DNA of 42,935 bases, taken from the IMG/VR virus record IMGVR_UViG_2529292907_000021; one strand, written 5' to 3'. How positions within the stretch are numbered: position 1 is the first letter of the stretch; every line of letters begins with the position of its first letter. The notes beneath the pieces were generated by a model, which saw only the letters and a list, made by a program, of their open reading frames with translations, did no database searches and was not told the origin of the DNA. This stretch comes from a virus (lineage: Duplodnaviria; Heunggongvirae; Uroviricota; Caudoviricetes). This document shows positions 1-42,935 of the stretch, in pieces. The position numbers and the translations under genes were made by a program.

Positions 1-732
1 ACGGCGGTCAGAGAAAACTGGCAGTGGAAACCCGCGGTGGCGTACTGCCGCTATGCCGATGATTTTGTCCTCATCGTCAAAGGCACCAAAGCACAGGCGG
101 AAGCCATCAGGGAGGAGTGTCGGGGTGTGCTCGAAGGCAGTCTGAAACTCAGGCTGAACATGGATAAGACTAAAATCACCCATGTTAATGACGGCTTTAT
201 CTTTCTGGGGCACAGGATCATTCGCAAACGCAGTCGTTATGGCGAGATGCGAGTGGTCTCAACGATCCCGCAGGAGAAAGCCAGAAACTTCGCCGCATCG
301 CTGACAGCACTGTTATCAGGCAACTACAGTGAAAGCAAAGTCGATATGGCTGAACAACTCAACCGAAAACTGAAAGGCTGGGCCATGTTCTATCAGTTCG
401 TTGATTTTAAGGCCAAAGTCTTCAGTTATATCGACCGTGTCGTGTTCTGGAAGCTGGCTCACTGGCTGGCCCGCAAATACCGTACAGGTATCGCTTCCCT
501 GATGAGGTGGTGGTGTAAATCACCGAAACCGGGTCAGAGCAAAACGTGGGTTTTATTTGGTAAAACCAATCACGGCAAGCTCAGCGGCGAAATACTGTAC
601 CGGTTGGTGGGGCAAGGCAAGAAGCTGTTCCGCTGGCGGCTACCCGAAGGTAATCCCTATCTGAGGACGGAGACCAGAAACACGTATACATCGCGCTTTA
701 CAGAAGTGGCAATGGCGTTCGCCAGCATTTAA
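1..732 (+). CDS. Group II intron-encoded reverse transcriptase/maturase, C-terminal fragment (5' partial, continues upstream of window)
   Basis: Translation TAVRENWQWKPAVAYCRYADDFVLIV... contains the RT domain YADD motif followed by a basic maturase/DNA-binding-like tail; no stop from base 1 to 732. Confidence 0.8.
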   Translation, partial: TAVRENWQWKPAVAYCRYADDFVLIVKGTKAQAEAIREECRGVLEGSLKLRLNMDKTKITHVNDGFIFLGHRIIRKRSRYGEMRVVSTIPQEKARNFAASLTALLSGNYSESKVDMAEQLNRKLKGWAMFYQFVDFKAKVFSYIDRVVFWKLAHWLARKYRTGIASLMRWWCKSPKPGQSKTWVLFGKTNHGKLSGEILYRLVGQGKKLFRWRLPEGNPYLRTETRNTYTSRFTEVAMAFASI

Positions 733-737
733 ATGGA

Positions 738-771
738 GAGCCGGATGCGCTGAAAGGTGCACGTCCGGTTC
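738..771 (+). ncRNA. Group II intron catalytic domain V hairpin
   Basis: 34-nt hairpin with AGC triad near the 5' base of the stem and a GAAA tetraloop, immediately downstream of the IEP stop codon. Confidence 0.7.
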
Positions 772-794
772 GGGGAGGAGAGGCAGGGAAATAG

Positions 795-1295
<501 letters not shown>

Positions 1296-1337
1296 GTTCA
1301 CAGATAAAACACTCTCCAGGAAACCCGGGGCGGTTCA

Positions 1338-1554
1338 CATTGGAAATTGGCGTGGTCACATTCCTGTTTCGCCCTACCCACAACCCAACGATATCAAGTT
1401 GCTCACCCTGCGCAGAGTCCAGATCGAACTTGCGAAGCATGTCAGATGTTACGCCGGAGATGTCAGTGAAAGGTCGGGTTATCAGGTCAATGTGTTGCTG
1501 GAAGAGTGGTTTAGTGACGTGATAGTTCGTTATCAGCTCAGTGTATTTACTCAT
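1338..1554 (-). pseudogene. Phage tail protein (gene following baseplate J, Mu gp48/DUF2313-like position), N-terminal ~72 codons only; truncated by the IS insertion
   Basis: ORF 1102..1554 starts MSKYTELITNYHV... directly after the baseplate J gene with a 4-nt overlap; beyond 1337 the frame runs antisense through the IS, so only the first ~72 residues are phage-derived. Confidence 0.5.
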
Positions 1555-2750
1555 GGCGTTGGCGTTATTTTGATGTTGGCAATATTGGAATGAGCAGCCT
1601 CATTAAATAAGATATCTATATTTGAAGCGGCAACTGTTGCTGCACTCTTACCGATTTTCAGCGAGTTAATATCATAATATTTACTGTCACCACCACTCAT
1701 TACACCAAGGTTGGCTGGAGAATAAATACGGCTTAACAGAACATCATCACCTATGCGCAGTGAATTTATATATTTCGAAATCTCCGCTTTCATTTCCTCG
1801 GCAACTTGTGACGTATAGCCTGGGTAAGTTGCGATGACTATTTCGATAAACGCCTCAACCACCACAGGGCGAGAAAACTTTATCGCTTTTGGCTCGCCAT
1901 ATTTACCCACAAGATTCACTGTGGTAGTGCCGAAGGTCGATGTTCCCTGGTCCTTTTTCTTAGAGATTGCCGTAGCGATAATTGTCGCATCCCCCCCATC
2001 AACAATGCAGCTGATGGAGTGTGCTGGCAGACCATTAGCATCCACGGTATCAGCGTCGTTCTCGTAAATACGTACGCGTGTTACGCCGGGAATATCCAGT
2101 AGCGTACCGTCTAACCCATCAATGGTGGTCATTGATGGTAGTGCAGTACTCCGTGATTGCCTCTGGCGCAACTGTGCGTCATTTTCACCAGGAGAGCCAA
2201 CTGTAGCCGCCAATGGATTTGTTACGGTTTTCCACCCTCTTGTCGGCGTGGCAATCTGTGTGATGGTGTTAGCCATTGCCGCGACAGGACCAGCCGTTCT
2301 ACATGTAGCGGTAACTGTGACCGTACCTGACCCAGGAATATTCACATCAACGGGCAAGTCCCATAATGCCCCATTTGCATCTCGAACTGTACCGGCAGCA
2401 ATTGGCGTTCCAATATCGCCGGAGATAATTACATCAGCGGTTGAGTTCGTCGCAATCTTGCGGGTAATTCCGTTGATTTTAACGTTGCTACCAAGCGCCC
2501 GCCCTATCCCTGTAGCGGGTGAATAGGAGTTATATACCGCAACGGCCGTGTTATTAGCATCGTGAATCCCGAGTGCATACAGCGCTACCATTTGCCCGTC
2601 CTTACTGTCCGGATCGAGATAAGAATCGCTACCGTAGATCTCCTTAAAGTATTCCGTTAGTTTGTCCAGGATAGTCTGATAATCAGGCGCACTGATCCCC
2701 TGGGCCGTTACCGTTGCCGATAACCCCAGCGTGTCGAGGTTCAAAGCCAT
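1551..2750 (-). CDS. Baseplate J-like protein
   Basis: 399-aa protein in a baseplate gene block; size, position and sequence character fit the baseplate J (Mu gp47 / P2 gpJ) family. Confidence 0.65.
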   Translation of the reverse strand: MALNLDTLGLSATVTAQGISAPDYQTILDKLTEYFKEIYGSDSYLDPDSKDGQMVALYALGIHDANNTAVAVYNSYSPATGIGRALGSNVKINGITRKIATNSTADVIISGDIGTPIAAGTVRDANGALWDLPVDVNIPGSGTVTVTATCRTAGPVAAMANTITQIATPTRGWKTVTNPLAATVGSPGENDAQLRQRQSRSTALPSMTTIDGLDGTLLDIPGVTRVRIYENDADTVDANGLPAHSISCIVDGGDATIIATAISKKKDQGTSTFGTTTVNLVGKYGEPKAIKFSRPVVVEAFIEIVIATYPGYTSQVAEEMKAEISKYINSLRIGDDVLLSRIYSPANLGVMSGGDSKYYDINSLKIGKSAATVAASNIDILFNEAAHSNIANIKITPTP

Positions 2751-3104
2751 TTATGCCTCGCTGGTTACTGTGGTTTGTCCGTAAATGGTGTTTATGGTGG
2801 ACGTGAACGTGACGCGGCGAGTTGTTCCGCTGTTGACTGTGTCAAACGACAGAATGGACAACACGCCGGGGGTTGAACTGATGCGGTCTCTTATTGCCAG
2901 GTTGTAAACTTCTGGCCTCTGCTTTCCAAGAACCGACTGGATATAGGGAGTACCTTCCTCCGTATCGAGGAACCACTGGCCCTTCCAGAGTTCAAATCGA
3001 GTCTTAACCGCCTGGGCAACGCACTCTGGAGAGTTAGCCAGGAAAGTGCCATCGCCCTGCCCGAAGGTATAATCACCGTCGCTATCTTCGCGTCTGTATC
3101 GCAT
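2751..3104 (-). CDS. Small baseplate protein (W/gp46-like position)
   Basis: 117-aa ORF immediately upstream of baseplate J, abutting it without a gap; position conserved in Mu-like baseplate clusters. Confidence 0.45.
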   Translation of the reverse strand: MRYRREDSDGDYTFGQGDGTFLANSPECVAQAVKTRFELWKGQWFLDTEEGTPYIQSVLGKQRPEVYNLAIRDRISSTPGVLSILSFDTVNSGTTRRVTFTSTINTIYGQTTVTSEA

Positions 3105-3111
3105 ATGCCCT

Positions 3112-3210
3112 CTACCACCAGCGAACCTGGCCTATGAAATAACCGAGAGCAGCCACAATAGCCACCATCCAGATCATGATGAATTTCCAGCTTGGTAATT
3201 GCTTAATCAT
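3112..3210 (-). CDS. Small hydrophobic protein, 32 aa (MIKQLPSWKFIMIWMVAIVAALGYFIGQVRWW), start chosen at internal ATG with RBS
   Basis: GGAG Shine-Dalgarno 9 nt upstream of the ATG at 3210; single predicted transmembrane helix; sits between spike and W-like genes. The longer ORF (3112..3309) would start inside a terminator hairpin, so the internal start is preferred. Confidence 0.3.
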   Translation of the reverse strand: MIKQLPSWKFIMIWMVAIVAALGYFIGQVRWW

Positions 3211-3287
3211 TAATCGCAACTCCCGTATTAGTTTGCTAAAATCAAGCACTGATTCTCCCTTGCTCTCATCAAGGTGTAGAAAGTAGA

Positions 3288-3330
3288 AAGCCCCGAAGTG
3301 CGTCAACACTCGGGGCTTTGTTTTATCCCG
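3288..3330 (+). terminator. Intrinsic terminator oriented for plus-strand transcription (antisense to the tail operon)
   Basis: Hairpin AAAGCCCCGAAGTGCGTCAACACTCGGGGCTTT followed by TTTGTTTTAT on the plus strand; on the minus strand the stem is followed by a poor T-run. Confidence 0.55.
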
Positions 3331-3393
3331 TTGATGGGAAAATATATGTACGAATCGTTATTTTGAAATTATCTCGCCAGCGGTAATGCGCTG

Positions 3394-4146
3394 TTAACTC
3401 ACACTTCCTGATTTCCCCGTTCCTGGCTGTACGTCGTTATGGGTGTGACTATCATCAATGGTTTTGTTGTTCGATTTCAGCGAACCGAAAAACTCAATGG
3501 CGCCAGTAATTTTCGCTGCGGTTCCGCTAGAAAGACTACCGACCATGCCCCCCATCCACGTTAACAGCCCGCTGATCGTCACCTTCTCCGAGAAGGTAGA
3601 TTCAGGGGAAATCACGTCGAAACCGCCTGGCGCGACCAGTTTGATTTTCTTCGTGTCAGGATTAATTTCGAAGTAGGTACTGCCGTCATCGCTGCGGAAC
3701 TGCGCTGCAGTGGTGCTGATGCCGCTGATTTTGCGCGTCTGAGACTGCGGGCCTACGATGGCGAAGGCATCACTCAGGTCATGCTGGCGCGGGTCTACCG
3801 CCTCCTGTACGCCACCGTTCTGCCACCAGAAATCAATGCAGCGATCGGAGAACACCAGCAGGCACTCATCGCCGGCTTTAACCGGGAAAGTCAGCGTGCA
3901 CCCACCGCCCCGCGGGAATACCACCGGCACATCAGGAAGGATCGGAATGGCCTCGGAGGTAGCCTTACCGTCATCACCTACCTTTTGGCCGTAGATGGCA
4001 GGCTGAACGGTGCAGGTCACTGTTTCGGGGTCGAACGACTGGATGATTCCGGGCATGGCAACGCGCAGGCCGGTGAAAATAGACAGTTTCTGTGCATCAA
4101 ACGTCTGCTGCTCGCTGCCGTCCTGCGCGCGTGGTGATACTGGCAT
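3394..4146 (-). CDS. Baseplate spike / assembly protein V-like
   Basis: 250-aa ORF with AGGAG RBS, between hub-like and W-like genes; N-terminal region resembles gpV/Mu gp45-type spike proteins by eye. Confidence 0.5.
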   Translation of the reverse strand: MPVSPRAQDGSEQQTFDAQKLSIFTGLRVAMPGIIQSFDPETVTCTVQPAIYGQKVGDDGKATSEAIPILPDVPVVFPRGGGCTLTFPVKAGDECLLVFSDRCIDFWWQNGGVQEAVDPRQHDLSDAFAIVGPQSQTRKISGISTTAAQFRSDDGSTYFEINPDTKKIKLVAPGGFDVISPESTFSEKVTISGLLTWMGGMVGSLSSGTAAKITGAIEFFGSLKSNNKTIDDSHTHNDVQPGTGKSGSVS

Positions 4147-4161
4147 GAAGATCTCCTGGCA

Positions 4162-4192
4162 ATAAAAAACCCGCCGGAGCGGGTTTGTTTAA
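4162..4192 (-). terminator. Intrinsic terminator downstream of the moron pair, upstream of the spike gene
   Basis: Minus-strand reading: AAACCCGCTCCGGCGGGTTTTTTATT (stem CCCGC/GCGGG plus T7 run), located between the stop at 4195 and the spike RBS. Confidence 0.6.
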
Positions 4193-4194
4193 AT

Positions 4195-4566
4195 TTATTT
4201 AGCACTTGGTGGCGGAACTATAGTTTCAGCCCAGCAGCGACACTTACCGCCAGGGCAGCATTTTCCCTCACCAGGCAGGCCAGTTTTGGGCGGTCTTTTC
4301 CATCTGAACACTTTCCCATTGTTCTTAGCGCAAGCATTACAACATCCGCTATCCCCTGCAGTATGCCACCGGAACTTAGTTGCCCCGATGTGTTCTGCGC
4401 GAAGCATATTGTATCTCGCATGTTCAGCAACGCTGCGCTTAATTCGGTTAAACTCAAAATTCCTAACAAACTGGTCATCACGTTTCTTTTTGCGGTTTTT
4501 TACAAAGCCACGAACAATCAGAAACAAAACTACGAGGATGACAGCAATTCCTGGCTCCATGGTCAT
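4195..4566 (-). CDS. Small membrane-anchored protein with a Cys-rich domain homologous to the C-terminus of MuF-type head morphogenesis proteins
   Basis: N-terminal hydrophobic helix (IAVILVVLFLIVRGFV) then ...FRWHTAGDSGCCNACAKNNGKVFRWKRPP...GKCCPGGKCRCWAETIVPPP, which aligns by eye with the C-terminus of the head morphogenesis protein at 17293..18045 (...YWWRIEGAGTRDSHYKMRNKFVRWDNPP...GCLPNCKCWPEIQVPPP). Confidence 0.5.
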   Translation of the reverse strand: MTMEPGIAVILVVLFLIVRGFVKNRKKKRDDQFVRNFEFNRIKRSVAEHARYNMLRAEHIGATKFRWHTAGDSGCCNACAKNNGKVFRWKRPPKTGLPGEGKCCPGGKCRCWAETIVPPPSAK

Positions 4567-4919
4567 TCAACCTTCATGCAGTCGTAAGTACCAAAAATAC
4601 GAGGCTCGCTCATGTTTTGGCGTACTGCTTCAGCATTGAGAATTCCTTTCCCATTGCGTTTTATGTAATCGAGGCCATACCGCTGTCCCGTGTTTTCATT
4701 CAGGACGATCCATTGCATTTTTATGTTCTCGTAATCACCCTCTTTTTTGAGAAAAGTTACCTTCTGACCATCAGGCTTAGCGCCGTTTATCCTCGGGTAT
4801 CCGTCATTCTCGGATGAGGTTGAAAACACAAATGGTCCGCACTTCATGTAGTCAGAATTTTCCGCCAGTGAAGCAAAGCTAACCAATGTTAAAGAAGCCA
4901 TCAAAAGTAGTTTTTTCAT
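4563..4919 (-). CDS. Secreted/periplasmic protein with cleavable signal peptide, unknown function
   Basis: N-terminus MKKLLLMASLTLVSFASLA is a classic Sec signal peptide; the gene overlaps both neighbours by 4 nt (translational coupling); visibly AT-rich relative to flanking tail genes. Confidence 0.5.
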   Translation of the reverse strand: MKKLLLMASLTLVSFASLAENSDYMKCGPFVFSTSSENDGYPRINGAKPDGQKVTFLKKEGDYENIKMQWIVLNENTGQRYGLDYIKRNGKGILNAEAVRQNMSEPRIFGTYDCMKVE

Positions 4920-5983
4920 TGTGGAGCCGTTCGCTGTAGGGCCGAATTCGACTGCAAATCACGTGCCCCTCGAGCCATACACATGAGATCCATATACCAT
5001 GGATTTCCCCTCGTATCACCGGTGTAGCTTATTGACTGGACAATGTAGACGCCATCAGTGGCCACACTGGCGGGCTGCGCTATAGTGCCGCCAAGTGAAA
5101 GGTTACCATCATTGCTCGACTCTGTGATTCTTGCCTGTGATCTTTGGATCTCATCGTTCGGCAGTTGGGTGCGATAGACAGATGCCTGGTCAAGCTGAAT
5201 TAAGCCGTTCACCCTGATGTTGGGGTTAATCAGGCAGCGAACATTGACGCCAGCACCCATGGTCTGCTGCGGCATCCCTATGAGCCCGGTAGCGCTGCTC
5301 AGCACAATGGCCTCGTGTAGATATTTATCTTCAGGAACCATCTGCGCCTGACCGTCCACAAACTGCCAGTTGGCGTTGCATTGCGCCGCAAGATTGCTCA
5401 TGTAATCACGGGTCATACCGTAGAACACCCGGCCCCGTGGCATCACGCGGTCCGGAAACTCTCCGGTAACACCCTGGGTTATACCGAACGGGGAGAAATC
5501 TCTCATCAGCACCGAGTGAACATCTGACAGCTTATACCCGGCAGACAGGCTGCCGGATGAAACGGCCTCGTTAAACGCCTGGTGCCCATCGATGGACTGA
5601 ATCAGGGTAAAAATGTCGGTGGGGTTATCTCGCCCGGTGATTGTGAAGCGGATCTCACCGTTGAAAATCCCCCCGAAGTTCTGGCCTAGCGTCTGCCCAA
5701 CCTGATCTGGCGACACATCCGTTACCTGTCCTACCTGGCTTTCAGATACCGGCGGTGCCAGCCCGTCATACCCGGCAATAATAGTGATCCGAGAGAACTC
5801 TGAGCCCGTTATACGGCTCATGGTGTCGCGGTTGAGGTTGTAAATCTTTAGCGTTGCGACTCGCGGCCACATGGAGTTGAACCAGTCGATCGCAAACGTC
5901 ACCTTAAAATCAGTCAGGGAAATACCCTGACCGGAATCATCCAGCAGGCGCAGTTCAAAGTGACGCCTCCAGTTTACGGTCAT
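4916..5983 (-). CDS. Baseplate hub-like tail protein (Mu P / P2 gpD-like position)
   Basis: 355-aa ORF two genes downstream of the tape measure in a contractile-tail module; assignment mainly positional. Confidence 0.45.
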   Translation of the reverse strand: MTVNWRRHFELRLLDDSGQGISLTDFKVTFAIDWFNSMWPRVATLKIYNLNRDTMSRITGSEFSRITIIAGYDGLAPPVSESQVGQVTDVSPDQVGQTLGQNFGGIFNGEIRFTITGRDNPTDIFTLIQSIDGHQAFNEAVSSGSLSAGYKLSDVHSVLMRDFSPFGITQGVTGEFPDRVMPRGRVFYGMTRDYMSNLAAQCNANWQFVDGQAQMVPEDKYLHEAIVLSSATGLIGMPQQTMGAGVNVRCLINPNIRVNGLIQLDQASVYRTQLPNDEIQRSQARITESSNDGNLSLGGTIAQPASVATDGVYIVQSISYTGDTRGNPWYMDLMCMARGARDLQSNSALQRTAPQ

Positions 5984-6291
5984 GCGGTCACCTGAGCAAA
6001 GTAGAGATGGCTGGAAGAACCAAGATTGGTTTTCGTCGGGTATTCCGGCGTGCCATTCTCGGTCGTGACGATCAGCGCGCCGGAGATCCCCAACTCCGGG
6101 TATTGTTCTATCAGGTCGACATCAGGAACTAGCGGAACGCCCATCAAAAGTGGCTGTGCCTCACTATCCATAACGTCCAGTATCCAACCGGCCTCGTCCC
6201 GCCATACGACTTTAATCGTGTAGTTGATGTCACCGAGCATGACGCGAAACGTCTGGTTATCCGCGCCGAGCGGTATTTCGTTAATCTTCAT
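5980..6291 (-). CDS. Phage tail protein, unknown function
   Basis: 103-aa ORF translationally coupled (4-nt overlaps) between the post-tape-measure gene and the hub-like gene. Confidence 0.4.
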   Translation of the reverse strand: MKINEIPLGADNQTFRVMLGDINYTIKVVWRDEAGWILDVMDSEAQPLLMGVPLVPDVDLIEQYPELGISGALIVTTENGTPEYPTKTNLGSSSHLYFAQVTA

Positions 6292-6866
6292 GCAGACCCC
6301 AGGAAACCGATAAATTTTTGCAGCAGCGAGGTGTTGCTCACTGGAACTGGCGTTTTCGTACCGATGTCTTGGACAGGTGCCGTGCTTAAACCGTCCTGCA
6401 TATTCGCTTTATCAGCCACAGAGACGCTCTGAGTTTGCGTTAATAGCACCTCGCGTAGCGTCAATACGCACGACAGTACGTTCTCGCTGGTGCGGTCTGT
6501 CGTCACCTCAATGGCGCGAATCAGCATGTTACTGTAGGTGCGCTTACCAGTGACCACGTCGAACGGCAACCGGGAAGACTGAAGATCCAGCAACTGCTGG
6601 TAAACCTCCTTTGGGCTCAGGCCAATTCCCAGACCGATTCCCGAGACATCCACAAAATCGAGAATGGATCCGCCACCAGAAAACCCGCACTCCATAGTGA
6701 CTTCGCTGGCGCGTTTATAGGCGTGATCATTCACCGGAGCGCCAATTTCCACCGGATGCTCAGTGATTTCGAGCGCATCAACATGCTTTTCTGACACCAC
6801 AACATCTGGCACTAAGATGCCGATTTTGCGTGACTGCAGCCGGAAGATTGCCGACAAGATATCCAT
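6288..6866 (-). CDS. Phage tail protein immediately downstream of tape measure
   Basis: 192-aa ORF whose start overlaps the tape measure stop; positional assignment. Confidence 0.4.
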   Translation of the reverse strand: MDILSAIFRLQSRKIGILVPDVVVSEKHVDALEITEHPVEIGAPVNDHAYKRASEVTMECGFSGGGSILDFVDVSGIGLGIGLSPKEVYQQLLDLQSSRLPFDVVTGKRTYSNMLIRAIEVTTDRTSENVLSCVLTLREVLLTQTQSVSVADKANMQDGLSTAPVQDIGTKTPVPVSNTSLLQKFIGFLGSA

Positions 6867-8821
6867 CAGTAGACCCTCGGTTGAAGTTGCTGTGTGAGGC
6901 GAGAATTAACACCTGATTGGCGGTCTGCCACTTCCCGGCCGGTAGATGCTGGGTCATTCGCACCGTAAATATTGATGTTGGTTTCCTGGCTTATCTGGGA
7001 GGCCGCCTGGTTTGCCGCGAGGCTCGCCAGTGGGGAATTCCATTGCCCGTAACCTTCCTTGCGTGACATCGCCTGCAGGAGGTTACTGAACTGCTGCGGA
7101 TCGCTCAGATTCAGCTTATCTTTAGTTCCCACGCCCATCATGTTGGCGACAAAGTTGGAGTACGCCTCCGGATCGTTGTTGTCACTAGCCGGGGCGTACT
7201 TGTGGATGATGTCCCAGATTGTCTGTAGCTTCTGGAAGCCGGCAGCAGCACTTTTCCCGGTGAAGTAGAGCCGAATCTGCCGGGCCATTGCCATCCACCC
7301 ATCCATCGGCGTTGCATGAGAAGTAAACCCGGTACCGCCTACCGGGCGCAGATTACCCGGGTTGTTGTTCCGGTCTGCAAGTGTTTTGCCTGATCCGCCG
7401 CCATCTCCTAACAGCCATCCATTGAAAGTCTGCCCGATGCTTCTCGGGTCAAAGCCAGTCCTGTTTTTAATCCATTCGGCAGTGTTATTGGCGCTATCCG
7501 ATACAGCAGGAAGTGCATCCTGCCCCTTCCCCTGAGAAAGCAGGTTTTTACCAATTGCGTAAGCATCTGACCATCGCCCCTCGTTGATGGCGTTTATCAG
7601 GTCGCCAATCATCTTGATCATCTTGCCAAATTCACCAAATTGCTTGGTGAGGTTGTCGATGTCGCCTTTCAGGGTCCAGTTTTTGAGGTTGATATTGAGC
7701 AGCTTGGCTATCTCGACACCGATCGCTTTCACTGAATCTCGCAGTTCCCCCAGTGACTTCAGGGCAGCGTTAATCTCCGGCTCCCATTTATCCCAAGCGA
7801 TAAGACTTTTCCCGCCCTCCTTCCACGTCTGGTAATCCTCAATAAGCGCCAGTATTGCGCCGCCGAGGGCTATCACAAGGCCGATTGGCGACTTGAGAAA
7901 CTCCGAGTTAAGAACCTGCCAGGCGGATACCAACGCAGAAACTAGGGCAATCAGCTGCTGTATATCCGGCGGCAGCTTTTTAAACCACTCAATCAGGCCG
8001 CCGACCGCTTGCGAGACGCGCCACGCCATCTGAGCTATCACATCCGCCGCGAAGAGCACACCCTTCACAACCTTTGTGACGACGTCCTCTATCTTCGGCC
8101 AGTTCTCCAACATCTGCTTACTGAGGTTATTCAGCGTGCCGCTCAGGCCACCAGCCAGGTTTGAGCCGACCTTATCGCGCAGGATCCCCAGCAGCGACAC
8201 AAATTGCCGCATTGAGGTCATGAATTTGTTGGACTGCTGCGCCGCCTTATCCGCGTCAAAACCAGTCTTCTGCATCATCGACTGGTATTCAGCCGTGAAG
8301 CCAGACATCCCACGGCGCATCGACATCAGGGTGTTTTCGTCGATGCCCAGCATCTGCGCGTACTGGTTTGCCCGGTAATACGGCATATTGCTGAGCCGCT
8401 GACCAACACCAGTGAAGATGGACGACATATCGCGCATTTGCCCGGACGCATCACGCGTCTGCACACCCAGACGATTCAGGAAGCCTTCAGCTCCCGGATT
8501 GCTTCGCATAAAACGCGCCAGGCTCTCCAGTGAGTTCTGGGCCGCCTCAGCACTGGATCCGGTTTGGGATGCAGCGTAGCCAAGGGCCTTAATACCGTTT
8601 ACCGAAGCACCGGTCCGCTGTGACGCCCAGTAGAGCTTATCCAGTCCATTCGCGATCGAGGTGGTAAAACCGACAATGGCCAGCGCCGTGGATTCCACTG
8701 CGGCCCCCAGCTTAACAACGTTTGCCGCTACGCCTTTGAGCGTGGCTTCAAACTTCGCCTGGCCCGCGCCGTCGATATCGAACCCCAGAGAGACCAGGTA
8801 ATCACGGATAGTATCAGCCAT
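6866..8821 (-). CDS. Tail tape measure protein
   Basis: 651-aa ORF, largest in the tail block, directly after the frameshifted chaperone pair; alanine/glycine-rich helical regions and a C-terminal Gly-rich segment typical of tape measure proteins. Confidence 0.65.
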   Translation of the reverse strand: MADTIRDYLVSLGFDIDGAGQAKFEATLKGVAANVVKLGAAVESTALAIVGFTTSIANGLDKLYWASQRTGASVNGIKALGYAASQTGSSAEAAQNSLESLARFMRSNPGAEGFLNRLGVQTRDASGQMRDMSSIFTGVGQRLSNMPYYRANQYAQMLGIDENTLMSMRRGMSGFTAEYQSMMQKTGFDADKAAQQSNKFMTSMRQFVSLLGILRDKVGSNLAGGLSGTLNNLSKQMLENWPKIEDVVTKVVKGVLFAADVIAQMAWRVSQAVGGLIEWFKKLPPDIQQLIALVSALVSAWQVLNSEFLKSPIGLVIALGGAILALIEDYQTWKEGGKSLIAWDKWEPEINAALKSLGELRDSVKAIGVEIAKLLNINLKNWTLKGDIDNLTKQFGEFGKMIKMIGDLINAINEGRWSDAYAIGKNLLSQGKGQDALPAVSDSANNTAEWIKNRTGFDPRSIGQTFNGWLLGDGGGSGKTLADRNNNPGNLRPVGGTGFTSHATPMDGWMAMARQIRLYFTGKSAAAGFQKLQTIWDIIHKYAPASDNNDPEAYSNFVANMMGVGTKDKLNLSDPQQFSNLLQAMSRKEGYGQWNSPLASLAANQAASQISQETNINIYGANDPASTGREVADRQSGVNSRLTQQLQPRVY

Positions 8822-9427
8822 TGTTCTGGGCTCTCCATTTGGCTACGCGCGCGTCATTATCGTCACGCATATCAAGGTAATCGTTAAGCAGCGCGATGCG
8901 GCACAGGTCAACTGCACCGCTATCGAGGTCTTTCTGATCGAGGTTGAAGGCGAGCGCCGGGCGAAGGATGTAATCCTCACCGCCCGGCAAGGTGTTGAAG
9001 GTTATTCCACTGGCAGGGTATTCGTCTCGCCGGTAGGAAGTCCTTGCAAAAAATTTCCCAGAGAATCCGCGACCACCCGCGCCACCAACTGCAGCATTAC
9101 AAACAGGTCGATATCGTCGAATGCCATGGTGCCCTGCTGACACACTGGCACCCAGGCGTTTAGGTGTTTTCGTGCAACCACCTGCAGGCAAGGGAACAGG
9201 ATCGCATCCACATCAGCATCGCTTAGGCCGGAAACAGCATCAGCAATCTTCGGCACGATGCTCTCCAGCGCGCCTTCGGTGTCTTTATCACTTAGCTTTA
9301 ACTGGATATTACGGAAGTCCGAGACCAGACCTGCCAGCACCGGCAATAGCTTGCGGGATACTTTCAATTGCTCGAACACGCTCAGCTTAGCGATACGGTA
9401 CTGCTCATTTTTGATGGTGATTTCCAT
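8814..9427 (-). CDS. Tail assembly chaperone pair (G-like product 9002..9427; GT-like extension to 8814 by programmed -1 frameshift)
   Basis: Two overlapping ORFs in frames related by -1 between tube and tape measure genes; slippery heptamer A-AAT-TTT on the coding strand (plus-strand ~9049-9056) near the end of the upstream frame; after the slip the sequence reads KFFARTSY, matching ORF 8814..9191. Confidence 0.55.
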
Positions 9428-9430
9428 GGA

Positions 9431-9871
9431 TTAGTACTCCCCCAGGAATGGGTCGATTTTGATGCAGTCGAAAACCCAGGCCACTGTCCCGCCTTCTTTA
9501 GCATTCTGCCAGTCAGGGTGTTTCTGGAATGCCCCACCGCGCGCTGTCATGATGTCGCCGGAGGCCGTATTGCGAAATACGAATACGTTGTTGCCCCACA
9601 GCGATGAGGACTGGCTCTGTGCGTTATACGCCAGCGACAGTTTTTTGTTCACCGGAGATGTCTTCAGCAGGTTGACGGTTACCGTCCCGGCTTTACCCGC
9701 GTGCAGGGAGTGCATACCTTCGCCATCTGCCCCAATCGTCATGGTGTTTTTGTTTTCCACCATGGCGACGGTGATACCTTCTTCGGAGTTTGCGGAACCT
9801 GCACCAAGATCAATCACCCCGGTTGGGCCAGTCATTGACCCCGTGATATCCAGAAAAGAATAAGTGCTCAT
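9431..9871 (-). CDS. Tail tube protein
   Basis: 146-aa ORF immediately downstream of the sheath gene and upstream of the chaperone pair. Confidence 0.5.
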   Translation of the reverse strand: MSTYSFLDITGSMTGPTGVIDLGAGSANSEEGITVAMVENKNTMTIGADGEGMHSLHAGKAGTVTVNLLKTSPVNKKLSLAYNAQSQSSSLWGNNVFVFRNTASGDIMTARGGAFQKHPDWQNAKEGGTVAWVFDCIKIDPFLGEY

Positions 9872-9882
9872 TCAGGGTCTCC

Positions 9883-11376
9883 TTAGCGCACCACGTCGAT
9901 TAATACGTCAGCGAAGTGGATAGCACCCGTCAGTTTGGTTGCCACCTGGATCACCGGAGCTTTTCGCGCCTCACGGTCTGCCTGAGCTTGCGCATTGAGC
10001 GAGTTAGCGAAGACGTAATAGCCTTTGGTCAGCATATCCCCTGCCGTCAGTTGCCCGACGTCACCACCGTTCCAGATACCCGGAGCCACCAGGCCGTTAT
10101 TCGCTGACTGGTCCATCGATTGCTCAATGTTGGTTACCAGGCGCGTCACACCGGCTTCAGTCTGTGGAATTTTGGTGGTGGAGGTGTAAAGCAGGTTCCA
10201 GAGGTTGTTCTGGACGTAGTTCTGCAGCCAGTCGAGCCCGTGACGTTCGTCGAAGAAGTCGCCGTTAGACATCACCCCTTCCTGGATGATTGCTGTGTCG
10301 TTGGCATAACGCACGAACACGTTGCAGTTTTTGGCCTTCAGCGTATCGGCTTGCTGCGCGGTGATAGTCTCGGCAGTGATGCCCGGCTCCTGCTTGAACT
10401 TCAGGGTAATGGTGGTGTTATTGCCCAGGAAATTGACAGTGAACGCACGCCCGAACGCAGAAGCTGCTGCATAAGGCGTTTTGCTGTACTGGCAGAACAC
10501 GCGCCCGTAACCCGCAGCTTTAAGCTTGCTGGCAATGTCCATGGCGTTCGTACCATCAAGCACCGTGGCATCAGCTGAAGTCACGCCGTACACGCGAGAA
10601 TCACTGGCAGAGCCAATCAGCGCGGCGACATCGAGGTGATCCTGGTCTGTCATCGTCGCATCAGCAATCACCAGGCCATACCAGTCAGCGGAATATCCCA
10701 GCGCCGCCGCGACAGAAGGAACAGCAGAGCCTGCATGTGCCGCTGTACCGTTTACTGCAACCGGATGGCTACCCGCATCGATACCCATCAAAGGAGCCAG
10801 ATCCGTTCCTGCCCCTGCTGCTGATGGAATGCCAACAATGGATGCCGCACCGGTTGTTGGTGAGGTGATCAGGAAGTGCGAGGTCACCGCATTCCACGTC
10901 ACAACCGCGCCTGCCAGTTTGGTGCTGATGGCCGTTGCCACTTCTGCCAGGGTTGTCACCGCCGACAGGTCAACAGCACTGATATTTTTTGCAGCACCAT
11001 CAATGGTGATATTCAGCGCGCCATCGGTGACAGCGCTGAAGTTTTCAATACGCTGCTCAGAGGCATTCAGCTGCGCACCCGTGAGTGTGCCTGCGGTTGC
11101 TGGAATTGGCGTTCTGTCCATTTTGCCAATGTACAAATCCAGTGGCTGGGGCGACTGCTGGAAGTAAAGGTTTGCGGCCTTGTACTCTTCTGACGTGGTG
11201 CCGAAGTCAGCGGCCACACTTTCAATATCGTTATACAGACGCATAACTTCTGGCGCGGTCAAAACACCGGACGTGCCGAGAGCCAGCAAAGCGCCGAAGT
11301 CCCGGCCCTGCGCGGCTCGTAGCGCGAGCGAAACCTGCACGCGTACGACGCGTGAGACTGATAAGCCGTTAGGCAT
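9883..11376 (-). CDS. Tail sheath protein
   Basis: 497-aa ORF preceding the tube gene; size and order are characteristic of contractile-tail sheath proteins. Confidence 0.6.
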
Positions 11377-11378
11377 GA

Positions 11379-11921
11379 TTATTCTCCGAAAAATTTAACT
11401 GGAGCAGAGAGGAGCGATTTGATGCCGTACTCACGTACCGTCTTGCGGCGAAGTGTCACAGACAGGTCGTAGCGGCGTTGCCACTGGTTATTGATAAGTT
11501 CTGGTGCCGGAATGATGCGACCAACCTCGCCAAGCGTCAGGCCAACCCGATTCAACTCCGCATTGTTCTGCGAGACGAACAGGCCGCTGCGGAACGTTTT
11601 GGCAAATGACTGGCCTGCTGGGCCGTAAAAGCAGCAGAGCACCACAAGCGTTTCGTATTGCCACTGGTAATCGGTGTCTTCATCTTTGGTTACAGAGGCC
11701 GGGTTTGCGGCGTCCTGAAAGTCTGAGATGTTGAACCCGCACCAGTTGGTACCAAGCTCCGGGATCGTCGGCTGAGGATCGGTAAATCGAGGTCGGGACA
11801 TTCCGTCAGGTAGACCGGATACACCGCGTATCCAGCGGCTAAGTTCACGCTCCAGCTCCTGATCATACTGTGGCACCGGACTGGTTGGCGTCAGGTATCC
11901 GGGTTGCGTGGTGTTATTCAA
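11379..11921 (-). CDS. Phage head-tail joining / tail completion protein, unknown family
   Basis: 180-aa ORF between the capsid block and the sheath gene; positional. Confidence 0.4.
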
Positions 11922-12300
11922 CTGACGTACCTCCGTTGAACTCCATCAGCTCGCAGTGTGCCTGAACGAATCCTGCACCGTAGGACGTGTACGGATCCAC
12001 AAACGTGACGCGGTAATGTCGCCCGTTATAGGTCACCACATCAGCATCCAGCCCAGGCTTGCCCTGAGTCAGTCTGAACTGCGTCACCACGAGGATCGCC
12101 CCTCCAATAGACTGCCCGGCGGCCATACGCTTTGCTTCCAACGAGCGGTCAACCGTAACTACCCCGTTGAACGGGATGTCCTGGCCGGTGTTAGTAGCGA
12201 AGCCATCAGCGTCAAGCACCTGCGTCTTCCGCGTGCACACCAGTGTGTAATCACAGAAATCAGGGTCTAGCAGGACATCCGTCACATCGAGAAAAGGCAT
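11914..12300 (-). CDS. Phage neck/tail completion protein, unknown family
   Basis: 128-aa ORF, tightly packed with neighbours; positional. Confidence 0.4.
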   Translation of the reverse strand: MPFLDVTDVLLDPDFCDYTLVCTRKTQVLDADGFATNTGQDIPFNGVVTVDRSLEAKRMAAGQSIGGAILVVTQFRLTQGKPGLDADVVTYNGRHYRVTFVDPYTSYGAGFVQAHCELMEFNGGTSVE

Positions 12301-12806
12301 TATTTTTTACCTCTCACAACGTAGGTGATTGAGCGCAGGAGATAGCCATGGGCATAGAGTGGCTTGTCGCCTGGCAATCCCTGCGCCCGGCGGTTAGCTT
12401 TGGTCATGTCAGAGATAGGAATTAGGCGATCGCCATCAGTAATAACGCGCTTCGCACCGTTTGAGGCAACCAACCCGGCCTTTTCCAGCTCATTCTCTGC
12501 AGCTGAGAATTGCCCATCCAGCGCCATGCCTGCAGCGGCCTTGAGGTGCTCCGACGTCACTGCCTGAGTATCCTCGATCCCGATATCCAGAAAAGGACGC
12601 GGAGGTAATGTCACCTCGCGGCCGCCAAGCCTGACTGTTGCCCCTGTAGACTGCAGATAGCCAATCTCAGCGTTATTCAACTCTTCCCCGTCCTCGCGAA
12701 CCGCGTTGGATTCTGGTATGCCCACCAGCACATCCATCTTCGACAGCCTGTCCAGGCCAGCGAGAACAGAGGCGGCGTTATCCGCCCTGACTTTCACGCC
12801 GCTCAT
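12300..12806 (-). CDS. Phage head completion/neck protein (start chosen at ATG overlapping upstream stop)
   Basis: ORF 12300..12845; the ATG at 12806 forms an ATGA overlap with the stop of the upstream gene, typical of phage morphogenesis operons. Confidence 0.4.
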   Translation of the reverse strand: MSGVKVRADNAASVLAGLDRLSKMDVLVGIPESNAVREDGEELNNAEIGYLQSTGATVRLGGREVTLPPRPFLDIGIEDTQAVTSEHLKAAAGMALDGQFSAAENELEKAGLVASNGAKRVITDGDRLIPISDMTKANRRAQGLPGDKPLYAHGYLLRSITYVVRGKK

Positions 12807-13210
12807 AGCAGTTGCCGCCCGCCAGCACCCGACATCGACCACCACCAGTAGAATTCGCGCCCATACCCGGTGTTATTCCAGAAACCTGCATCAGGGTTAA
12901 TCACGCCAGAGACGTCATAGCTAGCGGATACCTTGTCCACGGATTTGGATGTGAGGATGCCGCCGCCGGAGGAGTTGACGCCGCCAGCTGCTGCGCCTGC
13001 AATAGCCTTACCACGAAGCTCTGTATAGTGGGCCGTGAACAACTCAGCGAGGTAAACGAACTGGCAGCCGAACACATCCTGGTTAAGCAGGCAATCAGCC
13101 TGATTCAGATAGAAGTTGACGGATGCGTCAGGATAACGAGTAGCGTCGGAAAACTCAGGGAAGTCGATGCGGAACTGATCACTTGTTGGCAGAAGGCTGT
13201 TTTTTGCCAT
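12803..13210 (-). CDS. Phage head-tail connector-like protein
   Basis: 135-aa ORF following the coiled-coil gene; positional. Confidence 0.4.
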   Translation of the reverse strand: MAKNSLLPTSDQFRIDFPEFSDATRYPDASVNFYLNQADCLLNQDVFGCQFVYLAELFTAHYTELRGKAIAGAAAGGVNSSGGGILTSKSVDKVSASYDVSGVINPDAGFWNNTGYGREFYWWWSMSGAGGRQLL

Positions 13211-13565
13211 TAGCAGCCTCCAGCGCGGTCAGCTTTTCGGTCAGCTCACCCAACTGCTGCTGCAGACCGGTGATGGTGCCGTCTTTCTCTTCGATTTGTT
13301 TTAGATGATCGTCGATGGTGGAGGCATTTTCACCCAACTGCTGCTGCAGACCGGTGATGGTGTCTTCCAGACCTGAGACCTTCAGCATAAGGTCTTCATC
13401 ATCCTGGCTCTGCTTCAGCTCATCTTCAGTGATGGGCTGAGCATGCGCACCAAACGCCCAGTGCTCGGTCACGCGCTTTTCAAAGCTGTGCACGCCTGGC
13501 GTCAACTCAACATGCGAGCCGTCGGTGAAGCGCAGAACAGCACCGGAAGTTACGAGATATTTCAT
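13179..13565 (-). CDS. Small coiled-coil phage head-associated protein with internal tandem repeat
   Basis: 128-aa ORF directly downstream of the major capsid gene; contains duplicated peptide TITGLQQQLGE encoded by a ~30-bp direct repeat. Confidence 0.4.
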   Translation of the reverse strand: MKYLVTSGAVLRFTDGSHVELTPGVHSFEKRVTEHWAFGAHAQPITEDELKQSQDDEDLMLKVSGLEDTITGLQQQLGENASTIDDHLKQIEEKDGTITGLQQQLGELTEKLTALEAANGKKQPSANK

Positions 13566-13602
13566 ACTCTCTCCAGAACGGCGGGTTACCCCGCCATAAG
13601 GG

Positions 13603-14553
13603 TTACGCTACAGGAACGTCCATGTAGGCGATGGTGTTGCCGTACGGGGTTTCAACCTGGCCCAAACGACCGTAGTAGGTTGTCAGTTGATACAGACCGC
13701 GGTATTCCAGCGGGGTATTCAGCAGCGGCACCAGAGGGAAGCGAATGAACTTCTCGTCCTGGGTATATGCCACCATGCGATGAGCGCTAGCTGCGCCACG
13801 TTTGGAAGCCCACTTCATGGACACGATTTCCAACGGCACGCCGTTCTCCTGGAACGCGATGCTGTTGATCCTGATGTACTCCATTACGGAGATGTTTCCG
13901 GCATCAGAAACTTTACGGCTCACCAGGATGCTGAACAGTTCAGGGGCCAGGCCGATTTTTGCAGGACAAATGGCATAACCTGAATTTACCCATGCCTGAG
14001 ACAGCACAAGGTTTACATCCCCGAGAATTTCATCTGGCGTTGTTGCTGGATCTGCCCACGCCTTAGCAGCGCTGATTGGTGTTACCTGAGAGAGGTTCAG
14101 AAGGCCGGTGACATCCAGATCGTTATCGCCAATGTAAACCTGCTCGTCGATGTCCATGTTCCATTTGAGTTGCATGGCATCGTACTTCTGGCTGTCTACC
14201 GGGCGTCCTACCTGCTGAGCAGAAGCCAGCTCTGGCAGTGTCCAACCCAGCTCCATGCCCCACAGGCTCAGTGGTTGAGCGGTCTTCTCGATATAGATAT
14301 TGGTCTGCGGGATAGCAGTGGAGTTTTTGCCGATCCAGTTTTTGCCGTTCGGGTTCACACCACCAGCGGCCGCGATATCGGTGTTGGTGAAGGAGGACTG
14401 CTCATCAGCGATAGAAACGTCGCTGCGCAGCGGCATATCACGCGACCACTTATAGCTAACCAGCGGCAGGTTAAGCGTCTGGTCAAGGCGCTCAAGTTCG
14501 CCGACCAGGAATACGCCAGCAGCGTCTACGGTGGCTTTATCGATAGTAAACAT
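13603..14553 (-). CDS. Major capsid protein
   Basis: 316-aa ORF downstream of the scaffold/protease-like and small structural genes, with strong RBS context; positional and size-based. Confidence 0.55.
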   Translation of the reverse strand: MFTIDKATVDAAGVFLVGELERLDQTLNLPLVSYKWSRDMPLRSDVSIADEQSSFTNTDIAAAGGVNPNGKNWIGKNSTAIPQTNIYIEKTAQPLSLWGMELGWTLPELASAQQVGRPVDSQKYDAMQLKWNMDIDEQVYIGDNDLDVTGLLNLSQVTPISAAKAWADPATTPDEILGDVNLVLSQAWVNSGYAICPAKIGLAPELFSILVSRKVSDAGNISVMEYIRINSIAFQENGVPLEIVSMKWASKRGAASAHRMVAYTQDEKFIRFPLVPLLNTPLEYRGLYQLTTYYGRLGQVETPYGNTIAYMDVPVA

Positions 14554-14563
14554 TCATCGTTCC

Positions 14564-15082
14564 TTAGATGTTGTAGGCGATTTCAACGTTGCCGTGGGTG
14601 GTGGTTGCTGCTGCATCGCCGGGGCCCATCACTTTCGCAATGGTCAACTCAGGGGTGTTAGATGCGGTGCCATCAGGAGTTAGTACCACAGAACCTAAAG
14701 GACTTGCCGTCGTAGGCGCAGCGACACGGATGTAAACCTTGTCACCCTTCTTGGCAGTACCGGCCTGAGCCGTAGGAACGGCCACGCAGATATAACCACG
14801 CTTCAGTTGGTCTCCTGTGTAGCCAGCCGTTACACCCAGCGCGCAAGCATCAGTCGGGTTGGTAGTTGGGTACGGACGAACGAACAGGCCAGCTACGTCA
14901 GCAACGGTGTCACCGGCCTCCAGCGGCACGAATTTACCGTTGAGATTCTTACCCGCTAGGCCATAAGAAGGGAATGGCTTAGTGGCATCGAGGATTGCAG
15001 GCTCTGCGGTGAGGTCCTGTGGACGAGTAACGGCACCAGGGAAACCGATCCCCATACGAGTTAAATAAGCTTTACCAGCCAT
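14564..15082 (-). CDS. Phage head structural protein (decoration-like), unknown family
   Basis: 172-aa Ala/Gly/Thr-rich ORF between the scaffold-like gene and the major capsid gene. Confidence 0.45.
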   Translation of the reverse strand: MAGKAYLTRMGIGFPGAVTRPQDLTAEPAILDATKPFPSYGLAGKNLNGKFVPLEAGDTVADVAGLFVRPYPTTNPTDACALGVTAGYTGDQLKRGYICVAVPTAQAGTAKKGDKVYIRVAAPTTASPLGSVVLTPDGTASNTPELTIAKVMGPGDAAATTTHGNVEIAYNI

Positions 15083-15093
15083 TGTTGGTTACC

Positions 15094-16257
15094 TTATTGG
15101 TTGCGTTTCCAGAAATCGGCGTTGATTTTGTTCAGCTCAGCCGGGGACATAGGGCCGCGAGCGCGATCACCAGTTGGTTTGCCAGATGGCGGGGTGATCC
15201 GATTTTTGGCTTTGTTCAGTTCCAGCGCGCCGCTGAATACCGCGTCCACCTTGGCTTTCGGCACCTTGTCATAGTCCTGAATGCCAAATGACTTGAGGTA
15301 TGTGCTGTCGCCGGTACGCATCGCGTGATTCAGTACCTGACGCTTCAGGCCTTTGTCGCCACTAGGCTGGAAGCCTGGACAGATGATCTCCGCGTCACCG
15401 ATGAGGTTGCGCTTATACGCCGCATCTCCGGTTACCTTCGCATCTTCTTCTGCGTCTTCATCACCGGTTTTCTTATCCAGATCGGTTTCTTCGTCGGTCG
15501 TGGTCTTCTGGTCTGCCGGCAACGCGGTAGCCTGAGAAGGCACGTTCATGTTGATAGTTAACCCGGGGATCGAACTCATACCGTCTGACGGCATATCGGG
15601 AGCTTCATCTGCAAGCTTCGCCAGCGCATCTTCATCTTTGGTGCGAATGGCATTGGCCAGCTTCTGAAACCAGTTCTGCTGTTTCATGTTGCTTCCTTTG
15701 GTTGATGGGGCTGAATCCCCTATGGCACATCGGGAACCAGCCCGCCCGCGGTCGATACCGACGGCCAGATGGTTGCCTGTGATTTGGTGTTGTTTTCCCT
15801 TGCCGGGCGAGAGCTGCTTATAGAGCGCGTCGTATCCGCAGCTGACATCGGTCAGACCAGCCTCGATTGCGTCGATTGCTTCCAGGCGCTTAACCAGCAC
15901 GTCGGCAATGAGCAGGTCTGCTTTATCGCCTGTGCCGCGCCTGACGTTCTGAATATGACCGTGGGCCAGTTCGGAATAGTTGGTGGGGTTAACGAAAAGG
16001 ATGCCGCCACCAGCGTCTTCTGGGTGCCCCAGCGTGACGGCGACGCCCTCAAAGCTCGCCATCGTTTCAGGAGAGAACACCTCATCTTCCGTTCGCCAGA
16101 CAGTGACGGTACCGCTCGCGTCGGGCTCAAGGTCGATTTCTTCCGGCAGATAGACCTGAGATCCCGTTCTGGCAATCGGCACGTCCTTGCAGAGCAATGA
16201 GCCGTCCGCCATGCGGAACCGGGTTTCCCCGAGCCTGGTCTCAAAAAAGTATTTCAT
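15094..16257 (-). CDS. Prohead scaffold/protease-like protein
   Basis: 387-aa ORF with a highly acidic central/C-terminal region (DEETDLDKKTGDEDAEEDAK) typical of scaffold proteins; located between head morphogenesis and capsid genes. Confidence 0.45.
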   Translation of the reverse strand: MKYFFETRLGETRFRMADGSLLCKDVPIARTGSQVYLPEEIDLEPDASGTVTVWRTEDEVFSPETMASFEGVAVTLGHPEDAGGGILFVNPTNYSELAHGHIQNVRRGTGDKADLLIADVLVKRLEAIDAIEAGLTDVSCGYDALYKQLSPGKGKQHQITGNHLAVGIDRGRAGSRCAIGDSAPSTKGSNMKQQNWFQKLANAIRTKDEDALAKLADEAPDMPSDGMSSIPGLTINMNVPSQATALPADQKTTTDEETDLDKKTGDEDAEEDAKVTGDAAYKRNLIGDAEIICPGFQPSGDKGLKRQVLNHAMRTGDSTYLKSFGIQDYDKVPKAKVDAVFSGALELNKAKNRITPPSGKPTGDRARGPMSPAELNKINADFWKRNQ

Positions 16258-16319
16258 GGGTTACCTGCTGAATTGCGGGCAAATAAATATCCTCCGGCAT
16301 AGCCGGAGGTTTTTCAAAT

Positions 16320-17035
16320 GCGCCTATAAGGCTCTCTTACCAGCCGCGCCCTAACAGGCGCACACGATCTGACATTTGCATCCAACTTCGTTACTTACGG
16401 CCCGTAAACGGGCTGCCCGGATAGGGAATCGATAACTGCTCTCCCATTTTATCCTCTTCAAGCTGGTGCTTTATGTAATCCTGTATCTTCGCCGTGTTCT
16501 TACCCACCGTATCGACGTAGTACCCTCTGCACCAGAACTCCCTGTTCCTGTATTTGAATTTCAAATCACCAAACTGCTCGTAAAGCATCAGACTGCTTTT
16601 CCCTTTCAGATATCCCATAAAGCCGGATACGCTCATTTTGGGCGGGATCTCCACAAGCATATGGATATGATCTGCACAGCATTCAGCTTCAAGAATCCGT
16701 ACGCTTTTCCACTCGCACAGCTTTCTCAAAATACTGCCTATTGCTCTACGTTTCTCTCTGTAGAACACTTGTCTTCGGTATTTTGGCGCAAAAACTATGT
16801 GATATTTACAGTTCCATCGGGTGTGCGCTAAGCTCTTTTCGTTCCCCATTGGGACCCCCTTTTGATTTCTTGTTTGACACTTGCAGTTGCCAGACCGCAA
16901 GGTGTTTTAACAAATCAAAAGGGGTTTTAATAACTGGCTCAAAGCTGAAAGCTTTCCGGAACCCCCAGCCTAGCTGGGGGTTTTCTGTGCACAATAAAAA
17001 GGCCTGCATAAGCAGGCCTCTTTCTCAGACTAGAA
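16320..17035 (-). mobile_element. IS200 insertion sequence (IS200/IS605 family), boundaries approximate
   Basis: Contains the tnpA gene plus the characteristic left-end terminator hairpin (AGGCCTGC-TTAT-GCAGGCCT followed by TTTTTATT on the element strand) and a second hairpin (ACCCCCAGC-TAG-GCTGGGGGTT) preceding the tnpA RBS; a further hairpin lies near the right end (~16285-16315). Confidence 0.7.
16391..16849 (-). CDS. tnpA: IS200 transposase TnpA (HUH/Y1 transposase)
   Basis: Translation MGNEKSLAHTRWNCKYHIVFAPKYRR...HIHMLVEIPPKMSVS...REFWCRGYYVDTVG is the hallmark IS200 TnpA sequence; start placed at the internal ATG with AAGGGGG RBS. Confidence 0.85.
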   Translation of the reverse strand: MGNEKSLAHTRWNCKYHIVFAPKYRRQVFYREKRRAIGSILRKLCEWKSVRILEAECCADHIHMLVEIPPKMSVSGFMGYLKGKSSLMLYEQFGDLKFKYRNREFWCRGYYVDTVGKNTAKIQDYIKHQLEEDKMGEQLSIPYPGSPFTGRK

Positions 17036-17228
17036 ATCCACGTCGCCTCAACTCGACAAGAATTGAATCGATAGCACCGTGGATGATGTCAGTGTTGTAA
17101 TCCTGCGAATTTCCTGACTGATAAATATCATCAAGCAATTTGCGATTGTGCCTTAAGCTGTCAATAAGTCGTGCGTTGGTAAGTGCCATGATGGGCCTCC
17201 TTGAATTATAGTTATGAGCATTGCTCAC
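17025..17228 (-). CDS. Small hypothetical protein (67 aa); C-terminus may be altered by the IS200 insertion
   Basis: ORF between the head morphogenesis stop and the IS200 left end; its last codons overlap the IS200 terminal hairpin. Confidence 0.3.
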   Translation of the reverse strand: MSNAHNYNSRRPIMALTNARLIDSLRHNRKLLDDIYQSGNSQDYNTDIIHGAIDSILVELRRRGFLV

Positions 17229-17292
17229 TCTTATTTATCAATTCACGGAGGGAAATCGCTGGACTTAACAGAAATTTTTTTAGCATTTTGTG

Positions 17293-18045
17293 CTATTTAC
17301 GCGGAGGCGGCACTTGAATCTCCGGCCAGCATTTGCAGTTCGGCAGGCATCCGGCATGCCCGGTCATTTCGTCCAGAGTGGGTGGGTTATCCCAGCGCAC
17401 GAACTTATTCCTCATTTTGTAGTGGGAATCGCGGGTACCAGCGCCTTCAATGCGCCACCAGTAACCTTCTGAGCCAATCGACTCGGCGCGCGCCTGGGTG
17501 AGTGCTGTGGTAGCCCTGCCGATTTCGGTGCGGGCGATCATCTTCGCGCGGCTCTCCGCTACGTCGCCGGACTCCATAATCATCCGGTAGAGCGCGTCGG
17601 GGCGTTCACCGTTGATGACAGCTTCCATTGCACGCGCCTGGATGTCACGGACGCGATCGGCAGCCTCCAGCGGCAGAGACTTAATCAGCTGCACCTGGCG
17701 GGACACTATGTCCTGTGCCACGAACCCCACCGGCGTATTGCCGACGACATCTCGCAGCCCCTCGGAGATATCCTGCGATACCGAGCGCCACTGGCTCCAC
17801 TCCTCCTGCTCAACCTGCAGGAACATGCGTTTAGCGACCCGGTCGGCCCAGTCGTCAATCAGCAGGGAGTAATCCATCAGCCGGGCGTTAACCTGCTCGG
17901 CGCTCGCTTCCGAACCATCGTAGGAACCAGTTACTATCGCGCCGCACTGACGCGCTATCTCCTGTAGGCTTTTCTGATACTGGCGCTCCGATTTGCGGCG
18001 GAGGTTCGGTTTCAGATTCAGCCTCCTCCCATTCTGCTTTGGCAT
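17293..18045 (-). CDS. Phage head morphogenesis protein (MuF / SPP1 gp7 family); start uncertain
   Basis: C-terminal region ...MIARTEIGRATTALTQARAESIG...FVRWDNPP...GCLPNCKCWPEIQVPPP matches the MuF-type C-terminal motif; the ORF extends to 18138 but overlaps the portal gene, so the internal ATG at 18045 is used. Confidence 0.6.
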   Translation of the reverse strand: MPKQNGRRLNLKPNLRRKSERQYQKSLQEIARQCGAIVTGSYDGSEASAEQVNARLMDYSLLIDDWADRVAKRMFLQVEQEEWSQWRSVSQDISEGLRDVVGNTPVGFVAQDIVSRQVQLIKSLPLEAADRVRDIQARAMEAVINGERPDALYRMIMESGDVAESRAKMIARTEIGRATTALTQARAESIGSEGYWWRIEGAGTRDSHYKMRNKFVRWDNPPTLDEMTGHAGCLPNCKCWPEIQVPPPRK

Positions 18046-19402
18046 CTTCAATATCCTTGTCGGTGATAGAGCCGCCGATGCCGATGATGTCGGACAGGTT
18101 GCGGAGGTCGTTAAGCGCAGCGTGTTGAGGCATACCAATATCGCGTACGGCGGTCGCCAGGGCGGTGGCCACGTTACTCGCCATCGTCGCCCGGTCGGTG
18201 TCCGACATCTCCCAGAGCTTGTTGAACTCGAAGGTGAAGTCTTCCGGTAGTGGTTGGCCGAACAGTGATCGCCATGTGATATCCAGCAGCCAGCGGATGT
18301 GGCGGCGCAGGCGGCGTTCCTGTAGCGAGTTAACGCGGCTGTAGTAGTTCTCTAGGTCACCGTCACCAGTGCTGAATCCAGATGGCGATTGCCCGAACAG
18401 GCGTACCAGCGGGATACCGGTTGCTCCGGACACCTGCTCAGCAAAGCGCAGGATGACGTCGGCTATCCCCGCGAACGAGTAGCTGTGGGTCTGGAATTCA
18501 TCGTTTTTATCCATCAGGGTCATGCCCTCGATGGTCTGAAATTCACGGATCATGTCCATATGCTTCATCAACCCCTCATGCATGGGGTTGCCAGGGCCGA
18601 GCGCAAGAATTTTGCGCAGCCCCTCAATGCTGTATGTACGAAGGTGAGCTTTGTGGATCAGCTGCGTGGTACCGACGGTCGCCGTATCGAAAGCCTGAAT
18701 GCGCTCGAAGATACGCTCGACGACAGACATACCCCAGCCGTTCTCGGTCTGCGCCTGCTGGAACGGTAACGATTCACCCTCCATGCGGATAATGCGACTG
18801 TGGTGAATCTTCCAGGGTGGAATCCCCTGCTGGTTGGTCACCACCTTGTAATACTTCGGTTTGCCGAACTCCGGGCCATAATCGGTCACCAGATCGTAAT
18901 AGCTCGGGTTGACCTGCCATCGGTCGAGGCACATCACCCCTTTAAACTGACCCTCTTTGATGCGGTCGAGCTTAAGCGGGGTGGACATGTCCTGCCCTTC
19001 CAGCAGCACCACCAGCAACGCGCCGCCATAAAGCCTTGACCACTTCAGGGTATCGTTGAGGCCGTCCCAGATCGCGATATCGTCCCAGAAGGTTTCGAAC
19101 TTACCTTTCTGGCCCGGCTTTAATTTCGAGCTGATGTTAATGCCCTTACGGGTCATGTCATCAGCCATCGCGTCTACGCCAGCACCCACCAGAAACGATG
19201 ACCGGTAGGCGAATTCCAGTTGTACACGGTTGCGCGAGATATAGCCTGGCTGGTAACTCCCGCCGCTCTGGATATTGGCAGTGTAACCACCAAGTTTGGC
19301 AGCGAAATTGTTATACCCGTCAGCAGTCGCAACGGGCTTTTTAGCGCCGTTATGGCGGTTCTTGCGGGACATAATTAACCTCTTTGACCAAGTGCGGCCC
19401 AC
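17888..19402 (-). CDS. Portal protein
   Basis: 504-aa ORF immediately downstream of the terminase large subunit and upstream of the MuF-like gene; acidic C-terminal tail. Confidence 0.6.
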
Positions 19403-20583
19403 GATCCAAGTCCGTCAGCGCTTGTGATGTATCCATCAAGCGAATAGCGCACGGCGTCCCAAAGGTGGTTGTGCTTATCCACGACAACCGGTAGCACTTC
19501 GCCGGTCATGCGGTCTGTTTTATAGGAGTAGAGGCGCGCCTCATCGACCATGTGCTTGCAGCGCTCATGGATAATGATCTCTTCAAACCCTTTCAGGTAT
19601 GTGATTCCGTCCTCAACGCTGCCAGGCCACTTCGTAGCCCCGTCGATAACGAAGCCCTGACGTGACAAGTAGCTGATTGTTTCAGGTCGGCTGCAGTCAC
19701 CGTGGATGGGCCACTTTCTGGACTCCGGGATAGAGTCATAGAACGAAGCCATTTCATCTAGTTCGACGCCAACACCGTAGGCCTCGTACTCGATATAAAG
19801 CCTGGTGCCAATGATGAAGCAGCGAACCAGTGTTGACGGGTCATTAGCAAAACCGAAGTCAGCGCCATAGAACAAACGATCGGCACTTTGCCACAAGTCG
19901 TCAGCGAACGCTTCAACCCGGTACTTGCCGGAGAAAATGACAGCTTCACTGAGCGCTTTCGGCAGGCCAAGCCAGATATGTTCGTAGGCTTCGAAGTCGA
20001 TACGCTTGCAGTACTCCATCTCGTGCCGGAGCACGTCAGGAAAGAAGGCGTTATCAACGTAATTGACGCAGGTGATGATTGCGCCGCCATCAGGGGGATC
20101 AGCGCGGTGCCGTTCCATCATGGCGTAGGTCGGGTCGGTAGCCTCACGCGGGTTGAATGACACCCACACTTCCGATTTATTGGCGCGAACGGTCGGGCCA
20201 AGGATATCCCAACTATCCTGCGATACAGTCTGCGCCTCTTCCACCCAGCATATTTTGATGCCGTGCATCGACTTAATGCTCTGGATGTTGTTACGTAGGC
20301 CTTTGAAGGTAAAGCGCGTGCCGTTGCTGCCCTCTATCTCGTTATTCTTGACCTTGTAGAAGTGCGCTAGGCCAAGCGAGTGGATCTCCGCATCCAGTAG
20401 CGCAAGTACCGAATCGTTGATGGAGTTCTGGAACTCACGAGCGCAGAGGATGATCATCGGCTCGATAGCGCCCAACAATACCAGCGCGCGGGCAATCTCT
20501 ACCGACTTGCCACCACCGCGACCGCCATACGTCCAGCGCCAGCGAACAGAGCCTATCGGTGCGTCGTACAGCGTACACATCAC
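19375..20583 (-). CDS. Terminase large subunit
   Basis: N-terminal Walker A-like motif (YGGRGGGKS) followed by a nuclease-type C-terminal region; 402 aa; precedes the portal gene. Confidence 0.7.
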
Positions 20584-20618
20584 CCAGTCGCTACTGAATG
20601 AATAGAGAACACCATCAA

Positions 20619-21326
20619 TTATTGTTGGGCTGTCTGCTTTCCCTCGCGCAGTTTATCCATGTGCGCCGCCCACGCTTCAGGCGGGCAGTTCGACGGCGTG
20701 ACGATGCAGACCTTTCCGTAGCTCAGCCCAGCCAGATCGACATTCACTTCCGTTTTATTGCTCATGTCGATGCCGGTGAGCTGCGCAGCGTTCTTGATGT
20801 TCGGGGCCACCTGCCCAAATTTCTTTTCTTGCAGCGCTTCTTTCGCCGATTTGTAGGAAAGCTCAGCCAGGTCTTTCGCATCGAATGAGACGAGCAGCGC
20901 GGCATCCTGACGTAGTTCTCTGATGCGCCTGCGCACATCCGGGCGTTTGAACAGGATGGAAGCCTGTGAGTCAGCTCGCGACGGTGAGTAGCCAGCGCAT
21001 ATCGCCGCCTCTTTCTGCGGCATGCCTCGCGCAATGTTCTGCGCAAACTGCTCATGCTGTGGTTTAAGGATGCCCGCGCTTTCCTGCGCAGTCTCGCCGT
21101 CAGTCGGTGAAAAAGCCTCAACCACAACTACGTGTGGCATCTGGCTTTGCGAAGTTTTGCGCACTTCCTTCTGCGCAGTTTTTTGCGCAGCTGGTTTTTT
21201 AATGTACCTGCGCGCAGATGTGTAATTCAGTCCCTGTGCTTCGCACCACTCTTTCGGTGATATACCCGTTTTGGCATGCTCGGCGAGGAACTGGTCTTGC
21301 AGCGCTCCCCAGTCCGGTTTTGCCAT
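20619..21326 (-). CDS. Terminase small subunit (DNA-binding)
   Basis: 235-aa ORF directly upstream of the large subunit; N-terminal HTH-like segment ([22 protein letters not shown]) and basic regions. Confidence 0.55.
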
Positions 21327-21349
21327 GATTATGTCCTATGGTTAAAGCC

Positions 21350-21380
21350 ATTAAAAAAGCCACTCGAAAGTGGCCTTTGT
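21350..21380 (-). terminator. Intrinsic terminator on the minus strand just upstream of the terminase small subunit gene
   Basis: Minus-strand hairpin AAGGCCACTTTCGAGTGGCTT followed by TTTTTTAAT. Confidence 0.5.
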
Positions 21381-21646
21381 GATGGCAATTTTTGCTTCAA
21401 ACGTGGCTATTCATTTGGATACCCCGACTTTATGCTGACCATCACAATTGGCCTACCACGCTTTGTTATGCGTCGGTCTGGTTCTTGCCTTTGATGATGG
21501 AGAGACATAATTTCTGTTGAAGTGGAGCCAGCACATCGAAAACAAGCTGCTGCTCTGCAGGGAGCTTTTTCGATGCCATAGGTACCTTCCTCTTACAAAG
21601 GTTCGTGCTATATTAGAAATCAACAACTTGATTTAAAGGAACAGAT

Positions 21647-22030
21647 ATGGAACAGAAGCCTGCTATATATATCGGACGTGCCCGCTCTGCGATTGTAGAA
21701 GACAATGATATTTACGGTTGCGAGAGGGGTATACACATAGAGGAAGCAATAACTGCATCAGTCAAACGCAACAAAATATTATCATCTGAAGCGCTTTCTC
21801 ATATCGACAAAATCAGGAGCATTCTTTTAGACAACGCTGCCACACTTGAGCGAGAAATTGGAACTGAAAACAAAGATAAGGTTCTTTCGGCGGTCAATGA
21901 ATTACCTAATAGCAGAGACTCCGAAGCTCTTGATAAGTTATTAACAATTTCAAGCCTATGTTCGAACGCAGTCACTATCTGGCCTGTTATAAAACCGATT
22001 GTTATTAGCTTAATCGGAGCTGTTGGTTAG
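21647..22030 (+). CDS. Opposite-strand moron protein, unknown function (127 aa)
   Basis: Plus-strand ORF with AAAGGAA RBS 6 nt before the ATG, visibly AT-rich, inserted between the lysis cassette and the terminase genes, both on the minus strand. Confidence 0.5.
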   Translation: MEQKPAIYIGRARSAIVEDNDIYGCERGIHIEEAITASVKRNKILSSEALSHIDKIRSILLDNAATLEREIGTENKDKVLSAVNELPNSRDSEALDKLLTISSLCSNAVTIWPVIKPIVISLIGAVG

Positions 22031-22138
22031 ACTTCCATCATAAAATGTATTTTCGATGCAAATCTAACCTCTTTGTTAGCATGCAAATATGTGCTCTGCG
22101 GGCAACATAAAACCGTTAAACTGAATAAGCTTTGAAAA

Positions 22139-22345
22139 TCATTCGCAATTTGACTGCCATGCTTTGTTGTACGCCAGCACATCACGTTTGGTCTGCTTGT
22201 CCATAACGTCAATGTCATGGTCGGTCAGGTAGATGGGCTTAACCCAGTCGCAAGCAGTATCAACGACAACCGGGACGCTTCCACGATTCCCGCAGCTCGC
22301 GATCAACATCGTCATCAGGCATATGGCTAACAGTCTGCTGTACAT
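22139..22345 (-). CDS. Outer-membrane spanin Rz1-like lipoprotein (o-spanin), overlapping the i-spanin gene
   Basis: 68-aa ORF in a different frame overlapping the 3' end of the Rz-like gene; N-terminus MYSRLLAICLMTMLIASC contains a lipobox (IASC). Confidence 0.5.
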   Translation of the reverse strand: MYSRLLAICLMTMLIASCGNRGSVPVVVDTACDWVKPIYLTDHDIDVMDKQTKRDVLAYNKAWQSNCE

Positions 22346-22538
22346 TGCTGGCCTTTTTGGTTACTTCGACGCGGCGTTCTACGGCTGCCTTGGTGGCTGC
22401 GGCATTATCGTCGGTGCGCTGTTTATCTGATTTGGCTTCGGCTTTTTCGCGTCCACGCATGCTGCCCAGGCCAAACGCACCCAGCACAAGCATTACGATC
22501 AATCCGATTGCCGCCAGAATGGCTTTCAGTTTCGTCAT
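22260..22538 (-). CDS. Inner-membrane spanin Rz-like (i-spanin)
   Basis: 92-aa ORF immediately downstream of the endolysin; N-terminal TM helix followed by a charged helical region; overlapped by the lipoprotein ORF. Confidence 0.5.
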   Translation of the reverse strand: MTKLKAILAAIGLIVMLVLGAFGLGSMRGREKAEAKSDKQRTDDNAAATKAAVERRVEVTKKASNVQQTVSHMPDDDVDRELRESWKRPGCR

Positions 22539-23080
22539 AGGCTCACACGCTCCCGTACCCAGCCATACACGAATGACTTGTTAGCCGGGCGCTGCTCTGC
22601 CAGCTCGAGATAGCGCTGCCCTTGGCTGCAATTCAGTGCACGGAGCAATACTGATTCCCCTTCGCTCCCGCGTTTAGCCAGGAACGATTTCAGGGCGCTG
22701 ATGCTACGAGGGCCAATCTGGCCGTCGGCGATTAAGTCTGGGTAAAGTTTCTGCTGGTCGTTGAAGACATTCAGCCAACGCTGGAACCATTTCACCTGCA
22801 CTGATGGCCCCATGTTCACGCCGGTGTCGCAGAGTTCAGCGGCGATGGCCGGAGACACGGTAGCTACCTGGTCGAAGCGTGGACCATACCAGTAATCAGC
22901 CTCGAGTATTTCGAGTGCCTGCTGGCGTGTCAGGTTGCGCATATCACCGGTAAAGCCATGGGCGCGTGCCGTTGCCTGAGTGATTCCCCAGTTCGTCGGG
23001 CCGCCCTTGTCGTTCGGGTGATTAACGTATCCACCCTCTTTGCCGAGGATGCGGTTGAAGATATCGTCTTTGGTCATCAT
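22535..23080 (-). CDS. Endolysin, glycoside hydrolase family 108 with C-terminal peptidoglycan-binding domain
   Basis: N-terminal motif ILGKEGGYVNHPNDKGGPTNWGIT is the GH108 signature; followed by a PG-binding-like domain; located between holin-like and spanin genes. Confidence 0.8.
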   Translation of the reverse strand: MMTKDDIFNRILGKEGGYVNHPNDKGGPTNWGITQATARAHGFTGDMRNLTRQQALEILEADYWYGPRFDQVATVSPAIAAELCDTGVNMGPSVQVKWFQRWLNVFNDQQKLYPDLIADGQIGPRSISALKSFLAKRGSEGESVLLRALNCSQGQRYLELAEQRPANKSFVYGWVRERVSL

Positions 23081-23352
23081 TCAGCCCTTACGACTTTTGC
23101 CAGATTGCCTTTGGCTCGCCACACAGCAATGCAGATAGCCAGGTTGAGGAACAACTCACCCGGGTCAACGTTGCTGTAATGGCCGAGAAGAATACGGAAA
23201 GCGGTGAAGCTTGCCGACAGGATCAGGAAGTAAGCCATCCAGGCATAACCCGGGCGGTGCCTGCGTCCTGTCTTACTGAAGAACATCAGACGAAACACGA
23301 TCGCCATGCAGATAATCGCGTTTGCATCCACGATGACGGAATGCCATGTCAT
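23077..23352 (-). CDS. Holin/antiholin-like small membrane protein
   Basis: 91-aa protein with 2-3 predicted TM helices, translationally coupled between the holin and endolysin genes. Confidence 0.45.
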   Translation of the reverse strand: MTWHSVIVDANAIICMAIVFRLMFFSKTGRRHRPGYAWMAYFLILSASFTAFRILLGHYSNVDPGELFLNLAICIAVWRAKGNLAKVVRAE

Positions 23353-23747
23353 TTCCCTTCCTCCTCCAGCCCGGGCATCTTGCCGTTGCGCGACTTGGCA
23401 ACAACTCGAAGCAGGACTGCGACGGAAACGGAAGCAGCTACAAGCGCACCAACATTCGGTGACACTTCGATACTGACCGGCGGCTGTAACAGGCCAAGGG
23501 CCGTATTAATGACCCCGGCGATAATCTTGGCCATGGGAACGGAGAAGAACACGCCCCCCATGAATGAGATGACCGCGAAGAGCATCTGCTTCCATAGTTG
23601 ATGAGGCTCTGAGGTCAGCACATACATTGCCGCCCCGGCCAGCGCACATAACATTACGCCAGGTGTCGCCTCCGGGAACATAGTGGCGAAAGTGATCCCT
23701 ACCGTAGCGGAGGTCACCCCACTGGCAATTGTGATTGGCTCAGACAT
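23349..23747 (-). CDS. Holin-like membrane protein
   Basis: 132-aa protein with multiple hydrophobic helices and a charged C-terminus; first gene of the lysis cassette. Confidence 0.5.
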   Translation of the reverse strand: MSEPITIASGVTSATVGITFATMFPEATPGVMLCALAGAAMYVLTSEPHQLWKQMLFAVISFMGGVFFSVPMAKIIAGVINTALGLLQPPVSIEVSPNVGALVAASVSVAVLLRVVAKSRNGKMPGLEEEGK

Positions 23748-24004
23748 AGTTATTCCGTGTGTAGAGGGTCAGGCTTCACGAGCAGGATTTATCAACAAAG
23801 CACGTAGTGATTGATTCCCGTGAGCCTGAAATGAAAAACCAGCGATAGACTGGTAAAATGAATGGGTAGCAATATATGAATTTATTCCGAAGATATTATC
23901 TTCGGTATAGCCTAAATTTTAAAAGTACTGGATGAGATGGTATTTAGAAAAAAATCATTTAAAATCATACACGCTGATGTTTTTATAATTTATAAGGAGA
24001 GTGT

Positions 24005-24295
24005 ATGAGTAGCATGCTTGACCCACAGCAATACAATAAAGACATGCGAGAAAAGCAAATTGACCTCATGCTTACTGCGATGGGGCCAACGAATGAGAAG
24101 TCGGCTTTTCTTATGGCTTTAATGATTAAACACTCTGATGATCCGGTAGCAACTATCAACGAGATTGGCGATTGCATCAATGCGGTCTACGCAGCTGGCG
24201 AGAACACCGACACTTCCGCGGGTTCAACGTTCAGCGAAATGAAGATCATGTACGGCAGCGCCGTGAGCATTTACCACAAAATTAAAGATATTTAG
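24005..24295 (+). CDS. Opposite-strand moron protein, unknown function (96 aa)
   Basis: Plus-strand ORF with AAGGAG RBS and a TATAAT element just upstream, followed by its own terminator; AT-rich; lies between the Q-like gene and the holin gene. Confidence 0.5.
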   Translation: MSSMLDPQQYNKDMREKQIDLMLTAMGPTNEKSAFLMALMIKHSDDPVATINEIGDCINAVYAAGENTDTSAGSTFSEMKIMYGSAVSIYHKIKDI

Positions 24296-24301
24296 CAAAG
24301 T

Positions 24302-24328
24302 AAACCCCGCATCATCGCGGGGTTTTTA
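24302..24328 (+). terminator. Intrinsic terminator of the 24005..24295 moron
   Basis: Hairpin AAACCCCGC-ATCAT-CGCGGGGTTT followed by a T-run. Confidence 0.6.
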
Positions 24329-24340
24329 AAGGTACTGTTA

Positions 24341-24372
24341 AATAAAAAGCCCAAGGCGTTCCTCGGGCTTGA
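24341..24372 (-). terminator. tR'-like intrinsic terminator on the minus strand downstream of the Q-like gene
   Basis: Minus-strand hairpin AAGCCCGAGG-AACG-CCTTGGGCTT followed by TTTTATTT, ~70 bp downstream of the Q-like stop. Confidence 0.4.
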
Positions 24373-24438
24373 AAACTTATTTACTGCCAGCGCATACAAC
24401 AATGGCACAATATCAGATTTACACGAAATATATGCTAA

Positions 24439-25128
24439 TTAGTTCATTTCTGCAATACCTTGCTGATAATTTGCTGCCTTTTGTTGTGAACGTGATCGCG
24501 AAATATGATGTAGCGACTGGGAATCGAGTCCCTTATACAGGCTGATCATCGCATCGTAATGTTCCACGTAATTCTGAGACCAGTTTGTTTTGTTAACGCC
24601 CACCAGCGTAGCGAGATCACCATAATGATACGGATCCTTCCCGGATAACTCGCCTTTCACATCCTGCGCCGCCAACCATATCAACTGCCGTAAACGGTCA
24701 ATGGTCTTCTTCGCCACCTTTTTTCCGGCCAGATGCTCGCAGAATTTCGACCACGCCCACTGAGTAATCAACACCTGATTATCCCAGCGCACATTCTCGC
24801 TGTAGTTCCATAGCAGCCAGGCCTTCTGGTGTTCTTCGAGCGTCATCAGTGCACGGCGCCACGATGAGGTGGAGTATTCCACCGGCTGCACCAGTGGAAT
24901 ATGCGCCCCCTTGGCATGCGACTGTTTGCCCGGTATTGGTGGATTATCCAACGTAATCATTTTCCCGGTTACCTCATCCATTACGCGAGGCTTCTTCCTC
25001 TTAAAGGTGCCAGTATCGAACTGCGCATTCTCCAGCCAGGCCATTAACTGCCCTTTCGTCGCACCACTTAAATCAGCGGTGGCCACCATCAGCTGCTGGC
25101 GCACGTATTCGAGAAATTGAGTATTCAT
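24439..25128 (-). CDS. Late-gene antiterminator Q-like protein
   Basis: 229-aa ORF between NinG and the lysis cassette, followed by a promoter/terminator-like region; assignment is mainly positional. Confidence 0.45.
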   Translation of the reverse strand: MNTQFLEYVRQQLMVATADLSGATKGQLMAWLENAQFDTGTFKRKKPRVMDEVTGKMITLDNPPIPGKQSHAKGAHIPLVQPVEYSTSSWRRALMTLEEHQKAWLLWNYSENVRWDNQVLITQWAWSKFCEHLAGKKVAKKTIDRLRQLIWLAAQDVKGELSGKDPYHYGDLATLVGVNKTNWSQNYVEHYDAMISLYKGLDSQSLHHISRSRSQQKAANYQQGIAEMN

Positions 25129-25262
25129 ACAGCACCGCCTATGGTTTTGATGTAGTTCTTCAGTATTCGGTAGTCCGTCAGTACAGAGCCGGGAAAGTGG
25201 TATAAGCGCAATCGTTGCCAGCGAACGCGGAGGTGATCGGCAAAGTAGGTTTCGAAAGTCAT
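25125..25262 (-). CDS. Small hypothetical nin-region protein (45 aa)
   Basis: Start ATG overlaps the NinG stop (ATGA) and the stop overlaps the Q-like start (ATGA), implying translational coupling. Confidence 0.3.
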   Translation of the reverse strand: MTFETYFADHLRVRWQRLRLYHFPGSVLTDYRILKNYIKTIGGAV

Positions 25263-25882
25263 GCAGCCTCCTGTTTCTTCAGTGCGCGTAGGTCGGCCAG
25301 CGCGGTAAGCCTGATTTCCTTCAGCTCTTCGACTGTCCAACGGTGTGGAGTGTTATCGTTCTCGAGCGCCAGCACAGGCTCTTCGCCGTAACGTTCCACC
25401 AGCGCAGCTCGGTATGCTTCAATATTCCCGGATTTGTAGACGTTGCAGACATCACACTGAAGATGGATGTTGAAGCGAGTAAAGCGCAGATGCCCAGCTG
25501 CTGCCGTAGTTCGATAATGGCCAGCATGCCAGGCGAACGCCGTTTTAGTTCCACAGGAAATGCAGCCCCGCCCCTCTGCCAACTCATTCTCGCGACAGAT
25601 GTCGTTGACGGCTCGCTGAGTCAGGTCAACCCAATGCTTCAGTGGTTTTGCAGCAGCTTTGCGCTGGCGCCAGGCAGCCCGCTCTTTCTTCTCAGTAGCA
25701 CGCTGTTTGGCAGACTCTTTGCGCTGAGCATCTTCACGGGCTTTTCTGGTCTGCTCTTTCCCGACTGCGCTGGCGCACTCATAACCGCAGACGGTCTGCG
25801 TGTCTCGCACAGGATGAAACCACTGGCGGCATTCTTTGTTGGCGCACTTACGGCGCGGTAACTTAGCCATGCTCAACCCCAC
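25259..25882 (-). CDS. NinG/Rap-like recombination-associated protein
   Basis: 207-aa protein with multiple Cys clusters (CANKECRQW...CGYEC...CISCG...CDVC) and a basic N-terminal half, in the nin region upstream of Q; resembles lambda NinG. Confidence 0.6.
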   Translation of the reverse strand: MGLSMAKLPRRKCANKECRQWFHPVRDTQTVCGYECASAVGKEQTRKAREDAQRKESAKQRATEKKERAAWRQRKAAAKPLKHWVDLTQRAVNDICRENELAEGRGCISCGTKTAFAWHAGHYRTTAAAGHLRFTRFNIHLQCDVCNVYKSGNIEAYRAALVERYGEEPVLALENDNTPHRWTVEELKEIRLTALADLRALKKQEAA

Positions 25883-26082
25883 GCCCTGTTTTGCCAGACA
25901 CGGCTCGGGCGCGGCGCTTTCTCGCTTTCGGGCAGTTGCACGCTGACAGTCCAGGTGATGTTGTCGCGATTAAGGCTGCGCTCTACCGTGGCGCCACGGC
26001 GGCAGTAACTGGCCACCAGGTCGTCGGCCTGCTCGGTTGTGCATTCGTGATGGTGAAACCAGGAATATTTCATCGCCATCAC
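25873..26082 (-). CDS. Small hypothetical nin-region protein
   Basis: 69-aa ORF tightly packed between the NinB-like and NinG-like genes. Confidence 0.3.
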   Translation of the reverse strand: MMAMKYSWFHHHECTTEQADDLVASYCRRGATVERSLNRDNITWTVSVQLPESEKAPRPSRVWQNRAWG

Positions 26083-26678
26083 CCCGCGAAGCTCATGAGC
26101 TGCGATGCAGCGTTTTCCGCTTCACGCTGGTCCTTGAATGTCCGGGACAATACCCAGCGCCACAGAACATCGAGCGCGGCTTTGTACAGCTGCTGGAACT
26201 CGGTTTCGTCCATGTTGGAAAAGGCGATACTGCGAGGGTGTTTGCGAAGGGTGCCGTCAGGAAGCTGTATGGCGTCGTAGTGGCCAGACTCGATGATCAC
26301 CCATGCACGGTATGCGTCATAGGATTTGCAGATGCTGATACTACCAGCGCGCTTATCAGCGATACGCTCAAGGTATTGCTCAGCAGCATCCAGGAGTGCG
26401 GCTTCACTTCCCGCGAATGAGGCAAGGAACTTGGCATAGCCGGTTACCAGCTTGCGTTCGTTGGAGGAGATCGCCCCGCCGGTAGGTTCCCAGTATTCGA
26501 AACCGAGATTGAGTAATGCGAAGAATCGGCGATGGAACGCCGGGTTGCGTACCTGCCGGAACTCAGCCACCAGCACGGCGCCGAGTTTGAATTTTGATTG
26601 CAGTAAATCGCTGGTCTCCGGCGTAGCGGGGATCAGGATTCCTGAGGACTGCTTGATTAGTTGTAGTTCGTGCGCCAT
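26079..26678 (-). CDS. Phage nin-region protein (DUF1367/NinB-like, tentative)
   Basis: 199-aa ORF in nin-region order; segment RNPAFHRRFFALLN loosely resembles the NinB motif RNRSLDQNRKLWACL. Confidence 0.4.
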   Translation of the reverse strand: MAHELQLIKQSSGILIPATPETSDLLQSKFKLGAVLVAEFRQVRNPAFHRRFFALLNLGFEYWEPTGGAISSNERKLVTGYAKFLASFAGSEAALLDAAEQYLERIADKRAGSISICKSYDAYRAWVIIESGHYDAIQLPDGTLRKHPRSIAFSNMDETEFQQLYKAALDVLWRWVLSRTFKDQREAENAASQLMSFAG

Positions 26679-26713
26679 GGTTTCTCTCCGTGGCGCATCA
26701 GGTTAACGGGTGC

Positions 26714-27013
26714 TCAATCCGTTGATATTATGATATCAGAGGGTTGGGTGATGCGGTAGCCAAGTCGGCGAAGAAAACGAGTCCCAGATGAAAGGTTGAA
26801 GACCCCTTCATCCTCCAGTAATGGACGGCATGATACCAGGCCATTTCTGCTATAGACGAGATACTGACGATCCAGTGGCATTGAGGCCATAAGCCTTCCA
26901 TCTGAACGCCTGATAATGTCGTACCAATCGCCTTGCTCCTGACTTTCCTTCACAAAACCCCCTTCTTTGCTATCAACAAATTTCACTCTTCCAGCCGGGA
27001 TAATCCCGTCCAC
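26714..27013 (-). CDS. Hypothetical phage protein (99 aa)
   Basis: ORF in the early-right operon orientation; no recognisable motif. Confidence 0.35.
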   Translation of the reverse strand: MDGIIPAGRVKFVDSKEGGFVKESQEQGDWYDIIRRSDGRLMASMPLDRQYLVYSRNGLVSCRPLLEDEGVFNLSSGTRFLRRLGYRITQPSDIIISTD

Positions 27014-27449
27014 AGAACCAACATACCAAATGGCGCAAATTTCCTAATAGGTTGGCTGGAAGAAAAAATAAAAATATTTACTGCAACATCTTAACTATAC
27101 CCCAAAACAACTGTACATATAAACAGTATTCGTCTGTTTTGCTTAAGTATGCACATGAAATCCCTGTTTGCGCAAGGTCATTTATCCGATTGATTTAGAT
27201 AAATTTTATTGCTACTTTCGCGCAAAAATTGATCGTTATTTTTAACAGTTGACTACGTCAAAACTGTCGACTGTAAATATCTGATTGGAATGCTCTCGTC
27301 AGGTAAATGACAAAGGTGTAGATGTCGTCAGGGGACATATTTCACTGACAGCGAGGAAAGTCAGGTTGGTAATTTGTTGCTGCGCTGTGCTTATTTGATA
27401 ATCGATTTCATAGATCAATTTTACCAAATCGATCGGTATTATCGATCGA

Positions 27450-27704
27450 CTAATATTTGTAGCGTTTTTCCGGGAGAAGAGCGTATTCGTAGGTGAAGTT
27501 GAATGCCTCGTTTTCAGTGTTAAATCGGCGTTCTGAGATATCTCTCCAGTGCCCTACCCTGAAATACTTCTGAGCAACCCACTTTCCCTCGAACGGGAAC
27601 ACAGCGTAAGCGCCCACGTACTGATGATCAGCGTGCGGGTCGGGATATGACTCCCCCTCTACCAGAGAGTAAAACTTGATGCCGCTTATAATTATGCAGC
27701 TCAA
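27450..27704 (-). CDS. Hypothetical phage protein (84 aa)
   Basis: ORF abutting the upstream gene stop; no recognisable motif. Confidence 0.35.
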   Translation of the reverse strand: MSCIIISGIKFYSLVEGESYPDPHADHQYVGAYAVFPFEGKWVAQKYFRVGHWRDISERRFNTENEAFNFTYEYALLPEKRYKY

Positions 27705-27947
27705 TTATTTTTTCTCGTTCTGCGCGGCCAGATCCAGATAGCGCGGATCGGACGCTCTTGGCAACGTCATGCTCTGCTCGCGGTAGTTGAAGTATTCACG
27801 AAGATGCTCTGGTTTCTCACGCGCTACCTGCTCATCGATAACAGGCATGTTCATGCGCTCTTTGTACGCTACGCCACTGGCAGCTAGGTCGACGTTAACC
27901 TTGTCCTGCTCTTCTTTCGATTTTGCTGCGATGTTATGACCAGACAT
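27705..27947 (-). CDS. Hypothetical phage protein (80 aa)
   Basis: ORF preceded by an inverted repeat and a TATAAT element; acidic/basic helical character. Confidence 0.35.
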
Positions 27948-28138
27948 GATGAATCCCTCTCGATGCTTTGAGAGGGATTATAGGTCAGGCTGCTATTTGT
28001 TTCGACTGACAAAATTCCGGCAATTTAGCACGTACTCAGTGCTTCAGCGACCGGCTGAGGAACTTCATCAGCTCAAGGTTGCGAAGAAGGAAACCGCCAA
28101 AGTGGAACTTCTGCTTAGAATAATTTATTGATAGAAGA

Positions 28139-28417
28139 TCAGTGAATAAAATCAGTTGGGACAGGTGTGACGCCGGATGAAATAATTAACTCAGGAAGCT
28201 CGCTACCATTCAAAGTTCTACCCACGCCTACAGCGTATGTTTCACCGTTAACCTGTATCAGATGCACATCGTAAGAACGGTGGGACCCAGCTGAAGGTGG
28301 AGAGTTGTTACTACCAATCGACGCCTCGAAAAAATTCAACCGCTGCTTGAGTTCAGTATCCTCATAAATTTCACCATCACGTCCAAAGCCAACAAGTAAA
28401 TATTTGATCATAGCCAT
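28139..28417 (-). CDS. Hypothetical phage protein (92 aa)
   Basis: ORF in the early-right operon orientation. Confidence 0.35.
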   Translation of the reverse strand: MAMIKYLLVGFGRDGEIYEDTELKQRLNFFEASIGSNNSPPSAGSHRSYDVHLIQVNGETYAVGVGRTLNGSELPELIISSGVTPVPTDFIH

Positions 28418-29106
28418 GCTAACCTCAGTTCCAAGTCGTTTTTGACCTTCAATCGCTACCTAGTGGGTAACTCCCAATAACTAAGGAATAGATCAGTAGC
28501 TTTTGCCCTTAATCTCAAGAACTTTCCTTGCCTTAGATGAAGAAATCAGCACTCGATCAAAATTTCTATTTTTTTCTCAATTATTGACATCCCTGCCAGG
28601 CCTTATAAGACGCGCGCTTAGCGATCCTCACCCTTTTTCAAGCTCAATTTAACCTCAAAATCAACTATTGTGCTGAAAAGAATCCCTACTACAATGGGCA
28701 TCAGGAAGCAAGATATAGCAAATGGAAGTCTAAAAAACGCAATATGTTGCGTTTGGTTGGAAGGCTAAATGCGGATATGAAAAACCCGGCTGATTAGACC
28801 GGGTCTTCAATCGGTAACAGAGTTACAGCTCCGTTGCCGTGCCGTAAAACACTGGCGACTTGAAGTAGCTTAATCAAATGCAGCGCATTCTTCAAGTAAC
28901 CAGGAACGCCCTGAAGCACTCTGGTACACCCAGTAACAACTTAGGGACTGATATAGCTGTGAATTTTTAGTCCGGGTTTTTGGTGATTCTTAAACCCCAC
29001 CCCAACAATTAATCGTGCCGTAAAACACTGGCGACACAGTGAAAACTGCAAAGGCAAGCCCATGGGTGTTTGCAGCTAGGCGCGATAAAACTAAGAGAGT
29101 CCCATA

Positions 29107-29190
29107 ATGGCTGACTTACTTATCAAAATCGTACCTCCGATTATCGTGATTGTTACTGCGATCATTGAGTACGTAAACCAGCGCCCGTAA
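29107..29190 (+). CDS. Small hydrophobic peptide (27 aa, MADLLIKIVPPIIVIVTAIIEYVNQRP), candidate small membrane protein or toxin
   Basis: ATG preceded by a purine-rich AAGAGAG element; single hydrophobic helix with polar C-terminus; an intrinsic terminator follows within 20 nt. Below the length threshold of the ORF track. Confidence 0.3.
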   Translation: MADLLIKIVPPIIVIVTAIIEYVNQRP

Positions 29191-29205
29191 GCATGGTATA
29201 GCCCA

Positions 29206-29243
29206 AAGGCCCAGAAATGGGCCTTTCCTTTTACGCAGCAATT
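29206..29243 (+). terminator. Intrinsic terminator after the 27-aa peptide ORF
   Basis: Hairpin AAGGCCCA-GAAA-TGGGCCTT followed by TCCTTTTAC. Confidence 0.5.
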
Positions 29244-29548
29244 CCCCTCAGGTTACACAGCTCAGGAAAATTAGCTCGCACCAAAGCCTCAGCAAACGGC
29301 GGAGGAACAGCGTTACCGCAGCGGGCAACCTGCTTATCCTTCACGTACTTCTTATCGCTGTAGTCCTGAATAATGATATACAACTAAGGAACATACAGCC
29401 TCATACCAAGATGTTCGGTACCCAGTATCAATTGACCTCAACACATAGCAAGAAGTTATTGCACTCGTTCTCAAAGTAAAACCACCTTGAAAAAGAGATA
29501 TCATTTTGATATCATGTCTTGAGAAACCTCTAGAGGTAAGGATTCATT

Positions 29549-29914
29549 ATGCCCTTAAGCACAGATGTTGATCGTGTGTTAACGTTCACTGAAAGACTTG
29601 AACAAATTTTAATGGAAATGGTCGAAAAACATGACCATTTCTTTGACTTCCTTCGAGTACGGGGTGGACAAAATCTTCCCCAAACTGTTTCAGTAAAAAA
29701 TGAAAAATTCAAAATTAGCATCCCATTGATTATGCTAATTTTGTTAATCACACGCTTAATAGTCTTCAAACTTGCGATTATGTATAAGCTCATAAGATCC
29801 AAAATGCTTGAAGTGAAAGCACTGTCTAAAGTAGGCCAAAACACGCATATCTATCTTTTTGATTTAGATACAGTTCGGAAATTGAACATTAAGGAGACCT
29901 TATGTCACGCATGA
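29549..29914 (+). CDS. First gene of plus-strand cargo operon, unknown function (121 aa; C-terminal half hydrophobic)
   Basis: AGGTAAGGA RBS before the ATG; preceded by a perfect inverted repeat GATATCA-N4-TGATATC (operator-like) and a TTGACC -35-like element; AT-rich. Confidence 0.35.
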   Translation: MPLSTDVDRVLTFTERLEQILMEMVEKHDHFFDFLRVRGGQNLPQTVSVKNEKFKISIPLIMLILLITRLIVFKLAIMYKLIRSKMLEVKALSKVGQNTHIYLFDLDTVRKLNIKETLCHA

Positions 29915-30177
29915 AAAAGCCTGACAGCTTTCTCCTTAGATTCAAAGAAGAAGATGGTATCAACGGTATCAGTTCTGAATCCTTTGAAAAACTAATGAAA
30001 GCTACTGGCATGAGTAAAACAGACCTCATGCATTTTGCACTCGTAAACTTAGTGGAAAAATACATCCCGGCTTATGAGCAAGATGATGGGCCCTTGACCG
30101 AAGCTCAATTCCGGACACTACATGAAAGATCGAAAACTAACCAAACGCCGGATGAGAGTTTCGAAATGCTATTGTAG
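29902..30177 (+). CDS. Putative antitoxin-like small protein (ribbon-helix-helix-like), second gene of cargo operon
   Basis: AAGGAG RBS; 91 aa; a predicted beta-strand (FLLRF) followed by helices (ESFEKLMKATGMSKTDLMHFALVNLVEKY) is consistent with an RHH fold; sits immediately upstream of the MazF-like gene. Confidence 0.4.
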   Translation: MSRMKKPDSFLLRFKEEDGINGISSESFEKLMKATGMSKTDLMHFALVNLVEKYIPAYEQDDGPLTEAQFRTLHERSKTNQTPDESFEMLL

Positions 30178-30185
30178 GTATAAAA

Positions 30186-30587
30186 ATGCATTCGAAAATA
30201 GAACCATTGCCAAAGACCGGCGATATTGTTTGGCTACAACCATCTGAAGAATGGGGAGTTGATACTCCCAAAAGGAGACCAGGTGTGGTATTAGGTGTAT
30301 CGAAACTAAGGCATGAAATCATAGTTGCATTCGGTACGAGCCAAAAAACACACAAACTCTACCCATCAGAGTTTCTTATTCAAAAAGCTGATGGCGATGA
30401 TGTTTTTGGTCTATCTGGGTTAAGCTACGATACTAAATTTGACTTAGCCAGAACATCTATCCTGCCTTTTACTACAGAGTTTTTCTCTAAGGCACCAAGA
30501 AAAAATAATGTCCCTTATCCAAAGCTTGGTAGTGTTCATATAACGTACTACAAAGCGATGTGCAAGGCGAAAAACAATAGTAATTGA
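30186..30587 (+). CDS. MazF/PemK-family toxin-like protein (putative endoribonuclease)
   Basis: Motif GDIVWLQPSEEWGVDTPKRRPGVVLGV...IIVAFGTSQ aligns by eye with the MazF/PemK N-terminal signature (GDLIWVDFDPTKGSEQAGHRPAVVL...CVPCTTQ). Confidence 0.55.
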   Translation: MHSKIEPLPKTGDIVWLQPSEEWGVDTPKRRPGVVLGVSKLRHEIIVAFGTSQKTHKLYPSEFLIQKADGDDVFGLSGLSYDTKFDLARTSILPFTTEFFSKAPRKNNVPYPKLGSVHITYYKAMCKAKNNSN

Positions 30588-30594
30588 CTTCTGA

Positions 30595-30626
30595 AGTGCT
30601 GTAGTATCCACTACAGCACAATTTTC
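30595..30626 (+). terminator. Intrinsic terminator ending the plus-strand cargo operon
   Basis: Hairpin GTGCTGTAG-TATCCA-CTACAGCAC followed by AATTTTCT. Confidence 0.5.
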
Positions 30627-30729
30627 TAAGCAATCAATAAACTTACTATTTCAAATCATTCCCCCTGCCCCAATAGGATCTGATCGCGTTCGTCATCGGT
30701 TACTGGTGCTGACTCAGTTAAGTTAATTT

Positions 30730-31215
30730 TCATACCGAACCGCTTTTAACAAAGATAATCCAGTGAGTTTTGTCGTTCTTTCCGGTACGCTGACCAATTG
30801 CAGGTTTCACATCTGTAAGTGCCAAAATCTGGCTAACAGGGATCTGCGTCTCGTTCCATTTGAATATGAGAACGCCGTGTGGCCACAGTACGCGAAAAGC
30901 CTCTTTGAATCCGCTTCGTAAATCAGAACGCCACGTTTTTTTGTTCAGTCGCCCGTATTTTTTACCCATCCAGGCAGACTGGCCAACGCGCTCGAGGTGC
31001 GGCGGGTCAAACACCACAACCGGAAAAGAAGAATCAGCGAACGGCAGTGAACGAAAATCGGCAATCAGGTCGGGACTGATAACCAGGCGGCGACCGTCGC
31101 ACAGTTCGTGCTCTTCGGCGCGGATATCAGTGAACACGGCGCGGGTGTCCTGCTTGTTGAACCAGAACATGCGGGAGCCGCAGCACATATCAAGAATCGT
31201 CGTGCTGTCGGTCAT
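30730..31215 (-). CDS. Small putative SAM-dependent DNA methyltransferase (start chosen at ATG overlapping upstream stop)
   Basis: Contains a motif I-like ILDMCCGSR and a motif IV-like VVVFDPPH (DPPH/DPPY class of amino-methyltransferases); ATGA overlap with the upstream gene. Confidence 0.4.
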   Translation of the reverse strand: MTDSTTILDMCCGSRMFWFNKQDTRAVFTDIRAEEHELCDGRRLVISPDLIADFRSLPFADSSFPVVVFDPPHLERVGQSAWMGKKYGRLNKKTWRSDLRSGFKEAFRVLWPHGVLIFKWNETQIPVSQILALTDVKPAIGQRTGKNDKTHWIIFVKSGSV

Positions 31216-31523
31216 ACTGATGTTCTCCCGTAAAACGCCAGAACCCGCTGCATCGCCGGACTTGTGCGGCATACTGATGCGACCACGTTTTTTCTCATGC
31301 TCGATTTGAGCTGCTTGATGTTCAGATCCCCGCCGGGCTGAAGCATGTAGACCGGGTGATGCGGATCGCCAGTGCGGATAACTACCGCTCTGCGTACCAG
31401 GTGAAGCAGCAGGTTGTGTGCCTTCTTGCAGTCGCATCCCAGAAGGTTCTGAACCTGACGCGGCGTTACGGTCTGGTTAGCCTGAAGAAAATCAACGATT
31501 GCCCACAGTGATTTGCTTGCCAT
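31212..31523 (-). CDS. Hypothetical phage protein (103 aa), downstream of the DnaC-like gene
   Basis: ORF in operon orientation, translationally coupled to the methyltransferase-like gene. Confidence 0.35.
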   Translation of the reverse strand: MASKSLWAIVDFLQANQTVTPRQVQNLLGCDCKKAHNLLLHLVRRAVVIRTGDPHHPVYMLQPGGDLNIKQLKSSMRKNVVASVCRTSPAMQRVLAFYGRTSV

Positions 31524-31541
31524 AGTGATTTGCCCTCGAAG

Positions 31542-32291
31542 TTATTTAACGATCCGGAGATGACTAACGTTCTTGCGATAGCTGCCCCAGTCAAAGTTCA
31601 CCCACATTCCGCCATCCATCTGGAGGCGATCGATAACCCGCGCACCCAATGCGCCGAGAAGTTCGTAATGGTTCAGATTCGTCAGAACGCCAACCGGGCG
31701 CATCGACGACAGCCGACGATCGATAACCTGATTCAGAATGACTTTCTCCCCGTTGCTACCGCGCTGAATACCGACTTCATCCAGCACCAGCAGATCGACT
31801 TTGCAGAGGTCATCCAGAAGTGAAGCCTCGGATTGACCACCGTCGTAGCACTCGCGAACGCGTAGCATCAGGTCAGGGATTGTCACCACCAGCACTGATT
31901 GGCCACCGGACAGGAGATGATTTCCGATCGCTGCTGCCAGATGGTTTTTCCCGGTACCAGGTCCACCGCTAAACACGAAGCTCGCAAAGCCAGCACCAAA
32001 GTTCTGTGCGTAGCTTTTCGCCATGGTGTAGGCCTTGCGCTGTTGCTCACCGGATACTTCGTAGTTGGCGAACGTGCAGCTGCGGTGCAGGCCCTGGATG
32101 CCAGAACGCCCGAAGATTTTCTCTGTGCGCGCTTTCTGATTCCGCTTGCCCAGCTCTTCGCAATGTTTCAAGCCTTCTTCCCGCTGCCACGCCAGCAGTT
32201 CTGCTGCATTGGTGAACTTCGGCTGTACGCCTGGCGGAATGAGTTTCTTCAGGCGCTCAAGAGCGCTGCCGGAATTAACAATGTTTTTCAC
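31542..32291 (-). CDS. Replication protein, DnaC-like helicase loader (IstB-like AAA+ ATPase)
   Basis: Walker A motif GGPGTGKNHLAAAI and Walker B-like LLVLDEVG; 249 aa; immediately downstream of the O-like initiator. Confidence 0.75.
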   Translation of the reverse strand: MKNIVNSGSALERLKKLIPPGVQPKFTNAAELLAWQREEGLKHCEELGKRNQKARTEKIFGRSGIQGLHRSCTFANYEVSGEQQRKAYTMAKSYAQNFGAGFASFVFSGGPGTGKNHLAAAIGNHLLSGGQSVLVVTIPDLMLRVRECYDGGQSEASLLDDLCKVDLLVLDEVGIQRGSNGEKVILNQVIDRRLSSMRPVGVLTNLNHYELLGALGARVIDRLQMDGGMWVNFDWGSYRKNVSHLRIVK

Positions 32292-32293
32292 CG

Positions 32294-33238
32294 TTACCCC
32301 CTGAATCCGGTTGGGATGGTTTTATCTGGCTCAGAAATGCGGTTCACATCCCTTCCCGTTTTGCGGTCGTTGAGAGCGAACTTCGGTTTGAACAGTCCCT
32401 GGTAGCCGTTGGCGATACTGGTGTTGATCACGTCAACCGGGTCATGCCCTGCGTCCAGGCATGCCTTCAGCAACTTGAACGCTTTGGTGACCGTCAGTTC
32501 GGTCTTGATGGCTTTGCCAGACTGCTGGCGATAGGAAACCCACTCACCCCAGGACACAGAATCAAGCCACTCAGGAACGAGAATTGTCAGCGGGTCAAAC
32601 TTCACCTTCCCCCCTGGGGGATTAGAGGGGGTTAGATCTGTTTTTATATTTGTCTTTGGAAGAATGTCTTTGGTGTTCCCTGTTTTCAGGGATACCTCTC
32701 CCTGTTTTTGGGGATGGTTATCCCCGTTTTCAGGGATAGCTGAAGGGGTAAAATTGCTATCCCTGAATTCGGGGATGGTAATAACCCATGTAACAACTTC
32801 AGCAGCAGGAAACACCGCTGGACACTTCATGCAATTTGGCTTGGTATACGCCCATTTATCCAGGCTGGTATTAATCCCAATGTATCTGGTTTGCCCAATG
32901 CGGCGCAGGATGATGATGTTCCGATAGGCTAGGCTCAGCACGGCTTCTGAGACGTGTTTCACCTTAAGCGTCGTTTTGTCTGCAATGAGGCTATTGGCGA
33001 TGCGGTCCGAACTCTTGGACCAGCCATAGGTCAGACGAACGATAGCGTTCAGCACCCGGAACTCACGCCCGGATAGTTCGACGATACACAGGGCATCCTG
33101 AATCTGGTTGGCCAGGCGCAAATAGCCTTTCTCCAGCTCAGCCATGCTGCTCTCCTGTTTCCCCTGCTGCGTGGGGAATTTGAATATTTCAGCGGTATTT
33201 GACATACTGTTCTCCGCAATTACCTTCCGTTTTTGCAC
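32294..33238 (-). CDS. Replication initiator O-like protein (contains origin iterons); start uncertain
   Basis: 314-aa ORF upstream of the DnaC-like gene; its coding sequence contains four ~18-bp iterons resembling lambda ori repeats. Confidence 0.6.
   Translation of the reverse strand: MQKRKVIAENSMSNTAEIFKFPTQQGKQESSMAELEKGYLRLANQIQDALCIVELSGREFRVLNAIVRLTYGWSKSSDRIANSLIADKTTLKVKHVSEAVLSLAYRNIIILRRIGQTRYIGINTSLDKWAYTKPNCMKCPAVFPAAEVVTWVITIPEFRDSNFTPSAIPENGDNHPQKQGEVSLKTGNTKDILPKTNIKTDLTPSNPPGGKVKFDPLTILVPEWLDSVSWGEWVSYRQQSGKAIKTELTVTKAFKLLKACLDAGHDPVDVINTSIANGYQGLFKPKFALNDRKTGRDVNRISEPDKTIPTGFRG
32680..32790 (-). repeat. Origin-of-replication iterons (four ~18-bp repeats, consensus near TCCCTGTTTTCAGGGATA) with adjacent AT-rich stretch
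   Basis: Plus-strand copies: TCCCTGTTTTCAGGGATA, TCCCTGTTTTTGGGGATGG, ATCCCCGTTTTCAGGGATA, ATCCCTGAATTCGGGGATGG; the AT-rich segment at ~32630-32670 lies downstream in the O-gene direction, as in lambda ori. Confidence 0.6.
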
Positions 33239-33289
33239 CTGAAAGCCGTTGGTGTTCTAGCACCGCGGCTTTCGCCATTTTTGAACCCG

Positions 33290-33829
33290 TCATACAGCCC
33301 CCAGCATCAACTGCACCATCTCCATCAGCGGACCGGTTAAGCCAGGGTCAACGCGGTACATCTCCACGATCCCCTCGCTCAGCTCTTTCAGCTTCTGATG
33401 ACGCGGCGCATCCATTGCGACAGCTATCTTCGCTTCGCTGGTTTCCTTCTCCATACGTGCCAGACGGGCCATGACGTTGTCTTCTGGCAGCAGGCGACTG
33501 CGGTACACAATCGGCAGAACGGCGAGGATTGCAGGAGTCAGCTGGCGGACGTTCTCGCGGTAACGTTCGCTGTTGAAATGGTTATCCAGGAAGCGGAAAA
33601 GCTTCTGGCGCTTTCGGCAGAGATCGTCAGGGAAAGTGATGTCATCACCACCCTGTGCCTGGTACTCTTCGATGATCAGAGCCGTAACTACGTCCTGACC
33701 ATCGGCACCAGCCCAGGAGCGGACCGCGTCACGAATATCTTCGTGGCTCGGCCCCCTACGTGCTTGAGCGCGATTTATCATTACCCCTTGAGTAATGTCG
33801 CTATCATTCTGGTAAGTAAGTGTCTGCAT
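33290..33829 (-). CDS. YdaT-like early regulatory protein (Rac-type immunity region)
   Basis: Segments IIEEYQAQGG and QLTPAILAVLPIVYRSRL resemble Rac YdaT as recalled; located immediately after the Cro/YdaS-like gene. Confidence 0.5.
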   Translation of the reverse strand: MQTLTYQNDSDITQGVMINRAQARRGPSHEDIRDAVRSWAGADGQDVVTALIIEEYQAQGGDDITFPDDLCRKRQKLFRFLDNHFNSERYRENVRQLTPAILAVLPIVYRSRLLPEDNVMARLARMEKETSEAKIAVAMDAPRHQKLKELSEGIVEMYRVDPGLTGPLMEMVQLMLGAV

Positions 33830-33840
33830 GGTTAATGCTC

Positions 33841-34050
33841 CTACTTTGGTAAACCGTCAGTGGGATTTGGGTAGAGATCTGGGCGCAGCTCGTGTGGCGT
33901 TACGCCGGTTGCCTCAAACACTGGTAGCACTCGTTCGGCAGGAATTCCTTTACGGCGCCACAGCGAAACAGCCATTTTTGAAACGCCGATCAAAGCTCCA
34001 AGCGCGCTGGCCGAGCCAGATCGGAGAATTGCATTTTCAATACCAGTCAT
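33841..34050 (-). CDS. Cro/YdaS-like HTH regulator
   Basis: 69-aa protein with HTH (SALGALIGVSKMAVSLWRRKGIP) and the ...HELRPDLYP tail typical of the YdaS/Cro-like family; divergent from the repressor gene. Confidence 0.6.
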   Translation of the reverse strand: MTGIENAILRSGSASALGALIGVSKMAVSLWRRKGIPAERVLPVFEATGVTPHELRPDLYPNPTDGLPK

Positions 34051-34147
34051 AGGACCTCCTTAAGTGAGCAAAGTAAAGCACCAATTTACTATTGAGTCAA
34101 TACACGCCTGCCTACCAACTGGTAAAGCTATTGTTTACAATCCCTAC

Positions 34148-34531
34148 ATGAACAAAAAAGATCCTAACCAGAGCCTTATTTCCAGGCTGACTGAATTGAA
34201 TGGCAAAGGCTTCTCAAAAACAGAGATGGCCAAGGTTGCTAATGTCAGTAAGCAGGCGGTAACCGGATGGTTTAGAACCGGTAAAATCAGCAAAGAATCT
34301 GCCCTCGCTGTTGCAGACGCTGCTGGCGTGTCTGTGCCATGGCTACTCGGCGAGGATGTTGGAGAGAAAGACGGCCTTAAGCCGGACGAACAGCGCCTGC
34401 TGGAGCTCTATCGCCAGTTGCCGGAAGAAGAGCAGCAGAACATGCTCCGCATCTTTGCCATTCGCCTGAAAGAGTTGGACGAGTTGTATGAGAAATACAT
34501 GAAGGGGCGTATTCGTTCTCAGGGAGAGTGA
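34148..34531 (+). CDS. DicA/RacR-like prophage repressor (HTH, no peptidase domain); start chosen at internal ATG
   Basis: HTH LISRLTELNGKGFSKTEMAKVANVSKQAVTGW and a C-terminal region (LKPDEQRLLELYRQLPEEEQQNMLRIFAIRLKEL) resembling DicA as recalled; the internal start leaves a ~97-bp divergent control region with the cro-like gene. Confidence 0.6.
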   Translation: MNKKDPNQSLISRLTELNGKGFSKTEMAKVANVSKQAVTGWFRTGKISKESALAVADAAGVSVPWLLGEDVGEKDGLKPDEQRLLELYRQLPEEEQQNMLRIFAIRLKELDELYEKYMKGRIRSQGE

Positions 34532-34700
34532 TGTGTTCTGGTCGGAGAATGGCTGGTAGTGAACGGCGTGGCATTGCGCCAAGGCAATTAATTCAACCTC
34601 TTAGTCGCCATATCCCATAAAGGATTCCGGCTAAATTTGTTACCGATACTACCAATGCAATTGTGGCAAAAATATCTGAACCGGACATAAGGAAATCTCC

Positions 34701-35132
34701 ATGAGTTATAGCGACATTGTTGCAACTATTGCAATGATTGTATCTATCACTGCTGTTCCTGCAAGTGGTTATTTAAGCTATCGTTACGCAATTGAGGGAG
34801 AAAAGAGGAAGGAGTGGAATGGTGTTGTTGAGCCAATTCTTGAGTATTTAGAGGGGCATGAACTATTTCTAAGCAAAAAGAAATGCCCTGATTATACTTT
34901 CCACAGCTTTCCATCAAAAAACTGGGATGCAGCGATTAGAAGATCTAAAGATCCAAAAAAATACCAACAAGCGCTTCAAGATTACCGGTCAGTATTGAAT
35001 GAAATAAAAACATCTCCGGCACCAGTTATTTATTTTGGGCAATCTGAGTCTGAGCGCGAGGAGTGGATTGACCGATACCCTGACGGGATAAACAGGCTTA
35101 ATGAACTAATGACAATTCTAGCGTTGAAATAA
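34701..35132 (+). CDS. Membrane-anchored protein in the sieB/rex position downstream of the repressor (candidate superinfection exclusion or abortive infection protein)
   Basis: 143 aa, N-terminal TM helix (IVATIAMIVSITAVPASGYL); AAGGAAAT RBS; AT-rich; followed by a strong terminator. Confidence 0.45.
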   Translation: MSYSDIVATIAMIVSITAVPASGYLSYRYAIEGEKRKEWNGVVEPILEYLEGHELFLSKKKCPDYTFHSFPSKNWDAAIRRSKDPKKYQQALQDYRSVLNEIKTSPAPVIYFGQSESEREEWIDRYPDGINRLNELMTILALK

Positions 35133-35158
35133 CCCGGCCACCGAGCCGGGTTTTTTAT
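35131..35158 (+). terminator. Strong intrinsic terminator
   Basis: Hairpin CCCGGC-CACCGA-GCCGGG followed by TTTTTTAT. Confidence 0.7.
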
Positions 35159-35579
35159 ACCCCCCACCGGATCGCCTCCAAGCGTCTGCCCCGAACTCCC
35201 CAATCCCGGCCTTAGCGTCGGGATTTTTTTTGTCTTCTATTGCTCAATTTCATACTCCAAAACAATCAGGTAAAGCATTGCTGTACTTTTTATCACCTCA
35301 TTGCTTGACCATTTAGTAAAGTGGTGATTTACTAGTATCACCAAGACGCACCACGAACCACTCAGGCAGGACGCCCACGAAGTAGCCGCCGACGGCATAT
35401 GAATAGTCGGATGAGGTGGTTAGATTAACGCGCATCAGGTTTAACGCTCAGCTGGCCGGCTATAAGGCAAAACAGAAGTGAGCTTCGCGGTGGTGAACTG
35501 CAGAGTTAAATCGCTCAACTGTGAAGATCAGCACCACGGCACCACCAGCGAAGTTCACTCAGCAATAGTGGAGAACATC

Positions 35580-35786
35580 ATGGTTCATCAGCACTACGGT
35601 ACACAGACGGTAAACCGCGGCGCGGTTCAGCCTGGAATGCTCGTCAAACACAAGGATTCAACCTGGACGGCATCAGCTAATGCTCGTGGTCGTTTGTATC
35701 TGCATCGCGGCGTTGAGATGACTTACACCAGGGATTTGCTGGTTGAAGTTTATCTGAACGGTCTGGGGAATGGCCTCAGCCATTAA
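35580..35786 (+). CDS. Small hypothetical early-left protein (68 aa; KilR-like position)
   Basis: Internal ATG with GGAG RBS 7 nt upstream; the longer GTG-initiated ORF (35478) lacks an RBS. Confidence 0.3.
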   Translation: MVHQHYGTQTVNRGAVQPGMLVKHKDSTWTASANARGRLYLHRGVEMTYTRDLLVEVYLNGLGNGLSH

Positions 35787-35797
35787 CGGAGAGTGTC

Positions 35798-35959
35798 ATG
35801 CAAGACAAGAAATGCGGTTACTGCAGCAAGCCGGTTAAACCGGAAGAAGTAATCAAAGGCACCCTTCTCTACCGCAACGGCTCACTGCTGGCGCGCAAAG
35901 AGAAAGAGTACTGTTCCAGACGTTGCGCTTCGCACGACCAGATGGCTCACGAAGGCTAA
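35798..35959 (+). CDS. Small zinc-ribbon-like protein (53 aa; YdaE-like position)
   Basis: MQDKKCGYCSKPV...EYCSRRCASHDQ has CxxC...CxxxC spacing; GGAG RBS; below the ORF track length threshold. Confidence 0.35.
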   Translation: MQDKKCGYCSKPVKPEEVIKGTLLYRNGSLLARKEKEYCSRRCASHDQMAHEG

Positions 35960-36098
35960 CGTACACCCCGCGCAAGGCGGGATCTACGTCCGGTGGCACC
36001 GACCAAAGTTACACCGGAAACAACATCAAAACCAAAGTTAACCCAATGGGCGCTATCAATGGCCCGGGGATTCTAACACCCAAAAATGAGGATCTCAC

Positions 36099-38858
36099 AT
36101 GGAATTCTTTAATGTGGTTAAAGCCACTCAGAAATCCGGAAAACAAGATGCAGTGGTCTGGTTCACTGCGAAAACCGAGGCTCGCGCCAACCTGCAACTG
36201 GACGTTGCACTGGAAGATGCTGGCATCGAAATGGGTCGCGGTAAGGACTACGCCAAACCGATTCGCACAGATTTTCCTGTTGTTGATGACCTGCCAGAAG
36301 AAGGCGAAGTTGATTTCACATGGTGCGAACGTTACGAACTGGCCGAAGACCAGCGCACCTGGAATGTTAAGCAACAGGCTGAAGATGAGTCTGTCGACGA
36401 CGCCGATACTGAAGACAGCACCGCAGAAGAATCTCAGCAGTCAGAGCAGCCGAACCTGATCGTCGTTGCCACCCTGCCATTCCGTCAGCGCGTACTGGCT
36501 CAGTTCATCGGTGATGGTGAATATCTCTATCACGTCGACGCTGGGCAGAAAAACGAGATTGTCCGCCTTGAGATGGACACTGATAACGCGTACGCCCAAA
36601 ACCTGCTGCTGGCTGCTGAGAATGTGGAAGCATTCAAAAAAGCCATTGAGCACGATATCCATAAAGTCGTGAATGCCGTTAAGAAAGCCTTCCCTGTCGA
36701 CGGTAAAAAACCGGAACTGGCAACAGTTATCCAGTTCCTGACGGTGTGGTTCAACACTGATTACATCGACCGTGGCATCCTGGCGCGCGAATGGACCGCC
36801 GGTAACCGCATCAGCAATGTTCAGCGCACCGATTCCGGTACCAACGCCGACGGCGGATATGTCACTGACCGTGGCGAAAATGCTTACCACACGCTGGATA
36901 CTCTGGATTTAGAGATTGCCTGCGCCCTGCTCCCAATGGACTTTAACCATCTTGAAATCCTGGGCAGCATCCACCGCCGCGCCAAAGAGATAGTGGCCAA
37001 CAAAGAACAACCATGGAAATCATGGAGCAGCATCCTGCGCAATCAGCCTGGCGTTCTGTCGGTAAACCGCGCTGCCATCTTCAATCTGGTGCGCATCGCG
37101 CCGGAAAATATTCACCTGACGCCAGTTGCACATCTGGAGTTCGTTAACCAGACCATGACAGCTGAGTTCAATTCAGCAACTGAGTTGCTGCCGTTGCCAG
37201 TAGCTGGCGCGCAGGAACCAAACAGTCAGGATCAACCTCGAGTTGAGAATCTTGGCGCTGGAATTTTCTCCATAGAAAGCCTGATGGGTGATCAACAACC
37301 AAAAACAGATGACCGTTCACCACTTAATGAGGAAACCACCAGCGATGTGCAGATGGAAGAAACTGTCAGTGATGAAGAACAGGCTGGTAATGAAGTGCAG
37401 CCAGGCGAAAGCAGTCTGGAAACTGGTGAAGAGTCACATACCGGCCAGCAAGCCGATGTAAACCAGAATGCGGACTCTGTCGTCCAAAATAGCGATTCTG
37501 TAAACCAAGCCGAACCAGTTGCTGCGCAAACCGAGCCAGAAGCGAAATCTGACGAACCGGCTGTTGTGTATCCCGCTTACTTCGAGCCTGGGCGCTATGA
37601 AGGTCTGCCGAACGAGGTTTATCACGCAGCGAACGGGATCAGCAGCACGCAGGTAAAAGATGCCCGCGTCAGCCTGATGTACTTCAACGCACGCCACGTC
37701 GCCAAAACGATCACCAAAGAGCGTTCTCCAGTTCTGGACATGGGTAACCTGGTGCATGGACTGGCGTTGCAGCCAGAGCAGCTTGATGAAGAGTTCAGCG
37801 TTGAACCGATGATCCCGGAAGGCGCGTTCACCACGACGGCAACAATCCGCGCGTTTATCGATGAGTACAACGCAGGTCTGCCAGAGCAATTGAGCGCCGA
37901 CGACATAAAGACATTGCTCGAGGAATACAACGCCACTCTGCCTGCTCAGGTACCACTGGGTGGTTCAGTCGAGGAAACTGGCCAGAGCTACATGTCGCTG
38001 CCAGAAGAGTACCAGCGGATCGAAGCGGACCAGAAGCAGACCGCAGCGGCGATGAAAGCCTGCATCAAGGAATACAACGCCAATCTGCCTGCCCAGGTGA
38101 AAACCAGTGGTAGCCGTGATGCCTTACTCGAGCAGCTGGCAATCATCAATCCTGACCTGGTGGCGCAGGAAGCGCAGAAACCGCAACCGCTGAAAGTGTC
38201 CGGTACCAAAGCGGATCTGATTCAGACCGTGAAGTCTGTGAAACCAGACGCCGTCTTTGCCGACGAACTGCTGGATGCGTGGCGCGAGAATCCGCAAGGG
38301 AAAGTACTGGTCACCCGCCAGCAACTGAGCACCGCACTGGCCATTCAGAAAGCCCTGCTACAGCACCCAACTGCCGGGATGCTGCTTCAGTACCCGAGTC
38401 GCGCCGTTGAGGTCAGCTATTTTGGCTTTGACGATGAAACCGGTCTGGAAGTCCGCGTTCGTCCAGACCTTGAGATCGACCTGGACGGAGTGCGCATCGG
38501 TGCCGACCTGAAAACCATCAGCATGTGGAACATTAAGCAGGAAGGCCTGCGCGCCAAGCTGCACCGGGAAATCATCGACCGTGACTACCATCTGAGCGCC
38601 GCCATGTATTGCGAGACCGCAGCACTGGACCAGTTCTTCTGGATTTTCGTCAACAAGGACGAGAACTACCACTGGATCGCCATCATCGAGGCATCCGCCG
38701 AACTGCTGGAGCTGGGCATGCTTGAGTACCGCAAATCAATGCGTGCTATCGCTACCGGCTTTGACACTGGCGAATGGCCAGCGCCCATCACAGCTGATTA
38801 TACCGACGAACTGAACGACTTCGACCTGCGCCGCCTTGAAGCGCTGCGTCTGGCTTAA
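36099..38858 (+). CDS. RecE-like exonuclease VIII (long acidic N-terminal region plus C-terminal PD-(D/E)xK nuclease domain)
   Basis: 919 aa; C-terminal ~300 aa contain a PD-(D/E)xK-like arrangement (...RPDLEIDLDG...GADLKT...); immediately upstream of a RecT-family gene, as in Rac recE-recT. Confidence 0.55.
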   Translation: MEFFNVVKATQKSGKQDAVVWFTAKTEARANLQLDVALEDAGIEMGRGKDYAKPIRTDFPVVDDLPEEGEVDFTWCERYELAEDQRTWNVKQQAEDESVDDADTEDSTAEESQQSEQPNLIVVATLPFRQRVLAQFIGDGEYLYHVDAGQKNEIVRLEMDTDNAYAQNLLLAAENVEAFKKAIEHDIHKVVNAVKKAFPVDGKKPELATVIQFLTVWFNTDYIDRGILAREWTAGNRISNVQRTDSGTNADGGYVTDRGENAYHTLDTLDLEIACALLPMDFNHLEILGSIHRRAKEIVANKEQPWKSWSSILRNQPGVLSVNRAAIFNLVRIAPENIHLTPVAHLEFVNQTMTAEFNSATELLPLPVAGAQEPNSQDQPRVENLGAGIFSIESLMGDQQPKTDDRSPLNEETTSDVQMEETVSDEEQAGNEVQPGESSLETGEESHTGQQADVNQNADSVVQNSDSVNQAEPVAAQTEPEAKSDEPAVVYPAYFEPGRYEGLPNEVYHAANGISSTQVKDARVSLMYFNARHVAKTITKERSPVLDMGNLVHGLALQPEQLDEEFSVEPMIPEGAFTTTATIRAFIDEYNAGLPEQLSADDIKTLLEEYNATLPAQVPLGGSVEETGQSYMSLPEEYQRIEADQKQTAAAMKACIKEYNANLPAQVKTSGSRDALLEQLAIINPDLVAQEAQKPQPLKVSGTKADLIQTVKSVKPDAVFADELLDAWRENPQGKVLVTRQQLSTALAIQKALLQHPTAGMLLQYPSRAVEVSYFGFDDETGLEVRVRPDLEIDLDGVRIGADLKTISMWNIKQEGLRAKLHREIIDRDYHLSAAMYCETAALDQFFWIFVNKDENYHWIAIIEASAELLELGMLEYRKSMRAIATGFDTGEWPAPITADYTDELNDFDLRRLEALRLA

Positions 38859-38872
38859 TGGAGGATTTGACC

Positions 38873-39913
38873 ATGCAAAATACCAACATCATTACTACTG
38901 AGCAGGCACCAAACACCATTTCCGCCAGCAATGCCGTATTCAACGTGCAGGCGCTCGGGCAGCTCACCTCTTTTGCTGAATTGATGGCGCAGTCTGCCGT
39001 CACCGTACCTAAACACCTGGCGGGGAAACCCGCTGACTGTATGGCGATCGTCATGCAGGCTATGCAGTGGGGAATGAACCCATATGCAGTTGCCCAGAAA
39101 ACGCATCTGGTCAACGGCGTTCTGGGTTACGAAGCGCAACTGGTCAACGCAGTAATCTCCAGCTCCAGCGCCATCGTGGGCCGCTTCCATTACGAATACG
39201 GCGGTGACTGGGAGAAGATCGCCGGCAAAAAAGACGGCCGCGATGAATTAGGACTGTTTATACGGGTTGGCGCCGTACTGCGCGGAGAAGAAGAAATCAC
39301 CTGGGGTGAGCCAATCTACCTGGCTGATATCACCACACGTAACTCTCCATTGTGGAAAACAGCACCGAAGCAGCAGATCGCTTATCTGGCAGTGAAGTAC
39401 TGGGCGCGCTTGTACTGCCCAGAAGTCATCCTTGGCGTCTACAGCCCAGATGAAGTTGAACCGCGCACAGAGAAGGAGATTAACCCGGCGCCGCAACGCG
39501 TTAGCCTGGCGGATATCTCAGGTGACACCGTCACAACCACGCAGAGCGCACAGGAATCATCGGTAAATATCGGCTCACCGGCCGATGATTTCCGCGAACG
39601 CATCGATGCTGCACAGGATGTTGATAGCGCCAAAGCACTGCGCGCTGATATCGAAAGCGCGAAGGTCACGCTCGGTTCTGCCCTGTTCACCGAGCTGAAG
39701 AACAAGGCAGTTAAGCGCTATTACCTGGTTGATTCACGTAACAAGGTTGAAGCCGCGATCAACTCTCTACCGTCTCCGGATGAACCGGGCGCAGCAGAAC
39801 GATTCGCCGAAGTTGAGCGCGTGCTGGCAACCAATAAGCGTCACATGGGCGACGAGCTGCACGATCGGTTCAGCATCACCCTGGCGGATATGAAACCGGA
39901 ATACGTGGCCTAA
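38873..39913 (+). CDS. RecT/Red-beta family single-strand annealing protein
   Basis: Start at the ATG preceded by GGAGGA; ~346 aa; follows the RecE-like gene; conserved basic/aromatic core (QQIAYLAVKYWARLYCPEVILG) compatible with the RecT family. Confidence 0.5.
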   Translation: MQNTNIITTEQAPNTISASNAVFNVQALGQLTSFAELMAQSAVTVPKHLAGKPADCMAIVMQAMQWGMNPYAVAQKTHLVNGVLGYEAQLVNAVISSSSAIVGRFHYEYGGDWEKIAGKKDGRDELGLFIRVGAVLRGEEEITWGEPIYLADITTRNSPLWKTAPKQQIAYLAVKYWARLYCPEVILGVYSPDEVEPRTEKEINPAPQRVSLADISGDTVTTTQSAQESSVNIGSPADDFRERIDAAQDVDSAKALRADIESAKVTLGSALFTELKNKAVKRYYLVDSRNKVEAAINSLPSPDEPGAAERFAEVERVLATNKRHMGDELHDRFSITLADMKPEYVA

Positions 39914-39947
39914 GGGAGGCGGGAGGGTTCGCCCTCCCGGTAACGAC

Positions 39948-40625
39948 ATGACGAAAATTACGGAACGCCCAATGATTTTCAATGGTGAGATGGTTAGCGC
40001 CATTCTCGACACCGGGAAGACGCAGACCCGGCGGCCAGTAAAGTTCCCGCATATTGATAGAGATGCAATGTGCGAACTGTCAGGAAATGAATTAGCCGGT
40101 GAACTATTAGCGGGGAATTATAGAAACAGTCCACACGGCAAACCAGGCGATCGAATTTGGGTGCGCGAGACATGGTGGCAGGCTGGACAGAGTTACGCCC
40201 GTTACCCTGATGATGATGAATACGGCTGGTATGGTTCACGACGGGTTCTCTTTGCGGCAGATGGTAATCCGCCAAACGAACCTAACGACCATAACCCAAA
40301 CGGATTGGGTGGTGGAAAATTCTCTGCTGCCAAGCCAAATCATTTATGGCGTAAGCGCCCATCTATCCACATGCCGCGCTGGGCATCCCGCATCCTACTG
40401 GAGATCACCGATGTACGCGTGGAACGGTTGCAGGCCATTACCCTGGGAGATATCTGCAAAGAGATCGGCTGTGGTCTTTACGACTTCCGCCCCGCCACTT
40501 ATGGCTTTCAGGTGTGGGAAGAACTGTGGGAATCCATCTACGGAGAAGGCAGCTGGCAGGCTAATCCGTGGGTGTGGGTGATCGAGTTTAAGCGTATCGA
40601 AGGAGGTGACCATGCGACTAATTAA
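39948..40625 (+). CDS. Hypothetical early protein (225 aa)
   Basis: ORF between the RecT-like gene and xis. Confidence 0.4.
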   Translation: MTKITERPMIFNGEMVSAILDTGKTQTRRPVKFPHIDRDAMCELSGNELAGELLAGNYRNSPHGKPGDRIWVRETWWQAGQSYARYPDDDEYGWYGSRRVLFAADGNPPNEPNDHNPNGLGGGKFSAAKPNHLWRKRPSIHMPRWASRILLEITDVRVERLQAITLGDICKEIGCGLYDFRPATYGFQVWEELWESIYGEGSWQANPWVWVIEFKRIEGGDHATN

Positions 40626-40854
40626 CCGTGGAAATCAGCAATCCCCATTAGCGCGCCAGGCATGCGACATCGCACTGGCTACCCACCAGCAACGCTACGG
40701 CGACTACGGGCGTAGCAAGATGAAAGAGACGTACACGGTGAGAGTTGAAGGCGTGAAGGTCTGGGTAGAAGTAGTGAACCGCAAGGCCAGCTACGTGGCC
40801 ACGGCGATGACAGGTATGCGCCGGCTGCGCGCACTGCCGGGTCAGGTTTCTTGA
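40606..40854 (+). CDS. Small hypothetical protein (82 aa)
   Basis: ORF overlapping the end of the upstream gene; upstream of xis. Confidence 0.3.
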   Translation: MTMRLINRGNQQSPLARQACDIALATHQQRYGDYGRSKMKETYTVRVEGVKVWVEVVNRKASYVATAMTGMRRLRALPGQVS

Positions 40855-40917
40855 TAACGATATTTCATTAACAGTTTTCCGGCAGCTCTATAATGAGTTG
40901 CCGGATCCGGAGGTAGT

Positions 40918-41190
40918 ATGGCCAAGCTTCTTAATCTGCAGGAATGGGCGAATTCGACTTATTCAACCCCGCCGTCTCTTTCAACACTTCGCCGCTGGGC
41001 GCGGGAGGGGCGCATTTACCCTGCTCCGGAACTTCACGGAAAAGAATATAAGGTTCAGCCTGACGCCATCTATGTGGATCCGAGCAAAAAGAACCTTCGT
41101 CCCAAATCAAAACGCTTAGCGCTGCCAACTGGCGGCACTCTACTGGAGAGACTGACTCATGGCGAAAAGGCCAGTACGTTACGACGCTAA
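40918..41190 (+). CDS. xis: Excisionase (lambda Xis-like)
   Basis: N-terminus MAKLLNLQEWANSTYSTPPSLSTLRRWAREGRIYPAPELHGKEYKV closely parallels lambda Xis (MYLTLQEWNARQRRPRSLETVRRWVRECRIFPPPVKDGREY); overlaps the int start. Confidence 0.65.
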   Translation: MAKLLNLQEWANSTYSTPPSLSTLRRWAREGRIYPAPELHGKEYKVQPDAIYVDPSKKNLRPKSKRLALPTGGTLLERLTHGEKASTLRR

Positions 41191-42244
41191 CCTGCCCCGT
41201 AACCTGACCTATCGTAAAAGAGACAGGCTTTATAGCTGGCGAAACCCGATTACCGGTCAAGAATTATCTCTTGGCCGGATCGACAGAAAGGACGCCATTT
41301 CTCAGGCCATCGAGGCCAACAACTACATCGACCAAAATTACCTTCCGTCAGCGCTGCTTGACCGCATAAAGGAAACACCAACATTTACGGTGAAAGCGTG
41401 GCTCGAGCGCTACGAAGTAATTCTTGAGCGAAGAGAATTGAAGCCCAACACGATGAAGGTCAGGCGCAATCAGATCGCCACTATCAGTGATGAATTCGGA
41501 CGTATGCCGCTATCGGCGGTCAGCACAAAGGACGTATCTACTTTCCTGGAGAGTTACATACTCTGCGATAAGAAGAGCATGGCCTCTGGCCTGCGATCGG
41601 TATTGTTGGATATTTTCAGGGAGGCGATCGTCGAGGGACATATTGAAAGGAACCCGGCAGAGCCGACAAGAACGCCGACACCAAAAGTGAAGCGTGAGCG
41701 TCTTTTGCTCGAGCAGTTTGAGATAATAAGGGATGCCGCAACTGCTCATTCTGGATGGGCTGCAAATGCATGTGACCTGGCGCTGGTCACCGGGCAGAGA
41801 AGAGAGGACGTATCGCTGTTCAGATTCAGCGATATCAGGGATGGAAGATTGTTTGTCACACAGGAAAAGACAGGTCACAAATTGGCGTTGCCACTTGATT
41901 TGCGACTGGACTCTGCTGATTTGGTATTGCAGGATGTTATCGACCGTTGTCGTAAAAACAACCCGTCAGACTTCATGCTTTATTCTGCGGTAAGGCGTGG
42001 TGGCCGGAAGCCAGGTCCGTTAACTCCGGACGGAATCACCCAAGCATTTTCTGATATCAGGGATTCTACAGAGTTAAAGTTTGGCCCCAACCCTCCCCCG
42101 TTCCATGAGATCAGGAGCTTGGCGAGCAGGCTCTATGAAAGGGAGCGCGGAGAGGATTTCGCACAGAGACTGCTGGGGCATAAAAATTTAACAATGACCA
42201 AAAAATACCTGGACGCACGCGGTGCAGAATATGTTATGGTTTAG
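41159..42244 (+). CDS. int: Tyrosine integrase (lambda Int-like)
   Basis: 361 aa; N-terminal arm-binding region and a C-terminal catalytic region with ...HEIRSLASRLYERERGEDFAQRLLGHKNLTMTKKYLDARG matching lambda Int (...HELRSLSARLYEKQ...AQHLLGHKSDTMASQYRDDRG). Confidence 0.85.
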   Translation: MAKRPVRYDANLPRNLTYRKRDRLYSWRNPITGQELSLGRIDRKDAISQAIEANNYIDQNYLPSALLDRIKETPTFTVKAWLERYEVILERRELKPNTMKVRRNQIATISDEFGRMPLSAVSTKDVSTFLESYILCDKKSMASGLRSVLLDIFREAIVEGHIERNPAEPTRTPTPKVKRERLLLEQFEIIRDAATAHSGWAANACDLALVTGQRREDVSLFRFSDIRDGRLFVTQEKTGHKLALPLDLRLDSADLVLQDVIDRCRKNNPSDFMLYSAVRRGGRKPGPLTPDGITQAFSDIRDSTELKFGPNPPPFHEIRSLASRLYERERGEDFAQRLLGHKNLTMTKKYLDARGAEYVMV

Positions 42245-42320
42245 ACAGGATATGGAAATTTCGAGTAATTTTCGTGGGATTTCGTGAAAGCACCGAAAAA
42301 ACCCAATGAAAACAGATAGA

Positions 42321-42424
42321 TAAAAAGAGACCGAATACGATTCCTGTATTCGGTCCAGGGAAATGGCTCTTGGGAGAGAGCCGTGCGCTAAAAGTTGGCA
42401 TTAATGCAGGCTTAGTTGCCTTGC
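42321..42424 (-). ncRNA. sdsR: SdsR (RyeB)-like Hfq-dependent small RNA, ~104 nt
   Basis: Minus-strand sequence begins GCAAGGCAACTAAGCCTGCATTAATGCC... and ends in hairpin GACCGAATACAGGAATCGTATTCGGTC plus TCTTTTT; a sigma-S-like -10 (CTATTCT) lies ~7 nt upstream of the inferred 5' end; sequence matches my recollection of SdsR but was not database-verified. Confidence 0.5.
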
Positions 42425-42511
42425 CCTTTAAGAATAGATGACGACGCCAGGTTTTCCAGTTTGCGTGCAAAATGGTCAATAAAAAGCGCGGTAGTCATCA
42501 GCTTAAATGTT

Positions 42512-42553
42512 AAAAACCGCCCGTTCTGGTGAAAGAACTGAGGCGGTTTTTTA
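42512..42553. terminator. Bidirectional intrinsic terminator (possible 3' end of plus-strand RyeA/SraC-like RNA and of the minus-strand yebY-like gene)
   Basis: Hairpin AAACCGCC-...-GGCGGTTT flanked by T-runs on both strands. Confidence 0.5.
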
Positions 42554-42581
42554 TTGGAAATCAAAAGGCTATTTTAGGTAA

Positions 42582-42935
42582 TTAACAGAGTTTTTCAGCT
42601 CGTTCTATAAACGGTGCCAGACTCATTTTTTCGCCGGGATTGTTAGGATCATCAATCTGAATCACCGAAATCGGCTGGGCTTTAGTCTTCCCACTGGCAA
42701 CTTCCTTTTGTGCGATATCGTTTAAAGGATACTGCACGAGGGTACTTGGGTTGATGACATACAAAGCATTACCCGGTCGGCAAGTCAGCATCACCTCTTC
42801 GCGATTAAACGCCCATTTGTCTTTACCCACTTCAAAACGGCTGACGGTAATCACCTGCGGTGCCGCCAGCGCCGCTGCAGAACTGGTGAGTAACAGAAAC
42901 GCCAGAATACTTTTTTCATCATTTTCGTAATCCAT
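42582..42935 (-). CDS. yebY: Host periplasmic protein with signal peptide (YebY/DUF2511-like); start at or beyond the window edge
   Basis: Translation contains signal-peptide-like [18 protein letters not shown] followed by a ~95-aa domain with two Cys; ORF begins at the last base of the window, so the true start may differ. Name from memory and from adjacency to the sdsR-like locus. Confidence 0.4.

Follow-up and report, generated by a model that had tools for sequence, protein, structure and literature searches.

The segment between the baseplate spike gene and the W-like gene of this prophage is best explained as a small mobile cassette, one of many copies found inserted co-directionally in phage late operons. 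It occupies positions 3105-3393 of the window, the term used here for the whole 42,935-nucleotide stretch of Caudoviricetes DNA that was analyzed, and the gap between the two genes measures 289 bp, not the 84 bp given in the original prediction. In order, the cassette consists of a hairpin resembling a two-way terminator, a structured leader of ~38 nt, and a gene with a GTG start for a membrane peptide of 45 residues. We give about an even chance to the further proposal that an ~80-nt cis-antisense RNA controls this small membrane peptide. The features discussed below are the following, in window coordinates:

3274..3326, unstranded: two-way intrinsic-terminator-like hairpin (direct reading, folds on both strands, homologues)
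3250..3286, minus strand: structured leader (fold prediction, stem replacement in other lineages)
3112..3249, minus strand: 45-codon open reading frame (ORF) with a GTG start and a TAG stop, MLDFSKLIRELRLMIKQLPSWKFIMIWMVAIVAALGYFIGQVRWW (phrog_6632 profile, homologues)
3112..3210, minus strand: internal 32-aa frame starting at the invariant Met14, with an internal Shine–Dalgarno (SD) sequence GGGAG at 3224-3220 (conservation, truncated loci)
3234..3242, plus strand: candidate extended -10 element TGcTAAAAT (TGCTAAAAT), overlying codons 6-3 of the ORF (comparative evidence)
3249..3326, plus strand: predicted cis-antisense RNA of ~75-80 nt (ends placed from the -10 position and the terminator)
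3368..3397, minus strand: promoter-like TTAACA-18-GATAAT where the spike gene ends, before the hairpin is reached (promoter scan, 10 of 12 matches)

The cassette, or at least part of it, is found in ~1386 of 5426 complete E. coli genomes, about a quarter, and in many Enterobacterales phages, with Stx1a, Stx2a, and Stx2c phages among the carriers. The family as a whole spans Enterobacterales and metagenomic phages, near-identical copies are numerous in E. coli and Salmonella prophages, and the cassette is almost never annotated where it occurs. A megablast comparison of the region with E. coli genomes returned no match, and relatives were retrieved only in a distant search mode. When extra cassette heads were sought with nhmmer, most second matches proved to be only the palindromic hairpin read on the other strand. 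Work on type I toxin–antitoxin systems, Stx prophages, lysis cassettes, and antisense RNA yielded no description of the cassette in a literature search, and full-text searches with the peptide sequence and with WP_000459345 were both without a match.

Multiple attributes identify the cassette as a unit that moves between phage loci. Its usual site is the junction between the endolysin and Rz spanin genes, which accounts for ~78 of the 97 first-round loci irrespective of the type of endolysin; the placement between spike and W genes seen here is found only sometimes. Hairpin, leader, and ORF have jointly entered unrelated junctions, namely spike|W, bppV|W-like, and endolysin|Rz, the last of these with five or more endolysin types that are unrelated to one another, and additional copies lie after a tail fiber gene and at capsid-gene junctions. 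The cassette gene is co-directional with the flanking late genes in every context examined, and the stop codon of the ORF abuts the next late gene. The breakpoint relative to an alternative insert found in the Sakai strain coincides exactly with the A-tract that borders the hairpin on its 5' side. Where a junction is free of the cassette, as between the window's own endolysin and spanin genes, the flanking genes abut without any terminator, which indicates that the hairpin is part of the cassette rather than of its neighbors. Tandem copies are found in locus L100, and there are paralogous cassettes that encode different peptides. Conservation in related phages, on which the original prediction had been staked, is evident: the peptide ORF has homologues in other phages, and the layout around it holds up in a comparison with ~190 related loci.

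The hairpin is built on a basal stem, AAAGCCCCGA (3287-3296) paired with TCGGGGCTTT (3310-3319), which carries an inner GTG/CAC stem (3298-3300 with 3307-3309) and a 6-nt loop (3301-3306). The plus-strand tail is GTTTTAT (3320-3326) and the minus-strand tail is CTACTTTCTACACC (3286-3274), the latter doubling as the anti-SD arm of the leader. Folding energies of the core are -19.3 kcal/mol (minus strand) and -18.0 kcal/mol (plus strand), and the cores of homologues range from -11 to -22 kcal/mol on both strands. Compensatory changes at eight pairs show that the stem covaries. Nearly every homologue has the hairpin, ~38 nt before the start codon, a spacing that is fixed in most lineages.

The hairpin lies between an A-tract and a T-tract in essentially all homologues, and for this reason it looks like a two-way terminator. 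Judged by its sequence, it has the GC-rich stem, the 5' A-tract, and the 3' T-tract expected of a bidirectional intrinsic terminator. A simple terminator scan called it on neither strand, a miss attributable to its bulge and loop. Among 22 distinct hairpin cores, 20 are more stable on the ORF strand, and many G.U cells occur at alignment columns 29-44 and 31-43; these wobble pairs in the upper stem favor the ORF strand and thus argue for at least a sense-strand role of the hairpin as RNA. The terminator that had been assigned to the plus strand exists as a hairpin, but it looks two-way, with an upper stem under selection on the strand that encodes the peptide.

The GTG start of the peptide gene (3249) is preceded, 5 nt upstream, by the SD sequence AGGGAG, and GTG serves as the start codon in 32 of 35 unique ORFs. 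The product matches phrog_6632, a phage family of unknown function, over 45 of 45 positions (E = 3e-22), and homologues match the same family with E = 5.5e-29 and 3.9e-23. In the transmembrane (TM) half of the ORF, summed third-position changes number 183 against 27 at second positions, an excess that marks a real coding gene. Coding selection is evident across lineages with 50-60% protein identity, and the motifs SK..RE.R.M, LP.W[KR]F, and RWW are retained in distant homologues. By prediction the peptide is tail-anchored and crosses the membrane once, with an amphipathic segment of net charge +3 (residues 1-22), a hydrophobic segment (residues 23-42), and RWW at the C terminus; the mean Kyte–Doolittle value of the 19-aa hydrophobic window at residues 24-42 is 2.1. 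Searches with the peptide found no Pfam family even at E<=10, noise aside, and no known type I toxin family among them, no match in NCBIfam, and no family at E<=1 among the PADLOC defense profiles. The 48-aa TM ORF that occupies the same junction in Sakai (ECs_5722) was considered as a homologue and rejected, with an hhalign probability of 0.2.

The original prediction recognized a 32-aa ORF with a GGAG ribosome-binding site (RBS). This ATG frame is present (3210..3112, minus strand), but it makes up only the C-terminal two thirds of the conserved 45-codon frame. The internal GGGAG lies 9 nt upstream of the ATG. Met14 and the GAG of codon 10 never vary, and codon 9 loses its GG only in the SEN34 type, which has ATG (Met9) there. 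In three independent truncated or rearranged loci (L009, L148, and L145-147), a frame of 32-37 aa and the internal SD are all that is left. The 32-residue form initiated at the internal start may thus be a second translation product. The 5' half of the ORF shows slow synonymous-site evolution throughout, which can be due in part to the internal SD and start and to structure in the leader and start region.

Between hairpin and start codon, the leader forms a stem of CCTTG (3274-3270) and CAAGG (3262-3258) with a 7-nt loop, and this stem is lengthened where the U-rich tract pairs with the SD (GGGAG, 3259-3255). The predicted fold would sequester the RBS of the GTG start. In other lineages the stem is substituted by the complementary pairs TGACT/AGTCA, CCTG/CAGG, and CGTTA/TAACG, and in locus L051 it contains a U.G wobble on the minus (ORF) strand. 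Leader and loop sequences diverge strongly among lineages (AUGAGAG, CCGGAAA, AAUAAGG, and others).

The cassette brings no promoter for its peptide gene. No conserved sense promoter is found in the ~38 nt between the hairpin and the start codon, and the sequence upstream differs between contexts. The promoter-like site at 3368..3397 is specific to the present context and falls outside the mobile cassette, since the region upstream of the hairpin is not common to the various contexts. A second candidate, the sequence GGATAACACAAAATC upstream of the hairpin, was considered as a conserved sense promoter belonging to the cassette and rejected because it belongs downstream of R and is common to Sakai phages that lack the cassette.

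On the opposite strand, the TGcTAAAAT at 3234-3242 that had been noted originally is present by direct reading. Taken alone it is unremarkable: TGNTAWWAT occurs 5 times in the whole window against 3.8 expected, which is chance level, and a promoter scan of the window did not flag the site. The -35-like TCGCAA at 3214-3219, at a 17-nt spacer, is weak (3 of 6 matches) and is not conserved in distant homologues. The element is therefore meaningful only through its conservation in relatives. The antisense pattern TGnTAnnnT over codons 3-6 is found in 67 of 72 unique loci, and the residues encoded there vary (DFSK, DISK, NFSK, NLSK, DLSK, HLSR, and NFSR). The wobble bases that form G-14, A-11, and A-8 are the third bases of codons 3 to 5, and Fitch counts for them are 0, 0, and 0, where the mean for other third positions is 6.2; at the first base of codon 4 the count is 4. 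The codon AGC is never AGT among homologues, something that an AT-rich start region would not account for. Selection on these nucleotides is thus of a kind compatible with a -10 element. At the same antisense position, paralogous and tandem cassettes also have a -10, which in the paralogues reads TGCTATACT, TACAAT, or TAAGAT, and the hairpin and the -10 motif are lost jointly in L009 and L145-148. A mini-hairpin in codons 4-8, proposed by RNAalifold, was rejected as the source of this freezing, since it would not constrain the third base of either codon 3 or codon 5 and is absent in L114.

A transcript started from this site would begin close to the position opposite the GTG start. The predicted plus-strand RNA, taken as 81 nt, folds at -27.9 kcal/mol (z = -3.55 against shuffled sequences) and comprises an anti-SD segment, a stem-loop at the 5' end with a 7-nt loop of sequence complementary to that of the leader, an A/G-rich linker, and, last, the terminator hairpin and its U tail. 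The signals that point to such an RNA are the conserved antisense -10 with its frozen wobble bases and the two-way terminator ~70 nt downstream; the -35 is weak. What we infer is threefold: the antisense promoter is active, an RNA is made from it that holds back the peptide, and the peptide acts on membranes or is toxic. The layout of a type I toxin–antitoxin locus that had been proposed for this region stands in its main lines, since a hydrophobic peptide gene, an antisense promoter-like element inside its 5' end, and a terminator ~70 nt further on hold up, and gain support, in a comparison with ~190 related loci, but the peptide has 45 residues, its gene lacks a dedicated promoter, and the hairpin looks two-way.

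The proposed mechanism can be put as follows. A sigma-70 extended -10 promoter inside codons 3-6, on the opposite strand, would fire an RNA of ~75-80 nt that is perfectly complementary to the start codon, the SD, and the leader and that would end at the cassette's own terminator. In the lysogen or early in infection, the peptide would be kept off at three levels: the terminator would limit read-through from upstream, the leader would hide the SD, and the antisense RNA would pair with any mRNA that leaked through. Massive late transcription would then outnumber the antisense RNA, and the peptide would be made along with the lysis or tail genes and would probably act on the inner membrane.

A different account does without an antisense RNA and is possible, if rather doubtful. 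The product would be a lysis-accessory peptide, or a membrane peptide with some other late function, controlled on its own strand only: the hairpin would attenuate or insulate read-through or stabilize the 5' end of the mRNA, and the U-tract and the small stem would hide the SD. With initiation at both GTG (45 aa) and ATG (32 aa), two forms would arise in the manner of a holin and antiholin, and the bases of codons 3-12 would serve initiation and the internal SD. The predominance of endolysin|Rz loci regardless of endolysin type, the sense-strand wobble pairs in both the terminator and the leader stem, the SD sequestered in the sense fold, and the ORF stop adjoining the next gene all fit this account, as do the strong conservation of Met14 with the internal GGGAG and the survival of the 32-37-aa frame alone in three independent truncations. 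What it leaves unexplained is the frozen AGC (never AGT or TCN) and the fixed third bases of codons 3 and 4 despite residue change, the -10-like hexamer at the same antisense position in paralogues, and the conserved A-rich tract found, whatever the context, 5' of the hairpin. In phages that lack Q antitermination it is also hard to rationalize why a cassette would set a strong sense terminator before its own gene and before essential downstream genes, and the occurrence of the cassette in baseplate and capsid clusters likewise counts against this account.

It is improbable that the plus-strand RNA acts mainly in trans, with its overlap of the peptide gene incidental or secondary. The anti-SD-like 5' region UUCUCCCUUG and the A/G-rich linker would then pair with host or phage mRNAs or small RNAs (sRNAs). 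Prophage late regions do carry convergent, terminator-ended, short Hfq-bound sRNAs (PMC4104026, PMC13502914), and the predicted RNA has a comparable makeup of a stem-loop, an A/G-rich single-stranded segment GUAGAAAGUAGAAAG, and a terminator with a U tail. Among such RNAs, AgvB, AsxR, and HnrS (EcOnc01/02/10-12) are likewise short, terminator-ended, and convergent within lambdoid late regions, and HnrS, a 66-nt RNA found in multiple copies in prophage late genes, works through an RBS-complementary seed. These RNAs differ in that they come from other loci, act in trans, and overlap no peptide gene. Identity of the antisense RNA with HnrS was rejected: EcOnc10-12 map downstream of Rz, and the sequence at EcOnc12 in Sakai Sp9 is unrelated. 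In all three Sakai prophages examined (Sp5, Sp9, and Sp15), another insert occupies the endolysin|Rz junction, so the Sakai Hfq-CRAC list of sRNAs is uninformative on the cassette. The great differences in leader and loop sequence between lineages make a conserved trans-acting seed unlikely, the anti-SD apart, and the predicted RNA is always adjoined by the start of the ORF and has no Rfam match.

The weakest account, which we consider very improbable, holds that the hairpin is a terminator that recombination left behind at a joint, the ORF a decaying or nonfunctional remnant, and the promoter-like motif a coincidence kept by recent common descent; the many near-identical copies in E. coli and Salmonella prophages, the chance-level frequency of the motif within one genome, and the truncated copies would agree with it, but it is opposed by clear coding selection in lineages at 50-60% protein identity, by the covarying stems, by the ~38-nt spacing fixed in most lineages, and by a family that spans Enterobacterales and metagenomic phages.

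If antisense control of the peptide is real, an RNA-gated small membrane peptide is added to the lysis cassette of Shiga-toxin phages, which raises the question of whether the peptide sets lysis timing and thereby toxin release. It would also constitute a type-I-like module without a toxin promoter of its own, using phage late transcription instead, and an example of a codon-embedded promoter that is recognizable from frozen wobble bases under changing amino acids. A broader reading can be offered only tentatively: temperate Enterobacterales phages may harbor in their late operons, and many Shiga-toxin phages in their lysis cassettes, a previously unrecognized superfamily of type-I-toxin-like cassettes. 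Each would combine a two-way terminator, a leader that hides the SD, a dual-start, tail-anchored peptide ending in RWW, and an antisense RNA that starts within the first codons. With the same reserve, the prophage antisense RNA in such a superfamily might gate a membrane-active peptide, which in turn might either adjust the timing of lysis, with consequences for the release of phage and toxin, or act against related superinfecting phages by abortion or exclusion.

Several known systems share individual features with the cassette. Phage holin genes with dual starts, such as lambda S105/S107 and phage 21 S68/S71, yield a holin and an antiholin, the longer form having extra charged N-terminal residues, and in P2 lysA lies between the endolysin and the spanins. 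The cassette resembles these in being a small membrane-protein gene in a lysis cassette with two in-frame starts, each with an SD, the longer predicted form adding charged residues at its N terminus, and it resembles P2 lysA in its site between endolysin and spanin genes. It differs in that the peptide is a tail-anchored protein with a single TM segment, which is atypical, in the 13-residue length of the extension, in its position after rather than before the endolysin, in its presence in baseplate and capsid clusters, and in having no homology to these proteins.

Morons offer a second parallel. HK97 gp15, a small inner-membrane exclusion protein, is encoded by a moron between tail genes, and classical morons have their own promoter upstream and a terminator downstream. 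Like a moron (PMC4104026), the cassette is an extra small membrane-protein gene among late structural genes that is mobile between phages; unlike one, it has its terminator upstream, and its only promoter-like signal points the other way.

For the predicted antisense RNA, the closest arrangement is that of SymE/SymR in E. coli, in which an antisense RNA of ~77 nt starts just inside the toxin ORF and covers the start codon and SD. The two share an antisense promoter, predicted in the cassette as is its RNA, inside the 5' end of the ORF. SymE is a 113-aa soluble protein with an AbrB fold and its own SOS promoter, whereas the cassette product is a promoterless 45-aa membrane peptide in a phage late operon. 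The sar RNA of P22 (RF00262) is a phage cis-antisense RNA of ~70 nt that lies over the ant RBS and ends at a hairpin terminator. The RNA predicted here would likewise cover the RBS of a co-located gene and end at a hairpin, with the difference that sar targets an antirepressor gene and the cassette RNA a membrane-peptide gene. An Rfam scan had been suggested as a check on the original prediction; run permissively over 2500-4500, it gave nothing at gathering score and only sub-threshold, hairpin-shaped matches, the best being ctRNA_pGA1 (27.9 of 45 bits) and sar (24.6 of 43 bits), both on the ORF strand. The sar match thus reflects hairpin shape only, given its score and its position on the strand opposite to the predicted RNA.

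Type I toxins typically have fewer than 60 aa, one TM segment, and a charged or bulky C terminus (PMC2887945), and the cassette peptide, with 45 aa, one predicted TM segment, and RWW, has these traits as far as sequence can tell. The sequestered SD, the weak GTG start, and the tandem copies are toxin-like as well. Hok/Sok, Ldr/Rdl, Ibs/Sib, TisB/IstR-1, and ZorO/OrzO (PMC2887945, PMC3919570) resemble the cassette in their peptides, in their hidden SD and tandem copies, and in an antisense RNA, predicted in the present case, that is complementary to the 5' region. The cassette differs from these families in showing no sequence similarity to them (Pfam), in a stop codon that abuts a late gene, and in an antisense terminator formed by a two-way hairpin upstream of the peptide ORF. 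It also lacks an independent toxin promoter and so does not constitute an autonomous two-gene locus. Because the cassette is found mostly in lysis cassettes, a role linked to phage lysis is favored over that of a classical addiction module.

The hairpin lies in a gap between two baseplate genes on the minus strand. The features of the locus are as follows.

2751..3104, minus: W-like gene, followed by the Baseplate_J gene
3105-3393: intergenic gap (289 bp) between the two minus-strand genes
3210..3112, minus: ATG open reading frame (ORF) of 32 codons, GGGAG upstream
3234-3242, plus: extended -10 candidate, TGCTAAAAT
approximately 3249-3326, plus: predicted antisense RNA, from the -10 position and the terminator
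3287-3296 (AAAGCCCCGA) pairing with 3310-3319 (TCGGGGCTTT): hairpin with an inner 3-bp stem and a 6-nt loop
3394..4146, minus: gp138-type baseplate spike gene (PF18352, E = 8e-43)

The homologous place in Salmonella phage SEN34 is annotated as baseplate spike, hypothetical protein and baseplate wedge. Reading the sequence confirms the hairpin, the plus-strand -10-like motif and the minus-strand 32-aa ATG ORF with its Shine-Dalgarno sequence (SD), as in the original prediction; the spike to W-like distance, put there at 84 bp, is 289 bp. Simple terminator and promoter scans called neither the hairpin nor the plus-strand promoter candidate. TGNTAWWAT occurs five times in the window against 3.8 expected, so the motif is no evidence of a promoter within this one genome. 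A good sigma-70-like minus-strand site, TTAACA-18-GATAAT (3368-3397, 10/12 matches), overlaps the end of the spike gene and faces the hairpin and peptide gene; it is unconserved in other contexts.

The terminator had been assigned to the plus strand. Its stem and T-run fit that strand, but an A-run flanks the stem opposite the T-run, so that either strand reads as a terminator, and a plus-only assignment is too narrow. Essentially all full-length homologues have such a GC-rich hairpin, bordered by an A-tract 5' and a T-tract 3', ~38 nt upstream of the start codon. The stems vary by lineage (GCCCCGA, ACCCCGA, ACCCCGT, GGCCCAGA, AACCCGA or GCTCCGA), with compensatory changes at eight pairs. A short stem between hairpin and SD is also swapped by lineage (CCTTG/CAAGG, TGACT/AGTCA, CCTG/CAGG, CGTTA/TAACG), and in the predicted fold of the window's leader this stem and a U-rich tract sequester the SD. 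Hairpin cores are more stable on the ORF strand than on its complement in 20 of 22 distinct sequences (difference -0.8 to -6.9 kcal/mol). Two alignment columns of the upper stem hold G.U or U.G in 6/21 and 9/21 sequences, pairs that are A.C mismatches on the other strand, and a sense-strand U.G also occurs in one leader stem. The stability and the wobble pairs thus point to an RNA role for the hairpin on the peptide's own strand. On the complementary strand, the basal stem remains GC-rich and 9-10 bp long (-11 to -21 kcal/mol), and behind it comes a conserved T-rich run (TTTTCGCTTTTAT, TTTTTACTTTTAT, TTTGTTTTAT) that reaches past the stem in all contexts. Judged by sequence, this is the anatomy of a two-way terminator, which implies convergent transcription.

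The conserved gene is longer than the 32 codons first proposed. Thirteen codons 5' of that ATG are present in all homologues compared (SEN34, Rac-SA53, TL-2011c and SPN3UB), where the upstream start is a GTG preceded by AAGGGAG or AAGGAG. The 45-residue product, MLDFSKLIRELRLMIKQLPSWKFIMIWMVAIVAALGYFIGQVRWW, is matched end to end by phrog_6632 (unknown function, E = 3e-22); Pfam, NCBIfam and PADLOC profile searches with it gave no match. Residues 1-22 are amphipathic with a net charge of +3, followed by one 20-residue hydrophobic segment and a C-terminal RWW, from which we infer a tail-anchored inner-membrane peptide. The transmembrane (TM) half shows 183 third-position versus 27 second-position changes, summed over a tree of 53 unique ORFs; SK..RE.R.M and LP.W[KR]F are kept in distant homologues, and RWW often is. 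The 45-codon ORF has the signature of a genuine coding gene. Its family is small: a set of 1.84 billion representative proteins yields 39 clusters at 50% identity.

The shorter frame may also be translated. Met14 is invariant, and the nine bases 5' of its spacer hold (C/A)GG GAG, an internal SD. Three independent rearranged loci (Serratia L009 and L148, in which the remnant directly joins the stop codon of the spike gene, and L145-147) have lost the hairpin, leader and first 6-13 codons and keep the internal SD with a 32-37-residue frame starting at Met14, or at Met9 in the SEN34 type. Given these features, the 32-aa ORF was not called in error and is plausibly translated as a second product.

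On the antisense strand, codons 6-3 read TTT GCT AAA ATC, i.e., TGcTAAAAT. TGnTAnnnT is kept in 67 of 72 unique loci (as TAAAAT, TAATAT or TAAGAT), and the residues encoded under it vary (DFSK, DISK, NFSK, NLSK, DLSK, HLSR, NFSR). Three wobble bases are fixed: G-14 (AGC, never AGT or TCN), A-11 (TTT, ATT or CTT, never NNC) and A-8 (GAT, AAT or CAT). Fitch counts of changes are 0, 0 and 0 at these bases; other degenerate codons average 6.2, and those in the 5' half of the ORF, which evolves slowly as a whole in a sample where many loci are closely related to each other, ~3.9. Codon 4 shows four changes at its first base. Synonymous change appears barred at the critical -10 positions whereas non-synonymous change is allowed, the pattern that an overlapping promoter predicts. 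The frozen bases are not accounted for by an AT-rich start region, since AGC is retained instead of AGT, nor by a 4-bp RNAalifold mini-hairpin, which leaves two of the three free and is missing in one locus (L114). The -35 (TCGCAA) matches at 3/6 positions and is unconserved in distant members. Loci lacking the hairpin also lack the motif.

Paralogous cassettes with different peptides carry a -10 at the same place. One phage contig (L101) has two cassettes (2423-2644 and 4054-4279) at different capsid-gene junctions; the second encodes a 54-aa paralogue (MEQMLKKYSKGFFKM...VIRWW) whose Y-S-K codons are overlain by antisense TGCTATACT. Another locus (L100, 2100-2650) has two tandem cassettes with -10s TACAAT and TAAGAT, divergent peptides of 59 aa (ending AAIRWW) and 48 aa, and an extra CCGGCC...GGCCGG T-run terminator before each. 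Repeats in tandem are characteristic of several type I toxin loci. In L147 (2094-2340), the cassette head (hairpin, leader and first five codons, GTG ATT AAT TTT AGC), with TAAAAT, is fused to an unrelated 59-aa TM ORF, and a 32-aa remnant of the original peptide gene lies ~190 nt downstream. The head therefore appears exchangeable between different small membrane ORFs.

A start ~7 nt past the -10 would fall on the complement of the GTG and a stop in the U-run past the hairpin, giving a predicted RNA of ~75-80 nt. Its predicted fold (-27.9 kcal/mol, z = -3.55) begins with a 5' stem-loop that contains an anti-SD; an A/G-rich linker and the terminator follow. The 7-nt loop of this RNA and the mRNA leader loop are complementary and would offer a natural first contact of the two RNAs. 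We give about an even chance to a type-I-toxin-like arrangement in which a cis-antisense RNA gates a small membrane peptide. The peptide would then be repressed in three layers, namely the upstream terminator, the hidden SD with its weak GTG start, and the antisense RNA, and be produced only once late transcription floods the locus. The usual place between endolysin and spanin, together with the two starts, suggests a membrane effect at lysis; the cassette also sits in baseplate and capsid clusters, so its function is not tied to one neighbor.

Control on the sense strand only, with a dual-start lysis-accessory peptide and no antisense RNA, would fit the wobble pairs and the genomic position but leaves the frozen wobble bases and the -10s of the paralogues unexplained; it is possible and the less probable account. 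That the short RNA acts mainly in trans is quite unlikely because leader and loop sequences differ freely among lineages. Coding selection, covariation and the fixed spacing all contradict a recombination scar with a decaying ORF, which is most improbable.

The element is common: of 5426 complete E. coli genomes, 1386 have at least part of it, nearly always without annotation, and it also occurs in about 400 IMG/VR contigs and in 62 GenBank phage records, Stx1a, Stx2a and Stx2c converting phages among them. Hosts include Citrobacter, Yersinia, Pantoea, Brenneria, Providencia, Serratia and Sodalis. No published description was found in the literature for this mobile two-way-terminator cassette, a widespread, unannotated component of phage late operons, those of Shiga-toxin phages included. 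In many E. coli genomes (hits H51-H60), the match is confined to window 3168-3248, which spans the first 27 codons, at ~83% identity; this suggests more variants that share the 5' part and differ in the C-terminal half, as do the ...FLWVVSQLIIAIKG forms in L012 and L015.

The junctions that hold the cassette are unrelated, and its orientation always follows that of its neighbors. The endolysin|Rz spanin junction accounts for about 78 of 97 first-round loci, next to unrelated endolysins (SAR lysozyme, GH19-like, GH108, 138-aa type and M15-like peptidase). Other positions are spike|W (this window and SEN34), bppV|W-like (Rac-SA53), 3' of a tail fibre gene, 3' of a gene for a 1300-aa protein, and two capsid-gene junctions on a single contig. 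At cassette-free junctions, including the window's own GH108 endolysin/i-spanin, the flanking genes abut with no terminator, so the hairpin belongs to the cassette. Between TL-2011c and prophage Sp5 of E. coli O157:H7 Sakai, the breakpoint falls exactly at the A-tract 5' of the hairpin. The window's lysis genes (22139-23747) encode a 132-aa holin-like protein, a 91-aa membrane protein, the GH108 endolysin and i- and o-spanins; endolysin and spanin genes overlap, with no cassette copy there. Related phages (L051, L015, L085) carry it in the lysis cluster; within a single phage group, then, it has changed place between the lysis and baseplate clusters.

Further features lie on either side of the locus.

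37..732: group II intron reverse-transcriptase (RT)/maturase fragment (GIIM and RVT_1 domains)
849..1295: IS3-type transposase core fragment (rve domain)
4167-4186: perfect two-way terminator-like hairpin, AAACCCGCCGGAGCGGGTTT, just upstream of the spike gene
4195..4566, minus: 123-aa protein, N-terminal TM, Cys-rich Mu-F-like domain
4563..4919, minus: 118-aa protein, hydrophobic, signal-peptide-like N-terminus

The intron RT and IS3 fragments abut and overlap a minus-strand ORF (1102..1554) adjoining the Baseplate_J gene, so mobile elements appear to have disrupted the prophage at its tail-fibre end. Both extra ORFs sit between baseplate hub and spike, before the 4167-4186 hairpin, and 4167-4919 reads as another hot spot for insertion within this baseplate operon.

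At the endolysin|Rz junction, Sakai prophages carry a different insert, an antirepressor gene (ant in Sp5) and, immediately upstream of Rz, an unrelated 48-aa single-TM ORF (MGWLMISDKLITLVKSLCVLVGISFLVMLVAIFFSTAWRVLTLSGLVG; L096 527-673 in Sp9, L097 2749-2895 in Sp15, L098 6383-6529 in Sp5). Small TM peptides that are not homologous to each other thus recur just before Rz. HnrS/EcOnc10-12 is rejected as the cassette's predicted antisense RNA; it maps downstream of Rz in Sakai, and the different insert in Sp5, Sp9 and Sp15 also excludes it.

The cassette belongs to no known toxin family in Pfam or RNA family in Rfam. The closest architecture is that of SymR/SymE, whose antisense promoter is situated within the target ORF at its 5' end, like the cassette's candidate promoter. 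The sar RNA of phage P22 is another system for comparison. Type I toxins are <60 aa, have a single TM, end in bulky or charged residues and occur in tandem copies (PMC2887945), and the cassette peptide is alike in all four. The toxin of a type I locus usually has its own promoter, whereas the cassette peptide does without one. The type I toxin-antitoxin layout originally proposed is partly supported, with its small membrane peptide kept and its antisense -10-like motif conserved, and is refined here.

Follow-up and report, generated by a model that had tools for sequence, protein, structure and literature searches.

Accessory cargo between the baseplate hub and spike genes of a temperate enterobacterial phage, including a predicted membrane-anchored MuF-core protein

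Why would a temperate phage code, in the middle of its baseplate operon, for a relative of a head morphogenesis protein that carries a predicted membrane anchor? The question is raised by two small genes found in the window analysed here, i.e., the whole 42,935-nucleotide stretch of the Caudoviricetes record IMGVR_UViG_2529292907_000021 (IMG/VR).

Two coupled genes in the baseplate operon

The two genes lie between those coding for the baseplate hub (4916..5983, minus strand; phrog_196 'baseplate hub', E 2.8e-84, and PF22759, E217_GP41) and the baseplate spike (3394..4146, minus strand; PF18352, E 8e-43), whose RefSeq relatives are annotated as membrane-puncturing spike proteins. Both open reading frames of this insertion, which had been proposed in a first-pass annotation, were confirmed. 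The gene next to the hub gene (4563..4919, minus strand) codes for a 118-residue protein predicted to be Sec-secreted and periplasmic, and the following one (4195..4566, minus strand) for a 123-residue protein with a predicted N-terminal transmembrane (TM) helix, a basic stretch and a Cys-rich MuF core of ~65 residues, hereafter called mini-MuF. Translational coupling was borne out as well, with ATGA overlaps at both the hub-to-118 and the 118-to-123 junctions.

As initially noted, the pair is AT-richer than its neighbours, with 45.1% GC versus 54.1% for the hub gene and 56.0% for the spike gene. GC3 values are 0.44-0.46 in the pair and 0.60-0.65 in most neighbouring tail genes. Among 725-bp windows of the whole stretch, the GC content of the pair corresponds to the 12th percentile, which is clearly lower but not extreme. 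A base composition unlike that of the neighbours is one of the features that define morons in the sense of Juhala and Hendrix.

Downstream of the pair, an intrinsic-terminator hairpin and its T-tract (4160..4186, minus strand) are found directly 5' of the spike ribosome-binding site. The hairpin, AAACCCGC-TCCG-GCGGGTTT followed by TTTTATT (4186..4167, minus strand), was picked up by a terminator scan; its stem counts 8 bp, of which five are GC pairs, and its loop 4 nt. It had been described as the pair's own strong terminator, an assignment that does not stand, because it precedes the spike gene at the same place in 23/23 related loci whatever lies upstream, including unrelated cargo. The terminator is therefore not part of this cargo. 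The same hairpin is present in Klebsiella phage Mulock, and a megablast search of the region against phage records returned only a 37-bp match, covering the hairpin, in an unrelated uncultured phage record.

A scan for sigma-70-like consensus sequences found no promoter upstream of the pair on the coding strand, although such scans provide weak evidence either way. The phage encodes a Q antiterminator (PF06323), and therefore late transcription could pass the hairpin; transcripts made in the prophage state would stop there. From the coupling to the hub gene and the absence of a recognizable promoter, we infer that expression of the pair may be restricted to the late lytic stage in this phage. 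In many relatives, a TATACT-containing match ~120 nt into the hub gene was considered as a promoter and rejected; it is degenerate in the window, and it probably reflects coding conservation, since its position is fixed within the hub coding sequence.

A variable slot in related phages

Hub homologues with 47-97% identity are present in loci L001-L023. Across ~26 related loci, from phages with contractile tails of the E217/SEN34/Mulock type, the gene order is fixed: the hub gene, usually a secreted-protein gene, variable cargo, the conserved terminator hairpin and the spike gene. The hub gene and the hairpin thus delimit a slot on its upstream and downstream sides, respectively, with the spike gene as the first backbone gene beyond it. 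The distance from hub to spike varies between 427 and 2592 bp, and what lies between them is unrelated from one locus to another. In one relative (L001), the flanks are 95% identical to those of the window and a single lipoprotein gene replaces both genes, answering the suggestion that related prophages be compared for the presence or absence of the pair. Presence in some close relatives and absence from others at the same position is a further defining feature of morons.

Cargo at the same place in other loci includes PD-Lambda-1/T5orf172 (L016), PDC-S42 (L007), a TM-Mrr nuclease (L011), Phd plus Fic/Doc (L014) and EACC1 (L002), as well as lipoproteins. Some of these sister-locus genes match PADLOC models, namely PD-Lambda-1, PDC-S42 and Mrr-type. 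At L028, no gap separates the hub gene from the spike gene. These comparisons give good support to the interpretation of the pair as accessory genes carried by temperate enterobacterial phages in a conserved, variable slot. Prophage accessory genes and defence hotspots are well known, and the general category is not new. What the comparison adds is a defined cargo slot inside the baseplate operon of a common family of enterobacterial temperate myophages, to which many prophages belong together with relatives of Salmonella phage SEN34 and Klebsiella phage Mulock; no description of this hub-spike slot was found in the literature searched. Because sister loci carry known defence genes, the slot can be mined for new ones.

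The prediction of a Sec signal in the 118-residue protein was upheld, as its N-terminus (MKKLLLMASLTLVSFASLA, with E as the first residue after the A-x-A site) has the expected n/h/c layout. Homologues keep the signal and two invariant Cys residues (C27 and C114), and the product would be exported to the periplasm, where it would form a small disulfide-stapled beta-barrel. Its gene, the first and semi-conserved occupant, follows the hub gene in ~19/26 related loci regardless of the cargo and is a long-standing, fast-evolving resident of the slot. In 5,426 complete E. coli genomes, a DNA search did not find this exact pair; ~9 genomes harbour the secreted-protein gene and three a Mulock-type mini-MuF.

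The idea of a toxin/immunity-like or otherwise obligate pair did not hold, since each gene also occurs without the other. The secreted protein is found without mini-MuF in ~10 loci, mini-MuF without the secreted protein in L026/27, L028, L029/30, L024/25, L031 and L033, and in L020 mini-MuF stands beside only a 27-residue remnant of the secreted protein. The two products are predicted to reside on opposite sides of the inner membrane.

The clade of short MuF-core proteins

A membrane-anchored protein with a Cys-rich core related to Phage_Mu_F had been proposed, and our analyses agree with it, the anchor being predicted. The 123-residue protein starts with a hydrophobic helix (residues ~5-22) followed by KNRKKKRDD, and a K/R-rich stretch is present after the TM segment in all its close homologues. 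The Pfam profile search suggested as a check gave a match to PF04233 (E 7e-7, 30.4 bits versus a gathering score of 29.6) restricted to profile positions 45-107 of 112. The NCBIfam TIGR01641 score is 23.9 for a cutoff of 39.65, and the protein also matches phrog_324 (head morphogenesis, E 7e-10). The reported alignment with the phage's own 281-residue MuF was reproduced by BLASTP, with 38% identity over 66 residues (E 1e-11). Given these Pfam, BLASTP and profile-search matches, the similarity to MuF is far beyond chance. The protein nevertheless does not have the full MuF architecture, i.e., a long helical N-terminal region, an RAxxIARTE helix and RxxH...CxC. An AlphaFold2 model (pLDDT 89.5) shows helices at residues 5-39 and 46-59 and a small beta unit. 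Across 48 family members, residues C76, C79, C109 and C111 show little or no variation, and the MuF core ends 3 residues short of the C-terminus. No solved structure resembling the model was found, and the model therefore gives no structural clue to activity.

A profile search covering 1.84 billion proteins retrieved 986 relatives, canonical MuF proteins included, the top ~110 of which are 78-200 residues long. A gap in bit scores separates the short forms (116-157) from the canonical forms (80 or less). In a neighbour-joining tree of the core, the 123-residue protein belongs to a clade of 148 short and 6 long proteins, outside of which the window's own MuF falls. Furthermore, 179/247 family members are closer to the 123-residue protein than its own phage's MuF is, and its core has 40% identity with that MuF and a median of 42% with canonical MuFs in general. 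The tree and the identity ranks place the protein elsewhere than next to the resident head protein, and the view that it is a paralogue arisen by duplication of the latter had to be abandoned; a recent duplication is ruled out by the same data. Similarly, the Cys residues thought to have been lost by the head protein turned out to be a family-level trait: CxxC together with CxC is found in 71% of short forms, and xxxH with CxC in 88% of canonical, long forms. An N-terminal TM segment is present in 23% of short forms and an amphipathic start of the MxWLxxLF type in 24%, versus 1% each in canonical forms, so that about half of the short forms bear one or the other sign of membrane association. 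The short forms have a median of one residue after the core.

The genomic distribution of the short forms is broad. A second MuF-domain gene away from the portal had been considered unusual, and it is: mini-MuF lies ~13 kb from the portal gene (17888-19402, PF06381), and the canonical MuF gene (17293..18138, minus strand; PF04233, 50.4 bits, profile positions 2-109) is downstream of that gene, the two overlapping as listed; the large terminase gene is at 19375-20583. By comparison, Jamet et al. reported 614 muf genes in 611 phages, 85% of which adjoin a portal or terminase gene (PMC5576092). We found mini-MuFs in the same slot in Enterobacter, Salmonella, Pantoea, Hafnia and E. coli and in Klebsiella phage Mulock. 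Elsewhere, they are encoded on the strand opposite the tail operon (L026/27), in a Xanthobacter tail module as part of an island that also carries HicAB, Ant and Arc (L028), and, in a lambdoid phage, between Q and the lysis genes (L029/30); this lambdoid phage also has a complete MuF of its own by the portal. A mini-MuF gene adjoins the integrase of a P4-like element and another is found in an integrase/PIN islet. The mini-MuFs of L024 and L031 lie outside phages. No conserved partner gene emerged from these contexts, the neighbours being unrelated in L028 and L029, and no significant Pfam family was detected among the neighbours of mini-MuFs, the sole match being AlpA, below its cutoff.

Judged from its sequence relationships, the 123-residue protein is a single-gene module that belongs to a distinct, horizontally mobile clade of stand-alone mini-MuFs. 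The clade comprises at least hundreds of 50%-identity clusters, and no description of it was found in the literature searched. Its members are labelled 'phage minor head protein', 'structural protein' or 'hypothetical' in databases; the first two labels are probably misleading.

Possible functions and comparison with known systems

Of the functional guesses made so far, a superinfection-exclusion decoy fits best with the genomic contexts of mini-MuFs, and the family may act in phage-versus-phage conflict. We infer the topology, the Zn binding and the mimic mechanism as follows. The N-terminal helix would hold the protein in the inner membrane, and the positive stretch past it would keep the ~65-residue MuF core on the cytoplasmic side, with the four Cys residues of the core probably binding Zn. 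Portal binding and ejection have been described for MuF proteins (PMC6316719); 80alpha gp44 protects DNA ends, and its incorporation needs the portal crown (PMC7290940, PMC12889711). Because canonical MuF, SPP1 gp7 and 80alpha gp44 proteins bind the portal, travel with the DNA and protect its ends, the tethered core may mimic the MuF module and bind the corresponding partner of a competing phage, the candidates being its portal crown, its MuF protein and the DNA end that enters the cell. Capture of this partner would block productive entry or assembly, i.e., cause superinfection exclusion or assembly interference. This explanation as a whole, with the pair as slot cargo and mini-MuF as a membrane-tethered MuF mimic used against competing phages, is tentative, and we place it somewhat below an even chance.

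Several observations weigh against a mimic. With both genes coupled to the hub gene and no promoter found, the protein is perhaps not expressed by the prophage. 80alpha gp44 binds DNA through a basic tail at its C-terminus, which is not clearly the PF04233 core. A portal/MuF mimic should affect the resident phage as well, and the core is neither closer to its own MuF than to canonical MuFs in general nor farther from it. The identities of mini-MuF and hub loosely co-vary between loci, which fits a long-standing, phage-beneficial role other than defence. Lastly, neither the 118- nor the 123-residue protein matches PADLOC-DB v2 models at E <= 0.01, in addition to the lack of a similar solved structure.

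If mimicry is true, the portal/MuF pathway would be a new target among the few defences that interfere with virion assembly or entry, and there would be a genetic means of studying what the MuF domain does, which is still poorly understood. A bolder extension, which we regard as rather unlikely, is that mini-MuFs constitute a new, widespread single-gene class of anti-phage proteins acting by virion-protein mimicry, and that the hub-spike slot is an unrecognised defence hotspot whose conserved terminator shields the tail operon from transcription of the cargo. Invading MuF-dependent phages would then fail to complete genome entry or head maturation.

Alternatively, mini-MuF might be a minimal capsid-targeted ejection protein, whose core has kept portal binding, of which a few copies are loaded into resident or helper heads and ejected with the DNA, and whose hydrophobic or amphipathic N-terminal segment enters the inner membrane of the recipient, aiding DNA entry or acting on the new host. 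MuF proteins do reach the procapsid interior via the portal and serve as effector carriers (PMC6316719, PMC5576092, PMC5512222); the mini-MuF gene is co-oriented and coupled with late structural genes, with no separate promoter found, and a mini-MuF (gp21) is present in the plaque-forming phage Mulock. Nevertheless, the helical N-terminal region of ~150-200 residues of canonical MuFs is missing, a TM anchor inserted co-translationally would impede loading into cytoplasmic procapsids, and the gene is dispensable in the 95%-identical relative, opposite in strand to structural genes in L026/27 and L028 and located outside phages in L024 and L031, making this hypothesis unlikely in our opinion. 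We consider just as improbable a counter-defence or host-modulating role, with a Zn-binding core that would bind a factor of the host or of a rival element, for instance a sensor of portal/MuF-type proteins, and thereby protect the phage rather than the host. Prophage hotspots hold both defence and anti-defence genes, the L029/30 mini-MuF is located at the start of the lambdoid late transcript, and the late-operon coupling in the window suits a role in the phage's own lytic cycle. However, the protein matched no known anti-defence family in Pfam, PHROGs or NCBIfam, and the occurrence of mini-MuFs in a P4-like element and in integrase islets suits defence cargo at least equally well.

A toxin/immunity or sensor/effector system, in which the periplasmic 118-residue and the membrane-anchored 123-residue proteins would cooperate across the inner membrane, seems very improbable. 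The stop and start codons of the two genes overlap, and a secreted protein followed by a TM mini-MuF is encoded in the window, L004, L005, L017, L023, Mulock and three E. coli genomes. Yet the frequency of the secreted protein after the hub makes co-occurrence in 7/9 slot mini-MuFs close to that expected by chance, mini-MuF is found alone in six other contexts, and only ~4 of its residues are predicted to be periplasmic. Since the MuF core ends at the C-terminus, mini-MuF has no toxin domain, and there is no linked immunity gene. Finally, both proteins could take part in the structure or assembly of the baseplate, with a gene position that mirrors their place of action. Their genes do lie between those for the hub and the spike, and RefSeq calls one homologue 'structural protein', but tails assemble in the cytoplasm, whereas these proteins have a cleavable Sec signal or a TM anchor. 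Replacement by a lipoprotein gene in the 95%-identical relative and by defence genes elsewhere, and the direct adjacency of hub and spike at L028, leave this explanation with hardly any weight.

Compared with Phage_Mu_F, SPP1 gp7 and 80alpha gp44 (PF04233, TIGR01641), mini-MuF shares a core of ~65 residues, in which a helix ending in RAxxxG is followed by YxWRxxGD, NxGKxFxW, PPxxGHPG and CRC(Y/W)AE. It corresponds only to the C-terminal 60% of the PF04233 domain, without the N-terminal helical region and the R-A-x-x-I-A-R-T-E motif; it has CxxC instead of the RxxH of canonical MuFs and an extra CCxxGxC insertion, and it differs from them by its location away from the portal gene, its predicted membrane anchor and its separate clade. 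The name 'MuF-C' used by Iyer et al. (2017) refers to a different domain, namely PBECR of Mu gp30. The MuF polymorphic toxins (Jamet et al. 2017) similarly place a MuF-family domain in a conflict-related setting in temperate phages. However, in those proteins a full-length MuF carries a toxin domain at its C-terminus, and their genes adjoin the portal gene and precede an immunity gene, whereas the MuF core forms the C-terminus of mini-MuF, with neither toxin domain nor immunity gene.

HK97 gp15, the product of a moron in the tail operon, is a small exclusion protein of the inner membrane (PMC3594210). Like gp15, mini-MuF is a small protein predicted to span the inner membrane once, coded by a dispensable gene of deviating GC content that is found inside the tail cluster of a temperate phage with lambdoid regulation and is followed by a terminator (PMC3594210). 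The two proteins are unrelated in sequence, mini-MuF having no YebO-type Pfam match, and no homology to characterised exclusion proteins (HK97 gp15/YebO-like, P22 SieA) was detected in Pfam, PHROGs, NCBIfam and PADLOC scans. Furthermore, gp15 has its own promoter, unlike mini-MuF for which none was found, and it is devoid of a MuF-like or Cys-rich domain. Tab of Pseudomonas phage JBD26, an 83-residue moron product encoded in the late operon, blocks the assembly of invading phages (PMC10884400). Tab, which like the Tai systems defends by interfering with virion assembly, resembles mini-MuF as a small moron in the late structural operon of a prophage, and the proposed logic is in both cases to hit a virion component of the invader (PMC10884400, PMC11364771). 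Tab is unrelated in sequence, targets the tape-measure/tail pathway and has an anti-Tab partner, whereas mini-MuF is suspected to target the portal/MuF pathway, and no partner that would protect the phage from it was identified. As for the slot, it is reminiscent of the P2 old/tin and P4 psu-int hotspots, fixed sites at which unrelated defence, toxin-antitoxin and other genes swap among relatives (PMC9122126), but it belongs to another phage family and lies at another position, between the hub and spike genes within the baseplate operon and bounded by a terminator.

Gene content of the hub-spike interval

The hub gene (4916-5983, minus strand; phrog_196, E 2.8e-84; PF22759) is directly followed on the same strand by a 118-aa ORF (4563-4919), a 123-aa ORF (4195-4566), a 48-bp spacer and the spike gene (3394-4146; PF18352, E 8e-43). 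The phrog_196, PF22759 and PF18352 matches identify the flanking genes as baseplate genes, and the wider neighbours code for plug (PF22479), Dit-like (PF21821), sheath initiator and baseplate J proteins. The first-pass annotation had described the pair as an AT-rich, translationally coupled two-gene unit. We confirmed both traits: ATGA stop/start overlaps are found at the hub/118-aa and 118-aa/123-aa junctions, and the GC content of the pair is 45.1%, versus 54.1% for the hub and 56.0% for the spike gene. GC3 is 0.44-0.46 in the pair and 0.60-0.65 in most neighbours, with the GC content of the pair ranking only in the 12th percentile among 725-bp windows of the whole window. Plus-strand ORFs overlapping the region have neither homologues nor domain matches and were treated as antisense shadows.

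We collected related loci from E. coli genomes, homologue-encoding contigs, one genome per species and isolated phages. A homologue of the 118-aa protein (38-93% identity) directly follows the hub gene in approximately 19 of 26 distinct loci. Three loci (L013, L020 and SEN34) keep a remnant of it and six lack it; in four of those six (L001, L008, L012 and L021) other secreted proteins or lipoproteins take its place. Beyond that position gene content differs among loci, with nothing in L010, EACC1 on the opposite strand in L002, PD-Lambda-1/T5orf172 in L016, PDC-S42 in L007, a TM-Mrr nuclease in L011, Phd and Fic/Doc in L014, and further unknown genes. A two-gene cassette (~250-273 aa, then ~131-137 aa) recurs in the slots of L006, L009 and L013, from three genera. 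In L001, whose hub, spike, plug and sheath initiator proteins are 94-97% identical to those of the window, a single 230-aa lipoprotein replaces both the 118-aa and 123-aa genes. Thus, presence of the pair between hub and spike, a comparison proposed at first pass, proved variable even between closely similar flanks. Slot variability and the L001 replacement indicate that both genes are dispensable and that the interval is a hotspot for conflict-type cargo. We consider this cargo/hotspot reading highly probable.

The first gene after the hub nearly always encodes an exported protein, suggesting a periplasmic or outer-membrane role for the occupant of that position. In some relatives lipoproteins replace the secreted 118-aa protein; their family (230-379 aa), found in the hub-spike gaps of L001 (3802-4494), L012 and L013, has a common C-terminal domain (FVTRxP...VYxKxGxY..., DIPDxTK, AARLAKMH, MVTVAVPC) and no Pfam match. 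The recurring two-gene cassette is a candidate uncharacterised conflict system, neither protein of its L006 copy matching Pfam or PADLOC.

A terminator-like hairpin is present at 4186..4167 (AAACCCGC-TCCG-GCGGGTTT, then TTTTATT). It had been assigned to the pair as its own terminator, an attribution that our comparison does not support. Sequences of 110 nt ending at the spike start codon were taken from 23 related loci, and the same hairpin (AACCCGC, loop, GCGGGTTTTTTAT) occurs in 23 of 23, directly 5' of the spike ribosome-binding site and irrespective of the preceding gene; it is also kept in Klebsiella phage Mulock, and megablast of the region against the phage collection gave a single match, a 37-bp segment spanning the hairpin. 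The terminator is therefore a feature of the slot. As it is conserved inside a late operon and the phage encodes a Q antiterminator (24439-25128), it might act as an insulator, at which cargo-initiated transcripts would stop and through which Q-modified polymerase would read.

A mobile clade of short MuF-core proteins

The 123-aa protein was initially described as a membrane helix fused to a Cys-rich, MuF-like domain, and our analyses agree. Residues ~5-22 are hydrophobic and followed by KNRKKKRDD, a layout common to all close homologues; by the positive-inside rule, the protein is predicted to have an N-out/C-in anchor with the remainder in the cytoplasm. Its C-terminal 65 residues match PF04233 (E 7e-7, profile positions 45-107 of 112) at 30.4 bits, against a gathering score of 29.6, in the Pfam search that had been suggested. 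The same residues also match phrog_324 (head morphogenesis). For NCBIfam TIGR01641 the score of the protein is under the cutoff. BLASTP aligns it with the canonical MuF of the window (17293-18138, minus strand, lying 3' of the portal gene, which it overlaps in the listed coordinates) at 38% identity over 66 aa (E 1e-11). A confident AlphaFold model (pLDDT 89.5) consists of a long helix (5-39), a second helix (46-59) and a small cysteine-bearing beta unit; no solved structures resembling it were found. In the 48 family members compared, C109 and C111 never vary and C76 and C79 hardly do, which suggests a putative four-Cys metal site.

We searched 1.84 billion representative proteins with a profile built from the four closest sequences, which yielded 986 relatives at E <= 1e-3. 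Nearly all of the top ~110 are 78-200 aa long, with the MuF core at the extreme C-terminus. In a second search, short proteins scored 116-157 bits and canonical MuFs (213-340 aa) 80 or less. Alignments showed that the short forms, or mini-MuFs, retain no more than the final helix and the core, with CxxC where canonical proteins have RxxH and CCxxGxC inserted ahead of CRC; CxxC and CxC are combined in 115 of 162 short forms, and xxxH and CxC in 78 of 89 long ones. Neighbour-joining of the core sequences placed 148 of the 162 short forms and 6 long ones in one clade, which includes the 123-aa protein and leaves out the MuF of the window; for 179 of 247 members, the distance to the 123-aa protein is smaller than the distance between it and that MuF. 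The 123-aa protein therefore did not arise by recent duplication of the resident head protein, contrary to its earlier designation as a paralog. Among 148 short forms with complete N-termini, 34 carry a TM helix at the N-terminus and 35 a Trp-containing amphipathic start (e.g. MxWLxxLF), versus 1 of 89 canonical proteins in each case; membrane association would thus be a recurrent trait of the clade.

Mini-MuF genes occupy the hub-spike slot in Enterobacter (L004), Salmonella (L005), Pantoea (L017), Hafnia (L020), E. coli (L023, L036) and Klebsiella phage Mulock, where gp21 follows gp20, a homologue of the 118-aa protein. In a distant metagenomic phage (L026/27) the gene lies in the same interval on the strand opposite to the tail genes. 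Elsewhere it is found in a HicAB/Ant/Arc island between the Dit-like and plug genes of a Xanthobacter prophage (L028), between Q and the lysis genes of a lambdoid phage (L029/30) that carries its own full MuF next to its portal, close to the integrase in a P4-like element (L033), within an islet carrying integrase and PIN (L024/25) and in an ordinary chromosomal context (L031). These positions are where phage accessory genes accumulate, and mini-MuF is a distinct, mobile clade.

The surrounding prophage

The prophage is a mosaic, combining lambdoid regulation and recombination genes with an E217/SEN34-type contractile tail. Besides Q, the lambdoid genes at 20619-42935 include NinG, replication protein O, RecE/RecT-like genes (36099-39913) and an integrase (41159-42244); a GH108 endolysin (22535-23080) is also encoded there. 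At the other end, the minus-strand gene for baseplate wedge-1 (1102-1554) can be aligned with residues 1-73 alone of its 218-aa L001 orthologue, after which the match breaks off; it is adjoined on the plus strand by an IS-type integrase core (rve; 849-1295) and a group II intron reverse transcriptase/maturase fragment (37-732). The remaining wedge and tail-fibre genes therefore seem lost, and the prophage is probably defective. Between the spike and sheath-initiator genes, a small AT-rich ORF (3112-3309, minus strand; listed as 65 aa; 44.9% GC) encodes a TM helix, and its last 45 aa match phrog_6632. With homologues in L005 and SEN34 (gp23) and no match in the remaining related loci, this ORF seems to mark a further accessory slot, smaller than the first and one gene past it. 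Two related prophages, L004 and L005, adjoin lepA.

Possible roles and relation to known systems

For the canonical MuF family, published work shows that gp7 of SPP1 is a strong portal binder, is present in few copies inside the capsid and aids the start of infection (PMC6316719); 80alpha gp44, whose incorporation depends on the portal crown, leaves the capsid with the DNA and shields the DNA ends (PMC7290940, PMC12889711). Small moron products from structural operons that exclude other phages have precedents in HK97 gp15, an inner-membrane protein of the tail operon (PMC3594210), and in the 83-aa Tab of a late operon, which stops the assembly of invading phages (PMC10884400). On these grounds we propose that the membrane-tethered MuF core might be a dominant-negative MuF mimic acting against competing phages, a mechanism that we hold to be less likely than not. 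Its weak points are that no promoter was found for the pair, which is translationally coupled to the late operon, that PADLOC returned no match for it, and that the resident phage would need a means of escaping the mimic. The combined statement, accessory cargo acting through such a mimic, is tentative and somewhat doubtful.

Among rival explanations, mini-MuF might be a packaged ejection protein, as the behaviour of gp7 and gp44 would allow, or serve in counter-defence, next to other conflict-type cargo. A structural role is to be weighed against the loss of both genes in L001; the source names of homologues, 'phage minor head protein' and 'structural protein', are probably wrong. Lastly, the 118-aa and 123-aa proteins might form an obligate two-gene system, as their coupling would allow; across the genomic settings of mini-MuF, no conserved partner gene was found.

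In the literature searched, which covered part of the journals, we found neither short MuF-core proteins nor the hub-spike hotspot described. The label 'MuF C-terminal domain' is ambiguous, because in Iyer et al. 'MuF-C' denotes the PBECR domain of Mu gp30, which is unrelated. In almost all phages there is a single muf gene, adjoining the portal gene (PMC5576092). The 123-aa protein is homologous to the PF04233 family but fails three of its defining features, namely the full architecture, the portal-adjacent position and the TIGR01641 cutoff. We class it as a stand-alone, divergent offshoot rather than a MuF head protein. The feature is real, and joins cargo of a known kind, of the moron/hotspot type, with an offshoot of the MuF domain.

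Follow-up and report, generated by a model that had tools for sequence, protein, structure and literature searches.

A temperate myovirus prophage very probably relies on programmed -1 ribosomal frameshifting, of the type known from lambda G/GT (P2 E/E+E'), to express its tail assembly chaperone gene. This reading was drawn from a comparative analysis of two overlapping ORFs on the minus strand of the window, by which we mean the whole stretch of DNA analysed (42,935 nt). Most ribosomes would read ORF1 through to its stop and produce a 141 aa chaperone (TAC-N), whilst a minority would slip one base 5' with tRNA-Phe on the UUU codon at 9052-9050 in GGGAAAUUUUUUG. The shifted ribosomes would go on in the -1 frame to 8814, giving a predicted protein of 204 aa in which the N-terminal chaperone domain of TAC-N is followed by a disordered linker and, at the C-terminus, by the helical DUF6889 domain. 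The strategy is an ordinary and long-known one among tailed phages, and slippage is most likely what takes place here.

The chaperone locus and its slippery run

The window is a prophage, with E. coli chromosomes such as that of GZ2408P as its best match (96 % identity); in IMG/VR, the best match (L006) displayed 100 % identity at the level of the chaperone protein. Megablast against phage genomes returned partial matches only, at approximately 72-74 % identity across the sheath, tube and chaperone genes, along with one 111 nt match at 82 %. The features relevant to the analysis are as follows:

11376-9883, minus strand: tail sheath gene (DUF3383, E 1.4e-138; phrog_205 tail sheath, E 2.8e-130)
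9871-9431, minus strand: tail tube gene, adjoining the chaperone gene upstream (PF11681 KPP10_Orf10, E 8e-58)
9427-9002, minus strand: ORF1, the frame-0 tail assembly chaperone (TAC-N, gpG-like), 141 aa, identified by Pfam and phrog matches
9059-9047, minus strand: slippery run GGGAAAUUUUUUG, three stacked in-phase heptamers
9059-9053, minus strand: heptamer G GGA AAT, in phase
9056-9050, minus strand: heptamer A AAT TTT, in X XXY YYZ phase
9053-9047, minus strand: heptamer T TTT TTG of the P2 type, in phase
9052-9050, minus strand: Phe codon UUU common to the registers, within GGGAAAUUUUUUG
9053-8814, minus strand: -1 frame part of the predicted 204 aa product (TAC-NC, gpGT-like), with a linker leading into a small helical domain at the C-terminus
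8936-8823, minus strand: DUF6889 domain (PF21829) in the -1 extension (Pfam E 1.5e-12, residues 41-78 of the 80 aa -1 segment)
8821-6866, minus strand: tape measure gene, adjoining the chaperone gene downstream (phrog_2276 tail length tape measure protein, E 2.9e-223)

The gene order on the minus strand was therefore sheath, tube, TAC, -1 ORF and tape measure, which is the position that defines a G/GT pair (Xu et al. 2004). The first-pass annotation had placed two ORFs related by a -1 shift between the tube and tape measure genes, and this was borne out both by the reading frames and by the gene identities obtained from Pfam and phrog. ORF1 matched Phage_TAC_15 (PF21822, E 1.4e-31, residues 7-129) with 110.1 bits against a gathering cutoff of 22, and phrog_1688 tail assembly chaperone with an E-value of 1.4e-52. 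The DUF6889 match in the -1 segment scored 47.4 bits, above the curated gathering cutoff of 23.9, and the same segment matched phrog_4364 (E 1.1e-17). Past the slip site, ORF1 comprised only a poorly conserved tail of 14 residues. Homologues of the tube gene carry the annotation DUF3277 or phage structural protein.

An AF2 model of the predicted product displayed a confident N-domain up to the slip site, a linker with pLDDT below 50 at residues 128-148, and C-domain helices with pLDDT of 65-80. The best matches in a BFVD structural search were predicted structures of tail assembly chaperones (E 1.5e-8). A search for relatives with solved structures returned no sequence match, and Foldseek against the PDB also yielded no match (best E 1.2).

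Codon starts of ORF1 and ORF2, the -1 ORF, fall at positions 1 and 2 modulo 3, respectively, which on the minus strand places ORF2 one base 5', i.e. in the -1 frame. This frame is open from 9212 to 8814, sharing 208 nt with ORF1 and extending 188 nt beyond the ORF1 stop. Its own stop, TGA (8816-8814), overlaps the tape measure ATG at 8821, with the junction reading ...AATGGCTGA.

Around the slip site, the minus strand in the ORF1 frame reads CTG GGA AAT TTT TTG CAA, 16-17 codons upstream of the ORF1 stop. The first-pass annotation had named a single slippery heptamer, A AAT TTT, near the end of the upstream frame at plus-strand positions of about 9049-9056. We located it in phase at 9056-9050, and it is a legitimate candidate, but it is one of three heptamers stacked in phase. 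The peptide proposed to follow the slip, KFFARTSY, needed amendment: the -1 frame does read GKFFARTSY, but the trans-frame peptide would have Asn in place of Lys because AAU would already have been decoded in frame 0 when the slip occurs. The expected peptide would thus be ...SLGN-F-F-ARTSY or ...SLGN-F-L-ARTSY. By itself the slip motif is not statistically remarkable. TTTTTTG was counted 16 times in the window, where 9.2 were expected, and a scan of 14,317 codons in window ORFs of 120 codons or more, covering both strands, gave 23 in-phase heptamers (approximately 1.6 per 1000). It is the position and conservation of the motif that exceed chance.

Conservation of the slip site and of the -1 frame

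The comparison drew on approximately 160 loci from relatives together with 12 phages at greater distance, in which the -1 extension was always open. It was kept in 79 of 80 viral loci, the one exception being cut off by a contig end, and in 77 of 79 genome loci; in nearly all loci it measured approximately 188 nt and spanned the slip site. Synonymous sites in the slip run were nearly frozen among 108 unique relatives, with GGA retained in 104, AAT never replaced by AAC and TTT never replaced by TTC, although the compared loci are phylogenetically related and such counts of conserved sequence are therefore not independent events. Third positions of the 20 codons upstream of the run, assessed in the same 108 relatives, mostly displayed approximately 0.9-1.7 bits (range 0.3-1.8). 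Measured against frame 0, the motif kept strictly the same phase among relatives. G/GT pairs characteristically show, across diverged relatives, both a conserved slip site and a -1 frame that is constrained as coding sequence.

Substitution patterns bear directly on this constraint. Codon-position entropies in the -1 phase were 0.64, 0.57 and 1.26 bits, the third position being highest in a coding-type pattern. An Arg two codons after the T-run was invariant in the -1 frame yet specified by all six Arg codons (AGG 32, AGA 32, CGC 25, CGA 9, CGT 9, CGG 1), and the frame-0 residues overlapping it were variable. Over the first eight codons, mean amino acid entropy was 0.87 in the -1 frame versus 1.64 in frame 0. 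These patterns show purifying selection on the -1 frame from two codons past the T-run onwards. Across the initial 57 columns of the DUF6889 alignment no start codon was conserved, and none of these columns had start codons in more than 34 % of sequences; a -1 overlap of this kind, with no conserved start of its own, is likewise a defining trait of G/GT pairs. The protein database held 584 TAC-N clusters versus only 26 DUF6889 fragments (46-119 aa), and no natural single-frame TAC-DUF6889 fusion was found among those 26. The comparisons support the -1 ORF as a real coding extension that would be reached only through frameshifting.

RefSeq/PGAP annotation presents a different view, in which ORF2 is a separate small gene for a DUF6889 protein of approximately 30-66 aa, with translation beginning either at a start codon of its own or, past the ORF1 stop, by termination-reinitiation. 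E. coli prophages indeed carry PGAP 'DUF6889 family protein' CDSs, the 26 database fragments are of this kind, and the window has a TTG 15 nt past the ORF1 stop. Against this, the annotated starts are inconsistent between near-identical loci (giving products of 30, 32, 58 and 66 aa), the 57 alignment columns hold no conserved start, and the TTG of the window is CTG, CTT or another non-start in nearly all relatives, with fewer than 15 % start codons in that column. Purifying selection on the -1 frame moreover begins upstream of the ORF1 stop, straight after the T-run, which reinitiation cannot explain, and the frozen synonymous sites of the heptamers also count against a separate gene. We regard this explanation as most improbable. 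The possibility that the -1 ORF is silent, as a chance overlap or decayed gene with a coincidental heptamer, could draw on the background frequency of in-phase heptamers in the window and on TTTTTTG being common, but the arrangement is conserved in approximately 160 loci across many genera, the -1 frame encodes a Pfam domain, substitutions by codon position fit the -1 phase and synonymous sites are frozen. It is effectively refuted by the comparative data, and we assign it a negligible probability.

Transcriptional slippage would reach the same frame by another route, with RNA polymerase adding one U in the U6 run so that the mRNA itself is in the -1 frame and encodes ...LGNFFARTSY. RNA polymerase can slip on homopolymer runs, some relatives carry T7, and E. 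coli genes show a deficit of U7 and A7 in each of the three phases, for which slippage has been raised in published discussion as a possible cause. Distant homologues, however, have only U4 (A AAT TTT ATT, C CCT TTT ATC) yet present an in-phase canonical ribosomal heptamer, and strict phasing of the motif against frame 0 matters to ribosomes but not to RNA polymerase. Efficient slippage by the polymerase, furthermore, usually needs runs of about 8-9 or longer. Transcriptional slippage is thus very unlikely to account for the locus.

Slip registers and RNA signals

Under programmed ribosomal frameshifting, the shared Phe codon could be used in two registers. With UUU in the A site, a tandem slip on A AAU UUU would yield ...LGNFFARTSY, whilst with UUU in the P site a tandem slip on U UUU UUG would yield ...LGNFLARTSY. 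A junction peptide ...VVADSLGNFFAR would accordingly correspond either to the A AAU UUU register or to slippage by a single tRNA or by RNA polymerase, and ...VVADSLGNFLAR to the U UUU UUG tandem register.

Relatives differed in which of these heptamers they carried. In Acinetobacter homologues, A AAT TTT was the sole canonical heptamer containing UUU. Burkholderia homologues and WC36-2 had C CCT TTT at the equivalent position, and on the equivalent Phe codon a Ralstonia homologue displayed G GGT TTT TTC and a Providencia homologue T TTT TTT. A AAT TTT was absent and only T TTT TTN was kept in four enterobacterial relatives and Providencia phage PSTCR3. The U-run on the Phe codon was broken in two relatives, Salmonella L140 (AAT ATT TTG) and Bordetella IFTN9 (AAT ACT TTC). 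The element common to the family as a whole appears to be a Phe UUU codon preceded by U, which seems, depending on the lineage, to be used either in the A site (A AAT TTT, C CCT TTT) or in the P site (T TTT TTN). Because some relatives retain only T TTT TTN, sequence alone does not fix whether Phe-tRNA would occupy the A or the P site in the window. The -1 stop abutting the T-run in four relatives had initially suggested T TTT TTG as the sole possible site. We withdrew this reading because a ribosome that has slipped does not decode a stop triplet lying in its P site, and because distant homologues use only the X XXT TTT register.

A tentative extension, which we consider possible rather than probable, is that the slip signal is 'moving', being anchored on a single Phe UUU codon rather than on one fixed heptamer. 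Lineages would then have swapped registers with Phe in the A site (A AAU UUU, C CCU UUU, G GGU UUU) and in the P site (U UUU UUN), and the enterobacterial stack of three heptamers could give a useful shift rate without stimulatory RNA, as well as two isoforms (NFF and NFL). If this were true, the RefSeq/Pfam 'DUF6889 family protein' set found here would consist of fragments of frameshift products and not of free-standing genes.

RNA structure prediction downstream of the heptamer had been proposed as a check by the first-pass annotation. Single-sequence folding of the window predicted a modest hairpin immediately 3' of the run, with -12.6 kcal/mol and a z of -2.2, and a second, strong hairpin approximately 57 nt downstream, but RNAalifold predicted no conserved structure, with 0 pairs in an alignment of 31 diverse relatives and 3 in one of 20. 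The hairpin of the window was not conserved in these alignments, and a downstream stimulatory RNA was rejected as a feature of the family. Inspection by eye for a Shine-Dalgarno-like (SD-like) element upstream of the run, which in stimulated signals of the dnaX, IS3 and IS911 type would sit about 10-14 nt 5' of the heptamer, identified none that was convincingly spaced. The window has GGGTGG at a distance of 16 nt 5' of A AAT TTT; in Photorhabdus relatives this region is replaced by AGAGTGATCGGGG, and its synonymous sites, again by eye, vary normally. In E. coli reporters, A AAU UUU falls in the efficient class H_HH.U_UU.Y, and in reporters lacking a stimulator all three heptamers are weak (0.07-0.12 % each).

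Related frameshift systems and annotation

In 2004, Xu, Hendrix and Duda reportedly described a 'conserved translational frameshift in dsDNA phage tail assembly genes'. The first-pass annotation was right to recognize the G/GT strategy in a contractile-tail context, yet this is not new, as P2 E/E+E' is the classic case. P2 gpE/gpE+E', from the FETUD tail operon, is treated in passages of PMC3091744 that cite Christie et al. (2002) and Xu et al. (2004), and as far as that account extends the two loci share several features. Both belong to contractile-tailed temperate enterobacterial phages with the chaperone between the tube (P2 FII) and tape measure (P2 T) genes, both carry an in-phase T TTT TTG, the site of the -1 shift in P2, shortly upstream of the stop (GGT TTT TTG in P2, AAT TTT TTG in the window), and in both the stop of the -1 product overlaps the tape measure ATG. 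P2 shifts without a downstream stimulatory structure, and for the window none that is conserved was found. The proteins themselves differ, E being Phage_TAC_7 (PF10109) and E' Phage_P2_GpE (PF06528), in contrast to Phage_TAC_15 and DUF6889 in the window. No homology to P2 E and E' was detected, the Pfam families being separate and hhalign giving a probability of 0.4 % for both halves. The products are 141 and 204 aa here versus 91 and 142 aa in P2, the distance from slip site to stop is 16-17 codons versus 7, and the run in the window, unlike that of P2, offers A AAT TTT and G GGA AAT besides T TTT TTG.

Lambda gpG/gpGT resembles the locus in having two products with a common N-terminus, a gene pair just upstream of the tape measure gene and a -1 slip on X XXY YYZ, but lambda is a siphovirus, its proteins belong to other families and its slip occurs at G GGA AAG. 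In E. coli reporters, the lambda heptamer gave 0.28/3.8/43 %, versus 0.07/0.11/1.05 % for the window-type G GGA AAU. The roles of the two pairs are presumed to be alike, namely tape measure coating and tube recruitment. By this analogy, the shared N-domain would coat the tape measure protein, the rarer C-domain would recruit tube subunits and so start tail polymerization, and neither chaperone product would stay in the virion. Frameshifts of the dnaX, IS3 and IS911 type differ from the window in having a conserved stem-loop or pseudoknot 5-9 nt past the heptamer.

Two phages with the same TAC family were closer comparators. Klebsiella phage Mulock (CPT_Mulock_014/015; MN098327) has a TAC-N that is 59.7 % identical, a TTG GGA AAT TTT TTG run identical to that of the window and a 188 nt -1 extension, whilst Burkholderia phage Magia (CPT_Magia_015/016; MT701587) instead has C CCT TTT ATC at the homologous position. 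In GenBank, both carry a joined CDS named 'tape measure chaperone frameshift product', which represents an annotation call and not an experiment; the Mulock genome announcement contained no mention of a frameshift.

The prophage would thus build its contractile tail with the usual pair of short and long chaperones, which is biologically routine. RefSeq E. coli genomes miss the long product and instead call arbitrary 'DUF6889 family protein' fragments of 30-66 aa. We found no paper mentioning DUF6889, and recognizing it as the putative frameshift-encoded C-terminal domain of Phage_TAC_15 chaperones would put right records in the hundreds and assign a role to this DUF. Within the family, different heptamers occur naturally on a single Phe codon, a series that may be useful for studies of unstimulated bacterial -1 slippage. 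Similar mis-annotation has been described for TAC-N/TAC-NC of the Pakpunavirus/Vandenendeviridae (Pseudomonas phage Adele; PMC12846349), a myovirus locus in which the downstream ORF is routinely annotated as hypothetical, a conserved poly-T slip motif (GTTTTT) lies near the TAC-N 3' end and the -1 frame is uninterrupted across divergent genomes. These are a separate, lytic phage family, likened to the window by locus layout, and the tube protein of the window matches the KPP10_Orf10 family as a further likeness to that locus.

Overlapping frames at the chaperone locus

The tail assembly chaperone gene (ORF1) and the reading frame that extends it lie on the minus strand between the tube and tape measure genes.

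Genes and reading frames at the chaperone locus
Upstream neighbour of ORF1, minus strand: sheath (DUF3383, phrog_205)
Upstream neighbour of ORF1, minus strand: tube protein (PF11681)
ATG 9427 to TAA 9004-9002, minus strand: ORF1, 141 aa; Phage_TAC_15 (Pfam, E 1.4e-31, residues 7-129); phrog_1688, 'tail assembly chaperone'
Open from 9212 to TGA 8816-8814, minus strand: -1 frame relative to ORF1; DUF6889 (E 1.5e-12); phrog_4364
6866-8821, minus strand, downstream neighbour: tape measure protein (phrog_2276, E 2.9e-223)

As the first-pass annotation had proposed, the second frame is displaced by -1 from ORF1. The two overlap by 208 nt, the -1 frame reaches 188 nt past the ORF1 stop, and its end is overlapped by the tape measure ATG at 8821 (…AATGGCTGA). 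With its integrase, RecE/RecT, terminase, portal and capsid genes, the window represents a temperate phage or prophage, and over the chaperone locus it is 96 % identical to a prophage of E. coli GZ2408P. In its C-terminal part, the tape measure protein has hits to endolysin and transglycosylase PHROGs (phrog_873, residues 477-623; phrog_7182, 'tail injection transglycosylase'), which suggests a built-in peptidoglycan-degrading domain.

Coding constraint on the -1 extension

Comparison of 80 loci from viral contigs, 79 from bacterial genomes and 12 more distant phage homologues (tblastn) supported the interpretation of the extension as reached by -1 frameshifting, with slippage itself, its efficiency and the roles of the proteins being inferred. 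The -1 frame was open across the slip site in 79 of the 80 viral loci, the remaining one being ended by the contig end, and in 77 of the 79 genome loci, although these counts are of non-independent events since the sequences are related. Both genome loci lacking it have a truncated ORF1, and two of the 77 carry shortened frames (L097, with a 68-nt extension, and L152, with a stop 16 nt upstream of the ORF1 stop) and are possibly decayed copies. The extension measured ~188 nt in nearly all loci, and the +1 frame mostly closed within 7-25 nt. Past the ORF1 stop, entropy per site at the three -1 codon positions was 0.64, 0.57 and 1.26 bits; by this measure the extension evolves as coding sequence does.

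Constraint was also evident where the frames overlap. An Arg two codons past the T-run was invariant in all 108 unique sequences, encoded by all six codons (AGG 32, AGA 32, CGC 25, CGA 9, CGT 9, CGG 1), and the overlapping frame-0 residues varied. Averaged across the first eight codons, amino-acid entropy was 0.87 in the -1 frame versus 1.64 in frame 0. Judged from these alignments, selection on the -1 frame begins at the T-run. No conserved start codon was found among the first 57 extension residues, where ATG, GTG or TTG occurred in at most 34 % of sequences per alignment column. Synonymous sites of the heptamers were frozen, with GGA in 104 of 108 sequences, AAT never replaced by AAC and TTT never by TTC; in the 20 codons upstream, most third positions had about 0.9-1.7 bits (range 0.3-1.8), and GAT and GAC were used about 50:50. 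As the loci were collected by peptide patterns (e.g. RVV[AG]DSLGN), the collection is unable to produce such a synonymous-site signal.

The slippery run and its registers

Near its 3′ end ORF1 reads CTG GGA AAT TTT TTG CAA, which places A AAT TTT (9056-9050) in X XXY YYZ phase, 17 codons ahead of the ORF1 stop. This heptamer had been put forward as the slip site, and it is indeed present in phase, but it shares the run with two further in-phase heptamers that had gone unmentioned, G GGA AAT (9059-9053) and T TTT TTG (9053-9047), which makes the slip signal a stack of three slippery heptamers around a single Phe codon. The predicted product likewise needed amendment: the -1 frame does read G-K-F-F-A-R-T-S-Y, but the junction peptide is predicted to carry Asn in place of Lys, since AAU is read ahead of the slip. 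Shifting in the A AAU UUU register would give the junction NFFAR, and in the U UUU UUG register NFLAR. The slip motif alone is no more than chance, and the comparative data carry the weight: the window has 16 copies of TTTTTTG where 9.2 are expected, and 23 in-phase heptamers were found in 14,317 codons (ORFs of at least 120 codons, both strands).

In published E. coli reporter assays (Sharma et al. 2014, Table S3), the level of -1 shifting without a stimulator, in the IS911 context and in the IS3 context was 0.07, 0.36 and 11.4 % for AAAUUUU, 0.12, 0.25 and 0.77 % for UUUUUUG, and 0.07, 0.11 and 1.05 % for GGGAAAU. These values for A AAU UUU, together with the naming of H_HH.U_UU.Y among the best E. 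coli slip motifs (Sharma et al. 2014), make it a good candidate; it may be the main slip site in the window, and the P2-type register (T TTT TTG) may contribute together with it.

Variation across relatives bears on the same question. The run GGGAAATTTTTTG was nearly invariant among close relatives, some of which have CTC or CTT ahead of GGA and so lose G GGA AAT. A AAT was lost and T TTT TTN alone kept in four loci, from Limnobaculum, Rosenbergiella and Arsenophonus (two), with the runs GGT AGT TTT TTT, GGT GAT TTT TTG and GGT AAT TTT TTT; a -1 stop triplet adjoins the T-run in all four, and Providencia phage PSTCR3 resembles them. The reverse is seen in more distant homologues: UUU in the A site is the sole canonical register in Acinetobacter phages (GGA AAT TTT ATT) and in Burkholderia phages Magia and BgManors32 and phage WC36-2 (GGC CCT TTT ATY), and both registers are available in a Ralstonia homologue (G GGT TTT TTC). 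Given these contrasting registers, the element common to the family is the U-preceded Phe codon UUU (9052-9050 in the window), and the flanking triplet that completes a heptamer on it differs between lineages. The U-run is interrupted in two exceptions, Salmonella enterica s1 (L140, CP191473.1; GGA AAT ATT TTG) and Bordetella phage vB_BaM-IFTN9 (L168; GGA AAT ACT TTC). Both retain an open, conserved -1 extension, and unless they are defective, their shift would depend on G GGA AAU or a U UUG / U UUC tetramer. Separately, Elizabethkingia phage EKP1 (L172, OM284015.1), whose recorded host belongs to the Bacteroidota, has a chaperone locus with the enterobacterial-type run GGGAAATTTTTTG and ~50 % identity to the window protein, and a locus titled Chryseobacterium sp. 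(L126) is likewise enterobacterial-like; host mis-assignment or contamination is possible.

Prediction of RNA structure downstream of the heptamer, as the first-pass annotation had suggested, yielded hairpins in the window alone, a modest one immediately 3′ of the run (-12.6 kcal/mol, z -2.2) and a stronger one ~57 nt downstream of it, with essentially no conserved pairs in 31 and 20 diverse relatives (RNAalifold). An upstream GGGTGG, 16 nt from A AAT TTT, was not conserved. The picture agrees with P2, whose E/E+E′ shift at TTTTTTG occurs without downstream structure (PMC3091744).

Elsewhere on the minus strand, 7 codons ahead of the small terminase stop (PF03592, ORF 20619-21326), there is an in-phase G GGA AAG (20637-20643), which is the motif of lambda G/GT and one of those that shift most efficiently in E. 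coli reporters, and the -1 frame runs unbroken from it into the large terminase ORF (19375-20583, PF04466). A slip there would join TerS to TerL via a linker of ~20 residues. Motif and open frame are probably coincidence, because the open stretch needed is only about 20 extra codons.

The predicted long product, known systems and annotation

Modelled with AlphaFold2 (mean pLDDT 77), the predicted 204-aa trans-frame protein has a confident N-terminal domain with the slip position within its last helix (108-130), a disordered linker (residues 128-148, pLDDT below 50) and a three-helix C-terminal domain. No PDB match was found by sequence or by fold; of the predicted viral structures, those matching best were tail assembly chaperones (E 1.5e-8, TM 0.73, target-length-normalised).

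In mechanism and gene position the pair corresponds to lambda G/GT and P2 E/E+E′, supporting the proposed G/GT strategy in a contractile-tail setting. P2, itself contractile-tailed and enterobacterial, has an in-phase GGT TTT TTG and a -1 product stop that overlaps the tape measure start, as here, yet no homology to P2 E or E′ was detectable (different Pfam families; hhalign probability 0.4 %). The phenomenon is ordinary, and records of homologous phages already annotate it. Within the protein family itself, the chaperone of Klebsiella phage Mulock is 59.7 % identical and has an identical slip run; in GenBank, this phage and Burkholderia phage Magia each have a joined CDS named 'tape measure chaperone frameshift product'. 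An equivalent comparative argument has recently been made for the chaperones of Pakpunavirus, where the motif is GTTTTT (PMC12846349).

What is added here is solely annotation, namely the recognition of DUF6889 as the C-domain that TAC_15 chaperones gain through the frameshift. We found no paper that names DUF6889. A large protein database held 584 clusters of the frame-0 chaperone domain versus only 26 short DUF6889 fragments, none of them a single-frame TAC-DUF6889 fusion. The PGAP 'DUF6889 family protein' CDSs at four RefSeq E. coli loci (L002-L005), homologous to 8814-9000 of the window, are 58, 32, 30 and 66 aa long, with starts that differ in near-identical prophages, and look like annotation artefacts of an overlooked frameshift. 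Older records call these fragments 'lytic transglycosylase', a name apparently taken from the adjoining tape measure gene.

Follow-up and report, generated by a model that had tools for sequence, protein, structure and literature searches.

We analysed a 42,935-nucleotide stretch of viral DNA (the window) and find that positions 16282..16992 on its minus strand, judged by their sequence, are an intact IS200C of the IS200/IS605 family, IS200 group, inserted right behind an intrinsic terminator of the phage. The best explanation as a whole, to which we assign a probability of about 0.8, is that the element is a recent, strain-specific arrival in a Q-regulated, E. coli-type prophage of myovirus type integrated beside ryeA/sdsR. 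IS200 is a common insertion sequence, and its insertion was an ordinary event with probably little harm to the phage; this reading removes a false lead for the window: IS200C would be a harmless recent passenger, and the cut made by an IS3/group II intron unit would be the better candidate for the cause of a cryptic state. The siting of IS200C explains how such elements ride in functional phage genomes.

The element is complete, as the original prediction had proposed, and is 711 bp long; in the orientation of tnpA it begins GTGCACAGAAAACCCCC and finishes GGAGGATATTTATT. Its tnpA gene occupies exactly 16391..16849 (minus strand) and encodes a Y1 HUH transposase of 152 aa that matches the full Pfam profile PF01797 (Y1_Tnp; profile positions 2-121 of 121, E 3.8e-38) as well as phrog_2577 (transposase), and in which the HUH motif and the catalytic Tyr (DHIHMLV, DYIKHQ) are conserved in alignment to PDB 2ec2, 2f4f and 2a6m. 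Over its 711 bp the element is 100% identical to the copy in L060, and it shows 98-99.5% identity to copies in E. coli genomes whose transposases RefSeq annotates as 'IS200C family'; it is from this annotation of near-identical copies, not from ISfinder curation, that the name is taken. IS200/IS605 Y1 HUH transposases move their elements by single-strand 'peel and paste', and elements of this family create no target duplication. The copy has in common with IS200C/IS200 of Salmonella and E. coli and with IS1541 of Yersinia the 152-aa Y1 HUH tnpA, the length of ~710 bp, the right-end hairpin, and the lack of inverted repeats and of a target duplication. Nothing about this copy is structurally new; new is only its place, between head-morphogenesis genes in a prophage of this type.

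The exact ends, which had been named as a point to check, were defined by exact comparison with the empty site in six related contigs and with other junctions (~160 left and ~50 right), and they correct the span of 16320-17293 given at first, whose start loses the right-end hairpin and whose end takes in 300 bp of phage sequence. Both ends are conserved between copies and the flanks are divergent; the right end is constant, finishing GGATATTTATT in every copy, with unrelated sequence beyond it (~50 right junctions). The left-end hairpins said to be characteristic of IS200 are borne out by Rfam and by folding. RF01405 (STnc490, the left end/5'UTR of IS200) matches 16859..16982 on the minus strand with 146 bits against a gathering score of 56, over model positions 1-124 of 124, and its alignment together with the fold places a perfect hairpin with a 10-bp stem at 16960..16982 (minus strand; IS nucleotides 11-33), in agreement with the 'nts 12-34' reported for the IS200 left-end hairpin (PMC4513863). 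A structured left-end segment at 16856..16924 (minus strand), indicated by the RF01405 structure and by the fold of 16850..16996 on the same strand (z = -4.17), has the form described for IS200 (PMC4513863). At the other end, a hairpin at 16291..16309 (minus strand) is followed by ATATTTATT, the final bases of the element. The termini (GTGCACAG... and ...ATATTTATT) do not form an inverted repeat; each end has its subterminal hairpin, and GAAAA(A) stands just 5' of the hairpin at both ends. A terminator scan missed the left-end hairpin because no T-run follows it in the sense direction, and folding was used for verification. A longer form of the element, suggested by megablast ends 20-40 bp past the true left end, was rejected, the extra bases being look-alike terminator stems and T-runs of different target sites.

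The insertion is precise. Six IS-free public contigs (L189-L194) match the window flanks at 99.95-100% over ~6 kb once 16282..16992 is removed, and their empty site is GCAGGCCTTTTTATT|TGCCCGCAATTC (reading on as GCAGGCCTTTTTATT|TGCCCGC). These are draft and metagenome contigs, since the region of the small 54-aa ORF next to the element has no match in 5,426 complete E. coli genomes. The strain of assembly GCA_000249595.2 (contig AIFV01000014.1) is an example of a natural carrier of the prophage without the element. Comparison of the window with the empty site of the six contigs reveals no target duplication, and a search for one, which had been proposed as a check, is misdirected for a family that makes none. 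The TTTATT found on both sides of the element was considered as a target-site duplication and dismissed, since the right end of every copy includes this hexamer, independently of the flanking sequence. As the flanking TTTATT equals the last 6 nt of IS200C, the boundary is ambiguous by up to 6 nt at this locus alone, and its register is fixed only through comparison with other copies.

Genes on both sides were identified by Pfam and phrog matches, and they confirm the predicted site between a MuF-like head morphogenesis gene (17293..17877, minus strand; PF04233, phrog_324; 194 aa in the gene calls of the six contigs) and a DUF2213 head maturation protease/scaffold-like gene (15094..16257, minus strand; PF09979, E 1.5e-37; phrog_530, head maturation protease). 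The right end of IS200C is 24 nt upstream of the start of the DUF2213 gene, and those 24 nt, including the ribosome-binding site, are identical to the IS-free relatives. On the other side is an intact moron-like ORF of 54 aa (17025..17189, minus strand; SD AAGGAGG; phrog_35409 over positions 1-54 of 54, E 2e-35), which stops 32 nt before the element and whose exact protein is present on at least 24 contigs. A 67-aa GTG-start form of this small ORF (17025..17228) was also considered and discarded; its look-up found nothing, whereas the 54-aa ATG form with its strong SD is on record. The overlap between the insertion and the 3' end of a 67-aa ORF, noted in the original prediction, exists insofar as an ORF at 16806..17009 (minus strand) overlaps tnpA, but this spurious ORF is a junction artefact that begins in the phage terminator, crosses the left end of IS200C and has no Pfam match, and the real 54-aa gene is untouched. 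With the flanking ORFs and the ribosome-binding site the same as in the IS-free relatives, the insertion is intergenic, breaks no gene and inactivates no essential one.

The native intrinsic terminator of the phage (16993..17023, minus strand) has the form AAAGAGGCCTGC-TTAT-GCAGGCCTTT followed by TTATT, with a 12-bp stem that leads into UUUUUAUU (fold centroid -20.5 kcal/mol, z = -3.6), and the IS200C junction is directly 3' of its T-run TTTTTATT. Its sequence is identical in the six IS-free contigs, analogous terminators occupy the equal place in L003 and L004, and a terminator is kept at this intergenic spot in every IS-free relative examined, including relatives with different morons. The terminator scan missed the native terminator, probably since the extension of the stem consumes part of the T-run, and it was verified by folding.

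Among 160 distinct left junctions of IS200 in many taxa, 136 have a flank made of a hairpin and a T-run in the same orientation as the element, with the foot of the hairpin 3-9 nt before the junction and a left-flank consensus of T T W T T at positions -5 to -1; among controls, the combination occurred in 0/41 cases in sequence 2 kb away and in 3/800 shuffled flanks. Tandem copies in L049 and L174 each lie directly after the right end of another copy. Given the co-orientation with hairpin and T-run at 136/160 junctions, the co-orientation of IS200C with the late operon probably stems from target choice. An excess of terminator-like sequences directly before ISs has been reported, with the strongest effect for IS200/IS605 (PMC13548323).

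The position and orientation of IS200C would thus be dictated by a preference for sites just past a GC hairpin and T-run, in co-orientation with them. By analogy with IS608, such a site would resemble the right end of IS200 itself, where a hairpin is followed after ~9 nt by TTATT, and under the guide/cleavage-site rule of IS608 the GAAAA(A) 5' of each hairpin would pair with the T-rich cleavage site. We lean, though only slightly, towards the view that IS200-group elements actively home to intrinsic terminators, in which the hairpin and T-run in single-stranded DNA would mimic the right end, the T-run would pair with the GAAAA guide by the left-end hairpin, and integration would take place 3-9 nt past the stem in a fixed orientation. 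If true, this would account for three things: that IS200 copies, almost without exception, lie between genes, share the orientation of the gene before them and stay transcriptionally silent; that they can settle in phage operons behind moron or tR2-type terminators and leave the phage alive; and that terminators are enriched upstream of IS200/IS605, an enrichment surveyed statistically without a mechanism (PMC13548323). Like IS200, the elements IS608 and ISDra2 make no duplication on inserting, do so 3' of a specific short motif and carry subterminal hairpins (PMC2806898, PMC5027513). A further likeness is the short candidate guide 5' of the hairpin foot, which in IS200C would be GAAAA(A), at both ends and facing T-rich cleavage sites. 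The targets of IS608 and ISDra2 (TTAC, TTGAT) are not linked to hairpins, whereas IS200 junctions have an extra upstream hairpin 3-9 nt away, and guide pairing in IS200 is something that we infer, unlike that in IS608 and ISDra2. Bacterial group IIC introns likewise settle right behind intrinsic terminator hairpins, with a fixed orientation, a siting that does little harm and in which they receive little read-through transcription; they do so by retrohoming of an RNA intron, a wholly different mechanism from the single-stranded DNA transposition of IS200 by its Y1 transposase.

The accumulation behind terminators could also reflect survival alone, if IS200 inserted nearly at random in AT-rich DNA and only the harmless copies past terminators persisted, in which case the co-orientation observed here would be a 50:50 accident. 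Insertions past terminators should indeed be neutral to selection, IS200 transposes too seldom to yield de novo insertion spectra (PMC4513863), and an ISME J 2026 analysis takes the terminators before the elements to be a niche in which transposase expression stays limited (PMC13548323), but selection by itself gives no account of the 3-9 nt register, of the near-invariant T T W T T, of the co-orientation in 136/160 junctions or of insertion right behind the right end of another copy, and members of the family are known to insert 3' of a short sequence that is specific (PMC2806898, PMC5027513). We regard such survivorship as quite improbable. Hardly credible at all is the idea that IS200C has been retained here for a use, be it regulatory RNAs (art200, 5'tnpA) or insulation between the moron and the head genes: although RNAs derived from the IS200 5'UTR regulate host genes in Salmonella (PMC5435999, PMC12594629) and the left end is intact in this copy, the element is missing from 6/6 closely matching prophage contigs among the matches listed, its sequence is identical or near-identical to many copies elsewhere, and the locus has no sign of specific conservation. 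For active homing to terminators, the junction survey suggests a simple model of target recognition in an element whose transposition is very hard to study, and the survey is useful for annotation as well: with it, the ends of IS200 can be set exactly, junction ORFs recognised as spurious and orientations predicted.

The holin, endolysin, terminase, portal, MuF, capsid and tail genes are all downstream of the late antiterminator Q on the minus strand, in the layout of the annotated GZ2408P prophage. The Q gene (24439..25128, minus strand; PF06323 over positions 2-219 of 220, 316 bits) is full-length and equal in length to the gene annotated Q in E. coli GZ2408P. A putative tR'-like terminator lies ~70 nt downstream of Q (24347..24370, minus strand), its presumed function resting on terminator scan, sequence and fold; a consensus scan called no pR' promoter near this hairpin. 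Efficient read-through of terminators is established for lambdoid Q proteins and is assumed for the Q of this prophage. Since a native terminator stands at the insertion point in all IS-free relatives examined, late transcription should already be terminator-resistant there. The late transcript would be made by a Q-modified polymerase that is obliged to pass the native terminator at the spot of IS200C in any case, and the hairpins brought in by IS200, with ~700 nt of RNA that is poorly translated, would be expected to cause little polarity on the capsid and tail genes.

Escherichia phages Lambda_ev058 (LR597651) and PhiR63_2 (PV340574) carry IS200C at 98.4-98.5% identity to the copy here, in the interval from ren to ninB, right behind lambda tR2 and upstream of Q and all late genes. 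As in the window, these copies are inserted after GCAGGCCTTTTTATT of an intrinsic terminator with an identical stem sequence, are co-oriented with an antiterminated operon and disrupt no gene; the lambda site differs in lying in the early-right, N-antiterminated operon, whereas the copy here belongs to the Q-dependent late operon and has the moron and the head protease gene as its neighbours. The suffix 'ev' marks phages that come from faecal viromes and were plaque-purified on an indicator strain (PMC6969025), and it is on this naming rule that plaque formation by Lambda_ev058 rests, the main text of that paper making no mention of ev058. Taken as plaque-forming by its name, Lambda_ev058 would tolerate IS200C behind tR2, by an analogy in which antitermination is N-mediated and not Q-mediated.

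The original prediction held that the left-end terminator of IS200, facing the direction of the late operon, may choke the expression of downstream capsid and tail genes unless Q-modified polymerase reads through, and would help to make the prophage cryptic. The direction was stated correctly, as tnpA and the late genes are all on the minus strand, and those parts of the IS200 literature that treat the left end (PMC5435999, PMC4513863) document its hairpin as a bidirectional terminator that stops ~85% of the upstream transcripts impinging on it with unmodified polymerase, and describe hisD984, the first IS200 insertion described, as polar. The right-end hairpin is terminator-like in the late-operon direction too, and poor translation of tnpA would leave ~700 nt of RNA exposed to Rho. 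No coding sequence or ribosome-binding site is altered, however, and a native terminator is already present 1 nt upstream of the element, in all IS-free relatives examined, in a prophage with a full-length Q; moreover, a lambda phage with an 'ev' name tolerates IS200C upstream of Q (PMC6969025). The presence of Q, the native terminator in the IS-free relatives and the tolerance suggested for Lambda_ev058 therefore make strong polarity on the late genes unlikely, and we consider it unlikely as well that a polar IS200 helped to make the prophage cryptic. Some polarity may persist, given the ~85% stop that PMC5435999 gives in its treatment of the left-end hairpin.

The further suggestion that an IS3 truncation and the IS200 insertion together point to a cryptic prophage stands in its first part, the disruption by IS3 being real, and finds no support in its second, IS200C inactivating no gene. 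An IS3-family element with a group II intron occupies 1..1341 (plus strand; Pfam GIIM/RVT_1 and rve) and is not part of IS200C; Rfam Intron_gpII matches 736..822 inside it. The unit ends at ~1341, abutting a baseplate-wedge gene (1102..1554, minus strand) that it cuts and in which DUF2612 is matched only at positions 1-74 of 181 within the window. To go by these matches, the prophage is probably defective owing to the cut in the baseplate-wedge gene and not to IS200C. The IS3/intron unit itself shares 99.9% identity with ltrA/IS3 units of ETEC genomes.

The minus strand of 16282..16992 holds a complete IS200 of 711 bp, and the original prediction of such an element, with tnpA (the transposase gene) at 16391..16849 and left-end hairpins, is borne out by profile, Rfam and folding results. 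The tnpA ORF (16391..16849, minus strand) encodes 152 aa that match Pfam Y1_Tnp (PF01797) across the whole profile (E 3.8e-38), as well as transposase families in PHROG, and alignment to the solved IS200/IS605 transposases 2ec2, 2f4f and 2a6m places both the HUH motif (DHIHMLV) and the catalytic tyrosine (DYIKHQ). On the same strand, Rfam RF01405 (STnc490, IS200 left end/5'UTR) is matched end to end at 16859..16982 with 146 bits, where the gathering score is 56. Folding gives a perfect 10-bp hairpin at the left end (16960..16982, IS nt 11-33), a long stem-loop burying the tnpA Shine-Dalgarno sequence (16856..16924) and a right-end hairpin (16291..16309), all features known for IS200 (PMC4513863). 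E. coli copies at 98-99.5% identity carry the RefSeq label 'IS200C family', one IMG/VR contig (L060) has a copy 100% identical across the full 711 bp, and at the sequence level the element has every character of an IS200C member. In the literature STnc490/art200 is antisense to the tnpA 5'UTR; the RF01405 match here lies on the tnpA-sense strand and takes in the left-end hairpin and the Shine-Dalgarno stem-loop, and the model appears to represent a sense-strand structure.

The ends were placed by deleting 16282..16992 from the window and comparing the remainder with six closely matching prophage contigs (L189-L194), all six of them IS-free among the matches listed. Identity is 99.95-100% over ~6 kb, gapless at the junction, and in each contig a 54-aa ORF is followed by 56 nt and then the DUF2213 gene. 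The empty site reads ...GAGAAAGAGGCCTGCTTATGCAGGCCTTTTTATT|TGCCCGCAATTCAGCAGGTAACCCATG and the occupied site, with the element in brackets, ...TTTTTATT[GTGCACAGAAAACCCCC ... CCGGAGGATATTTATT]TGCCCGC..., so that the interval first proposed, 16320..17293, clips the right-end hairpin and adds 300 bp of phage DNA. A target duplication, which the original prediction had suggested looking for, was not found between the window and L189-L194. The TTTATT of the flank is the same as the final six IS bases, which makes the register ambiguous from this locus alone; it is fixed because all of ~50 right ends compared terminate in GGATATTTATT, with unrelated DNA beyond, and because left junctions mostly start with GT (136/160 distinct junctions at +1 and 143/160 at +2). 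The repeat thus consists of constant right-end bases. Judged from sequence, the insertion is a recent, ordinary IS hop, new as a locus only.

The 67-aa ORF said to be overlapped by the element (16806..17009, minus strand) does overlap it, but is no phage gene: it starts within the phage terminator and reads across the IS left end, and is therefore a junction artefact. The genuine small gene is the 54-aa ORF (17025..17189, minus strand), which has a Shine-Dalgarno sequence AAGGAGG, matches phrog_35409 over its full length and stops 32 nt ahead of the IS200; its exact product is recorded on many contigs. Providencia phage PSTCR3 encodes a homologue of this moron-like product at 64% identity, left unannotated there, and 5,426 complete E. 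coli genomes contained no match to the small-ORF region.

Minus-strand gene order, in the direction of transcription, is Q, holin and GH108 endolysin, small and large terminase, portal, MuF, the 54-aa ORF, [IS200], DUF2213 (a head maturation protease/scaffold-like gene), cement protein, major capsid protein, and myovirus tail and baseplate genes, which agrees with the proposed position of the IS200 between MuF and DUF2213, co-oriented with the late genes. E. coli GZ2408P has an annotated prophage with this layout; it is 90% identical to the window prophage and sits at the same site, yebY-pphA. The lambda-type integrase of the window prophage (41159..42244) adjoins the SraC/RyeA and SdsR/RyeB sRNA locus (42318..42462). 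Gene content between MuF and DUF2213 varies, as in a 'moron' slot: prophages of the GZ2408P and NCTC11023 types carry other small genes there, and in each a GC hairpin and T-run stand directly ahead of the conserved ATTGCCCGCAATTCAGCAGG and the start of DUF2213. The native terminator in the window is AAAGAGGCCTGC-TTAT-GCAGGCCTTT followed by TTATT (folding: centroid -20.5 kcal/mol, z = -3.6), and the IS200 starts right after its last T. The DUF2213 gene (15094..16257, minus strand) is 387 aa in the window, is called as 387 and 372 aa in L189 and L192, gapless against the window, and is 421 aa in the near-identical prophages L190, L191, L193 and L194, by an in-frame 102-nt indel inside the gene; both alleles are found among IS-free prophages.

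We surveyed all exact matches to the left-end hairpin in IMG/VR and one-genome-per-species contigs and read the flanks, obtaining 160 distinct left flanks from Escherichia, Yersinia, Vibrio, Serratia, Phytobacter and assorted MAGs, among others. IS200 is associated with terminators: 136/160 have a GC-rich hairpin with its foot (stem base) 3-9 nt from the IS and a T-rich tail reaching the junction, invariably co-oriented with tnpA, with a consensus at -5 to -1 of T T (T/A) T T. Controls gave such a hairpin and tail in 0/41 sequences 2 kb away and in 3/800 shuffled flanks. A statistical report of the association already exists, in which terminator-like sequences are enriched directly ahead of ISs, above all those of the IS200/IS605 family (PMC13548323), and Yersinia IS1541 is placed between pheL and pheA, where other enterics have the attenuator terminator (PMC3082878).

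The right end of IS200 itself seems, from its sequence context, to act like a target site, since in two head-to-tail pairs (L049, at 3455 and 4165 in minus orientation, and L174, at 2158 and 2869) the second copy lies exactly after the right end of the first (hairpin and ATATTTATT). GAAAA(A) stands directly 5' of the hairpin foot at both IS200 ends. Elements of the IS200/IS605 family go in 3' of a particular short sequence, and in IS608 a tetranucleotide at the corresponding place base-pairs with the sequence that is cleaved and targeted (PMC5027513, PMC2806898). By analogy with IS608 we infer that the A-run would act as a guide selecting a T-run, and that a terminator would mimic the right end. 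The wider interest lies in this sharply defined homing to terminators, with putative right-end mimicry and an A-run guide. Given the preference for a co-oriented hairpin and T-run, the co-orientation of the window copy with the late operon is best read as a result of target choice. One recurrent site, with left flank TGACAGCCCGCCGGTTCAGGCGGGCTTTTTT, occurs in eight enterobacterial prophage contigs (L011, L025, L033, L037, L047, L051, L054, L066); the right flank, read in L025, encodes a protein starting MAAVKISGVLKDG, reminiscent of how the lambda side-tail-fibre gene (stf) begins. If it is stf-like, this would be another post-terminator site within a phage late region.

The left-end hairpin was correctly named as a terminator, being reported as bidirectional and as halting ~85% of impinging transcription (PMC5435999, PMC4513863), and in a normal operon a worry about polarity is for that reason reasonable. 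Since every IS-free relative examined has an intrinsic terminator at the equivalent spot in the late gene string, the polymerase that expresses the capsid and tail genes must, on this comparison, already be terminator-resistant. Polymerase modified by a lambdoid Q passes intrinsic and Rho-dependent terminators alike over tens of kilobases. Q is intact in the prophage (24439..25128, minus strand; PF06323, 316 bits), with a tR'-like hairpin ~70 nt downstream. Directly 3' of Q, 24347..24438 (minus strand) has an AT-rich stretch followed by a 10-bp GC hairpin and TTTTTATTT, plausibly a pR'/tR' unit giving a short leader RNA; the promoter scan called no promoter there. An antiterminated operon also appears to tolerate IS200C in two deposited coliphage genomes, Lambda_ev058 (L001 3001..3747) and PhiR63_2 (L002 3001..3727). 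In both, the element lies directly behind lambda tR2 (flank GCAGGCCTTTTTATT, with the same stem as in the window); ren and ninB flank it, it points along the pR transcript, and Q, and with it all late expression, comes downstream. Plaque purification from infant faecal viromes on indicator strains is on record for phages bearing the 'ev' suffix (PMC6969025). The 114-bp 'hypothetical protein' that both records annotate over the left junction is spurious. The 24-nt spacer from the IS200 to the DUF2213 ATG, including the RBS, is the same as in IS-free relatives. Because of the native terminator, Q, the tR2 precedent and the unchanged RBS, we expect polarity from the IS200 to be modest at most, which argues against the poor capsid and tail expression originally proposed. 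The observation of the insertion is thus confirmed with corrected coordinates, and its functional interpretation is only partly supported.

The prophage would not be expected to be cryptic on account of the IS200, and that part of the suggestion is not supported; the IS3 truncation gives the better case for a defective prophage. An IS3-family element carrying a group II intron occupies 1..~1341, the window starting inside the intron, with the C-terminal part of ltrA at 37..732, intron domains V-VI at 736..822 (Rfam RF00029, Intron_gpII) and an rve ORF at 849..1295. The baseplate-wedge DUF2612 gene (1102..1554, minus strand) abuts this unit, is interrupted after ~78 codons and keeps only profile positions 1-74 of 181, the view ending at the window start; within the window, the unit is seen from the sequence to disrupt an essential tail gene. 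It is 99.9% identical to units of ETEC chromosomes and plasmids.

Follow-up and report, generated by a model that had tools for sequence, protein, structure and literature searches.

Morons are independent transcription units added to phage operons (PMC3594210). Among lambdoid phages, lambda bor (46459-46752, complement) is the first gene after Rz/Rz1, lying 31 nt after Rz in convergent orientation. It is a small, single-gene unit that stands before cos and the packaging genes and that the prophage expresses (PMC7067206, PMC3594210); its expression in lysogens is documented (PMC7067206). In phi80, the defence gene taiEcA (44365-44979, complement) lies on the opposite strand, is constitutively expressed in the lysogen, and interrupts the Q operon upstream of packaging (PMC11364771). 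The TaiEcA level falls on Q over-expression, and the arrangement, described as a "noncontiguous operon", provides a tested model of the regulation of such layouts (PMC11364771). Tai and Ati constitute a tail-assembly-inhibition defence and its counter-defence, with the family defined by BLAST/PSI-BLAST homologues; the targets are infecting lambdoid phages, which escape through mutations in their tail proteins; the TaiEcA locus is called a moron, and PADLOC and DefenseFinder gave it no annotation at discovery (PMC11364771). Morons of the HK97 gp15 type (Hendrix/Juhala) are single small genes with their own expression signals and deviant GC, found between two conserved late genes and missing from relatives (PMC3594210).

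The gene reported here resembles all three. It occurs in the window, by which we mean the whole 42,935-nt stretch of DNA that was analysed, and its surroundings contain the following features (coordinates, strand, description):

20619-21326, minus strand: terS, the functional terminase small subunit gene (Terminase_2, 7.2e-08; phrog_51, 2e-37; phrog_32222, 4e-153)
21353-21376, minus strand: terS-upstream hairpin GCCACT-cgaa-AGTGGC (stem 21359-21374), with T6 next on the minus strand
21389-22153, no strand assigned: variable cassette, GC 0.405, swapped for unrelated DNA in related prophages
21460-21579, minus strand: 5' remnant of a second terS, 37 codons with a strong ribosome-binding site
21606-21614, plus strand: candidate extended -10, TGcTATATT, with no good -35
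21617-21634, plus strand: palindrome AAATCAA-caac-TTGATTT, 3' of the -10 and 5' of the ribosome-binding site
21636-21640, plus strand: Shine-Dalgarno AAGGA, 6 nt 5' of the ATG, read from the sequence
21647-22030, plus strand: candidate moron CDS, 127 aa, ATG start and TAG stop
22025-22077, plus strand: terminator-like hairpin and UCUUUGUU, the hairpin itself (22025-22069) overlapping the stop codon
22139-22345, minus strand: Rz1 (phrog_1275, 1.7e-31)
22260-22538, minus strand: Rz (phrog_1026, 4e-33), with Rz1 embedded in or overlapping it, convergent with the candidate moron
22535-23080: GH108 endolysin, after Rz

A first-pass annotation had described a 127-aa plus-strand ORF with a good ribosome-binding site, sitting in a gap of about 800 bp between Rz1 and the terminase small subunit gene, both on the minus strand, and visibly AT-richer than its flanks. 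These descriptions hold on measurement: AAGGA precedes the ATG by 6 nt, the gap spans 21327-22138 (812 bp), and GC is 0.37-0.41 over 21600-22200 vs. 0.52-0.60 in the flanks (ORF GC 0.409, GC3 0.359; whole window 0.518). The same annotation called this a classic moron location, and we agree, given that the gene is present or absent at the same junction in different prophages, differs from its surroundings in base composition, is bracketed by promoter-like and terminator-like signals, and occupies the position of lambda bor and phi80 taiEcA.

The boundaries of the variable segment emerge from comparison with related prophages. In four of these (L008, L009, L010 and L026), the lysis cassette is 81-86% identical at the nucleotide level, and unrelated same-strand cargo lies between Rz1 and terS. 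Homology to L008 and L009 ends at 21387/21388 and restarts at 22154/22155, and that to L010 restarts at 22146. As these relatives share the lysis cassette but not the cargo, we define the variable cassette as 21389-22153. Inspecting the same junction in relatives, a check proposed in the first-pass annotation, thus found the gene in some prophages and not in others whose lysis cassette is 81-86% identical.

We next consider whether the ORF encodes a protein. A different E. coli prophage (L004) carries an 81%-identical copy at the same junction, and comparison of the pair gives a dN/dS of 0.18 for the annotated frame and of 0.33-2.6 for the other five. By codon position the differences fall 18/6/40, with zero indels over 127 codons, and the ORF is the best-conserved segment at 83.3% nucleotide identity (3' spacer, 53%; Rz1, 76%). 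The AAAGGA ribosome-binding site is also kept in the alignment of the two loci. On this pattern of conservation, the ORF at 21647-22030 does encode a protein, and purifying selection acts on it. That the ORF might instead be spurious or decaying, left in AT-rich recombination junk at a mosaic junction, seems to us hardly credible. In its favour, the cassette does contain recombination debris, as the terS remnant (21460-21579) shows, and members of the family are very rare and annotated nowhere. But when the 765-bp cassette was simulated 5000 times with a composition-matched first-order Markov model, only 1.0% of the simulations had an ORF of 127 aa or longer; in addition, the ORF is under purifying selection, about 17 family sequences are spread across three genera, and AlphaFold2 predicts a fold confidently. 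The conservation between the window and L004 is a stronger argument for a real gene than the ORF-length simulation. Two outcomes that the first-pass annotation had named as refuting its reading, namely a lack of conservation and derivation from a larger disrupted gene, are both contradicted, the first by the selection just described and the second by the relatives, which are full-length at 124-128 aa, so that the ORF is not a piece of a larger gene.

These relatives form a family of about 17 sequences (the set counts the window protein and one truncated member) from E. coli, Citrobacter and Enterobacter, with lengths of 124-128 aa apart from the truncated member and 22-41% identity. A HMMER search of 1.84 billion representatives returned 9 full-length relatives (124-128 aa) and one truncated, and a profile search of 5.8 billion proteins returned 13 clusters, every one of them named "hypothetical protein". 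Nothing above threshold was found in Pfam, PHROG, NCBIfam or PADLOC scans of the ORF, nor in Pfam and PHROG scans of the 17 members, and PADLOC-DB v2 yielded no component match at E <= 1 for either the ORF or the adjacent 37-aa ORF. Neither the cassette nor the protein had a match in DNA and protein searches of 50,697 phage records, 185,579 GTDB representative genomes contained 0 loci of the family, an IMG/VR scan gave 3 loci, all identical, and a search of complete E. coli RefSeq genomes matched the 57-bp terminator block only. A literature search by the accession numbers of family members found no paper. Within the databases covered, the protein represents a previously undescribed small family that is confined to enterobacterial prophages, and its rarity (none in the phage records or GTDB representatives) argues against a widespread, strongly selected system.

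The depth of this family also bears on the idea that the transcript, or convergent transcription as such, acts as an antisense brake on leaky late read-through into packaging, with the ORF incidental. The gene is indeed convergent with the late operon, a prophage antisense RNA takes part in exclusion in BTP1 (STnc6030; PMC7067206), and the TaiEcA level answers to Q-driven transcription (PMC11364771). Constraint, however, is strong at the protein level (dN/dS 0.18, third-position bias), the family is recognisable by its proteins at 22-41% identity with length and motifs kept whereas the DNA is not alignable, and the transcript apparently ends before Rz1. We consider an antisense brake very unlikely.

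Turning to the junction itself, the first-pass annotation had noted a minus-strand terminator just before the terminase gene. The hairpin and its T6 are there, 27 nt upstream of the terS ATG (our scanning tool gave this hairpin on the plus strand only, and the minus-strand GGCCACTTTCGAGTGGCTTTTTT was read from the printed sequence). The part that needs correcting is its assignment: the block at 21328-21388 is 93% identical in L008 and L009, both of which are without the candidate moron, and by this distribution the hairpin belongs to a conserved terS-upstream module and not to the moron.

The gap also contains an element absent from the earlier description, the remnant of a second terS at 21460-21579. 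It has 89% nucleotide identity to the first ~120 nt of E. coli MB20 terS, its homology to that gene breaks off at a 1-nt indel and a stop codon, and in another relative (L032) an intact 217-aa terS lies exactly at the remnant's place, 67 nt from the moron ATG. Judged by these alignments, the remnant is a recombination scar with no part in moron function. We also considered a toxin-antitoxin or other two-gene system formed with the divergent 37-aa ORF, and rejected it, as that ORF is the terS remnant and is missing from L004.

Candidate expression signals flank the gene on both sides. The extended -10 (TGcTATATT) lies within a 19-nt block, AAAGGTTCGTGCTATATTA, that is identical in the window and L004, and homology between these two loci stops abruptly at 21578, ~30 nt upstream of the block. 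A scan for canonical -35/-10 promoters found no pair at this site. The gene may have its own promoter, the conserved extended -10 having been seen in two loci only. The palindrome that follows is replaced in L004, within the same alignment columns, by ATGAC-caaa-GTCAT, which amounts to two pair-preserving double changes; as an RNA stem it is weak and not significant (-3.5 kcal/mol, z -1.35), and it is a possible operator or 5' stem-loop. At the 3' end, the hairpin folds at -11.4 to -13.7 kcal/mol (z -1.7) with an imperfect stem and a weak U-tract, and the imperfect stem is why the terminator scan did not report 22025-22069. The L004 copy is followed by a hairpin and GCUUUGUU with a stem sequence that differs from the window's, and the homologue in L014 has a strong hairpin and U-tract behind it. 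An Rfam scan of 21000-24600 found nothing inside the cassette.

Across the contexts read, the placement of the gene was constant: in every one it lies on the opposite strand, just downstream of the spanin gene and upstream of packaging, 40-240 nt from the last lysis gene. Its neighbours vary widely, with three endolysin types (GH108, GH19 and T4-type lysozymes) and at least five packaging types (Terminase_2/3, Terminase_4/TerL, DUF2280/Terminase_3, Nu1/GpA and Terminase_6); a sixth, with a Hendrixvirinae-type TerS, comes from a locus that ends before the lysis genes, where synteny is unreadable. One family member (L022) lies in a lambda-type Nu1/GpA prophage exactly at the bor position.

Such constancy might suggest a protein that works in the lytic programme of its own phage, where it would modulate the spanin, endolysin or holin, or the transition from the lysis genes to packaging. 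A lytic role would account for the constant attachment to the end of the lysis cassette, as the spanin-adjacent position is strictly kept down to 22% identity and the gene has been inherited together with the spanin genes as one block of continuous homology, both between the window and L004 (21578-22481) and between the window and L032 (21467-23200). Yet the gene is opposite to the late-operon strand and hence not co-transcribed with the lysis genes, its putative partners are non-homologous (endolysins of three types, spanins of at least two, and several holins), it is missing from prophages with an 81-86% identical lysis cassette, and the same slot in lambda and phi80 holds cargo unrelated to lysis. 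A lytic function is accordingly an unlikely explanation for the conserved position. We instead regard the gene as very probably real and autonomous, a prophage accessory gene whose protein family is new. More specifically, it is probably an intact autonomous moron that was inserted in reverse orientation where lysis and packaging genes meet in the Q-dependent late operon of a lambdoid E. coli prophage.

The protein (14 kDa, mildly acidic) divides into two parts. Residues 7-50 consist of two 22-residue PbH1-like repeats with the signature I-x-I...N-x-I (8/22 positions identical between the repeats of the window protein), and residues 47-126 form a predicted four-helix bundle with a conserved loop motif, LCSNxVTIWP. 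AlphaFold2 (mean pLDDT 87.7) gives strands with 22-residue periodicity followed by five helices; the strand pattern recurs every 22 residues (pLDDT 78-92), read as a pattern rather than from coordinates, and two rungs are fewer than the fold definition requires. The predicted architecture is thus a beta-helix stub of two rungs with a four-helix bundle as its cap. This arrangement had no match among solved or viral predicted structures, and a profile search of PDB sequences returned nothing significant.

The beta part bears a likeness to PbH1 proteins (PF13229, PF05048, TIGR03804), with sub-threshold matches to NosD in 8/17 and to Beta_helix in 6/17 members (best E 3.2e-05), and the family profile also matches P0012, a true 1491-aa beta-helix protein. 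All of the family's matches nonetheless fall under the Pfam gathering score (16.2-16.4 bits for the window protein vs. cut-offs of 25.9 and 23.6), and in contrast to PbH1 proteins it has two rungs only, no catalytic groove, and a beta part fused to a bundle. Since the family sequences contain no conserved catalytic-type residues, the protein most likely acts by binding another protein.

Where it would act depends in part on how its termini are read. The N-terminus (MEQKPAIYIGRARSAIVEDND), as read from the translation, is without a hydrophobic signal segment and without a lipobox, which points to a cytoplasmic protein. Residue 101-108 is where the most hydrophobic 19-residue stretch lies in 14 of the 17 members, among them the window protein (the exceptions being two Enterobacter members, at residue 43, and the truncated member, at residue 1 with a Kyte-Doolittle value of 0.52). 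The C-terminal 20 residues (AVTIWPVIKPIVISLIGAVG) are hydrophobic, the Kyte-Doolittle 19-residue mean reaching 1.94 for the window protein and 1.6-1.8 for several relatives. This could be taken to indicate a C-terminally anchored inner-membrane superinfection-exclusion factor acting at the envelope as an analogue of Bor, Cor and Sie-type proteins, the envelope being the site of action of known occupants of the slot, Bor among them. The hydrophobicity is not kept, however: the Enterobacter clade has an amphipathic helix (VLVKIYEALPG) with values of 1.1-1.4. The segment contains a Lys and two Pro, there is neither signal peptide nor lipobox, and AlphaFold2 places the C-terminal helix inside the bundle (pLDDT 78-92). 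We give a membrane anchor a low probability.

Comparison with the three described systems shows likeness in layout and differences in product. Lambda Bor is a 97-aa secreted lipoprotein, whereas the protein described here is predicted to be a soluble stub and bundle without a lipobox. Homology to lambda Bor was tried and rejected (no BLASTP alignment at E <= 100; hhalign probability 0.05%). Like taiEcA, the gene lies on the opposite strand between the lysis genes and the packaging module, but TaiEcA has 204 aa and a conserved R-N-D-L-A-H motif, which the new family does not share. Homology to Tai was likewise dismissed, at a probability of 0.09% by sequence-profile comparison with TaiEcA and 0.15% by profile-profile comparison with a 12-sequence profile that covers the TaiEcA clade only (47-100% identity). 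Also in contrast to Tai/Ati, no conserved Ati-like late-strand partner occurs upstream of the gene, the neighbours differing in every context and the adjacent small ORF of the window being the terS remnant. Finally, HK97 gp15 differs in its tail-operon location, same-strand orientation and product, a membrane protein.

If bor and taiEcA are a guide, a sigma-70 promoter of its own would drive transcription of the gene in the lysogen, with the late operon silent, and after induction Q-modified polymerase would cross it antisense and dampen it; the layout, by the same precedent, would be that of a "noncontiguous operon". Our best reading is that the lysogen expresses it as an accessory protein whose mode of action is binding, with phage exclusion as a possible role. 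A role in the exclusion of, or defence against, competing phages to the benefit of the lysogen is a tentative suggestion that draws on location and analogy only. More speculative, and in our view a long shot, is a new single-protein anti-phage factor whose stub and bundle would cap or mimic the beta-helical or beta-solenoid spikes, fibres or needles of competitors. Docking on competitors' tail parts, or on another solenoid protein, would then poison assembly, giving a Tai-like outcome through an unrelated fold, and the backwards placement would switch the gene off in the phage's own lytic cycle.

Collectively, these findings describe a junction rebuilt by recombination, in which a terS stub remains and the moron and lysis block have been joined to a new packaging module. 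As a prophage accessory gene the moron is of an ordinary kind, and what is new is the protein family. Should it prove to have no phenotype, it would be one more uncharacterised prophage moron, and as a single gene of 127 aa it is easy to clone and to challenge with a phage panel. The lysis-packaging slot of lambdoid prophages is a proven store of host-benefiting genes, such as those for Bor (serum resistance) and Tai (phage defence), and an undescribed family that keeps its position and orientation in this slot across very different phages is a cheap, well-defined candidate for exclusion or defence.

The plus-strand reading frame that the first-pass annotation had described between Rz1 and the terminase small subunit gene (terS), in a gap of roughly 800 bp bounded by minus-strand genes and with a good ribosome-binding site, is borne out; the gap measures 812 bp and both flanking genes have Pfam or PHROG matches. 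The junction is organized as follows:

20619-21326 (-): terS (Terminase_2, 7e-08; phrog_51, 2e-37)
21359-21374 (-): hairpin GCCACT-cgaa-AGTGGC with a minus-strand T6 run after it, 27 nt ahead of the terS start
21460-21579 (-): 5' stub of a second terS, comprising a divergent ORF of 37 codons (21466-21579) and its strong ribosome-binding site
21606-21614 (+): candidate extended -10, TGcTATATT, 32 nt before the moron ATG
21647-22030 (+): moron ORF, 127 aa, ATG to TAG, with Shine-Dalgarno AAGGA 6 nt 5' of the ATG
22025-22069 (+): predicted hairpin directly after the moron stop, followed by UCUUUGUU
22139-22345 (-): Rz1 (phrog_1275, 1.7e-31)
22260-22538 (-): Rz (phrog_1026, 4e-33)
22535-23080 (-): GH108 endolysin gene, with two holin genes beyond

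The AT-richness noted earlier also holds, with GC of 0.37-0.41 across 21600-22200 against 0.52-0.60 on both sides; the ORF itself has GC 0.409 and GC3 0.359 (window GC, 0.518). An ORF of this length arose in about 1% of simulations of a composition-matched 765-bp cassette.

The moron ORF is a real gene, intact and constrained. A protein database of 5.8 billion sequences contains the same protein and one relative with 81% identity (P0002), whose gene occupies the matching place and orientation in a different lambdoid prophage (L004) with GH19 endolysin, Terminase_4/TerL and HNH modules. Over 384 nt, there are 64 substitutions between the two genes and not a single indel (18, 6 and 40 differences at first, second and third codon positions); dN/dS (Nei-Gojobori) is 0.18 for the annotated frame, compared with 0.33-2.6 for the remaining five. 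Homology between the two loci begins sharply at 21578, 69 nt 5' of the moron ATG, and within the common segment the ORF is the most conserved part (83.3% identity, vs. 73.9% for promoter and 5'UTR, 53% for the 3' spacer and 75.8% for Rz1).

When 1.84 billion cluster representatives were searched exhaustively with HMMER, nine more proteins of 124-128 aa aligned over their full length, along with one truncated at 85 aa, and a profile search recovered additional members. In the resulting 17-sequence alignment, identity to the window protein is 22-41% (excluding the close pair), and members have in common their length, an N-terminal repeat signature and the C-terminal motif (T/S)(L/I)CSNxV(T/S)(I/F)WP. 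They come from E. coli, Citrobacter freundii, Citrobacter arsenatis and several Enterobacter species, all named "hypothetical protein", and a literature search found no paper mentioning their accessions. No member has an above-threshold Pfam, PHROG, NCBIfam or PADLOC match, in agreement with the earlier remark that the protein carries no recognised motif. The family is rare: it was not found in 50,697 phage records or 185,579 species-representative genomes, and in IMG/VR it occurs in three contigs whose proteins are identical to the window's. It is a small family not described before, unusual in its predicted architecture and conserved in its synteny.

Structure prediction, which like homology had been proposed as a check, gave a confident model (AlphaFold2 with the 17-sequence alignment as input, mean pLDDT 87.7) that returned only generic bundles in fold searches. 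Predicted strands at 7-18, 21-23, 29-40 and 43-45 follow a 22-residue periodicity, and helices are predicted at 47-62, 64-71, 73-88, 91-105 and 112-126; we tentatively take the model to be a beta-helix stub of two rungs with a four-helix bundle as its cap. Between residues 7-28 and 29-50, 8 of 22 positions match, and both stretches follow the I-x-I...N-x-I pattern known from PbH1 repeats, sub-threshold matches to NosD and Beta_helix occur in 8/17 and 6/17 members (best E-value 3e-05), and the family profile also matches a genuine 1491-aa beta-helix protein. The likeness to beta-helix proteins is thus genuine in the repeats themselves, but it lies below every curated threshold. The protein has neither signal peptide nor lipobox, the family is mildly acidic (net charge -2 to -7), and the near-invariant residues N42, N63 and P113 are not of catalytic type; from these protein features, we infer action by binding rather than catalysis. 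An envelope or tail-anchored role would suit the hydrophobic C-terminal helix of the E. coli clade (Kyte-Doolittle 1.94), but that hydrophobicity is not kept in the Enterobacter clade, where the helix is amphipathic (1.1-1.4), making a conserved membrane anchor unlikely and leaving such a role improbable.

Position is the family's most conserved property. In every readable context (the window and L001-L003, L004-L006, L011-L013, L014-L015, L016, L020-L021, L022 and L031-L032, all prophage loci), the gene lies opposite the late operon, convergent with the last lysis gene (a spanin gene) and upstream of packaging, and in the lambda-type prophage L022 it sits exactly at bor's place in lambda. The surrounding modules differ mosaically, with three endolysin families (GH108, GH19 and T4-type lysozyme), at least two spanin types, and terminases of the Terminase_2/3, Terminase_4/TerL, DUF2280/Terminase_3, lambda-type Nu1/GpA and Terminase_6 kinds. 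In L024 alone, the gene lies upstream of a further, Hendrixvirinae-type packaging system; that locus ends before the lysis genes and so speaks neither for nor against synteny.

Three otherwise unlike prophages also have a late-strand gene just upstream of the moron-family gene, encoding a 485-aa protein without Pfam domain, an unannotated module between lysis and an HNH/Terminase_4-type packaging system:

L004 3394-5667 (late strand): 485-aa protein region, here accompanied by 196-aa and 268-aa proteins
L014 4378-5835 (late strand): 485-aa protein region
L024 2377-3834 (late strand): 485-aa protein region

In the Enterobacter contig L014, the lysis cassette adjoins type IV secretion genes (TrbI, CagX, VirB8 and TrbL; 8752-12375) with no Q region there, which suggests a truncated prophage beside a conjugative element.

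The window's late operon is interrupted a second time, between the genes for the late antiterminator Q and the holins, the slot where Stx phages carry stx:

24005-24295 (+): AT-rich 96-aa ORF, without Pfam match, called as a gene in L001-L003
24346-24423 (-): below-threshold Rfam hit to isrJ, an Hfq-binding sRNA (27.9 bits, gathering score 37; E 0.026), directly following the Q gene
24439-25128 (-): Q antiterminator gene, flanking the 96-aa ORF

GC falls to 0.32 at 23800-24000. The site directly downstream of a Q gene is where a late promoter and a short terminated leader transcript are expected.

Presence or absence at the junction, another proposed check, was read from four E. coli prophages whose lysis cassettes are 81-86% identical to the window's and which carry different cargo in the Rz1-terS interval, in each case encoded on the late strand:

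L008 (late strand): one 66-aa ORF
L009 (late strand): hypotheticals and a DUF2560 protein
L010 (late strand): small ORFs and HNH
L026 (late strand): S1 peptidase and small ORFs

Because homology to these prophages ends at 21387/21388 and restarts at 22146-22155, we place the variable cassette at 21389-22153. A minus-strand terminator had been noted just before terS; the hairpin with its T6 is there, and it belongs to the terS module rather than to the moron. It lies in a 60-bp block (21328-21388) that is 93% conserved in L008 and L009, whose cargo is otherwise unrelated, is also present in five complete E. coli genomes, and seems to mark a conserved boundary between modules or a joint used in recombination.

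The terS stub is 89% identical to E. coli MB20 terS over 120 nt, after which come a 1-nt indel, a stop and the end of homology. In L032, whose locus is 93% identical to window 21467-23200, an intact 217-aa terS stands in its place, 67 nt from the moron ATG, indicating that moron and lysis block were once joined to that terS, before recombination gave them the packaging module they now have. Behind this stub, L031 has yet another junction, the third. A two-gene system of moron and 37-codon ORF was rejected, since these junctions identify the ORF as a terS remnant.

The candidate -10 falls within a 19-nt block, AAAGGTTCGTGCTATATTA, that the window and L004 share without a mismatch; a good -35 is lacking, and a consensus scan gave no canonical promoter. 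Downstream, L004 keeps a hairpin and GCUUUGUU with a different stem, and L014 has a strong GC-rich hairpin and U-tract after its moron-family gene. Between -10 and ribosome-binding site lies a palindrome, AAATCAA-caac-TTGATTT (21617-21634, +), a possible operator or 5' stem-loop; the same columns in L004 (5971-5988) read ATGAC-caaa-GTCAT, with two pairs kept by double changes. Folded as RNA, the palindrome gives a weak stem (-3.5 kcal/mol, z -1.35).

Promoter-like and hairpin signals, deviant GC and the presence/absence pattern appear to fit the moron definition (PMC3594210) and, with the slot used by bor and taiEcA, support the earlier view of a moron at a classic location. As read from sequence, the comparisons show a horizontally mobile single-gene unit with its own putative signals, running against the late operon at a junction whose content varies. 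Lambda bor is convergent with Rz, 31 nt after it, and belongs to the small set of genes that the prophage expresses while repressed (PMC7067206); the moron protein does not align with Bor (hhalign probability 0.05%). The phi80 gene taiEcA (44365-44979, complement) likewise lies on the opposite strand, where it breaks up the Q operon ahead of the packaging genes; the lysogen produces TaiEcA constitutively, and the protein defends against other lambdoid phages and drops in level when Q drives late transcription (PMC11364771). Tai proteins, however, have about 200 aa and a conserved RNDLAH motif that the moron family lacks, and probabilities are 0.09% to TaiEcA and 0.15% to a 12-member TaiEcA-clade profile. 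TaiEcA (L030, the phi80 locus, 3866-4480, -) and its relatives keep R-N-D-L-A-H, with R95, N96, A99 and H100 invariant in 12 sequences; the motif resembles the Rx4H HEPN-type motif, and TaiEcA has no Pfam family match.

By analogy, the moron would work like a bor- or tai-type moron while being a member of neither family. In the lysogen, the gene would be transcribed from its own putative sigma-70 promoter, and after induction antisense read-through by Q-modified polymerase may damp it; that polymerase would have to pass the cassette and the terminator before reaching terS. We tentatively propose exclusion of, or defence against, competing phages, speculatively with a target in the competitor. 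That the protein instead serves the phage's own life cycle seems to us a poor prospect, and the remaining probability falls to other host-modulating functions. Morons are an ordinary kind of feature for lambdoid prophages, and the finding is modest in that sense; this one is a compact, easily tested candidate for a prophage function in exclusion or defence that would be new.

Follow-up and report, generated by a model that had tools for sequence, protein, structure and literature searches.

A conserved 96-aa gene lies antisense between the Q and holin genes of a lambdoid prophage

The late region of the prophage

The window, meaning the whole 42,935-nt stretch of DNA that was analysed, represents a lambdoid prophage whose late genes lie on the minus strand. 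The genes around the interval considered here are the following:

25259-25882, minus strand: NinG; YlcG comes next in the late region, and then Q
24439-25128, minus strand: Q antiterminator of the Q82 family, 229 aa (PF06323, E = 1.8e-94, full-length coverage; phrog_304)
24005-24295, plus strand: 96-aa accessory (moron) gene encoding an acidic, predicted four-helix protein (homologs, dN/dS, AlphaFold model)
23349-23747, minus strand: holin, the first lysis gene, 132 aa (PF16931; phrog_198)
23077-23352, minus strand: second holin of the late region (PF05449)

The two holin genes are followed by a GH108 endolysin and spanins. Pfam separates the Q families as PF06323 (Q82), PF06530 (Q21) and PF03589 (Qlambda) (PMC9388147).

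Some other features of the window are recorded here. A second antisense ORF, of 127 aa (21647-22030, plus strand), is situated between the spanin genes and the small terminase, where the DNA forms an AT-rich island (37-43% GC); this is the position of lambda bor and DLP12 borD. No Pfam, PHROG or PADLOC family matches it. Of the related loci, L001 and L002 have it called as a gene and L003 does not; it is probably one more moron. Matches on both strands at 42318-42462 to the host sRNA pair SraC/RyeA (178 bits) and SdsR/RyeB (116 bits) indicate that the right end of the window is probably host chromosome, with the prophage boundary to the left. Inside the prophage, 16859-16982 (minus strand) is a full-length match to the Hfq-binding sRNA family STnc490 (146 bits). 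A group II intron catalytic domain model (RF00029, 64.9 bits) matches 736-822 (plus strand) near the left end. A homologue of DNA polymerase III theta (PF06440) lies in the early region at about 27700-27950 (minus strand), as found from L001 (9701-9943).

The 96-aa gene

A preliminary description of this DNA had placed in the Q-to-lysis interval a plus-strand ORF of 96 aa with its own promoter and terminator, and a minus-strand terminator resembling tR'. The ORF is present at 24005-24295, is conserved, and has a low dN/dS. A search of 5.8 billion proteins gives 22 clusters of homologs, all of 94-97 aa and 46-100% identical, drawn from Escherichia, Atlantibacter, Salmonella, Pantoea and Yersinia. 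Synonymous sites are close to saturated, and dN/dS between pairs is 0.05-0.12. In comparison with the 93%-identical relative L005, the frame is intact, dN is 0 and dS is 0.056. This pattern of conservation marks the ORF as a genuine gene, maintained by purifying selection. That the frame is open by chance and the interval merely a non-coding late leader is next to impossible: the lack of a Pfam, PHROG, NCBIfam or PADLOC match would fit such a frame, but the conservation pattern (22 clusters of constant length down to 46% identity, and low dN/dS at saturated synonymous sites) already refutes it, and a confident helical model and a conserved Shine-Dalgarno (SD) sequence and terminator also speak against it.

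This is a narrow family: from 1.84 billion representatives, a profile search returns four. The gene is found in none of 5,426 complete E. coli genomes and none of 50,697 phage records by megablast, blastn or tblastn, and a scan of genome contigs confirmed no relative.

The protein has a mass of 10.6 kDa and a pI of 4.7 and is non-hydrophobic; its AlphaFold (AF2) model has four helices with a pLDDT of 81. It is predicted to be an acidic cytoplasmic four-helix bundle. There is no family or fold match in Pfam, PHROGs, NCBIfam, PADLOC, PDB sequences, PDB folds or viral predicted folds, and sequence and fold searches give no similarity to any transcription factor. The homology search proposed in the preliminary description yields relatives, in 22 clusters, but no described family or fold. 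Its most likely mode of action would be to bind some other protein in a way that benefits the lysogen, with exclusion and anti-defence as examples.

Late promoter, leader RNA and tR'

The Q-proximal part of the interval holds these elements:

24427-24455, minus strand: candidate late promoter PR', placed by homology, with -35 TTGCAG at 24455-24450, a 17-nt spacer and -10 TATATT at 24432-24427
24409-24414, minus strand: -10-like element GATATT, at +10 to +15 when +1 is taken as 24423
24337-24423, minus strand: short late-leader RNA (IsrJ-like) ending in tR', from Rfam, terminator scan and fold
24370-24347 (stem) and 24346-24337 (U-run), minus strand: tR', with a 10-bp stem and a fold of -27.5 kcal/mol

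The PR' candidate overlaps the 3' end and stop codon of Q. After it the minus strand reads TGTAAATCTGATAT, followed by a small hairpin and then by tR' itself, hairpin and U-run. Beside Q in 50 complete E. coli genomes, the segment 24340-24437 recurs at 84-94% identity, whatever comes after it. PR' is placed here because of homology to the promoter and 5' end of IsrJ, an RNA which has been detected experimentally in Gifsy-1 and is reported to be about 74 nt long and transcribed in all conditions tested. The promoter hexamers, their spacing and the start region recur in front of isrJ in Gifsy-1, and also in L016 and L017, two E. coli prophages. Against the Rfam isrJ model Gifsy-1 isrJ scores 100.3 bits; in front of it stands TTGCAA-17-TATATT, spaced as in the window, and the 14-nt start is shared too. 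The window match (24423-24346) scores 27.9 bits, below the gathering score of 37. The tR' stem shows compensatory changes in Gifsy-1. We infer from these likenesses that TTGCAG-17-TATATT is a promoter active as PR'.

At 82PR', a sigma-dependent pause occurs at +25 through a -10-like element (PMC4914094). The geometry of GATATT fits that of 82PR', and it would be the expected sigma-dependent pause element for Q loading. Short PR' RNAs have been described for lambda, 21, phi80 and 82 (PMC7547250). At the level of sequence, the window has three features of a Q82-type late antitermination module: a PF06323 Q, a candidate promoter by Q with a pause-like element, and tR' downstream.

Gifsy-1 also has a Q82-type Q, but the gene upstream of its isrJ is anrP, not Q; an isrK-orf45-anrP module lies between Q and the IsrJ promoter. 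The Gifsy-1 (L018) loci compared are 2431-2505 and 3156-3354, with 24337-24455 as the window counterpart. The isrK region beside Q in Gifsy-1 matches the C4/c4-a1b1 antisense system of P1-type immI modules. IsrK was considered as the late leader of Gifsy-1 and rejected, because Rfam puts C4/c4-a1b1 (P1 immI-like) there and it is isrJ that has the PR'-like promoter. The comparison suggests that IsrJ is the PR'-tR' late-promoter leader RNA of Q82-type prophages.

The tR'-like terminator between Q and the moron is thus borne out, with a conserved stem at 24370-24347 and a T-run to 24337. A late promoter mapping elsewhere would have undone the proposed antisense arrangement; the sequence places PR' and tR' directly beside Q, by way of Gifsy-1 IsrJ homology and the 50 E. 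coli genomes. Because PR' and tR' adjoin Q, Q-modified transcription must cross the moron antisense to reach the holin. The arrangement in which the late transcript is antisense to the moron holds as far as the sequence can tell.

Terminator and Shine-Dalgarno sequence of the 96-aa gene

The moron carries these signals close to its frame:

23994-23999, plus strand: Shine-Dalgarno AAGGAG, 5 nt before the ATG; GGAG is kept there in all lineages
24302-24327, plus strand: intrinsic terminator of the moron, AAACCCCGC-ATCATC-GCGGGGTTT+TT; -16.3 kcal/mol, z = -4.1

Matches to consensus motifs are about as numerous as expected from shuffled sequence (promoters, 3 versus 3.3; terminators, 3 versus 2.3), and the case therefore rests on conservation and not on motifs. 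Conservation in other phages validates the ORF and both terminators, and dN/dS also supports the ORF. The AAGGAG signal reported earlier is present, with its GGAG conserved.

The moron terminator is a 9-bp GC stem plus T5; the consensus terminator scan missed it only because A/T flanks lengthen the stem. The stem is conserved with different loops at the E. coli, Atlantibacter and Salmonella loci. The Pantoea locus has a different GC hairpin in this position, and at the Yersinia locus the moron and tR' appear to share a single hairpin. By fold and conservation, then, the gene has its own predicted terminator, and the clean plus-strand terminator of the preliminary description recurs in other backbones. 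It is symmetric, with an A-run and a T-run: read in the late direction, the same stem is followed by UUUACUUU. The reversed terminator is predicted to be a weaker second stop in the late direction.

The holin side of the interval

Towards the holin, the interval contains the following elements:

23883-23909: near-perfect 27-nt palindrome with 13-nt arms, core CCGAAGATA-T-TATCTTCGG at 23887-23905; fold -10.7 kcal/mol
23828-23854, minus strand: second late-direction terminator-like hairpin, with stem 23854-23838 and a U-rich tail, at the holin-side edge of the slot
23765-23828, minus strand: conserved late-leader block of about 65 nt, CAGGCTCACGGG...GAAGCCTGACCCT, directly after the 23854-23838 hairpin

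The palindrome is the inverted repeat which had been noted near 23900; it is present at 23887-23905, but with a spacer of 1 nt and not 2. It is found only in this prophage lineage, with no copy outside this prophage in IMG/VR. As a repeated operator it was rejected, there being no further half-sites above chance.

A GC hairpin with a T-run and a different stem sequence is found in the same place as the second hairpin in L016, L017, HK225 and Gifsy-2. The block that follows is conserved at 85-90% identity across 28 phage records that differ in Q type and in lysis genes, including HK225, mEp237, Gifsy-2 and phages of Klebsiella, Enterobacter and Citrobacter. Its fold is a long hairpin; it matches no Rfam family, and the element is unannotated. 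Hairpin and block together lie at 1775-1882 in HK225 (L039) and at 2480-2574 in Gifsy-2 (L040); in Gifsy-2 they stand before the antisense cargo and not beside the holin. With hairpins at its edges, the cargo slot is therefore bracketed by late-direction terminators. We take the arrangement to insulate the lysis genes against transcription that starts within cargo DNA.

The gene and its terminator as a movable unit

The cassette at 23845-24339 has 40% GC, and the region upstream of the gene 35%; the window as a whole has 52% and the neighbouring genes 50-57%. The base composition of the cassette is thus unlike that of the surrounding phage genes. L016 and L017, which have the same Q82-type Q, share 24340-25200 and 23757-23844 with the window, and other minus-strand ORFs fill the slot between these shared flanks. 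Between unrelated backbones, homology covers only 24004-24327 of the window (the ORF and terminator), or from 23948 in Salmonella, and it ends exactly at the moron terminator.

A filled and an empty site can be compared directly. HK225 has in the same slot, between tR' and the hairpin and conserved block on the holin side, an antisense hypothetical gene, gp66, whose 136-aa product differs from the moron product in being an unrelated protein. It is encoded at 1258-1668 (minus strand) of L039 and has a C-terminal CxxC...CxxC motif. Atlantibacter-type phages match HK225 over gp66 (95%) and over tR'-Q (81%). In the filled site (L008), a 374-bp insert of SD, ORF and terminator replaces the 38-bp gp66 terminator of the empty site. 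The gp66 homologue of L008/L009 (5553-5963, plus strand; 96% identical) lies directly upstream of the 96-aa gene, and the two form an antisense tandem pair.

Related phages thus differ in the presence or absence of the gene, with a discrete insertion boundary. These comparisons show the ORF and its terminator to move together as a discrete unit. In about ten phage backbones examined, the gene is always in the Q-to-lysis gap and always antisense. The adjoining Q is of the Q82 type in the window and in L001-L005, of the Qlambda type (PF03589) in L006-L010, L012 and L021-L030, and of the Q21/DUF1133 type (PF06530/PF06576) in L011, L013-L015 and L034/L035. The stop codons of Q and the 96-aa gene are usually 137-185 nt apart; in L036, an ant/Rha/Arc module separates the two genes. 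In the Q21-type phage L034/L035, a 348-aa RelA/SpoT-domain protein is encoded between the 96-aa gene and the holin (1036-2082 / 1377-2423, minus strand).

We put at roughly three in four the probability that the Q-to-holin interval is a variable cargo slot of the lambdoid late operon, into which a small accessory gene, a moron, has been inserted backwards. The minus strand would then carry, in order, the Q82-type Q, PR' overlapping its end, a leader RNA of about 80 nt ending at tR', the moron terminator back to back with tR', the body of the moron in antisense, an AT-rich region with the moron promoter, the second late-direction terminator, the conserved leader block and the holin. The presence/absence polymorphism, foreign composition and purifying selection agree with the first description of this gene as a moron, an extra gene between Q and lysis.

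Promoter of the 96-aa gene

Two plus-strand elements stand close upstream of the gene:

23984-23989, plus strand: TATAAT, a perfect -10 hexamer ending 4 nt before the SD, with no -35; found in this lineage only
23937-23965, plus strand: better promoter candidate ATGGTA-17-TAAAAT, with its -10 at 23960-23965, 45 nt before the ATG

The preliminary description had taken TATAAT as the promoter. The hexamer is there, but transcription from it would start inside the SD, it has no -35, and other lineages lack it. Because it ends 4 nt before the SD and reads GCTAAT in Salmonella, it was rejected as the main promoter candidate. In each of five lineages a -10-like hexamer stands 41-47 nt upstream of the ATG; it reads TAAAAT in the window and in Salmonella, TATAAT in Pantoea, TAAAGT in Yersinia and TATATT in L030. 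ATGGTA-17-TAAAAT is accordingly placed as the preferred candidate for the moron promoter over TATAAT, and a further plus-strand candidate, ATGAAA-17-TAAAAT, lies at 23831-23859. The moron promoter candidates score 8-9 of 12, and promoter-like matches are no commoner than in shuffles.

The claim that the moron carries its own promoter is not supported for the unit shared between backbones, which is ORF and terminator without promoter. It is unlikely, all the same, that the moron lacks a working promoter here and is silent or incidentally expressed, needing an upstream co-oriented gene which is absent from this prophage. Homology to the Atlantibacter-type loci begins 1 nt before the ATG, and at those loci the 96-aa gene lies 37 nt after gp66 with no terminator between them; it probably uses the gp66 promoter there and rides on the gp66 transcript. 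The window candidates are, besides, weak or badly placed. Against a promoterless gene stand the -10-like hexamer 41-47 nt before the ATG, since the five lineages that have it lack an upstream co-oriented gene, the frame kept intact against L005 with no nonsynonymous change, and upstream DNA which is AT-rich, as is typical of sigma-70 promoters.

Other elements of this stretch were also considered. The minus-strand sequence TTTAAA-17-GATAAT (23923-23895), as a promoter driving the holin without PR', was put down to chance: the region has 32-35% GC, motif counts equal those of shuffles, and the element is lineage-specific. An 11-nt inverted repeat (23965-23975 / 23998-24008, plus strand) could pair the upstream region with the SD end and the ATG; judged by eye, it is kept in Salmonella, where a C-G pair has become A-T in a single compensatory change. 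Whether it matters depends on the transcription start site. As a device for hiding the SD and ATG it was set aside, as the left arm would be at or before the favoured start and the repeat is not evident in Pantoea and Yersinia.

Expression in the lysogen and after induction

With the gene as cargo in the slot, the following scheme can be proposed. In the lysogen, PR' would be constitutive and its transcript would stop at tR', with the reversed moron terminator and the second hairpin as back-ups. For the moron, a sigma-70 promoter within the AT-rich stretch of 160 bp would serve, most probably that with its -10 at 23960-23965, and the moron transcript would stop at 24302-24327, before tR'. After induction, Q would load at the pause element, polymerase would read through all three terminators, and the late transcript would run antisense across the moron to the lysis genes. 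This read-through should depress moron expression by collision and antisense RNA. Mutually exclusive expression in the lysogenic and lytic states, as first suggested, is plausible; promoter use, termination efficiency and mutual exclusivity are what we infer from the arrangement of these elements.

The strict position and orientation of the gene could reflect a role in late control, and not passive cargo. It is distinctly unlikely that the moron or its convergent transcription is part of late-gene control. Such control might take either of two forms: transcription from the moron promoter towards PR' might block leaky read-through into the holin in lysogens, or the 96-aa protein might modulate antitermination or lysis timing through a target common to all Q types, such as RNA polymerase. 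The same slot and antisense orientation in about ten backbones with three non-homologous Q families would be explained in this way, as would the usual 137-185 nt to the Q stop codon, and a terminator which abuts tR' and by its symmetry gives a second stop in the late direction. However, lambdoid mosaicism keeps the position even of ordinary morons (bor, nmpC, gogA, stx), the ant/Rha/Arc module of L036 parts the gene from Q, and the protein is unlike any transcription factor. Most Q82-type relatives also lack the gene: it is in 0 of the 5,426 complete E. coli genomes, 50 of which have the same PR' leader. Since these E. coli relatives keep the PR' leader without it, the 96-aa gene is dispensable for late control. 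That the strict placement is functional, with the unit serving as a safeguard of the lysogenic state or a modulator of the late switch (by convergent transcription, by added terminators that stop PR' read-through, or by a protein acting on RNA polymerase or lysis timing), is very unlikely. A small accessory gene carried backwards in the cargo slot is still the preferred reading.

Comparable loci in other prophages

An antisense accessory gene between Q and the holin is an established layout in several prophages; the 96-aa gene itself is newly found and uncharacterised. In DLP12 (quuD on the plus strand, nmpC on the minus strand, essD on the plus strand), as in the window, the accessory gene is antisense between a Q homologue and the holin. 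However, nmpC encodes a large outer-membrane porin with no sequence relation to the 96-aa helical protein. The lc porin gene of phage PA-2 presumably has the same layout as nmpC. In the Salmonella lambdoid prophages Gifsy-1 and Gifsy-2, gogA and gtgA respectively are antisense accessory genes within the Q-to-holin gap, and in Gifsy-2 both gtgA and STM1025 are antisense there. Gifsy-1 resembles the window further in its Q82-type Q and in having the same PR'/IsrJ leader. The gogA and gtgA products differ in being annotated virulence determinants of about 228 aa with no sequence similarity to the 96-aa protein, and their slot is shared with a tRNA, anrP and IsrK.

Lambda bor and DLP12 borD, like the moron of the window, are small opposite-strand genes in the late region with their own signals; bor is expressed in lysogens. 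They differ in that bor lies after Rz and not between Q and S, and encodes a lipoprotein; borD (minus strand) lies after the spanins of DLP12. Positions antisense to lytic genes have been described as characteristic of morons (10.1101/787010).

For the leader RNA, the comparable cases are IsrJ (RF01393), lambda 6S RNA and StxS, which, like 24423-24337, are short RNAs from a constitutive late promoter that end at tR'. The window leader and Gifsy-1 IsrJ have in common the promoter hexamers, an identical 14-nt 5' end and the terminator architecture, whereas the middle of the RNA differs.

The 96-aa gene adds another narrowly distributed Enterobacterales prophage accessory family to the Q-to-lysis cargo slot, which in other prophages is occupied by genes for Shiga toxin, porins and effectors. 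Nothing new is learned from the layout as such. Should the 96-aa protein turn out to serve in exclusion, anti-defence or host fitness, a small new function in lysogenic conversion would be added. Possibly more useful are IsrJ as a Q82-type late-promoter leader, and the widely conserved terminator-plus-block which borders the cargo slot.
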